Shown: in pieces, positions 1-10,280 of the stretch
Position numbering within the stretch: position 1 is the first letter of the stretch
Layout: the number at the start of each line of letters is the position of its first letter
Virus record (IMG/VR): IMGVR_UViG_2645728048_000009
From: a virus
Lineage: Duplodnaviria > Heunggongvirae > Uroviricota > Caudoviricetes
Reading direction: 5' to 3' (one strand)
Length of the DNA stretch: 10,280 nucleotides
Notes under the pieces: generated by a model
The model's database searches: none
What the model saw: the letters and a program-made list of their open reading frames with translations, nothing else
Told to the model about the DNA's origin: nothing
Translations under genes and position numbers: made by a program

Positions 1-582
1 AACTACCTGGATGATGAAGACGCGGACTGGAGCGCGACCGGGCAGGGACAGAAATCTGCAGGTGATACCAGTTTTACACTGGCCTGGAAACCGGGAGAAG
101 AAGGTCAGAAAGGGCTTATAGGCTGGTTTGAAAGCGGGGATGTGCGGGCCTATAAAATCCGTTTTCCGAATGGCACGGTGGATGTGTTTCGTGGCTGGAT
201 CAGCAGTATCGGTAAGGCAGTGACGGCGAAAGAAGTGATCACCCGAACAGTGAAAGTGACCAACGTGGGCAAACCTTCCGTGGCGGAAGAACGCAGCGAA
301 ATTACGCCGGCCACTGCAATTAAGGTGACACCGACATCCGGTACCGTGGAAAAAGGAAAAACAACCACCCTGACTGTTTCTTTTGAGCCGGAAAGTGCAA
401 CCGACAAGACGTTCAGAGCGGTTTCCGCCGATCCGTCGAAAGCCACCATTAGTGTGAAAGATATGACAATTACGGTAAACGGCGTGGCGACAGGTAAGGT
501 GCAGATCCCTGTGGTGAGCGGAAATGGTCAGTTCGCCGCAGTGGCTGAAGTCACCGTTACTGAAGCGGGCGCTGCAGGGTAA
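1..582 (+). CDS. V: Major tail tube protein V, C-terminal part (5' end lies upstream of the window); includes a C-terminal Ig-like (Big_2-type) domain
   Basis: Frame 1 is open from base 1 to TAA at 580-582, so the track ORF 142..582 is only the part after an internal Met. Position immediately upstream of G with a GGAGG-ATG start for G 14 nt downstream. The Thr/Val/Ser-rich beta-strand-like C-terminus (approx. 300-570) is typical of the Ig-like decoration domain of lambda gpV. Assignment by synteny and recall of lambda. Confidence 0.8.
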
Positions 583-595
583 ACGGAGGTAATAC

Positions 596-1027
596 ATGTT
601 TCTGAAAACAGAACAATTTGAATATAACGGTGTGTCCGTCACGCTTTCCGAGCTGTCTGCGCTGCAGCGTATTGAGCATCTTGCCCTCCTGAAACGGCGT
701 GCAGAACAGGCAGAATCCAGCGGCAACCTGCAGGTAAGCGTGGAAGATCTCGTCAGAACCGGCGCGTTTCTGGTGGCGATGTCCCTGTGGCATAACCATC
801 CGCAGAAAACGGCATCACCGTCAATGAATGAGGCTGTGATGCAGATCGAACAGGAGGTGCTCACCACCTGGCCTGCGGATGCCATTGCCCGGGCGGAAGA
901 TGTGGTGTTGCGTCTGTCCGGGATGAGCGGGGCTGTTCATGCGGATACTGACAGCACCGAAGTGGCGAAAAATAACGCACTGACTGATGATGATTTTTCT
1001 GCGGGAAAGTCTTCGACGGCGAGCTGA
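596..1027 (+). CDS. G: Tail assembly chaperone G
   Basis: ATG at 596 preceded by GGAGG (585-589); 143 codons ending TGA 1025-1027; lies between V and the tape measure gene; contains the G GGA AAG slippery heptamer near its 3' end. Confidence 0.9.
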   Translation: MFLKTEQFEYNGVSVTLSELSALQRIEHLALLKRRAEQAESSGNLQVSVEDLVRTGAFLVAMSLWHNHPQKTASPSMNEAVMQIEQEVLTTWPADAIARAEDVVLRLSGMSGAVHADTDSTEVAKNNALTDDDFSAGKSSTAS

Positions 1028-1467
1028 ATTTTGCCCTCAGACTGGCGCGTGAGATGGGGAGGCCTGACTGGCGCGCCATGCTTGCCGGGATGACATCCAC
1101 CGAATATGCCGACTGGCGACATTTTTACCGTACGCATTATTTTCACGATACCCAACTGGATATGCATTTTTCCGGGCTGACGTACGCCGTACTCAGCCTG
1201 TTTTTTTGCGATCCGGATATGCATCCCTCTGATTTCAGTCTGCTTGCCCCCCGGCGTGAGGAAGCGCAGACGGAGATGCCGGATGAGGAAAAAATGCTGA
1301 TGCAGAAAGCGGCAGGACTTGCCGGAGGCGTACGGTTTGGTGGGGACGGAGGGCGTGAGATTTTATCGTCTGCGGATGTGGCGGATGTCAGCGAGGATGA
1401 TGTCGCATTAATGATGGCTTCAGCGGGGATTCCGGGAGGTGTGAGATATGTCCCAGCCGGTTGGTGA
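596..1467 (+). CDS. T: Tail assembly chaperone G-T fusion made by -1 programmed ribosomal frameshift at 1003-1009 (T frame read from 1009 to TGA 1465-1467)
   Basis: Heptamer G GGA AAG sits in the G reading frame (codons gcG GGA AAG at 1001-1009). The -1 frame is open from there to 1467 and ends 20 nt inside the start of H. This is the conserved G/G-T arrangement upstream of tape measure genes. The track ORF 1054..1467 is the T frame, which has no plausible independent start. Confidence 0.8.
1003..1009 (+). other. -1 programmed ribosomal frameshift slippery site (G GGA AAG)
   Basis: Exact X XXY YYZ heptamer in the correct phase of G, 6 codons before the G stop, with the -1 frame open downstream; same heptamer as the lambda G-T frameshift site. 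Confidence 0.8.
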
Positions 1468-4009
1468 TCTTGTTATTGACCTGAGTCTGGATGCGGTCCG
1501 TTTCGATGAGCAGATGAGCCGGGTAAGGCGTCATTTTTCCGGACTGGAGACTGACGCCAGAAAAACCGCCGGTGTCGTTGAGCAGAACCTGAGTCGTCAG
1601 GCGCTGGCTGCACAAAAAGCCGGGATTTCCGTCGGGCAGTATAAAGCGGCCATGCGAACCCTGCCCGCACAGTTTACGGATATCGCCACGCAGCTTGCCG
1701 GTGGTCAGAATCCCTGGCTGATCCTGCTGCAACAGGGCGGTCAGGTGAAGGACTCCTTCGGCGGGATGATCCCCATGTTCAGGGGACTTGCCGGTGCGAT
1801 CACCCTGCCGATGGTGGGGGCCACCTCGCTGGCGGTGGCGACCGGTGCGCTGGCGTATGCCTGGTATCAGGGCAACTCAACCCTGTCCGATTTCAACAAA
1901 ACGCTGGTCCTTTCCGGCAATCAGGCGGGACTGACGGCAGATCGTATTCTGGCCCTGTCCAGAGCCGGGCAGGCGGCAGGGCTGACGTTTAACCAGACCA
2001 GCGAGTCACTGACGGCGCTGGTGAATGCCGGTGTGCGTGGTGGTGAGCAGTTTGAGGCGATCAGCCAGAGTGTGGCGCGTTTCTCCTCTGCATCCGGCGT
2101 GGAGGTGGACAAGGTCGCTGAAGCCTTCGGGAAGCTGACCACAGACCCGACGTCGGGACTGACAGCGATGGCACGTCAGTTCCATAACGTGACGGCGGAG
2201 CAGATTGCGTATGTTGCTCAGTTGCAGCGTTCCGGAGATGAAGCCGGGGCATTGCAGGCGGCGAACGAGGCCGCAACGAAAGGGTTTGATGACCAGACCC
2301 GCCGCCTGAAAGAGAACATGGGCACGCTGGAAACCTGGGCAGACAGGACAGCACGGGCATTCAAATCCATGTGGGATGCGGTGCTGGATATTGGTCGTCC
2401 TGATACCGCGCAGGAGATGCTGATTAAGGCAGAGGCCGCGTTTAAGAAAGCGGACGATATCTGGAATCTGCGCAAGGATGATTATTTTGTTAACGATGAA
2501 GCGCGGGCGCGTTACTGGGATGATCGTGAAAAGGCCCGTCTTGCGCTTGAAGCCGCCCGAAAGAAGGCTGAGCAGCAGAGTCAACAGGACAAAAATGCGC
2601 AGCAGCAGAGCGATACCGAAGCGTCACGGCTGAAATATACCGAAGAGGCGCAGAAGGCTTACGAACGCCTGCAGACGCCGCTGGAGAAATATACCGCCCG
2701 TCAGGAAGAACTGAATAAGGCACTGAAAGACGGGAAAATCCTGCAGGCAGATTACAACACGCTGATGGCGGCGGCGAAAAAGGATTATGAAGCGACGCTG
2801 AAAAAGCCGAAACAGTCCGGCGTGAAGGTGTCTGCGGGCGATCGTCAGGAAGACAGTGCTCATGCTGCCCTGCTGACGCTTCAGGCAGAACTCCGGACGC
2901 TGGAGAAGCATGCCGGAGCAAATGAGAAAATCAGCCAGCAGCGCCGGGATTTGTGGAAGGCGGAGAGTCAGTTCGCGGTACTGGAGGAGGCGGCGCAACG
3001 TCGCCAGCTGTCTGCACAGGAGAAATCCCTGCTGGCGCATAAAGATGAGACGCTGGAGTACAAACGCCAGCTGGCTGCACTTGGCGACAAGGTTACGTAT
3101 CAGGAGCGCCTGAACGCGCTGGCGCAGCAGGCGGATAAATTCGCACAGCAGCAACGGGCAAAACGGGCCGCCATTGATGCGAAAAGCCGGGGGCTGACTG
3201 ACCGGCAGGCAGAACGGGAAGCCACGGAACAGCGCCTGAAGGAACAGTATGGCGATAATCCGCTGGCGCTGAATAACGTCATGTCAGAGCAGAAAAAGAC
3301 CTGGGCGGCTGAAGACCAGCTTCGCGGGAGCTGGATGGCAGGCCTGAAGTCCGGCTGGAGTGAGTGGGAAGAGAGCGCCACGGACAGTATGTCGCAGGTA
3401 AAAAGTGCAGCCACGCAGACCTTTGATGGTATTGCACAGAATATGGCGGCGATGCTGACCGGCAGTGAGCAGAACTGGCGCAGCTTCACCCGTTCCGTGC
3501 TGTCCATGATGACAGAAATTCTGCTTAAGCAGGCAATGGTGGGGATTGTCGGGAGTATCGGCAGCGCCATTGGCGGGGCTGTTGGTGGCGGCGCATCCGC
3601 GTCAGGCGGTACAGCCATTCAGGCAGCTGCGGCGAAATTCCATTTTGCGACCGGGGGATTTACGGGAACCGGCGGCAAATATGAGCCAGCGGGGATTGTT
3701 CACCGTGGTGAGTTTGTCTTCACGAAGGAGGCAACCAGCCGGATTGGCGTGGGGAATCTTTACCGGCTGATGCGCGGCTATGCCACCGGCGGTTATGTCG
3801 GTACACCGGGCAGCATGGCAGACAGCCGGTCGCAGGCGTCCGGGACGTTTGAGCAGAATAACCATGTGGTGATTAACAACGACGGCACGAACGGGCAGAT
3901 TGGACCACAGGCGCTGAAGGCGGTGTATGACATGGCCCGCAAGGGTGCCCGTGATGAAATTCAGACACAGATGCGTGATGGTGGCCTGTTCTCCGGAGGT
4001 GGACGATGA
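1448..4009 (+). CDS. H: Tail tape measure protein H
   Basis: 853-aa ORF; ATG 1448 preceded by GGAGG (1435-1439). Long central A/Q/E/K/R-rich predicted coiled-coil region, a Gly-rich hydrophobic segment near the C-terminus (approx. 3530-3680), position directly after G-T. Length equals lambda gpH as I recall it. Confidence 0.95.
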   Translation: MSQPVGDLVIDLSLDAVRFDEQMSRVRRHFSGLETDARKTAGVVEQNLSRQALAAQKAGISVGQYKAAMRTLPAQFTDIATQLAGGQNPWLILLQQGGQVKDSFGGMIPMFRGLAGAITLPMVGATSLAVATGALAYAWYQGNSTLSDFNKTLVLSGNQAGLTADRILALSRAGQAAGLTFNQTSESLTALVNAGVRGGEQFEAISQSVARFSSASGVEVDKVAEAFGKLTTDPTSGLTAMARQFHNVTAEQIAYVAQLQRSGDEAGALQAANEAATKGFDDQTRRLKENMGTLETWADRTARAFKSMWDAVLDIGRPDTAQEMLIKAEAAFKKADDIWNLRKDDYFVNDEARARYWDDREKARLALEAARKKAEQQSQQDKNAQQQSDTEASRLKYTEEAQKAYERLQTPLEKYTARQEELNKALKDGKILQADYNTLMAAAKKDYEATLKKPKQSGVKVSAGDRQEDSAHAALLTLQAELRTLEKHAGANEKISQQRRDLWKAESQFAVLEEAAQRRQLSAQEKSLLAHKDETLEYKRQLAALGDKVTYQERLNALAQQADKFAQQQRAKRAAIDAKSRGLTDRQAEREATEQRLKEQYGDNPLALNNVMSEQKKTWAAEDQLRGSWMAGLKSGWSEWEESATDSMSQVKSAATQTFDGIAQNMAAMLTGSEQNWRSFTRSVLSMMTEILLKQAMVGIVGSIGSAIGGAVGGGASASGGTAIQAAAAKFHFATGGFTGTGGKYEPAGIVHRGEFVFTKEATSRIGVGNLYRLMRGYATGGYVGTPGSMADSRSQASGTFEQNNHVVINNDGTNGQIGPQALKAVYDMARKGARDEIQTQMRDGGLFSGGGR

Positions 4010-4335
4010 AAACCTTCCGCTGGAAAGTGAAACCCGGGATGGATGTGACATCGGCTCCTTCCGTCAGGGAGGTGCGCTTTGGTGATGGCTATTCCCAGCG
4101 TGCGCCTGCCGGGCTGAACGCTGACCTGAAAACGTACAGCGTGACGCTGTCTGTCTCCCGTGAGGAGGCCACGGCGCTGGAGTCGTTTCTGGCTGAGCAC
4201 GGGGGCTGGAAGGCCTTTCTGTGGACGCCGCCTTATGGTTACAGGCAGATAAAGGTGACCTGCGCAAAATGGTCGTCGCAGGTCAGTATGCTGCGTGTTG
4301 AGTTCAGCGCAGAGTTTAAACAGGTGGTGAACTGA
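4006..4335 (+). CDS. M: Tail tip assembly protein M
   Basis: 109-aa ORF; ATG overlaps the H stop (ATGA at 4006-4009); GGAGG at 3995-3999; synteny H-M-L. Confidence 0.9.
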   Translation: MKTFRWKVKPGMDVTSAPSVREVRFGDGYSQRAPAGLNADLKTYSVTLSVSREEATALESFLAEHGGWKAFLWTPPYGYRQIKVTCAKWSSQVSMLRVEFSAEFKQVVN

Positions 4336-5033
4336 TGCAGGATATCCGGCAGGAAACACTGAATGAATGCACCCGTGCGGAGCAGTCGGCCAGCGTGGTG
4401 CTCTGGGAAATCGACCTGACAGAGGTCGGTGGAGAACGTTATTTTTTCTGTAATGAGCAGAACGAAAAAGGTGAGCCGGTCACCTGGCAGGGGCGACAGT
4501 ATCAGCCGTATCCCATTCAGGGGAGCGGTTTTGAACTGAATGGCAAAGGCACCAGTACGCGCCCCACGCTGACGGTTTCTAACCTGTACGGTATGGTCAC
4601 CGGGATGGCGGAAGATATGCAGAGTCTGGTCGGCGGAACGGTGGTCCGGCGTAAGGTTTACGCCCGTTTTCTGGATGCGGTGAACTTCGTCAACGGAAAC
4701 AGTTACGCCGATCCGGAGCAGGAGGTGATCAGCCGCTGGCGCATCGAGCAGTGCAGCGAACTGAGCGCGGTGAGTGCCTCCTTTGTACTGTCCACGCCGA
4801 CGGAAACGGATGGCGCTGTTTTTCCGGGACGTATCATGCTGGCCAACACCTGCACCTGGACCTATCGCGGTGACGAGTGCGGTTATAACGGTCCGGCTGT
4901 CGCGGATGAATATGACCAGCCGACGTCCGATATCACGAAGGATAAATGCAGCAAATGCCTGAGCGGCTGTAAGTTCCGCAATAACGTCGGCAACTTTGGC
5001 GGCTTCCTTTCCATTAACAAACTTTCGCAGTAA
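4335..5033 (+). CDS. L: Tail tip protein L (C-terminal Cys cluster, probable Fe-S binding)
   Basis: 232-aa ORF; start overlaps the M stop (TGATG at 4333-4337); cysteine cluster CTWTYRGDECGYNG...CSKCLSGC encoded at about 4850-4970; synteny. Confidence 0.9.
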   Translation: MQDIRQETLNECTRAEQSASVVLWEIDLTEVGGERYFFCNEQNEKGEPVTWQGRQYQPYPIQGSGFELNGKGTSTRPTLTVSNLYGMVTGMAEDMQSLVGGTVVRRKVYARFLDAVNFVNGNSYADPEQEVISRWRIEQCSELSAVSASFVLSTPTETDGAVFPGRIMLANTCTWTYRGDECGYNGPAVADEYDQPTSDITKDKCSKCLSGCKFRNNVGNFGGFLSINKLSQ

Positions 5034-5037
5034 TCCC

Positions 5038-5781
5038 ATGACAGAGACAGAATCAGCGATTCTGGCGCACGCCCGGCGATGTGCGCCAGCGGAGTCGTGC
5101 GGCTTCGTGGTGAGAACGCCGGAGGGGGAAAGATATTTTCCCTGCGTGAATATCTCCGGTGAGCCGGAGGAGTATTTCCGGATGTCGCCGGAGGACTGGC
5201 TGCAGGCAGAAATGCAGGGTGAGATTGTGGCGCTGGTCCACAGCCACCCCGGTGGTCTGCCCTGGCTGAGTGAGGCTGACCGGCGGCTGCAGGTGCAGAG
5301 TGATTTGCCGTGGTGGCTGGTCTGCCGGGGGGCGATTCATAAATTCCGCTGTGTGCCGCATCTCACCGGGCGGCGCTTTGAGCACGGGGTGACGGACTGT
5401 TACACGCTGTTCCGGGACGCTTACCATCTGGCGGGGATTGAGATGCCGGATTTTCATCGTGAGGATGACTGGTGGCGTCACGGTCAGAATCTCTATCTGG
5501 ATAATCTGGAGGCAACGGGGCTGTATCAGGTGCCGTTGTCAGCGGCGCAGCCGGGCGATGTGCTGCTGTGCTGTTTTGGTTCATCGGTGCCGAATCATGC
5601 CGCCATTTACTGTGGCGACGGCGAGCTGCTGCACCATATTCCTGAACAACTGAGTAAACGAGAGAGGTACACCGACAAATGGCAGCGACGCACACACTCC
5701 CTCTGGCGTCACCGGGCATGGCACGCATCTGCCTTTACGGGGATTTACAACGATTTGGCCGCCGCATCGACCTTCGTGTGA
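5038..5781 (+). CDS. K: Tail tip assembly protein K with MPN/JAMM-like and NlpC/P60-like domains; longest ORF shown, alternative in-frame start at 5182 (199 aa)
   Basis: ATG 5038 lies 4 nt after the L stop with no Shine-Dalgarno. In-frame ATG 5182 is preceded by GGAGG (5166-5170). JAMM-type motif H-S-H-x7-S-x2-D encoded near 5239-5280. NlpC/P60-like Cys (TDCY, about 5398) and His (VPNHAAIY, about 5595). Stop TGA 5779-5781, overlapping I by 103 nt in another frame. The track's 4996 start is upstream of the L stop and is rejected. Confidence 0.8.
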   Translation: MTETESAILAHARRCAPAESCGFVVRTPEGERYFPCVNISGEPEEYFRMSPEDWLQAEMQGEIVALVHSHPGGLPWLSEADRRLQVQSDLPWWLVCRGAIHKFRCVPHLTGRRFEHGVTDCYTLFRDAYHLAGIEMPDFHREDDWWRHGQNLYLDNLEATGLYQVPLSAAQPGDVLLCCFGSSVPNHAAIYCGDGELLHHIPEQLSKRERYTDKWQRRTHSLWRHRAWHASAFTGIYNDLAAASTFV

Positions 5782-6350
5782 AAACGGGGGCTGAAGCCAT
5801 CCGCGCACTGGCCACACAGCTCCCGGCGTTTCGTCAGAAACTGAGCGACGGCTGGTATCAGGTACGGATTGCCGGGCGGGACGTCAGCACGTCCGGGTTA
5901 ACGGCGCAGTTACATGAGACTCTGCCTGATGGCGCTGTGATTCATATTGTTCCCAGAGTCGCCGGGGCCAAGTCAGGTGGCGTATTCCAGATTGTCCTGG
6001 GAGCAGCCGCCATTGCCGGATCATTCTTTACTGCCGGAGCCACCCTTGCAGCGTGGGGGGCAGCCATTGGGGCCGGTGGTATGACCGGCATCCTGTTTTC
6101 TCTCGGTGCCAGTATGGTGCTCGGTGGTGTGGCCCAGATGCTGGCACCGAAAGCCAGAACTCCCCGTACACAGACAACGGATAACGGCAAACAAAACACC
6201 TATTTCTCCTCACTGGATAACATGGTTGCCCAAGGCAATGTTCTGCCCGTTCTGTACGGTGAAATGCGCGTGGGATCACGTGTGGTTTCTCAGGAGATCA
6301 GCACGGCAGACGAAGGGGACGGTGGTCAGGTTGTGGTGATTGGTCGCTGA
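5679..6350 (+). CDS. I: Tail tip assembly protein I (N-terminal ubiquitin-like region ending in Gly-Gly, then a hydrophobic Gly/Ala-rich C-terminal half)
   Basis: 223-aa ORF; ATG 5679 with GAGAGG upstream (5662-5667); Gly-Gly at codons 100-101 (5976-5981) followed by a hydrophobic A/G/L-rich stretch; synteny K-I-J. Confidence 0.9.
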   Translation: MAATHTLPLASPGMARICLYGDLQRFGRRIDLRVKTGAEAIRALATQLPAFRQKLSDGWYQVRIAGRDVSTSGLTAQLHETLPDGAVIHIVPRVAGAKSGGVFQIVLGAAAIAGSFFTAGATLAAWGAAIGAGGMTGILFSLGASMVLGGVAQMLAPKARTPRTQTTDNGKQNTYFSSLDNMVAQGNVLPVLYGEMRVGSRVVSQEISTADEGDGGQVVVIGR

Positions 6351-6368
6351 TGCAAAATGTTTTATGTG

Positions 6369-6388
6369 AAACCGCCTGCGGGCGGTTT
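6369..6388 (+). other. Stem-loop in the I-J intergenic spacer (8-bp stem AAACCGCC/GGCGGTTT, loop TGCG)
   Basis: Perfect inverted repeat read directly from the sequence, followed by a T-rich stretch (TTTTGTCATTT). Function unknown: possibly an RNA-stabilising or attenuating hairpin between I and J. Confidence 0.35.
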
Positions 6389-6410
6389 TGTCATTTATGG
6401 AGCGTGAGGA

Positions 6411-9400
6411 ATGGGTAAAGGAAGCAGTAAGGGGCATACCCCGCGCGAAGCGAAGGACAACCTGAAGTCCACGCAGTTGCTGAGTGTGATCGATGCCATC
6501 AGCGAAGGGCCGGTTGAAGGTCCGGTAGATGGATTAAAAAGCGTGCTGCTGAACAGTACGCCGGTGCTGGACAGTGAGGGGAATACCAACATCTCCGGCG
6601 TCACGGTGGTGTTCCGGGCAGGTGAGCAGGAGCAGACACCGCCGGAGGGATTTGAATCCTCCGGCTCCGAGACGGTGCTGGGTACGGAAGTGAAATATGA
6701 CACGCCGATCACCCGCACCATCACGTCGGCAAACATCGACCGACTGCGCCTGACCTTCGGCGTGCAGGCACTGGTGGAAACCACCTCAAAGGGGGACAGG
6801 AATCCATCGGAAGTCCGCCTGCTGGTTCAGATACAACGTAACGGTGGCTGGGTGACGGAAAAAGACATCACCATTAAGGGCAAAACCACTTCACAGTATC
6901 TGGCCTCGGTGGTGGTGGATAACCTGCCGCCGCGCCCGTTCAATATCCGGATGCGCAGGATGACGCCGGACAGCACCACAGACCAGCTGCAGAACAAAAC
7001 GCTCTGGTCGTCATACACCGAAATCATCGATGTGAAACAGGGCTACCCGAACACGGCACTGGTCGGCGTGCAGGTGGACTCGGAGCAGTTCGGCAGCCAG
7101 CAGGTGAGCCGTAATTATCATCTTCGCGGGCGCATTCTGCAGGTGCCGTCGAACTATAACCCGCAGACGCGGCAATACAGCGGTATCTGGGACGGAACGT
7201 TAAAACCGGCATACAGCAACAACACGGCCTGGTGTCTGTGGGATATGCTGACCCACCCGCGCTACGGCATGGGGAAACGTCTTGGTGCGGCGGATGTGGA
7301 TAAATGGGCGCTGTATGTCATCGGCCAGTACTGCGACCAGTCGGTGCCGGACGGCTTTGGCGGCACGGAGCCGCGCATTACCTGTAATGCGTACCTGACC
7401 ACACAGCGCAAGGCGTGGGATGTGCTCAGTGATTTCTGCTCGGCGATGCGCTGTATGCCGGTATGGAACGGGCAGACGCTGACGTTCGTGCAGGACCGAC
7501 CATCAGATAAGGTGTGGACCTATAACCGCAGTAATGTGGTGATGCCGGATGATGGTGCGCCGTTCCGCTACAGCTTCAGCGCCCTGAAGGACCGCCATAA
7601 TGCCGTTGAGGTGAACTGGATTGACCCGAATAACGGCTGGGAGACGGCGACAGAGCTTGTTGAAGATACGCAGGCCATTGCCCGTTACGGTCGTAATGTC
7701 ACGAAGATGGATGCCTTTGGTTGTACCAGCCGGGGGCAGGCACACCGAGCCGGGCTGTGGCTGATTAAAACGGAACTGCTGGAAACGCAGACCGTGGATT
7801 TCAGCGTGGGCGCAGAAGGGCTTCGCCATGTGCCGGGCGATGTCATTGAAATCTGTGATGATGACTATGCCGGTATCAGCACCGGCGGGCGCGTGCTGGC
7901 GGTAAACAGCCAGACCCGGACGCTGACGCTCGACCGTGAAATCACGCTGCCATCCTCCGGCACCACGCTGATAAGCCTGGTTGACGGGAAGGGTAATCCG
8001 GTCAGCGTGGAGGTCCAGTCCGTCACCGACGGCGTGAAGGTGAAAGTGAGCCGTGTTCCTGACGGCGTTGCTGAATACAGCGTGTGGGGGCTGAAGTTGC
8101 CGACGTTGCGCCAGCGCCTGTTCCGCTGCGTGAGTATCCGTGAGAACGACGACGGCACGTATGCCATCACCGCCGTGCAGCATGTACCCGAAAAAGAAGC
8201 CATCGTGGATAACGGGGCGCACTTTGACGGCGACCAGAGCGGCACGGTGAATGGTGTCACGCCGCCAGCGGTGCAGCACCTGACTGCCGAAGTCACCGCA
8301 GACAGCGGGGAATATCAGGTGCTGGCGCGCTGGGACACGCCGAAGGTGGTGAAGGGCGTGAGCTTTATGCTTCGCCTGACCGTGGCAGCGGATGACGGCA
8401 GTGAGCGGCTGGTCAGCACGGCCCGGACGACGGAAACCACATACCGCTTCACGCAACTGGCGCCGGGGAACTACAGGCTGACAGTCCGGGCGGTAAATGC
8501 GTGGGGGCAGCAGGGCGATCCGGCGTCGGTATCGTTCCGGATTGCCGCACCGGCAGCACCGTCGCGGATTGAGCTGACACCGGGCTATTTTCAGATAACA
8601 GCGGTCCCGCGTCTTGCGGTGTATGACCCGACGGTACAGTTTGAGTTCTGGTTTTCGGAAACGCGGATTACCGATATCAGGCAGGTTGAAACCACAGCCC
8701 GCTACCTTGGCACGGGGCTGTACTGGATAGCCGCCAGTATCAATATCAAACCGGGCCATGATTATTACTTTTATATCCGCAGTGTGAACACCGTTGGCAA
8801 ATCGGCATTTGTGGAGGCTGTTGGCCAGCCGAGTGATGATGCATCCGGCTATCTGGATTTTTTCAAAGGAGAGATAGGGAAAACCCATCTGGCTCAGGAG
8901 TTGTGGACTCAGATTGATAACGGTCAGCTTGCGCCTGACCTGGCGGAAATCAGAACGTCCATCACGGATGTCAGTAATGAAATCACGCAGACCGTCAATA
9001 AGAAACTGGAAGACCAGAGTGCAGCGATCCAGCAGATACAGAAGGTTCAGGTTGATACAAATAATAATCTGAACAGCATGTGGGCTGTGAAGCTGCAACA
9101 GATGAAGGACGGACGCCTTTATATTGCGGGTATCGGTGCCGGTATTGAGAATACGCCAGCAGGAATGCAGAGTCAGGTGCTGCTGGCGGCAGACAGGATT
9201 GCGATGATTAATCCTGCGAATGGCAACACAAAGCCGATGTTTGTTGGTCAGGGCGATCAGATATTCATGAATGAAGTGTTCCTGAAATATCTGACGGCTC
9301 CCACCATTACCAGTGGCGGCAATCCTCCGGCATTTTCCCTGACATCAGACGGAAAGCTGACCGCTAAAAATGCGGATATCAGTGGCAGTGTGAATGCGAA

Positions 9401-9890
9401 CTCCGGGACGCTCAACAACGTCACGATTAACGAGAACTGTCGGGTTCTGGGAAAACTGTCCGCGAACCAGATTGAAGGCGATCTCGTTAAAACAGTGGGC
9501 AAAGCTTTCCCCCGGGACTCCCGTGCACCGGAACGGTGGCCATCAGGGACCATTACCGTCAGGGTTTATGACGATCAGCCGTTTGACCGGCAGATTGTTA
9601 TTCCGGCGGTGGCATTCAGCGGCGCTAAACATGAGAGAGAGCATACTGATATTTACTCCTCATGCCGTCTGATAGTGCGGAAAAACGGTGCTGAAATTTA
9701 TAACCGTACCGCGCTGGATAATACGCTGATTTACAGTGGCGTTATTGATATGCCTGCCGGTCACGGTCACATGACGCTGGAGTTTTCGGTGTCAGCATGG
9801 CTGGTGAATAACTGGTATCCCACAGCAAGTATCAGCGATTTGCTGGTTGTGGTGATGAAGAAAGCCACCGCAGGCATCAGTATCAGCTGA
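6411..9890 (+). CDS. J: Central tail fibre / host-specificity protein J (tail tip; FN3-like repeats; divergent C-terminal receptor-binding region)
   Basis: 1159-aa ORF; ATG 6411 preceded by GAGGA (6405-6409). FN3-like segment encoded around 8250-8560. The N-terminal approx. 800 aa match my recollection of lambda J closely, whereas the last approx. 340 aa (from about 8870) diverge and the DNA there has visibly lower GC. Confidence 0.95.
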
Positions 9891-9908
9891 ATTTTATAAC
9901 CCATATAC

Positions 9909-9933
9909 GGGCGCCAGAAATGGCGCCTTTTTT
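9909..9933 (+). terminator. Rho-independent terminator after J
   Basis: GC stem GGCGCC (9910-9915), loop AGAAAT, GGCGCC (9922-9927), followed immediately by TTTTTT (9928-9933); located 20 nt after the J stop. Confidence 0.8.
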
Positions 9934-9957
9934 ATTGCAGAAAAGCGAGAGGTAATT

Positions 9958-10280
9958 ATGCGTAAATTATGTGCTGTTATTCTGTCCGCAGTAGTCTGGC
10001 TGGTTGCCGCTGGTACGCCAGCGAGCGCAGCAGAGCATCAGTCCACACTAAGCGCCGGGTATCTTCAGACCCATACTGATATGCCAGGCAGCGATGACCT
10101 GAAGGGCATTAACGTGAAATACCGTTATGAATTTACGGACACGCTGGGGCTGGTGACGTCATTCAGCTATGCAGGAGACAGGAATCGCCAGCTTACCCGT
10201 TACAGCGATACCCGCTGGCATGAAGATTCCGTGCGTAACCGCTGGTTCAGCGTGATGGCGGGGCCGTCTGTACGCGTGAA
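9958..10280 (+). CDS. lom: Lom / Ail-family outer membrane protein, 5' part (continues past the window end)
   Basis: ATG 9958 preceded by GAGAGG (9945-9950). Open frame to the window edge (107 codons, no stop), which is why it is absent from the ORF track. N-terminal signal-peptide-like sequence [24 protein letters not shown] followed by beta-barrel-like alternating motifs ([23 protein letters not shown]) that match my recollection of lambda Lom. Position downstream of J as in lambda. Confidence 0.85.

What the first reader, a model, noticed from the sequence alone, without database searches (positions are those of the whole stretch)
5034..5184. Ambiguous start of K: the ORF extends 48 codons upstream of the Shine-Dalgarno-preceded ATG and fills the L-K gap
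An in-frame ATG at 5182 has a good GGAGG 11 nt upstream and would give a 199-aa protein, the length I recall for lambda K in older annotations. But the frame is open back to an ATG at 5038, only 4 nt after the L stop, with no SD, which suggests coupling to L. The upstream 48 codons (MTETESAILAHARRCAPAESCGFVVRTPEGERYF...) look like the N-terminal strand and conserved Glu region of an MPN fold that precedes the HxH motif. Starting at 5182 would therefore truncate the domain and leave about 148 nt of uncharacteristic non-coding DNA in an otherwise overlapping operon.
Basis: partly seen in the sequence, partly recalled or inferred. Interest (0 to 1): 0.4.

Follow-up and report, generated by a model that had tools for sequence, protein, structure and literature searches.

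The report
True start of tail gene K
The phage tail-assembly gene K in this window starts at the upstream ATG right after gene L and makes a 247-residue two-domain peptidase; the classic 199-residue lambda K comes from one base missing in the 1982 lambda reference sequence, so this is an annotation fix, not new biology.

Summary
L stops at 5031-5033. An ATG with no Shine-Dalgarno sequence lies at 5038. An in-frame ATG at 5182 lies 11 nt after GGAGG.

- **Domain:** codons 1-48 encode helix 1, strands 1-2 and the catalytic Glu19 of a JAMM/MPN domain. Pfam Prok-JAB scores 52.7 bits with them and 22.9, below cut-off, without them.
- **Conservation:** Glu19 is kept in 100 of 101 diverse homologues. 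Met49 is kept in only 21.
- **Synteny:** in 19 of 22 intact relatives (44-98% identity) K starts 3-11 nt after the L stop.
- **Selection:** the segment is under purifying selection.

New here: the lambda reference (J02459/NC_001416) lacks a G after position 14266. This puts the upstream ATG out of frame and explains the 199-aa annotation. Every independent re-sequencing examined carries the G.

Translation of K by coupling to L termination is inferred, not shown. A minor 199-aa isoform from the internal ATG cannot be excluded, but the ATG is not conserved.

Verdict: an ordinary, already-known kind of gene; useful mainly for database curation.

The parts
4335..5033 (+). Gene L (minor tail protein, 232 aa). 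Its stop codon TAA is at 5031-5033.
   Evidence: ORF list. Pfam Phage_tail_L, 337.9 bits.
5031..5040 (+). L-K junction, TAA-TCCC-ATG. There are 4 nt between the L stop and the K start, with no Shine-Dalgarno sequence. This is the proposed site of termination-reinitiation coupling.
   Evidence: Sequence. Anti-SD duplex +0.7 kcal/mol. In 19 of 22 intact relatives K starts 3-11 nt after the L stop.
5038..5781 (+). Gene K, full length: 247 aa plus the stop codon. It encodes an N-terminal JAMM/MPN domain and a C-terminal NlpC/P60 domain.
5038..5181 (+). The disputed 48 codons. They encode helix 1 (res 3-15), strands 1-2 (res 21-27 and 30-36) and the loop of the JAMM fold. The Glu19 codon GAG is at 5092-5094.
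   Evidence: Pfam coverage of residues 4-98. Alignment to 2KKS from residue 7. AF2 secondary structure and pLDDT 97-98. Conservation. dN/dS.
5166..5184 (+). Internal GGAGG (5166-5170) plus ATG (5182-5184, Met49). This is the start used in the 199-aa annotation. The GGAGG falls within the codons for Pro43-Glu44-Glu45.
   Evidence: Met49 is Met in 21/101 family members and Ile in 62. The ATG is absent from most distant loci.
5172..5172 (+). Position equivalent to the G that is missing after nt 14266 of the lambda reference record. The window and all re-sequenced lambdas carry a base here.
   Evidence: Alignments. Pattern counts. Published variant 14266 C>CG.
5239..5280 (+). The rest of the JAMM motif: His68-Ser69-His70 ... 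Ser78 ... Asp81.
   Evidence: His68, His70 and Asp81 are invariant, and Ser69 and Ser78 are 96-97/101, in the 101-sequence alignment.
5368..5709 (+). NlpC/P60 papain-like peptidase domain (res 111-224), with conserved candidate catalytic residues Cys121, His187 and His199.
   Evidence: Pfam, 49.2 bits. Conservation 100/101 each. Foldseek hits to MepS/Spr.
5679..6350 (+). Gene I (223 aa as listed). It overlaps the end of K by 103 nt in another frame.

Best explanation
Gene K of this lambdoid tail operon is 5038-5781 and encodes a 247-residue protein. It has an N-terminal JAMM/MPN metallopeptidase domain (res ~1-105) and a C-terminal NlpC/P60 cysteine-peptidase domain (res ~111-224).

The 48 codons at 5038-5181 are coding sequence. 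They supply helix 1, the first two core strands and Glu19, the catalytic glutamate of the E-x(n)-H-S-H-x7-S-x2-D motif. A protein started at 5182 would have half a JAMM domain and no active-site Glu. These points are shown.

ATG 5038 has no Shine-Dalgarno sequence and sits 4 nt after the L stop. It is therefore most likely read by ribosomes that have just terminated on L (translational coupling or reinitiation). This would also keep K, an assembly factor not found in virions, at a low level relative to L. This step is inferred.

The internal GGAGG-ATG is a by-product of the Pro-Glu-Glu codons and of a Met that is Ile in most relatives.

The textbook 199-aa lambda K arose because the 1982 lambda sequence lacks one G after nt 14266, which throws the upstream ATG out of frame.
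For: **Domain**
- Prok-JAB scores 52.7 bits over res 4-98 in the 247-aa form. It scores 22.9 bits, below the cut-off of 25, in the 199-aa form.
- The PDB entry 2KKS aligns from residue 7.
- The AF2 model has pLDDT 97 and pTM 0.91, with helix 3-15 and strands 21-27 and 30-36.
- Foldseek JAMM hits (2KKS, PfJAMM1 5LD9/5LDA) span 107-118 alignment columns. That is more than the 57 residues available from 49 to 105.

**Conservation**
- In 101 homologues at 33-98% identity, Glu19 is 100/101, Gly22 and Asn38 are 101/101, and Phe47 is 97/101.
- The homologues' own N-termini lie 2-14 residues before the Ile8 column in 98/101.
- Met49 is Met in only 21/101.

**Synteny**
- 19 of the 22 intact loci examined, from Escherichia, Citrobacter, Providencia, Xenorhabdus, Budvicia, Limnobaculum, Pasteurellaceae and an Aeromonadaceae MAG, start K at an ATG 3-11 nt after the L stop and give 241-247 aa. 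Edwardsiella piscicida L043 starts 35 nt after it, and L064, L050 and L055 have no adjacent L stop.
- Several of them have a real SD there.

**Selection**
- For codons 2-48 against E. albertii, pS is 0.41 and pN is 0.062, giving dN/dS 0.11. The rest of the gene gives 0.12. Fisher p = 1.2e-5.

**Lambda record**
- Five independently sequenced lambda-type records read GGAGGCGTATTTCC where J02459 and NC_001416 read GGAGGC-TATTTCC: three lambda genomes, lambda imm434 and DE3.
- At least 12 lambda-contaminant contigs are otherwise identical to the reference, up to 2,501 bp with 0 mismatches, and all carry the G.
- A lambda-gt10 transgene study lists 14266 C>CG (PMC6760142).
- PGAP and Pharokka-style annotations of relatives already aa.
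Against: - There is no direct evidence for the N-terminus from this window or from lambda. gpK was not detected by virion mass spectrometry (PMC10721106).
- ATG 5038 has no SD, while ATG 5182 has a strong one at -9.5 kcal/mol. Some internal initiation is therefore plausible.
- dN/dS in codons 2-48 is higher than in the rest of the gene for several pairs, 0.3-0.5 against 0.07-0.17. This partly reflects the variable first 7 residues and small counts.
- The AF2 model of the 199-aa form is as confident as the full model, so structure prediction does not by itself exclude the short form.
- Two records, OR974322 and OR474059, share the reference's gap. I assume they derive from the reference, but I did not verify this.
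Confidence: 0.9

Rival explanations
1. Dual products. The 247-aa protein is made from ATG 5038. Ribosomes also initiate at the SD-preceded ATG 5182 and make a 199-aa isoform carrying an intact NlpC/P60 domain and a crippled JAMM domain. This would be a nested in-frame gene, comparable to lambda C/Nu3 or S107/S105 (my background knowledge).
For: GGAGG lies 11 nt upstream of ATG 5182, with an anti-SD duplex of -9.5 kcal/mol. This is in the best ~5% of ATGs in the window. The SD-plus-ATG pair is present in the window, in lambda and in many close E. coli relatives.
Against: - Met49 is Ile, Leu or Val in 80/101 family members and in 42 of the 100 of the 120 closest clusters in which the motif was found.
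- The ATG is lost even in relatives at 96% (L030) and 87% (E. albertii L036) identity, while the GGAGG-encoding Pro-Glu codons persist.
- Citrobacter and Edwardsiella keep the Met but have no SD.
- The spacing of 10-11 nt is at the long end of what is usual for an SD (background knowledge).
Confidence: 0.1
2. The classical annotation is right. K starts at 5182 and is 199 aa, and 5034-5181 is an untranslated spacer or regulatory region.
For: The lambda reference records and several derived annotations use this start. About 11,000 database members fall in clusters of exactly 199 aa that begin MSPEDW or MAPEDW. The SD is strong.
Against: - The segment evolves as coding sequence: pS is well above pN and the protein motif is conserved.
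- It completes a Pfam domain that otherwise falls below its cut-off.
- The internal ATG is missing in most relatives.
- The reference annotation is explained by a missing base.
Confidence: 0.02
3. K starts elsewhere in the open frame. Candidates are the TTG at 4996 (261 aa, overlapping L by 38 nt), or the GTGs at 5107/5110 (224 or 223 aa) or at 5146 (211 aa, the start chosen in record KT232076).
For: The frame is open from 4963 in the window. One record and two JGI/NCBI clusters use the 211-aa start.
Against: - In lambda-type relatives, a one-base longer L-K spacer puts a stop in this frame just upstream of the ATG, so the TTG is not available.
- TTG 4996 has no SD (-1.7 kcal/mol).
- The GTG starts would remove Glu19, helix 1 and strand 1.
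- Homologues' N-termini coincide with residue 1.
Confidence: 0.01

Closest known systems
Bacteriophage lambda gpK (tail tip assembly protein K; RefSeq NP_040598.1 and GenBank AAA96551.1, annotated as 199 aa)
   Same: It is the same gene in the same H-M-L-K-I-J operon. The DNA of the L-K-I region is about 97% identical to lambda-type phages. Re-sequenced lambda encodes a 247-aa K that is collinear with the window's.
   Different: The reference record is 48 residues shorter, because a G is missing after nt 14266. The window has a 4-nt L-K spacer where lambda has 5 nt. The window's J is 1159 aa rather than 1132, so the window is a lambdoid relative and not lambda itself.
[quoted passage not shown]
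   Same: It has the same two-domain architecture, and the same neighbourhood with the ubiquitin-like TAPI (gene I) and TAPJ. They predicted that the JAB domain cleaves TAPI after the C-terminal Gly of its Ubl domain.
   Different: Nothing differs structurally. That paper does not discuss the lambda start codon or the reference-sequence gap in the passages I retrieved.
Stand-alone prokaryotic JAMM/MPN+ peptidases: PfJAMM1 (5LD9/5LDA), the desampylase family NF041370, and DSY2949 (2KKS)
   Same: They share the fold and the E...HxH...S..D motif. Foldseek gives TM 0.59-0.65 on the target, rmsd 2.6-3.3 A, over 107-118 columns. phmmer against 2KKS gives E = 1e-5 over res 7-105.
   Different: Identity is only 21-26%. 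The NCBIfam desampylase score of 28.9 is far below its cut-off of 130, so K is not a member of that equivalog. K is fused to an NlpC/P60 domain and sits in a phage tail operon.
NlpC/P60 endopeptidases MepS/Spr (2K1G, 8XUP)
   Same: They share the papain-like fold and the conserved Cys/His/His positions, here Cys121, His187 and His199.
   Different: K has no signal peptide or lipobox context. Its substrate is presumed to be a tail protein rather than peptidoglycan; this is untested.

Membership tests
JAMM/MPN+ (Pfam PF14464 Prok-JAB) | The profile score exceeds the family's gathering cut-off over most of the model. | tested here: met
   52.7 bits against a cut-off of 25, covering res 4-98 and model positions 4-103 of 114. 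The 199-aa form scores 22.9 and fails.
JAMM/MPN+ (Pfam PF14464 Prok-JAB) | The catalytic motif E-x(n)-H-S/T-H-x7-S-x2-D, as defined in PMC300881. | tested here: met
   Glu19, His68-Ser69-His70, Ser78 and Asp81 are present. They are conserved at 100, 101, 97, 101, 96 and 101 of 101 respectively.
JAMM/MPN+ (Pfam PF14464 Prok-JAB) | The MPN fold. | tested here: met
   The AF2 model has pLDDT 97. Foldseek matches 2KKS, 5LD9, AMSH, CSN5 and Rpn11 at probability 1.00.
JAMM/MPN+ (Pfam PF14464 Prok-JAB) | Zn2+-dependent (iso)peptidase activity. | not testable with these tools
   This needs biochemistry. No published assay of gpK was found in the searchable library.
NlpC/P60 (Pfam PF00877) | The profile score exceeds the cut-off, and the Cys/His/His positions are conserved. 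| tested here: met
   49.2 bits against a cut-off of 23, over res 111-224. Cys121, His187 and His199 are each 100/101. Fold hits to MepS/Spr. The assignment of these three residues as the catalytic triad is my inference.
Lambda gpK / TAPK tail tip assembly protein | Position between L and I in an H-M-L-K-I-J tail operon, with high identity to lambda K. | tested here: met
   The gene order in the window matches, with Pfam Phage_tail_L and Lambda_tail_I on either side. K is 97% identical to lambda-type K (L014-L025).
Lambda gpK / TAPK tail tip assembly protein | Required for tail assembly and absent from the virion. | not testable with these tools
   From the literature only: PMC12617516 and PMC10721106.
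Translationally coupled gene pair (termination-reinitiation) | The start codon lies within a few nt of the upstream stop, and there is no independent SD. | tested here: met
   The spacer is 4 nt. The anti-SD duplex is +0.7 kcal/mol, against -6.8 to -11.6 for neighbouring genes. The stop-start distance is 3-11 nt in 19 of 22 intact relatives.
Translationally coupled gene pair (termination-reinitiation) | Downstream translation depends on the upstream ORF being translated as far as its stop. | not testable with these tools
   This needs an L nonsense or stop-relocation reporter experiment.

The most novel reading that the evidence does not exclude
In the lambda-type clade, the strong internal SD-ATG at 5166-5184 is used alongside the SD-less coupled start. 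K would then be a nested two-product gene: a 247-aa JAMM+NlpC/P60 enzyme, and a 199-aa NlpC/P60-only isoform with a different role in tail-tip assembly. The ratio between them would be set by how often ribosomes reinitiate after L.
Probability: 0.1. Interest if true: 0.4.

Novelty: already known. Interest (0 to 1): 0.25.

Why it matters
For the window itself, this only settles a start codon. Current pipelines already call the 247-aa form in close relatives.

The wider point concerns the model phage. The lambda reference protein (NP_040598.1 and AAA96551.1, 199 aa) lacks the first half of its JAMM domain, including the catalytic Glu, because one base is missing from the record.
- That truncated form has propagated. 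About 11,000 members fall in clusters of exactly 199 aa, against about 50,700 in 247-aa clusters among the top hits. The DE3 and lambda imm434 records also use it, even though their DNA is in frame.
- It is still used in structural-bioinformatic reviews, for example "199 in total" in PMC7291167.

gpK's role and location are still described as unknown. Anyone expressing, modelling or mutating gpK should use the 247-aa sequence, for instance to test the proposed JAB cleavage of the ubiquitin-like gpI.

Tried and rejected
1. **Structure prediction with and without the extension.** The 199-aa model is as confident as the 247-aa model (pLDDT 96.7 against 97.0). The test does not discriminate, because AF2 reproduces the partial domain from the alignment.

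2. **Literature.** I looked for an explicit statement that the lambda K start or the reference is wrong. Eight full-text searches found:
   - an unannotated variant table listing 14266 C>CG (PMC6760142);
   The Casjens & Hendrix 2015 review and the 2013 lambda ribosome-profiling paper are not held. I therefore cannot say the point has never been published.

3. **Programmed frameshift.** This could in principle explain the lambda reference's split frame. I rejected it because the DNA of re-sequenced lambda is simply in frame. A GGGAAAG heptamer at 5126-5132 is in the wrong phase for -1 slippage in the K frame, and three copies in the window is within chance (37 of 200 shuffles).

4. **Antisense ORFs.** The ORFs across the region (5053-5481 and 4239-5039, minus strand) have no Pfam match. 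I treat them as mechanical ORFs.

5. **TTG 4996 and the GTG starts.** Rejected; see the rival explanations.

6. **NCBIfam desampylase membership.** The score of 28.9 is below the cut-off of 130, so this is fold-level similarity only.

Full report
**What is in the sequence**

The window is the tail operon of a lambdoid phage or prophage. The genes are H 1448-4009, M 4006-4335, L 4335-5033, K, I 5679-6350 and J 6411-9890. Pfam confirms L and I. The L-K-I region is 97-98% identical to phages such as 2B8, mEp460 and vB_EcoS-689R5.

Every coordinate in the finding checks out:
- L stops with TAA at 5031-5033.
- TCCC follows, then an ATG at 5038.
- An in-frame ATG lies at 5182, and GGAGG at 5166-5170 sits 11 nt before it.
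- The frame ends with TGA at 5779-5781, giving 247 or 199 aa.

The predicted pairing to the 16S anti-SD is +0.7 kcal/mol before ATG 5038 and -9.5 before ATG 5182. H, M, L, I and J score -6.8 to -11.6. So the upstream start really has no SD, and the internal one has a good SD.

**The 48 codons are coding, and they are half of a domain**

- *Profile and sequence matches.* Pfam Prok-JAB matches residues 4-98 of the 247-aa product at 52.7 bits. In the 199-aa product only model positions 63-103 match, at 22.9 bits, below the 25-bit cut-off. The closest solved structure by sequence, 2KKS, aligns from residue 7.
- *Family alignment.* I aligned 101 family members (33-98% identity), drawn from a word-indexed search and an exhaustive HMMER search. 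The alignment shows the full JAMM motif as defined in PMC300881. Glu19 is 100/101, His68 and His70 are 101/101, Ser78 is 96/101 and Asp81 is 101/101. Gly22 and Asn38 are invariant.
- *Evenness of conservation.* Residues 8-48 are as conserved as the rest of the protein (0.47 against 0.47 and 0.49). The homologues' own N-termini fall 2-14 residues before the Ile8 column in 98 of 101.
- *The internal Met.* Met49 is Met in 21/101 and Ile in 62/101.
- *Structure.* AlphaFold2 on this alignment gives pLDDT 97 and pTM 0.91. It places helix 3-15 and strands 21-27 and 30-36 in the disputed segment. Foldseek matches JAMM enzymes (2KKS, PfJAMM1 5LD9/5LDA, AMSH, CSN5, Rpn11) over 107-118 columns. It also matches NlpC/P60 enzymes (MepS, Spr) for the C-terminal half.

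**DNA-level comparison**

I examined 22 intact related loci from one-genome-per-species contigs. They cover Escherichia, Citrobacter, Edwardsiella, Budvicia, Providencia, Xenorhabdus, Limnobaculum, Pasteurellaceae and an Aeromonadaceae MAG, at 44-98% protein identity.
- In 19 of the 22, the K frame starts at an ATG 3-11 nt after the L stop and gives 241-247 aa. Edwardsiella piscicida L043 starts 35 nt after it, and L064, L050 and L055 have no adjacent L stop. Three further Pantoea loci carry a JAB-only gene that overlaps the L stop by 4 nt.
- Several distant loci have a genuine SD there (TAAGGAG, AAGAGG, AGAGGGG).
- The internal ATG is absent in most of them, and even in a 96%-identical and an 87%-identical Escherichia relative.
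- Nei-Gojobori counts for codons 2-48 show purifying selection. Against E. albertii, pS is 0.41 and pN is 0.062, so dN/dS is 0.11, compared with 0.12 for the rest of the gene. Fisher p = 1.2e-5.
- Some pairs give 0.3-0.5. These rest on few changes and include the variable first seven residues.
There, a one-base longer spacer puts a stop in that frame.

**Where the 199-aa annotation comes from**

J02459 and NC_001416 annotate K at 14276-14875, 199 aa. This leaves a 148-nt gap after L.

Aligning the window with lambda shows that the reference reads GAGCCGGAGGC-TATTTCC. The window and phage 2B8 have one more base at that point. In the reference, the upstream ATG at 14133 is therefore 143 nt from 14276, which is out of frame. 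It would give a 76-aa product, 44 real residues followed by 32 out-of-frame residues.

Evidence that the extra base is the true sequence:
- Five independently determined lambda-type sequences all read GGAGGCGTATTTCC: LC730321, KT232076, PV340536, the DE3 prophage EU078592 and lambda imm434 OM418626.
- The genome-contig scan picked up many low-coverage lambda contaminant contigs in unrelated assemblies (Neobacillus, Shewanella, Pseudomonas, Bradyrhizobium and others). At least 12 are otherwise identical to the reference, up to 2,501 bp with 0 mismatches, and each differs by exactly this one gap.
- A MutaMouse lambda-gt10 transgene study lists the same change, 14266 C>CG, without comment (PMC6760142).
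- Feiss et al. 2022 mention nine differences from the 1982 sequence that are common in laboratory strains (PMC9119081). Their records still annotate K at 14276 with an RBS feature.

Only OR974322 and OR474059 share the gap. I presume they derive from the reference, but I did not verify this.

The evidence indicates a fault in that record (or, less likely, a private allele of the sequenced stock), not a feature of the gene.

Annotation is now inconsistent across databases:
- 247 aa from PGAP and Pharokka-style pipelines;
- 211 aa from a GTG in KT232076;
- 199 aa in the reference, DE3 and CPT records.

Among the top protein clusters, about 11,000 members are in clusters of exactly 199 aa beginning MSPEDW or MAPEDW. 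About 50,700 are in 247-aa clusters. A 2020 review still analyses gpK as "199 in total" (PMC7291167).

**Mechanism**

*Shown:* the gene product is a JAMM + NlpC/P60 two-domain protein whose JAMM active site needs residues encoded in 5038-5181.

*Inferred:*
- ATG 5038 has no SD and lies 4 nt after the L stop. It sits in an operon where H/M and M/L also abut or overlap. K is therefore probably translated by ribosomes terminating on L.
- This fits a protein that is needed for tail assembly but is not found in virions.
- Functionally, Iyer et al. proposed that the JAB domain of K cleaves the ubiquitin-like domain of gpI at its C-terminal glycine (PMC1779556). That idea requires the Glu19-containing long form.

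**Rivals**

- *A minor 199-aa isoform from the internal SD-ATG.* This cannot be excluded (about 10%). However, the ATG and the SD do not co-vary and neither is conserved outside the close clade.
- *The short form as the only product.* Contradicted by the comparative data.
- *TTG and GTG starts.* Contradicted by relatives and by the fold.

**What did not help**

- The truncated AF2 model is as confident as the full one.
- The two papers most likely to settle expression, the 2013 ribosome-profiling study and the 2015 Casjens-Hendrix review, are not held.
- Antisense ORFs have no family match.
- A GGGAAAG at 5126 is out of phase and within chance.

**Verdict**

This is a known protein family and a known kind of annotation problem, so interest is low. 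The practical by-product is that the model-phage reference protein is N-terminally truncated by 48 residues because of a single missing base.

Noticed in passing
window 5171-5172; lambda NC_001416/J02459 nt 14266-14267 (L004 1266-1268): The lambda reference record lacks a G after nt 14266, compared with every independently re-sequenced lambda examined. This splits K into a 76-aa out-of-frame ORF and the annotated 199-aa ORF. RefSeq NP_040598.1 is therefore probably truncated by 48 residues.
   Followed up: yes
window 5679-5781 (K/I overlap): The start of gene I is also annotated inconsistently. ATG 5679 gives 223 aa with a 103-nt overlap with K. GTG 5778 gives 190 aa and is used in PV340536 and KT232076. 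The conserved ubiquitin-like first strand (ARICLYGDLQRFG) lies upstream of the GTG, so the 190-aa call would truncate it. Distant relatives start at the Met14-equivalent ATG (window 5718). An out-of-frame K/I overlap of 58-106 nt is conserved.
   Followed up: partly
loci L014-L025, L034, L035, L037, L038, L042, L045, L057, L059, L062, L067, L071: Many genome assemblies of unrelated bacteria contain low-coverage contigs identical to lambda DNA. Examples are Neobacillus, Shewanella, Pseudomonas, Bradyrhizobium, Streptomyces-like and Bacteroidota assemblies. Some contigs are about 48.4-48.5 kb. They are most likely laboratory or spike-in contamination deposited as part of the genome.
   Followed up: partly
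loci L068-L070 (Pantoea), 1453-1812: In three Pantoea prophages, the gene after L is a stand-alone 119-aa JAB-only ORF whose ATG overlaps the L stop (ATGA). This splits the K architecture at the domain boundary. I did not look for the downstream NlpC/P60 partner.
   Followed up: no
proteins P0042, P0044, P0049 (218 aa): Some E. coli prophage K variants carry a 29-residue in-frame deletion (..PEDWLQ|VQSD..) that removes the HSH zinc-binding motif. They would be JAMM-dead K alleles with an intact NlpC/P60 domain.
   Followed up: no
proteins P0012, P0023, P0030, P0040, P0045, P0053 (311-431 aa): Gene calls exist that fuse Phage_tail_L and K domains into one protein. Others fuse K with Lambda_tail_I (P0015, P0032, P0089). 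They are probably single-base indels or assembly errors at the tight L-K and K-I junctions.
   Followed up: no
window 1003-1009: A GGGAAAG heptamer lies near the end of the 143-aa ORF at 596-1027. An ORF in another frame follows at 1054-1467. From background knowledge of lambda, this is the expected position of the G/G-T -1 programmed frameshift site. I did not analyse it further.
   Followed up: no
window 6411-9890: J is 1159 aa here, against 1132 aa in lambda (15505-18903 in NC_001416). The host-range end of the central fibre therefore differs from lambda's.
   Followed up: no
loci L065, L066 (E. coli ECMA0423, CP178302.1): Two K-region copies in this complete genome carry 43-72 gap openings relative to lambda, with multiple frame breaks in K. 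They are either decayed prophages or an error-rich long-read assembly.
   Followed up: no

What the first reader, a model, noticed from the sequence alone, without database searches (positions are those of the whole stretch)
5038..5781. K and I form a JAB/JAMM peptidase plus ubiquitin-like pair; K also carries an NlpC/P60 domain
K encodes an exact JAMM metalloprotease signature (HSHPGGLPWLSEAD, i.e. H-x-H-x7-S-x2-D, near 5239-5280) followed by an NlpC/P60-type Cys/His pair. The next gene, I, has an N-terminal domain of about 100 aa ending in Gly-Gly (5976-5981), followed by a hydrophobic Gly/Ala-rich tail. Comparative-genomics literature has predicted that lambda I has a ubiquitin-like beta-grasp domain which the JAB domain of K may release by cleavage after GG. 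Both motifs are intact in this copy, consistent with a conserved but still poorly characterised processing step in tail-tip assembly.
Basis: partly seen in the sequence, partly recalled or inferred. Interest (0 to 1): 0.45.

Follow-up and report, generated by a model that had tools for sequence, protein, structure and literature searches.

The report
Lambda tail genes K and I
These are the ordinary tail-tip assembly genes K and I of a lambda-like phage: K is a double peptidase and I starts with a ubiquitin-like domain that K removes during assembly. This pairing was predicted in 2006 and has since been reported experimentally.

Summary
Nt 5038-5781 is a 247-aa gpK with a complete JAMM site (E19, H68-S-H70, S78, D81; nt 5239-5280 verified). 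It also has an NlpC/P60 triad (C121, H187, H199). Both Pfam domains score above their cut-offs, and the catalytic residues (S78 excepted: nearly invariant) are invariant in phages only 32-48% identical.

The next gene, I (5679-6350), is 222/223 identical to lambda gpI. Its residues 14-97 model as a beta-grasp whose 50 best PDB matches are all MoaD, SAMP1, CysO, Urm1, ThiS, ubiquitin or SUMO.

Iyer, Burroughs and Aravind proposed it in 2006. Cryo-EM shows only the C-terminal part of gpI in virions, and mass spectrometry finds no gpK there. A 2025 talk from the Davidson lab reported that gpK cuts the ubiquitin-like domain off gpI once gpI is in the tip complex.

One detail probably needs correcting. 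The Gly100-Gly101 pair is not the family-wide ubiquitin "GG". The conserved equivalent is Gly96-Ala97 (nt 5964-5969), and a published lambda tail model resolves gpI from residue 101 onward. The cut is therefore more likely near Ala97/Lys98.

The role of the conserved NlpC/P60 domain remains unexplained. Verdict: real, ordinary, already known.

The parts
5038..5781 (+). Gene K: tail-tip assembly protein, 247 aa, JAMM plus NlpC/P60
   Evidence: ORF; two Pfam domains; phrog_30 minor tail protein. The start at 5038, not lambda's annotated M49 at 5182, is supported two ways: 16 of 20 polymorphic sites in nt 5038-5181 fall on K-frame codon position 3, and the invariant E19 lies in this stretch.
5047..5331 (+). 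JAB/JAMM (MPN+) metalloprotease domain, K residues 4-98
   Evidence: Pfam PF14464 E 4.7e-14. AF2 pLDDT about 85-93. Foldseek best matches: PfJAMM1 5ld9/5lda (TMt 0.65, rmsd 2.8), Rpn11, CSN5, AMSH. NCBIfam's nearest model is desampylase, below its cut-off.
5092..5094 (+). JAMM catalytic glutamate, E19 (in PAESCG)
   Evidence: Invariant in 9 phages at 32-48% identity. Aligned to the E of 2kks and 2kcq.
5239..5280 (+). JAMM zinc-binding motif H68-S-H70-x7-S78-x2-D81
   Evidence: Read directly from the sequence. H68, S69, H70 and D81 are invariant across diverse phages.
5368..5709 (+). NlpC/P60 (C40, papain-like) domain, K residues 111-224, with C121 (5398-5400), H187 (5596-5598), H199 (5632-5634)
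   Evidence: Pfam PF00877 E 5.8e-13. Profile hits to MepS/Spr, CwlO and LytE. C121, H187 and H199 are invariant. The His-to-His spacing is 12 residues.
5679..5781 (+). K/I overlap of 103 nt; I lies in the -1 frame of K
   Evidence: Coordinates. Four of 5 polymorphic sites here are silent in I but change K. Distant phages overlap by only 4-49 nt.
5679..6350 (+). Gene I: tail-tip assembly/plug protein, 223 aa
   Evidence: 222/223 identical to lambda gpI, PDB 8iyk_I. 100% identical to the I protein of phage 21.
5718..5969 (+). Ubiquitin-like beta-grasp domain of I, residues 14-97
   Evidence: Pfam PF06805. AF2 secondary structure is b-b-a-b-b-a-b. The Foldseek top 50 are all MoaD, SAMP1, CysO, Urm1, ThiS, Ub or SUMO.
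5964..5969 (+). G96-A97: the family-conserved equivalent of the ubiquitin/MoaD C-terminal GG, and the proposed P2-P1 of the scissile site
   Evidence: G96 in 60 of 64 homologues; position 97 is A, S or G in 60 of 64. hhalign puts G96 on MoaD G80 and on Ub G75. The Pfam domain ends at residue 97.
5976..5981 (+).
   Evidence: G100 in 41 of 64 and G101 in 50 of 64 homologues; spacer length varies. gpI is reported as resolved from residue 101 in the closed tail (PMC11101478).
5982..6134 (+). Hydrophobic Gly/Ala-rich segment, residues 102-152 (helices H1/H2, predicted to be membrane-inserting)
   Evidence: Seen directly in the sequence. G108, G143 and G150 are nearly invariant. Described as H1/H2 in PMC11101478.
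6078..6347 (+). Part of I retained and resolved in mature virions, residues 134-223 (plug that holds the C-terminus of gpH)
   Evidence: PDB 9e7m chains cover residues 133-222. PMC10721106 models 135-223 and PMC12617516 models 134-222.

Best explanation
This is the K-I pair of a lambda-like tail-tip assembly module.

gpI is made as a precursor with four parts:
- an N-terminal MoaD/SAMP-like ubiquitin-fold domain (residues 14-97);
- a short Lys/Gly spacer;
- two hydrophobic Gly/Ala-rich helices;
- the C-terminal plug that sits inside the tip cone and holds the C-terminus of the tape-measure protein.

gpK is a non-structural assembly enzyme. Its JAMM zinc protease domain recognises the ubiquitin-like domain and cuts it off at the end of the beta-grasp. 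This is the same reaction that desampylases, Rpn11 and CSN5 perform on Ub-like tails. It happens once gpI has joined J and L in the tip complex. The cut acts as an assembly checkpoint. It also exposes or frees the hydrophobic N-terminus of mature gpI.

There is no E1 or E2 in the module, so this is processing only, not conjugation.

What is shown here: both folds, all catalytic residues and their conservation.
What comes from the literature: the N-terminus is absent from particles, gpK is absent from virions, and cleavage depends on gpK.
What I infer: the cutting domain is the JAB domain rather than NlpC/P60. I also infer that the bond lies at or next to G96-A97|K98 rather than after G101.
For: Folds and catalytic residues:
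- Pfam domains are above their cut-offs.
- E19, H68, S69, H70, D81 and C121, H187, H199 are invariant in 9 phages at 32-48% identity.
- The JAB model matches PfJAMM1 (including its SAMP2 complex), Rpn11 and CSN5.
- The beta-grasp model of I matches MoaD, SAMP1, CysO, Urm1 and Ub.

Genomic linkage:
- K and I are adjacent in 8 of 11 diverse phages checked.
- K-I fusion families exist in PHROGs: phrog_35166 and phrog_28576.

Literature:
- The prediction was made in PMC1779556.
- Only gpI 134/135-223 is seen in virions, and gpK is absent by mass spectrometry (PMC10721106 and PMC12617516).
- The single gpI peptide in that mass spectrometry covers 9.87%, or 22 aa. That is the length of the C-terminal tryptic peptide (my inference).
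- The N-terminus of the F-pyocin gpI homologue PA0640 is present in stalled precursors and absent from mature particles (preprint).
- The Davidson lab talk reports that gpK cleaves the Ubl of gpI after gpI joins the tip complex (PMC12908700).

Cleavage site:
- Conservation counts.
- hhalign register.
- gpI is resolved from residue 101.
Against: - The direct experimental demonstration is available to me only as a conference summary. It names neither the catalytic domain nor the bond cut.
- My attempt to model K and I together failed. The natural fusion P0152 gave mean pLDDT 50, with only the JAB domain confident, so there is no structural support for docking of the tail in the JAMM site.
- The hhalign alignments used for the G96 register have low probability, 4-5%.
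- 'Resolved from 101' is one sentence in a paper, not coordinates I could inspect.
- Absence of density for the N-terminus is also compatible with flexibility.
Confidence: 0.85

Rival explanations
1. The NlpC/P60 (papain-like) domain of K, not the JAB domain, cuts gpI. The JAB domain would serve only to bind the ubiquitin-like domain.
For: - The C121/H187/H199 triad is as invariant as the JAMM site.
- Iyer et al. raised the possibility that the NlpC/P60 domain also processes TAPI.
- Papain-fold enzymes are the commonest eukaryotic deubiquitinases.
- Caulobacter phage Seuss has an NlpC-only K next to a Ubl-bearing I.
Against: - The full JAMM catalytic set (E, HxH, S, D) is invariant, which is not expected for a mere binding module.
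- JAB-only K homologues and JAB-I fusion families exist: Synechococcus S-H1 and phrog_35166.
- The conference summary refers to K's 'deubiquitinating domain'.
Confidence: 0.1
2. K is a virion-associated or injected peptidoglycan hydrolase (NlpC/P60 D,L-endopeptidase) used to cross the cell wall. The K-I adjacency would then be only a matter of gene order.
For: - The nearest solved relatives of the C-terminal domain are cell-wall endopeptidases: MepS/Spr, CwlO and LytE.
- NCBIfam's weak hit is 'putative phage cell wall peptidase'.
- The lambda peptidoglycan-cleaving activity is still unidentified (PMC11101478).
Against: - gpK was not detected in virions by mass spectrometry and is not seen in any tail structure.
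- Its F-pyocin homologue PA0639 is absent from particles, and its deletion gives tip-less tubes, which is an assembly phenotype.
- This reading does not explain the JAB domain or the conserved Ubl of I.
Confidence: 0.05
3. The N-terminal domain of I is never removed. It stays attached but is flexible and invisible in cryo-EM, and the JAMM motif is a non-functional relic.
For: Several structural papers describe the N-terminus simply as 'unresolved'.
Against: - The JAMM residues are invariant down to 32% identity.
- Peptide coverage of PA0640 shows the N-terminus in precursors but not in mature particles.
- Cleavage has been reported.
- The only gpI peptide found in lambda virions has the length of the C-terminal tryptic peptide.
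Confidence: 0.03

Closest known systems
Lambda gpK / gpI (TAPK / TAPI of Iyer, Burroughs and Aravind 2006; UniProt tail tip assembly proteins K and I)
   Same: Same genes. I is 222/223 identical to lambda gpI and 100% identical to the I protein of phage 21. The DNA of 4900-6450 is about 97% identical to lambda-group phages. The gene order is the same: H-M-L-K-I-J-lom.
   Different: Only allelic differences, for example I164T in I. K is read here as 247 aa, as in RefSeq 'C40 family peptidase' and the phage 21 record. The classical lambda annotation gives 199 aa, which cuts off the first 48 residues of the JAB domain, including the catalytic Glu.
Archaeal desampylases (HvJAMM1, PfJAMM1) acting on SAMP1/2
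   Same: A minimal about 110-residue JAMM domain with E/HxH/S/D. It is the best structural match to K residues 1-104 (5ld9/5lda). The substrate is a MoaD-like beta-grasp protein, and SAMP1 is among the best matches to I residues 14-97. These enzymes cut after the C-terminal Gly-Gly of the Ubl, including in linear fusions.
   Different: - No E1 (UbaA) partner and no conjugation cycle here.
- The Ubl is a cis-fused pro-domain of a structural protein.
- The conserved tail is G-[A/S] rather than GG.
- The JAMM domain is fused to an NlpC/P60 domain.
Mec+/CysO and QbsD/QbsE (bacterial JAMM plus sulfur-carrier Ubl pairs)
   Same: A JAMM peptidase is encoded next to a MoaD/ThiS-type Ubl and trims residues from its C-terminus. 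CysO is a top structural hit for I (3dwg_C).
   Different: Those systems expose a GG for thiocarboxylate chemistry in cofactor or cysteine synthesis. Here nothing indicates sulfur transfer, and the product that matters is the C-terminal fragment.
PA0639 / PA0640 of the Pseudomonas F-type pyocin
   Same: Homologous pair. PDB 25vf_9, the F-pyocin plug protein as I infer, matches I at E 5e-18. Only the C-terminal part (127-200) is seen. The N-terminus is removed between the precursor tip and the mature particle. Deletion of PA0639 gives tip-less tubes.
   Different: It is a tailocin, not a phage. The authors did not link the cleavage to the JAB domain of PA0639.
Bil / CBASS Cap2-Cap3 bacterial ubiquitin-like conjugation systems
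   Same: They use a JAB-family peptidase with a Ubl or a Ubl-like C-terminus. The Bil system even targets the phage central tail fibre.
   Different: Those are host defence systems with E1/E2 enzymes and isopeptide conjugation. The K-I pair is phage-encoded, has no E1/E2, and performs a single maturation cut.

Membership tests
JAMM/MPN+ metalloprotease (Pfam Prok-JAB PF14464) | Sequence match to the family model above the curated threshold | tested here: met
   52.7 bits against a cut-off of 25, E 4.7e-14, K residues 4-98.
JAMM/MPN+ metalloprotease (Pfam Prok-JAB PF14464) | Complete catalytic motif E...HxH-x7-S-x2-D | tested here: met
   E19, H68, H70, S78 and D81 are present. E19, H68, S69, H70 and D81 are invariant in 9 diverse phages.
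JAMM/MPN+ metalloprotease (Pfam Prok-JAB PF14464) | MPN fold | tested here: met
   AF2 residues 1-104 have pLDDT about 85-93. Foldseek matches PfJAMM1 (TMt 0.65, rmsd 2.8 A), Rpn11 and CSN5.
JAMM/MPN+ metalloprotease (Pfam Prok-JAB PF14464) | Zinc-dependent (iso)peptidase activity on a Ubl tail | not testable with these tools
   Known only from the report in conference summary PMC12908700.
NlpC/P60 (MEROPS C40) papain-like peptidase | Sequence match above the Pfam threshold | tested here: met
   49.2 bits against a cut-off of 23, E 5.8e-13, residues 111-224. Profile hits to MepS/Spr, CwlO and LytE.
NlpC/P60 (MEROPS C40) papain-like peptidase | Cys-His-His/polar catalytic triad | tested here: met
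   C121, H187 and H199 are invariant. C121 lies at the start of a predicted helix (low confidence).
NlpC/P60 (MEROPS C40) papain-like peptidase | Papain-like fold confirmed by structure | tested here: inconclusive
   This part of the fusion model has pLDDT of 33-54, and no NlpC/P60 chain appeared among the Foldseek hits.
NlpC/P60 (MEROPS C40) papain-like peptidase | Cell-wall (gamma-D-Glu-mDAP) endopeptidase activity | not testable with these tools
   The substrate is unknown. gpK is absent from virions.
Ubiquitin-like beta-grasp, MoaD/ThiS/SAMP class (Pfam Lambda_tail_I PF06805) | Beta-grasp fold | tested here: met
   The AF2 model is b-b-a-b-b-a-b. All 50 top Foldseek PDB hits are Ubl proteins, TMt up to 0.72.
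Ubiquitin-like beta-grasp, MoaD/ThiS/SAMP class (Pfam Lambda_tail_I PF06805) | Conserved small-residue tail (GG or equivalent) directly after strand beta5 | tested here: met
   P92-x3-G96-[A/S]97 is conserved: 64, 60 and 58 of 64 homologues. It aligns to the GG of MoaD and Ub. G100-G101 is not conserved in position.
Ubiquitin-like beta-grasp, MoaD/ThiS/SAMP class (Pfam Lambda_tail_I PF06805) | Significant sequence similarity to MoaD/ThiS | tested here: inconclusive
   A profile search of PDB gives MoaD-related 1v8c at E 0.42 and ThiS/MoaD 4n6e at E 0.53. hhalign probability is 4-5%. Iyer et al. report PSI-BLAST e=1e-3.
Ubiquitin-like conjugation system (E1/E2/Ubl/DUB) | E1-like adenylating enzyme and/or E2 encoded with the Ubl | tested here: not met
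   The large + strand ORFs of the window are the tail genes V, G/T, H, M, L, K, I, J, plus the start of lom. This is therefore not a conjugation system; it only works like the deconjugation or processing half of one.

The most novel reading that the evidence does not exclude
Two things are not excluded by my evidence.

(b) The invariant but unexplained NlpC/P60 domain of gpK may be the long-sought protease for another maturation cut in the tail. [quoted passage not shown] Its enzyme is stated to be unknown (PMC12617516). The C-terminal piece of gpH is held by the same gpI plug.

One small enzyme would then control two proteolytic checkpoints of tail assembly.
Probability: 0.1. Interest if true: 0.55.

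Novelty: already known. Interest (0 to 1): 0.15.

Why it matters
It matters mainly as a textbook case. A ubiquitin-fold pro-domain and a JAMM 'deubiquitinase' are used by a virus of bacteria as a one-shot assembly checkpoint, without any conjugation machinery. That bears on the prokaryotic origin of the ubiquitin system.

For this particular window it adds nothing new, because the genes are near-identical to those of lambda and phage 21.

Two loose ends are still worth an experiment:
- the exact bond that is cut;
- the substrate of the strictly conserved NlpC/P60 domain.

A practical point for annotation: the classical 199-aa lambda K annotation truncates the JAB domain.

Tried and rejected
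1. Modelling K and I together. I used a natural K-I fusion ORF (P0152, 428 aa) to see whether the tail of I docks in the JAMM site. A first MAFFT alignment was misaligned and I rebuilt it. The AF2 model was still poor: mean pLDDT 50, pTM 0.37, with only the JAB domain confident. No docking or cleavage-site inference was possible.

2. Programmed -1 frameshift making a K-I fusion. I lies in the -1 frame of K, but I found no X_XXY_YYZ heptamer in the overlap by inspection. The fused ORFs in the databases are mostly single-sequence clusters at 78-99% identity, most likely sequencing errors or pseudogenes. Rejected.

3. A second GGGAAAG inside K (5126-5132). It starts at codon position 2, so it is out of phase. 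Three copies in the window are within chance. Rejected.

4. P0288, a 2783-aa 'protein' with 23 matches to the start of I. It is a junk translation of a tandem DNA repeat. Rejected.

5. The search for related loci on viral contigs returned only 97-99% identical loci. These were useless for diversity but useful for the polymorphism counts. Diversity came instead from tblastn on phage records and from the representative search.

6. Sequence-only detection of MoaD/ThiS similarity was not significant. The fold comparison was needed.

7. A third homologue search with a diverse profile added only modest diversity.

8. I searched for a full paper or preprint on gpK cleavage of gpI and found none in the library. 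Only the conference summary is held.

Full report
WHAT IS THERE

The window is the tail module of a lambda-like phage or prophage. Its + strand ORFs and Pfam hits give this order:
- the C-terminus of V;
- G, with the T frame;
- H (853 aa);
- M, L;
- K (5038-5781);
- I (5679-6350);
- J (1159 aa);
- the start of lom.

Nt 4900-6450 are about 97% identical to lambda, phage 21, HK630 and relatives. The whole window is about 92% identical to several lambdoid phages. I is 222/223 identical to lambda gpI in PDB 8iyk and 100% identical to the I protein of phage 21.

CHECK OF THE OBSERVATION

- H68-S-H70-x7-S78-x2-D81 of K is encoded at 5239-5280.
- G100-G101 of I is encoded at 5976-5981.

I add the following.
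- The JAMM glutamate E19 is at 5092-5094.
- The NlpC/P60 triad is C121, H187 and H199.
- Pfam gives Prok-JAB (E 4.7e-14), NLPC_P60 (E 5.8e-13) and Lambda_tail_I (E 1.1e-28), all well above the curated cut-offs.
- In nine K proteins from phages of Yersinia, Burkholderia, Pseudomonas, Stenotrophomonas, Klebsiella and E. coli (32-48% identity), E19, H68, S69, H70, D81, C121, H187 and H199 are all invariant.
- Both domains are found in 8 of 10 such proteins.

FOLDS

An AlphaFold2 model of I residues 14-110 has pLDDT of about 87 over the first 80 residues. It has the beta-beta-alpha-beta-beta-alpha-beta order of a beta-grasp, and the chain becomes disordered from about K98. Its 50 best Foldseek matches in the PDB are all ubiquitin-fold proteins: MoaD, SAMP1, CysO, Urm1, ThiS, then ubiquitin and SUMO. 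The best E-value is 5.6e-4 and TM-scores reach 0.72.

The N-terminal 104 residues of K were modelled as part of a fusion protein and are confident. They match Pyrococcus JAMM1 (including its complex with SAMP2), Rpn11, CSN5 and AMSH.

The NlpC/P60 part of that model is of low confidence. That domain therefore rests on sequence evidence only.

WHAT IS ALREADY KNOWN

Iyer, Burroughs and Aravind (2006, PMC1779556) described exactly this. They identified a ThiS/MoaD-like Ub domain in tail assembly protein I and JAB plus NlpC/P60 domains in K. [quoted passage not shown]

Later work fits that proposal.
- Cryo-EM of lambda virions resolves only gpI 134/135-223, as a trimeric plug holding the C-terminus of gpH. 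Mass spectrometry does not detect gpK (PMC10721106 and PMC12617516).
- The only gpI peptide in that mass spectrometry covers 9.87% of the protein, or 22 residues. That is the length of the C-terminal tryptic peptide (my inference).
- In the Pseudomonas F-pyocin, the N-terminus of the gpI homologue PA0640 is present in stalled precursor tips and absent from mature particles. Deleting the gpK homologue gives tip-less tubes (preprint 10.64898/2026.02.24.707460).
[quoted passage not shown] This happens only after gpI has bound other tip proteins, which enforces stepwise assembly (PMC12908700).

I found no full paper on this in the library.

MECHANISM

- gpI is a precursor whose Ub-like pro-domain precedes two hydrophobic helices and the plug domain.
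- gpK is a transient assembly enzyme. Its JAMM domain removes the pro-domain once gpI is in the J-L-I complex.
- No E1 or E2 is encoded, so the pair works like the processing half of a Ubl system without being a conjugation system.
- That the JAB domain, not the NlpC/P60 domain, does the cutting is inferred from three things: the complete invariant JAMM site, JAB-only homologues and JAB-I fusion families, and the wording of the conference report.

The Gly-Gly at 100-101 is probably not the ubiquitin-type tail.
- Among 64 diverse representatives, P92 is kept in 64, G96 in 60 and position 97 is A or S in 58. G100 is kept in 41 and G101 in 50.
- The stretch between G96-A97 and the hydrophobic segment varies in length and composition: GAKSGG, GAGK, GAGGK, GGG and others.
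- The Pfam domain ends at residue 97.
- hhalign puts G96 on MoaD G80 and on ubiquitin G75, the penultimate glycines. These are low-probability alignments, but both give the same register.
- PMC11101478 says that in the closed tail gpI is resolved 'from position 101 onward'. That would leave G101 on the mature fragment.

I therefore place the cut at or next to A97|K98 (nt 5969/5970), with moderate confidence.

OTHER POINTS

- The classical lambda annotation of K has 199 aa and starts at M49 (nt 5182), behind a GGAGGAG at 5166-5172. That start would delete the catalytic Glu.
- Nt 5038-5181 vary mostly at K-frame third codon positions, 16 of 20 sites. The 247-aa reading used by the finding is therefore right.
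- K and I overlap by 103 nt. In that overlap 4 of 5 polymorphic sites are silent in I and change K. Distant phages lack the long overlap and the K tail. The last 20 or so residues of K therefore look unconstrained.

WHAT REMAINS OPEN

The substrate of the invariant NlpC/P60 domain is unknown. It is unlikely to be a virion lysin, because gpK is not in particles.

A speculative possibility is that it performs another maturation cut, such as gpH to gpH*, whose protease is unknown.

VERDICT

The feature is real and correctly read, and it is already known. It has low interest as a scan finding.

Noticed in passing
window 5038-5184: The classical lambda annotation starts K at M49 (ATG 5182), 9 nt after a strong Shine-Dalgarno-like GGAGGAG (5166-5172). 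That would remove 48 residues of the JAB domain, including the catalytic E19. Polymorphism upstream of 5182 falls on K-frame codon position 3 at 16 of 20 sites, so the long ORF from 5038 is coding. Whether a short 199-aa form is also made from the internal site is unknown.
   Followed up: partly
window 5679-5781: K and I overlap by 103 nt, with I in the -1 frame of K. Four of 5 polymorphic sites among 31 distinct close relatives are silent in I and non-synonymous in K. The apparent conservation of K residues about 229-247 is therefore probably imposed by strand beta1 of I. Distant phages overlap by only 4-49 nt and lack this K tail.
   Followed up: yes
P0152, P0233, P0014, P0185 and others; PHROG phrog_28576 and phrog_35166: Many database ORFs fuse K, or only its JAB or NlpC part, to I. 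The lambda-like ones are mostly single-sequence clusters and look like frameshift errors. However, two PHROG families match both K and I, consistent with the natural JAB-I fusions mentioned by Iyer et al.
   Followed up: partly
window 6369-6388: There is a GC-rich hairpin, AAACCGCC-TGCG-GGCGGTTT, followed by T-rich sequence in the 60-nt gap between I and J. It is annotated as a terminator in the phage 21 record. The simple terminator scan did not flag it. A terminator in the middle of the late operon would need Q-mediated read-through.
   Followed up: no
window 1003-1009 and 1054-1467: The G-T -1 frameshift heptamer G_GGA_AAG is present in the correct phase near the end of G, with the T frame open downstream. 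This is the classical lambda tail-chaperone frameshift.
   Followed up: partly
window 3500-4009 (C-terminal part of H): The C-terminal region of the tape-measure protein has a Gly/Ala-rich hydrophobic stretch (…GSAIGGAVGGGASASGGTAIQAAAAKF…). It resembles the Gly/Ala-rich linker of I. gpH is cleaved somewhere here by an unknown protease, according to PMC12617516.
   Followed up: no
L088 (Synechococcus phage S-H1), L090 (Caulobacter phage Seuss), L089 (Vibrio phage pVa-1), L087 (Pseudomonas phage BR178a): Several variant layouts occur. S-H1 has a JAB-only 102-aa protein and an I homologue fused into a 432-aa protein. Seuss has an NlpC/P60-only 125-aa protein. In pVa-1, three extra genes (two of them on the opposite strand) lie between the P60 peptidase gene and I; in BR178a one extra gene lies between K and I.
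   Followed up: partly
window 6411-9890 and 9910-10280: J is 1159 aa, compared with 1132 aa in lambda. It is followed by a hairpin with a T-run (about 9910-9934) and the start of a lom-like gene (ATG 9959, [11 protein letters not shown]…).
   Followed up: no
P0288: A 2783-aa predicted 'protein' gave 23 matches to residues 10-63 of I. It is a translation of a tandem DNA repeat, not a poly-ubiquitin-like protein.
   Followed up: yes

Follow-up and report, generated by a model that had tools for sequence, protein, structure and literature searches.

Organisation of the locus and domain map of J

The window, by which we mean the whole 10,280-bp stretch of DNA that was analysed, is colinear with positions 9128-18002 of phage lambda at 92% identity. 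Gene J, encoding the tip attachment protein or central tail fibre, occupies 6411..9890 on the plus strand (the strand of all features described here) and was read from the open reading frame list and its translation of 1159 amino acids plus stop. Open reading frames, gene calls and Pfam families place it in a tail operon after H-M-L-K-I and before lom, and the order I-J-lom matches that of lambda. Six Pfam models for J exceed their gathering thresholds and are arranged in the lambda order: FNIII-A_GpJ (residues 86-207), Phage-tail_3 (330-498), Ig_J (610-714), Ig_J_second (716-818), Phage_Tail_Tip (872-1000) and Ig_GpJ_C (1029-1159). A scan of the region between J and lom returned an intrinsic-terminator-like hairpin at 9909..9934, with an 8-bp stem that contains six G-C pairs and is followed by the T run TTTTTTATT. 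This hairpin is conserved in an alignment of phage 21, 1717 and VT1-Sakai, and is annotated as a terminator in phage 21. The 5' part of lom, an Ail/Lom outer-membrane protein gene (Pfam Ail_Lom, E = 1.4e-64), follows at 9958..10280 and is cut by the contig end.

Domain names are those used for the lambda protein (PMC11101478). The hub domains and the first FNIII/Ig domain form a lambda-like part (6411..8585), with a GC content of 0.60; in 150-nt windows its DNA is 94-99% identical to that of lambda. It is followed by a block at 8603..9287 that matches the J gene of the Stx2-converting phage 1717 at every informative site. This block (residues 732-959) begins in FNIII-2, most of which it covers, and takes in the alpha-helical shaft together with the greater part of the beta-prism. 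The shaft (residues 819-871; 8865..9023), corresponding to a lambda helix of residues 841-861 (PMC11101478), has no Pfam model and lies in the gap between Ig_J_second and Phage_Tail_Tip. Pairwise and multiple alignments locate in it a net insertion of 28 residues with respect to lambda (8916..9008), aligned as residues 836-856 and 860-866 and equal in length to four heptads, which is common to phage 21, 1717, VT1-Sakai and PhiR55_1. An AF2 single-sequence model of residues 790-1159 gave a mean pLDDT of 38, too low for use beyond a weak hint of a long helix at residues ~812-891. The base of the beta-prism is formed by a conserved island (residues 953-1003; 9267..9419), and the protein ends with the receptor-binding domain (residues 1004-1159; 9420..9887), which includes the Ig-like Ig_GpJ_C and is of the type found in O157 prophages and in gpJ 1A2, with OmpC as its predicted receptor.

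Divergence from lambda J

Up to residue ~800, J is ~97% identical to lambda J, and each 40-residue block of the pairwise alignment holds 35-40 identities. An earlier, sequence-only reading of this DNA had described the 5' part as near-identical to lambda J, and the protein as 1159 residues long compared to 1132 in lambda; both statements hold. Past residue 800, successive blocks contain 22, 5 (with 23 gap columns), 19 and 29 identities out of 40, rising to 39 in the island and dropping to 20, 20, 18 and 12 thereafter. By domain, identity to lambda amounts to 11/53 in the shaft, 43/81 in the upper beta-prism and 47/51 in the island. Over the last 340 residues it is about 49%, which bears out the claim of a C-terminal region that diverges while keeping its homology and is far under the 95% set as the limit for that claim. 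The two conserved stretches quoted in support of it also persist, both of them at residues 961-1001.

The receptor-binding domain and its predicted receptor

When compared to lambda J residues 977-1132, the LamB-binding Ig-like domain with its receptor-contact loops, the receptor-binding domain retains 68 of 157 positions (43%) and carries an indel, and it thus does not group with the lambda type by similarity. Identity is 105/161 (65%) with phage 21, and 154-155 of 156 residues are shared with PhiR55_1, VT1-Sakai, Stx2a_EH0430 and PhiR5_1.

A characterised protein of this type is gpJ 1A2, an engineered chimera. Its sequence, published as DNA, was taken from a PDF read by machine, a noisy copy in which 10 positions are frameshifted. 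When frameshifts are tolerated in the alignment to this copy, 171 of 180 codon-aligned residues downstream of the ...KNADISG motif match the window, most of the mismatches being text-recognition errors; lambda J, aligned to the same copy, yields 93/177. At least three differences are true ones, with S992 replaced by N, HEREH by HEKEH and GISIS by GITIS in 1A2. The three distinctive 1A2 residues match VT1-Sakai, whose domain is itself 154/156 identical to that of the window.

Experimentally, gpJ 1A2 uses OmpC and not LamB (Brodel et al., Nature 2024, PMC11338833). [quoted passage not shown] Delivery reaches 98-99% with the alleles G3 and G5 and ~2% with G1 and G2, which include the K-12 OmpC; the accepted alleles are of the EDL933 type, not the K-12 type (PMC11338833). 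As a point on the source data of that study, the 1A2 values in the panel C sheet of Extended Data Fig. 2 are those of the K-12 OmpC panel, in conflict with the main text and three other sheets.

By analogy with 1A2, the domain in the window most likely binds the trimeric porin OmpC, in EDL933-like rather than K-12 alleles, instead of LamB. A change of receptor with respect to lambda is strongly indicated by a domain that is 43% identical to that of lambda and near-identical to that of the OmpC-using 1A2, and the altered receptor specificity proposed by the sequence-only reading is supported. The one paper identified that mentions the PhiR phages deals with ManYZ and SNIPE and names no receptor in the outer membrane.

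Sequence type does not map one-to-one onto receptor, because the domain of phage 21 is quite unlike that of lambda and LamB is nevertheless its native receptor. On this precedent, the diverged domain might still use LamB, leaving the host range the same and the differences neutral or relevant only to the preference for porin alleles. We consider this unlikely, given that the near-identical 1A2 domain was obtained in the absence of lamB and depends on OmpC in an allele-selective manner, and that the window domain is distant from lambda and, at 65%, also from phage 21.

If OmpC is taken as the probable receptor, small differences in J can still matter, since a single J substitution in phage 21 adds the use of OmpC. 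S992, the arginine of HEREH, the serine of GISIS, or the pairing of an OmpC-type domain with a long shaft might alter the range of OmpC alleles, provide a second receptor or change the coupling between binding and opening. Such effects appear quite improbable; if they were real, the natural J would be functionally distinct from the characterised 1A2 chimera.

Mosaic structure of the 3' part of J

Tables of informative sites were drawn up for three putative parent pairs and gave chi-square P values of 1e-72 to 1e-88, with sharp switches of partner at 8585-8603 and 9287-9311. Between 7891 and 8600 the informative sites side with lambda in 203 cases and with 1717 in 15, and between 8601 and 9270 the counts are 0 and 156. 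Sliding identity was computed against seven phages; for phage 1717 it is 100% in all 60-nt windows between 8607 and 9266, and upstream of the block it is 45-77%, with the exception of one window (97% at 8191-8250). O157-type sequence begins at about 9390-9400 and runs to 9890. The 3' end of J thus consists of at least three pieces, namely the 1717-type block (8603-9287), the conserved island (9287-9400) and the O157-type receptor-binding domain (9400-9890), with block edges at or near domain boundaries. These data demonstrate recombination in J. A recombinational swap had been proposed from 8870 to the stop codon; recombination stands, and the single swap gives way to at least three blocks with different nearest relatives.

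The second switch falls at residues ~960-967 (lambda ~933-940). As expected of an independently recombining specificity module whose breakpoint lies close to lambda residue 960, this region and the remainder of J have different nearest relatives; J residues 960-1132 have been described as modular (Maddamsetti et al. 2018, PMC6646904). In the phage database the modules assort independently: Stx2a phages have a receptor-binding domain at 98% identity next to a middle segment at only 70%, and in phage 1717 the pattern is inverted. The lambda G964 fusion point used in published engineering corresponds to G991 of the window, within the island, which is likely to act both as a crossover site and as a structural adaptor for the exchange of receptor-binding domains.

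Comparison with individual J proteins places the window among known architectures. Lambda gpJ (NP_040600; 8IYK, 8XCG-8XCK) has the same gene position, Pfam order and prism-base island, and presumably the same trigger mechanism, but its shaft is 28 residues shorter and its receptor is LamB. The 1A2 chimera carries essentially the same receptor-binding domain as the window downstream of lambda G964, joined at the same conserved island. It differs in having the short shaft and the prism of lambda upstream of the fusion and in being recoded at the DNA level, and its receptor is proven whereas that of the window is predicted. In VT1-Sakai, Stx2a_EH0430, PhiR5_1 and JLK-2012, the receptor-binding domain (154-155/156) and the downstream terminator are the same, whereas the hub and FNIII-1 come from another J lineage (~60% amino acid identity); in EH0430 and PhiR5_1 the shaft differs as well (32-33/53). 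The lambda-like hub, the long shaft (52/53) and the prism (78/81) are common to phage 21 and the window, and the A8 gpJ 713 structure (PDB 9WCA/9WCB) aligns with the whole C-terminal 294 residues (E = 2e-126). The receptor-binding domain of phage 21 and the A8 gpJ chimera is, however, of a different type, ~65% identical and containing additional loops; LamB is the native receptor of phage 21, and A8 uses OmpC, including the K-12 allele.

The window is an entire contig of a draft short-read assembly, and in the complete E. coli genomes that match it the number of such tail regions has a median of 2 and a maximum of 15. As the junctions lie in conserved sequence, reads from co-resident lambdoid prophages could have been joined at the conserved islands, yielding a J that no real phage possesses. 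Against this, J of the prophage in the closed E. coli chromosome NZ_CP074756 has the same arrangement, ungapped and 98% identical over 7891-10280. The isolated phage PhiR55_1 (PV340571) has the same full-length architecture, with a DNA identity of 96.3% across the whole of J (shaft 53/53, receptor-binding domain 154/156), and closed genomes of O157:H7 and O55:H7 contain positions 8600-9890 at 99.1% identity. J of both PhiR55_1 and NZ_CP074756 differs from that of the window by scattered substitutions. An assembly chimera is accordingly an improbable explanation, although, the window being a whole short-read contig, assembly across repeated prophages might in principle have altered the precise junctions. 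Upstream of J, PhiR55_1 has a tape-measure gene of 3057 nt compared to 2562 nt in the window and differs in other tail genes, and the best full-length match of the window among complete E. coli genomes is 96.1%.

Substitutions and indels under selection are known to concentrate in the specificity region of J (PMC6646904), and laboratory lambda and phage 21 switch receptor by a few point mutations, but divergence in place by point mutation and diversifying selection is highly improbable here and already contradicted by identities that jump between ~60% and 100% with differing partners, by a 685-nt block without any difference from phage 1717 between flanks of 45-77%, by the lack of lambda-like sites in 8601-9270, and by 4 against 155 sites in the receptor-binding domain for the 1717/EH0430 pair.

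Base composition

GC content is 0.590 over 6411-8869 and 0.505 over 8870-9890, and no 1021-nt window inside 1-8600 has a value under 0.534. Maximum likelihood places the change-point at 8585 (0.601 to 0.505), with a likelihood ratio of 30.5 compared to a shuffle 99th percentile of 11.3. The drop described by the sequence-only reading is thus significant, but its boundary of ~8870 was misplaced: the shift begins ~285 nt upstream of it, where the sequence is still ~90% identical to lambda. In distal J, GC3 falls from 0.73 to 0.56-0.58 and GC is about 0.50.

Lambda J changes composition at the very same nucleotide (2175 of J), with a weaker drop, from 0.593 to 0.532 (likelihood ratio 12.0). Low GC is therefore a shared property of distal J modules and, contrary to what had been suggested, does not mark a swap relative to lambda. 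Low GC was also rejected as a sign of foreign origin on account of this common change-point. Recent acquisition of the region from a host or phage group of lower GC, beyond the lambdoid gene pool, would fit the significant change-point and the fall in GC3; it is scarcely credible in view of the lambda change-point and of the relatives, 93-100% identical, that every segment has in E. coli lambdoid phages and prophages. A GC content of about 0.50 is, moreover, simply the E. coli average, and the remaining tail operon is the unusually GC-rich part.

Proposed model and implications

Taken together, we consider it very probable that this J belongs to a lambda-like E. coli prophage and has a 3' third that is a mosaic of cassettes, in which an OmpC-type receptor-binding domain most likely replaces LamB binding. 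The 3' third has been built by homologous recombination from cassettes circulating among lambdoid prophages. The first is the lambda-type hub with the first FNIII domain, the second the FNIII-2, long helical shaft and beta-prism that match phage 1717, and the third, past the conserved crossover island, the Ig-like receptor-binding domain of the O157:H7 prophage type. Trimeric J would form the tail-tip hub and central fibre, and by analogy with the trigger mechanism derived from lambda structures (PMC11101478), binding of OmpC may cause the three receptor-binding domains to spread, the prism to twist and the helical shaft to flip. The FNIII strings would then be released and the hub opened, so that DNA could be ejected.

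This mosaicism is real but ordinary, well-documented phage mosaicism and carries no novelty: exchange of the J specificity region as a module has been on record since 2018 (PMC6646904), and the OmpC specificity of the domain type has been published. The value is practical rather than conceptual, in that the host-recognition module of a prophage can be annotated with confidence as OmpC-type, probably unable to use K-12 OmpC, and that this J illustrates clearly how recombination occurs at domain boundaries. The receptor-binding cassette is among the commonest in E. coli prophages, Shiga-toxin phages included, so its receptor assignment matters for predicting the strains able to acquire phages of this kind and for the design of lambda-based delivery particles. 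At 95% identity or more, the domain is present in more than 2,300 complete E. coli replicons.

Domain organization of J

J occupies positions 6411–9890 of the plus strand and is translated into 1159 amino acids. The window is an entire short-read draft contig of 10,280 bp (JHSN01000103.1 of NCBI assembly GCA_001265995.1), both ends of which are assembly breaks. Its genes belong to the tail of a lambda-like prophage and run, by the ORF list and gene calls, in the order V (3′ end only), G, T, H, M, L, K, I, J and lom (5′ part only). The complete lambda J set of Pfam domains is present, comprising FNIII-A (amino acids 86–207), Phage-tail_3 (330–498), Ig_J (610–714), Ig_J_second (716–818), Phage_Tail_Tip (872–1000) and Ig_GpJ_C (1029–1159). 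Residues 819–871 form a gap without a Pfam model, which matches the α-helical shaft of lambda tail structures (PMC11101478). A structure model placed a helix at residues ~812–891 with low confidence (pLDDT 38), and is the sole structural support generated for the helicity of the shaft.

When J was compared with lambda J, all blocks of 40 residues up to residue 800 contained 35–40 identities, and those that follow fell to 22/40, 5/40 (with 23 gap columns), 19/40 and 29/40. An island at residues 961–1000 is identical at 39 of 40 positions, and the blocks from there to the stop codon retain 12–20 identities each. Expressed by domain, the values are 92/103 for FNIII-2, 11/53 for the helical shaft, 43/81 for the upper prism, 47/51 for the island and 68/157 for the receptor-binding domain. 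The sequence-only reading, which had described a proximal part nearly identical to lambda and a departing distal part, is borne out by this collapse, and the two conserved peptides it cited are both found in J. The lengths it gave (1159 residues, and 1132 in lambda) are also correct; the gap arises from a net insertion of 28 residues (four heptads) in the shaft (836–856 and 860–866), with lambda having one additional residue near the C-terminus.

Mosaic structure of the J 3′ end

The 3′ end of J is a multi-piece mosaic. Positions 7891–10280 were aligned with lambda, phage 21, PhiR55_1, Stx2 phage 1717, VT1-Sakai, Stx2a_EH0430 and PhiR5_1, and scored by identity in 60-nt windows and by counts of informative sites. 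The first block (7891–8585) resembles lambda and phage 21, with 203 lambda-like against 15 1717-like informative sites, and shares 45–77% identity with the 1717/O157 J lineage, one window excepted (8191–8250, 97% to 1717). The partner changes at 8585/8603. All 60-nt windows of 8607–9266 are 100% identical to phage 1717, and positions 8601–9270 hold 156 1717-like and no lambda-like informative sites. A second switch follows at 9287/9311, and from ~9390 to the stop codon and terminator identity is 97–100% to VT1-Sakai, EH0430, PhiR5_1 and PhiR55_1, compared with 39–88% to 1717 and 29–68% to lambda. Contingency tests on parent pairs gave P values of 1e-72 to 1e-88. These partner switches support the recombinational origin proposed earlier for this region, not as a single swap starting at 8870 but as three blocks. 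The junctions coincide or nearly coincide with domain edges: the first is close to where FNIII-2 begins, and the second and third flank the island at the base of the β-prism.

The two distal modules of J assort independently. Database searches revealed many Stx2a phages in which the receptor-binding domain is 98% alike and the middle segment just ~70%, with phage 1717 showing the opposite pattern. In phage 21, the Lambda_ev phages and mEp460, J is common at 95% to nucleotide ~3100 and divergent beyond.

Tail regions of this type occur in several copies per E. coli genome (median 2, maximum 15), and in a contig built from short reads a chimera of them could have given rise to a mosaic J. The same architecture, however, recurs ungapped in three independent sources: the closed chromosome NZ_CP074756 (98% identity), the isolated phage PhiR55_1 (96.3% over the full J) and closed O157:H7 and O55:H7 genomes (99.1% for 8600–9890). 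The mosaic is thus very unlikely to be an assembly artefact.

Base composition

The GC content is 0.590 in 6411–8869 and 0.505 in 8870–9890, and none of the equal-sized windows across 1–8600 has a value below 0.534. A single change-point model located the shift at 8585 (0.601 to 0.505), with a likelihood ratio of 30.5 against 11.3 for the 99th percentile of shuffles. The drop noted from the sequence is thus real, but its boundary lies ~285 nt upstream of the proposed 8870. Most of the shift is accounted for by GC3, which falls from 0.73 to 0.56–0.58. Its onset coincides with the beginning of FNIII-2, a region in which the protein continues to resemble lambda J. The change-point of lambda J falls on the identical nucleotide (0.593 to 0.532, likelihood ratio 12.0), so that the lower GC is a family-wide property of distal J, and low GC as the mark of an exchange setting this phage apart from lambda is ruled out.

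A 531-residue antisense ORF (7503–9098, minus strand) is contained in the GC-rich portion of J, with its end approximately at the GC drop; in all likelihood it reflects the composition of high-GC coding sequence and is no gene.

Receptor specificity

Brödel et al. (Nature 2024, PMC11338833) fused natural C-termini at lambda residue 964, equivalent to G991 within the island, to generate lambda gpJ chimeras. The DNA of two of these, 1A2 and A8, was taken from the supplementary file as machine-read text in which bases had been dropped, and we therefore used a frameshift-tolerant protein-to-DNA alignment. For residues 970–1159, 171 of 180 codon-aligned positions match 1A2; the alignment contains 10 frameshift positions, and the mismatches mostly adjoin text-reading errors. 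The corresponding counts are 93/177 for lambda J against the same sequence and 124/176 for our J against A8. The credible differences from 1A2 are S992 (N in 1A2), HEREH (HEKEH) and GISIS (GITIS). VT1-Sakai, whose receptor-binding domain is identical to ours at 154 of 156 positions, has the 1A2 version at all three sites.

The screen that yielded 1A2 used a lamB deletion recipient. When OmpC allele G3 or G5 was supplied to a lamB ompC double deletion strain, 1A2 delivered DNA to 98–99% of cells, as it did in strains with EDL933 or TN03 OmpC (PMC11338833). Alleles G1 and G2, among them K-12 OmpC, gave ~2%, and wild-type MG1655 gave ~5% (PMC11338833). The best-supported reading is that J targets OmpC and discriminates against the K-12 form. 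For our allele this is an inference, on two grounds. It differs from 1A2 by a few residues, and in phage 21 one J substitution suffices to gain OmpC use (PMC11336670). In addition, one source-data sheet conflicts: for OmpC-EDL933, panel C of Extended Data Fig. 2 gives 1A2 and A8 the very values that panel B gives for OmpC-MG1655, at odds with the article text and with the source data behind Fig. 1b and Extended Data Figs 1 and 8 (PMC11338833). These values were probably copied into the deposited sheet by mistake. A changed receptor specificity, as suggested earlier, is strongly indicated.

PhiR55_1 (PV340571) and PhiR5_1 (PV340545), with receptor-binding domains 99.2% identical to ours, both have E. 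coli C as recorded host, and PhiR11_1 of the same series, with a lambda-type J, is listed for K-12 MG1655. Anecdotally, these records agree with the reported inability of 1A2 to use K-12 OmpC.

In lambda, cryo-EM has shown three Ig-like receptor-binding domains touching the porin extracellular loops through four bottom loops; on binding, the domains spread, the β-prism twists, and the helical shaft flips and partly refolds into strands, whereupon the FNIII strings are released and the hub opens (PMC11101478). Porin binding by our J would probably trigger the same sequence, with the island forming the last prism layers above the receptor-binding domain. Conservation of the island may plausibly reflect two roles, as a structural adaptor accepting varied receptor-binding domains and as a stretch of DNA identity hosting crossovers. 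Phage 21 has an equally long shaft and uses LamB, and shaft length is therefore not tied to receptor choice.

Relation to known J proteins

A search of solved structures matched lambda gpJ (8IYK, 8XCG–8XCK) and an ‘A8 gpJ 713’ entry (9WCA/9WCB), spanning the full C-terminal 294 residues. Maddamsetti et al. (2018, PMC6646904) studied 1,207 natural homologues of J and described residues 960–1132 as a module recombining independently of the remaining J. In E. coli, this receptor-binding domain ranks with the most frequent: of 20,395 complete replicons, at least 2,319 have it at ≥95% identity, and O157:H7 and O55:H7 include matches of 100%. This J is an ordinary case of a described phenomenon with a characterised allele, and as such already known; the useful refinements are the three blocks, the junctions at domain boundaries, the OmpC-type domain and the GC shift common to lambda.

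Further features of the window

Positions 1–1770 (the 3′ end of V, genes G and T, and the initial ~320 nt of H) are just 60–87% identical to lambda, and identity is 97–100% from ~1770 on; this is a second mosaic junction, within the tape-measure gene. The heptamer GGGAAAG, at which the programmed -1 frameshift of lambda G-T occurs, is found at 1003–1009, near the end of the G ORF (596–1027) and upstream of the T ORF (1054–1467), and suggests that the G/G-T chaperone frameshift is conserved. A patch in gene M (4020–4319) is 89–91% identical to lambda between flanks of 95–100%, possibly as a result of gene conversion over a short tract.

At the start of lom, ~150 nt (9953–10108) are 100% identical to PhiR55_1 and NZ_CP074756, compared with 30–83% to lambda, 1717, VT1-Sakai, EH0430 and PhiR5_1 (below 75% except for VT1-Sakai). 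From 10109, identity to 1717 and EH0430 returns to 94–98%, and this switch indicates that lom is also mosaic. NZ_CP074756 is the closest of the closed genomes, and its corresponding prophage (locus positions 16623–21080) has nleG and nleA, which encode type III effectors, directly downstream of the side tail fibre genes, and a gpU split by an IS30/IS3 insertion.

Follow-up and report, generated by a model that had tools for sequence, protein, structure and literature searches.

The stretch of DNA analyzed here, called the window throughout, was identified by an exact match of its J protein as the entire 10,280 bp contig JHSN01000103.1 of assembly GCA_001265995.1, and its open reading frames form a lambdoid tail module that encodes the chaperones G and T, the tape measure protein H, and the M, L, K, I and J proteins. 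The G-like chaperone gene (596–1027) has, close to its end, a λ-type slippery heptamer, GGGAAAG, at 1003–1009, and the T frame, which is −1 relative to G, runs without a stop from 994 to 1467; the window seems to have kept the programmed G/GT frameshift. The K-like gene (JAB/NlpC-P60, 4996–5781) starts at a TTG at 4996 in our list of open reading frames (261 aa) and at 5038 in the database record (247 aa), and this start-codon ambiguity is trivial.

The last complete gene of the module is J, the tail tip or host-specificity gene (6411–9890, plus strand, 1159 aa). Its open reading frame contains all of the gpJ Pfam domains (FNIII-A_GpJ, Phage-tail_3, Ig_J, Ig_J_second, Phage_Tail_Tip and Ig_GpJ_C), and its product matches the λ gpJ structure 8iyk in the PDB with an E-value of 0. 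Directly downstream on the same strand lies the 5′ part of a lom gene (9958–10280), separated from J by a spacer of 67 nt (9891–9957, plus strand, GC 0.403). A Shine-Dalgarno sequence, GAGAGGT, can be read directly at 9947–9953 (plus strand), with 4 nt between it and the ATG at 9958, and it is kept across the aligned lom-containing loci including λ, with the single exception of Stx2_95, which has AAGAGGT. The lom frame stays open for 107 codons plus 2 nt, up to the point where the contig stops, and it is the only frame on either strand that remains open throughout this region. Its product matches the Pfam family Ail_Lom (PF06316) with an E-value of 1.4e-64 and a score of 218 bits, where the cut-off is 23, covering positions 1–107 of the 199-position profile, and what is visible corresponds to about strands 1–4 of the barrel.

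The N-terminus of the protein has the makings of a Sec signal peptide. A basic MRK is followed by a 16-residue hydrophobic core (mean Kyte-Doolittle hydropathy 2.5) and an A-x-A site, ASA/AE, and hydrophobicity and the −3/−1 rule predict a signal peptide of residues 1–24 (9958–10029, plus strand) with cleavage after ASA. The leader peptide also aligns with that of λ Lom, which ends in PARA/E. A lipoprotein reading based on Cys5 was rejected, as no lipobox follows the hydrophobic region. The first-pass annotation had described a gene with its own Shine-Dalgarno sequence, a signal peptide and Ail/Lom motifs, running off the end of the window after 107 codons and missed by the list of open reading frames, and all of this agrees with what we find; the gene is absent from the list because the list omits frames that run off the end. 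The 107-residue partial Ail_Lom product is in fact already on record for JHSN01000103.1.

Since the contig ends inside the gene, lom cannot be extended in its own source. A relative in E. coli O103 RM8385 differs from the window at 3 nt over 9891–10280 and at one residue of the 107 (R75K). The RM8385 protein (RefSeq WP_001228241.1) is intact at 199 aa, is named "Ail/Lom family outer membrane beta-barrel protein" by PGAP, matches the whole of Ail_Lom (profile positions 1–199 of 199, E-value 5.5e-123), and ends in GVGYKF. In RM8385 and PhiR55_1, which carry this lambdoid Lom, the hairpin (see below), the spacer and the Shine-Dalgarno sequence are identical to those of the window, as is the placement of J upstream, and there is no substantive difference between that type and the window copy apart from the cut at the contig end. 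In RM8385 lom is followed by a second terminator and then by the side tail fiber gene (stf). We are confident that the gene at the end of the window is the 5′ half of an ordinary lambdoid-prophage lom at its standard site between J and the side tail fiber gene.

Could it instead be a remnant or a pseudogene, truncated or stopped shortly past the contig end, as might happen where a prophage is decaying? The contig does stop inside lom, and of about 119 related copies that could be assessed, 7 (about 6%) have premature stops at codons 47–185. Against this, all 107 visible codons are open, and the window copy is one conservative residue and 3 nt in 390 removed from an intact 199-aa gene; moreover, in 111 of 128 related copies the gene product has exactly 199 aa. 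It is also unsurprising that the assembly broke inside lom, because E. coli genomes carry the J–lom sequence in a median of 2 and up to 14 copies. We thus regard a pseudogene as highly improbable. An intact copy would be expected to continue through a 199-codon open reading frame and a sequence CAGCCCGCCGG...GGCGGGCTTTTTT, followed by GTGGGGTGAATATG and stf.

The hairpin between J and lom

The spacer contains a hairpin with the form of an intrinsic terminator (9909–9933, plus strand), which begins 18 nt past the J stop codon. Its stem pairs 9909/9910–9916 with 9921–9927/9928 around a loop at 9917–9920 and is followed by six Ts at 9928–9933; the arms are GGGCGCCA and TGGCGCCT around a GAAA loop (9909–9928), and they form 8 pairs, six of them G-C, with a T6ATT tract directly after. 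The predicted free energy is −15.1 kcal/mol, and the fold of the spacer (70 nt) has a z-score of −2.9, with 1 of 200 shuffled sequences equally stable. On the minus strand no T-run follows the hairpin, and so it is one-directional.

A loose terminator pattern proves nothing by itself because it is as frequent in shuffled sequence (1 observed and 1.1 expected in 9300–10280; 9 observed and 8.0 expected in the whole window). The J–lom hairpin ranks first of the nine pattern sites in the window and is the sole intergenic one on the plus strand. We compared 128 related IMG/VR copies that were retrieved by their lom leader sequence, 127 of which are in register at the hairpin, and 124 of these 127 have a perfect 7-bp stem. 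The stem occurs in three compensated versions (GGCGCCA/TGGCGCC, GGCACCA/TGGTGCC and GGCGTCA/TGACGCC), which differ by double changes at two stem positions, and only two mismatched intermediates were seen among these copies. Among 21 distinct sequences pairing holds in 98% of cells and two pairs are changed on both sides, none of 500 shuffles matches the observed pairing or covariation, and slid registers all collapse. The compensatory changes indicate that selection acts on the pairing and not on the sequence.

The same hairpin is present in phage 21, where it is annotated "terminator", and λ has an unrelated hairpin with a T-run at the same site. The λ hairpin is predicted to be weaker than that of the window (−9.7 and −15.1 kcal/mol, respectively). 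A search of 9700–10280 against Rfam at E ≤ 1 returned no family. By its sequence features the hairpin is a canonical intrinsic terminator, and the earlier proposal of a strong intrinsic terminator at 9909–9933 after the J stop is borne out by the end of J at 9890, the GC-rich stem, the GAAA loop, the six Ts and the covariation.

It is conceivable, but we think quite improbable, that the hairpin is not primarily a terminator and serves instead to stabilize the 3′ end of a processed J mRNA, or that it is a recombination junction conserved by linkage. The background frequency of the loose pattern would fit such a view, as would the module boundaries, which fall exactly at the T-run of the hairpin (see below). 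Neither sits well with a structure that has all the canonical features on one strand only and 18 nt past a stop codon, with compensatory changes that show selection on pairing, or with the unrelated hairpin and T-run of λ at the same spot; a stabilizing role would in any case be compatible with termination.

The lom cassette and its empty sites

The order J–lom–stf is found in E. coli O103 RM8385, PhiR55_1, VT1-Sakai, 2G7b, Kati and λ, and 3,719 of 5,426 complete E. coli genomes have this filled arrangement when a match over at least 80% of 9700–10280 is required. An empty arrangement, in which J and the same hairpin are followed by stf without lom, is present in 1,224 of the 5,426 genomes and in 29 phage records; named examples without lom are phage 21, PhiR63_2, ev017 and 4A7. 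Matches of the whole window to phage 21 and PhiR63_2 end at 9936, just past the T-run. The visible part of the lom cassette accordingly occupies 9937–10280 (plus strand), with its left boundary placed at the end of the phage 21 homology, after TTTTTTATT, with an ambiguity of 1–3 nt.

In phage 21 the junction reads ...GGCGCCTTTTTTATT followed directly by TGTGGAGTGAATATG and stf. In the genomes with lom the left junction joins ...GGCGCCTTTTTTATT to GCAGAAAAGCGAGAGGTAATT, the ATG and lom, and the right junction joins CAGCCCGCCGGTTCAGGCGGGCTTTTTT to GTGGGGTGAATATG and stf. The cassette is therefore bounded by two terminator T-runs and is about 674 bp long, comprising a 21–24-nt leader, lom, a 3′ untranslated stretch and a second hairpin. 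In the relatives this second hairpin has the form CAGCCCGCCGG-TTCA-GGCGGGC followed by six Ts (−18.2 kcal/mol), and it lies 3′ of lom in most copies.

Phage λ has the same layout. Its Lom (NP_040601.1, 206 aa; chain C of PDB 9wso) is likewise encoded between J and stf. In order, the λ locus has a hairpin with a T-run, a leader of about 25 nt that contains GAGAGGT, then lom, a second terminator, GTGGGGTGAATATG and stf. The last 27 residues of λ Lom are identical or nearly so to those of the full-length relative of the window protein, and the 3′ flanks are nearly identical.

Two variants of the cassette were seen among the related loci. A minority of loci, P-EibA (L005, 1056–1208) and 12 IMG/VR loci, have a second type of right-hand junction, in which a longer 3′ flank, CAACAGACGCCGATTTATCTTCTG..., replaces the second hairpin, and the C-terminus of the P-EibA Lom also differs, ending in GYRF. 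One IMG/VR contig (L047, 4282–4312 and 5778–5808) carries two lom leaders on one strand, separated by about 1.5 kb; a tandem duplication of lom or an assembly artifact may explain this.

The distribution supports the view that lom is an add-on gene, carried as a discrete cassette that is present or absent in otherwise collinear lambdoid genomes. The first-pass annotation had called lom a moron and had taken the lower local GC content as consistent with such acquisition. Among known systems it resembles the morons of lambdoid phages that are exemplified by HK97 gene 15 (reviewed in PMC3594210 after Juhala 2000). With those genes lom shares the arrangement of a discrete extra gene between two late-operon genes, absent from collinear relatives such as phage 21 and the prophages above. 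In relatives that carry lom the gene also has a terminator, the second hairpin, whose place would be beyond the end of the window. It differs from them in that it has no recognizable promoter or space for one, as far as prediction goes, and in that its GC content is not distinct. The label thus holds in the sense of presence and absence and, in relatives, of the terminator, but neither composition nor a promoter of its own contributes to it.

With respect to composition, the GC content of 9891–10280 (0.523) is indeed below the mean of 0.573, and values this low occur in 11% of 390-nt windows. This dip is due to the AT-rich 67-nt spacer. The coding part of lom has a GC content of 0.551, compared with 0.571 for 1–9890, which puts it at the 28th percentile, and a third-position GC content (GC3) of 0.58, so that its composition does not look foreign, and the 3′ end of J is lower than lom. 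We therefore rejected GC content as a sign of foreign origin; the presence/absence evidence for moron status is stronger than the GC argument.

In composition, what truly stands out in the window is the 3′ end of J (9011–9890, 880 nt), with a GC content of 0.508 and a GC3 of 0.42, compared with a GC3 of 0.71 in the rest of J. This block encodes the C-terminal receptor-binding part of the protein. The final 133 residues are only 42% identical to λ J, and the C-terminal part has a better match in the PDB entry "A8 gpJ 713" (9wca) than in λ gpJ. This part has the look of a specificity module that is exchanged separately.

The gene, its position after J, the flanking terminators and its status as an add-on have long been established for λ and its relatives and are already known, and J–lom–stf is a textbook lambdoid arrangement. 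As the protein has also been named by PGAP, the identification of lom in the window has little significance beyond correct annotation.

Transcription of lom

A strict σ70 scan of 9300–10280 gave no match. The top hits of a relaxed scan, which matched at 8 of 12 positions, are unconvincing; one of them is a TATAAC −10 hexamer at 9895–9900 with a poor −35. Neither scan thus gave a credible promoter, and the first-pass annotation had likewise seen no convincing σ70 promoter between the terminator and the start codon. In λ a TATTAT can be found by eye just past the hairpin, but at that site the window type has no hexamer with an A at position 2 and a T at position 6, and so no conserved promoter can be proposed. 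Only 21–24 nt of the cassette precede the ATG, which leaves no room for a promoter of its own. A non-consensus promoter may overlap the hairpin or the 3′ end of J. The empty sites, by showing that the cassette has no room for a promoter, sharpen the old question of how lysogens transcribe lom.

Late transcription in λ is carried out by a Q-modified polymerase that starts from pR′ and ignores terminators, and for this reason J, lom and stf should be co-transcribed late. During lytic growth the Q-modified, terminator-resistant polymerase would read through both hairpins and give strong late expression of lom. In a lysogen unmodified polymerase arriving from the tail genes would be halted at the upstream hairpin, transcription of lom would be kept out of the fiber genes by the downstream one, and the two hairpins would in this way insulate the tail and fiber genes. 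Any expression from the prophage would then have to come from a weak non-consensus promoter outside the cassette (in the 3′ end of J or the hairpin region) or from leakage through the terminator.

Expression of lom in λ lysogens has been reported (PMC7067206, PMC1151598), but one microarray study did not detect it in a λ lysogen (PMC2147009). The lom gene of φ24B is expressed at similar levels in lysogens and in induced cells, uncoupled from induction (PMC3342100), and strong expression of lom late in infection is cited in PMC12366544 and PMC9836094. The gene is non-essential for plaque formation (PMC10695390). In the literature we searched we found no mapped lom transcription start in EHEC, and as no promoter was found in the window, expression of its lom type in the prophage state is an extrapolation from λ.

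The Lom protein and its possible role

The fold family can be read from the full-length relative. WP_001228241.1 matches PDB 9wso chain C (λ Lom) with an E-value of 2.4e-50, OmpX with 1.5e-19 and Ail with 3.8e-18, and in each case the whole barrel is aligned. Ail of Yersinia, OmpX of E. coli and Rck and PagC of Salmonella are eight-stranded β-barrels of the same Pfam family that are encoded on chromosomes or plasmids, and the relative aligns end to end with Ail and OmpX. It falls well short of the NCBIfam equivalog cut-offs for Rck and OmpX, however, scoring 118.7 bits against 258 (NF011777) and 105.1 bits against 176 (NF006917), respectively. The window-type Lom is a member of the Ail/Lom family but not an orthologue of Rck or OmpX. 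It further differs from Ail, OmpX, Rck and PagC in its longer loops and in being phage-borne, inside a tail operon.

Between the window type and λ Lom, identity is 46% over the full length and 36% over the half that is visible. The two differ in the predicted outer loops L1–L3, and L1 is 8 residues longer in λ; the J proteins encoded next to them are 42% identical in their receptor-binding domains. The Lom precursor would be exported by the Sec system and cleaved after Ala24, and the mature protein would insert into the outer membrane as an eight-stranded β-barrel whose long extracellular loops (L1 at about residues 38–49, L2 at about 74–94 and L3 beyond the window) would do the binding. Surface binding is the most likely role of the window-type Lom.

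The first-pass annotation had called lom a virulence-type gene implicated in adhesion. Virulence is a label of the family, and λ Lom has been reported to mediate adhesion to buccal epithelial cells (Vica Pacheco 1997, as cited in PMC3594210), but λ Lom is only 46% identical to the window type, and recent work on it points instead to a role directed at phages. Outer membrane location and an adhesion or serum-resistance phenotype are published for λ Lom only (PMC3594210, PMC1151598). When over-expressed, λ Lom blocks λvir and has no effect on T7 (PMC12366544). In addition, PDB entry 9wso holds, together with λ Lom, the maltoporin (LamB) sequence that is present in the gpJ–LamB complex 8xcj; we found no paper behind 9wso in the literature searched, and its content points to receptor binding by λ Lom. 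If 9wso is a Lom–LamB complex, the usual reading of Lom as a virulence factor changes.

These observations raise the possibility, to which we give real weight without favoring it, that Lom mainly serves the phage as a receptor mask, and lysogenic conversion or virulence less so: made in bulk late in infection, it would bind the phage's own outer-membrane receptor and so keep progeny or superinfecting kin from being lost to cells that are infected or lysing, and the virulence label would be secondary. The strong and λ-specific defense by over-expressed λ Lom, which leaves T7 unaffected (PMC12366544), is what such a mask should give, and so is the sharp late rise of Lom that is cited in PMC12366544 and PMC9836094. 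The pairing of λ Lom in 9wso with the maltoporin sequence of 8xcj, the location of lom, which lacks a promoter of its own, between J and stf, both of them receptor-binding genes, and the concentration of its sequence variation in L1 and L2, which are predicted to be outer loops, all point the same way. On the other hand, λ lysogens are not protected from λvir at natural levels of Lom (PMC12366544). Nor are variants of Lom and of the J receptor-binding domain tightly paired, as a matched mask would predict, at 98 related loci, where the J type of the window co-occurs with 10 of 13 Lom clusters, although this pairing test is weak either way because the Lom proteins compared are all closely related and it is confounded by linkage.

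A fuller scheme, which we put forward as speculation and consider rather unlikely to be right in all its parts, would join this role to the architecture of the locus. The lom cassette would be a promoterless gene with a terminator, gained and lost by exchange within the two terminator T-runs and expressed mainly late by Q-dependent read-through; loops L1–L3 would mask the outer-membrane receptor that the tail of the resident phage uses, as entry 9wso suggests, and the 199-aa type would mask a different receptor from that of λ Lom and would not act in virulence. The 199-aa type is far commoner than λ Lom in pathogenic E. coli and is commonest in EHEC prophages, whereas the receptor-binding and anti-phage activities now reported are those of λ Lom.

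Within the window type, the variation of Lom is segmental. At L001 (4259–4858) and 128 IMG/VR loci (L012–L131) it falls in the signal peptide, in L1 (about residues 36–49) and at the start of L2 (about 72–81), and each of these segments exists in two main versions that are reassorted in many combinations, while the C-terminal half is nearly invariant. This pattern suggests recombination inside lom.
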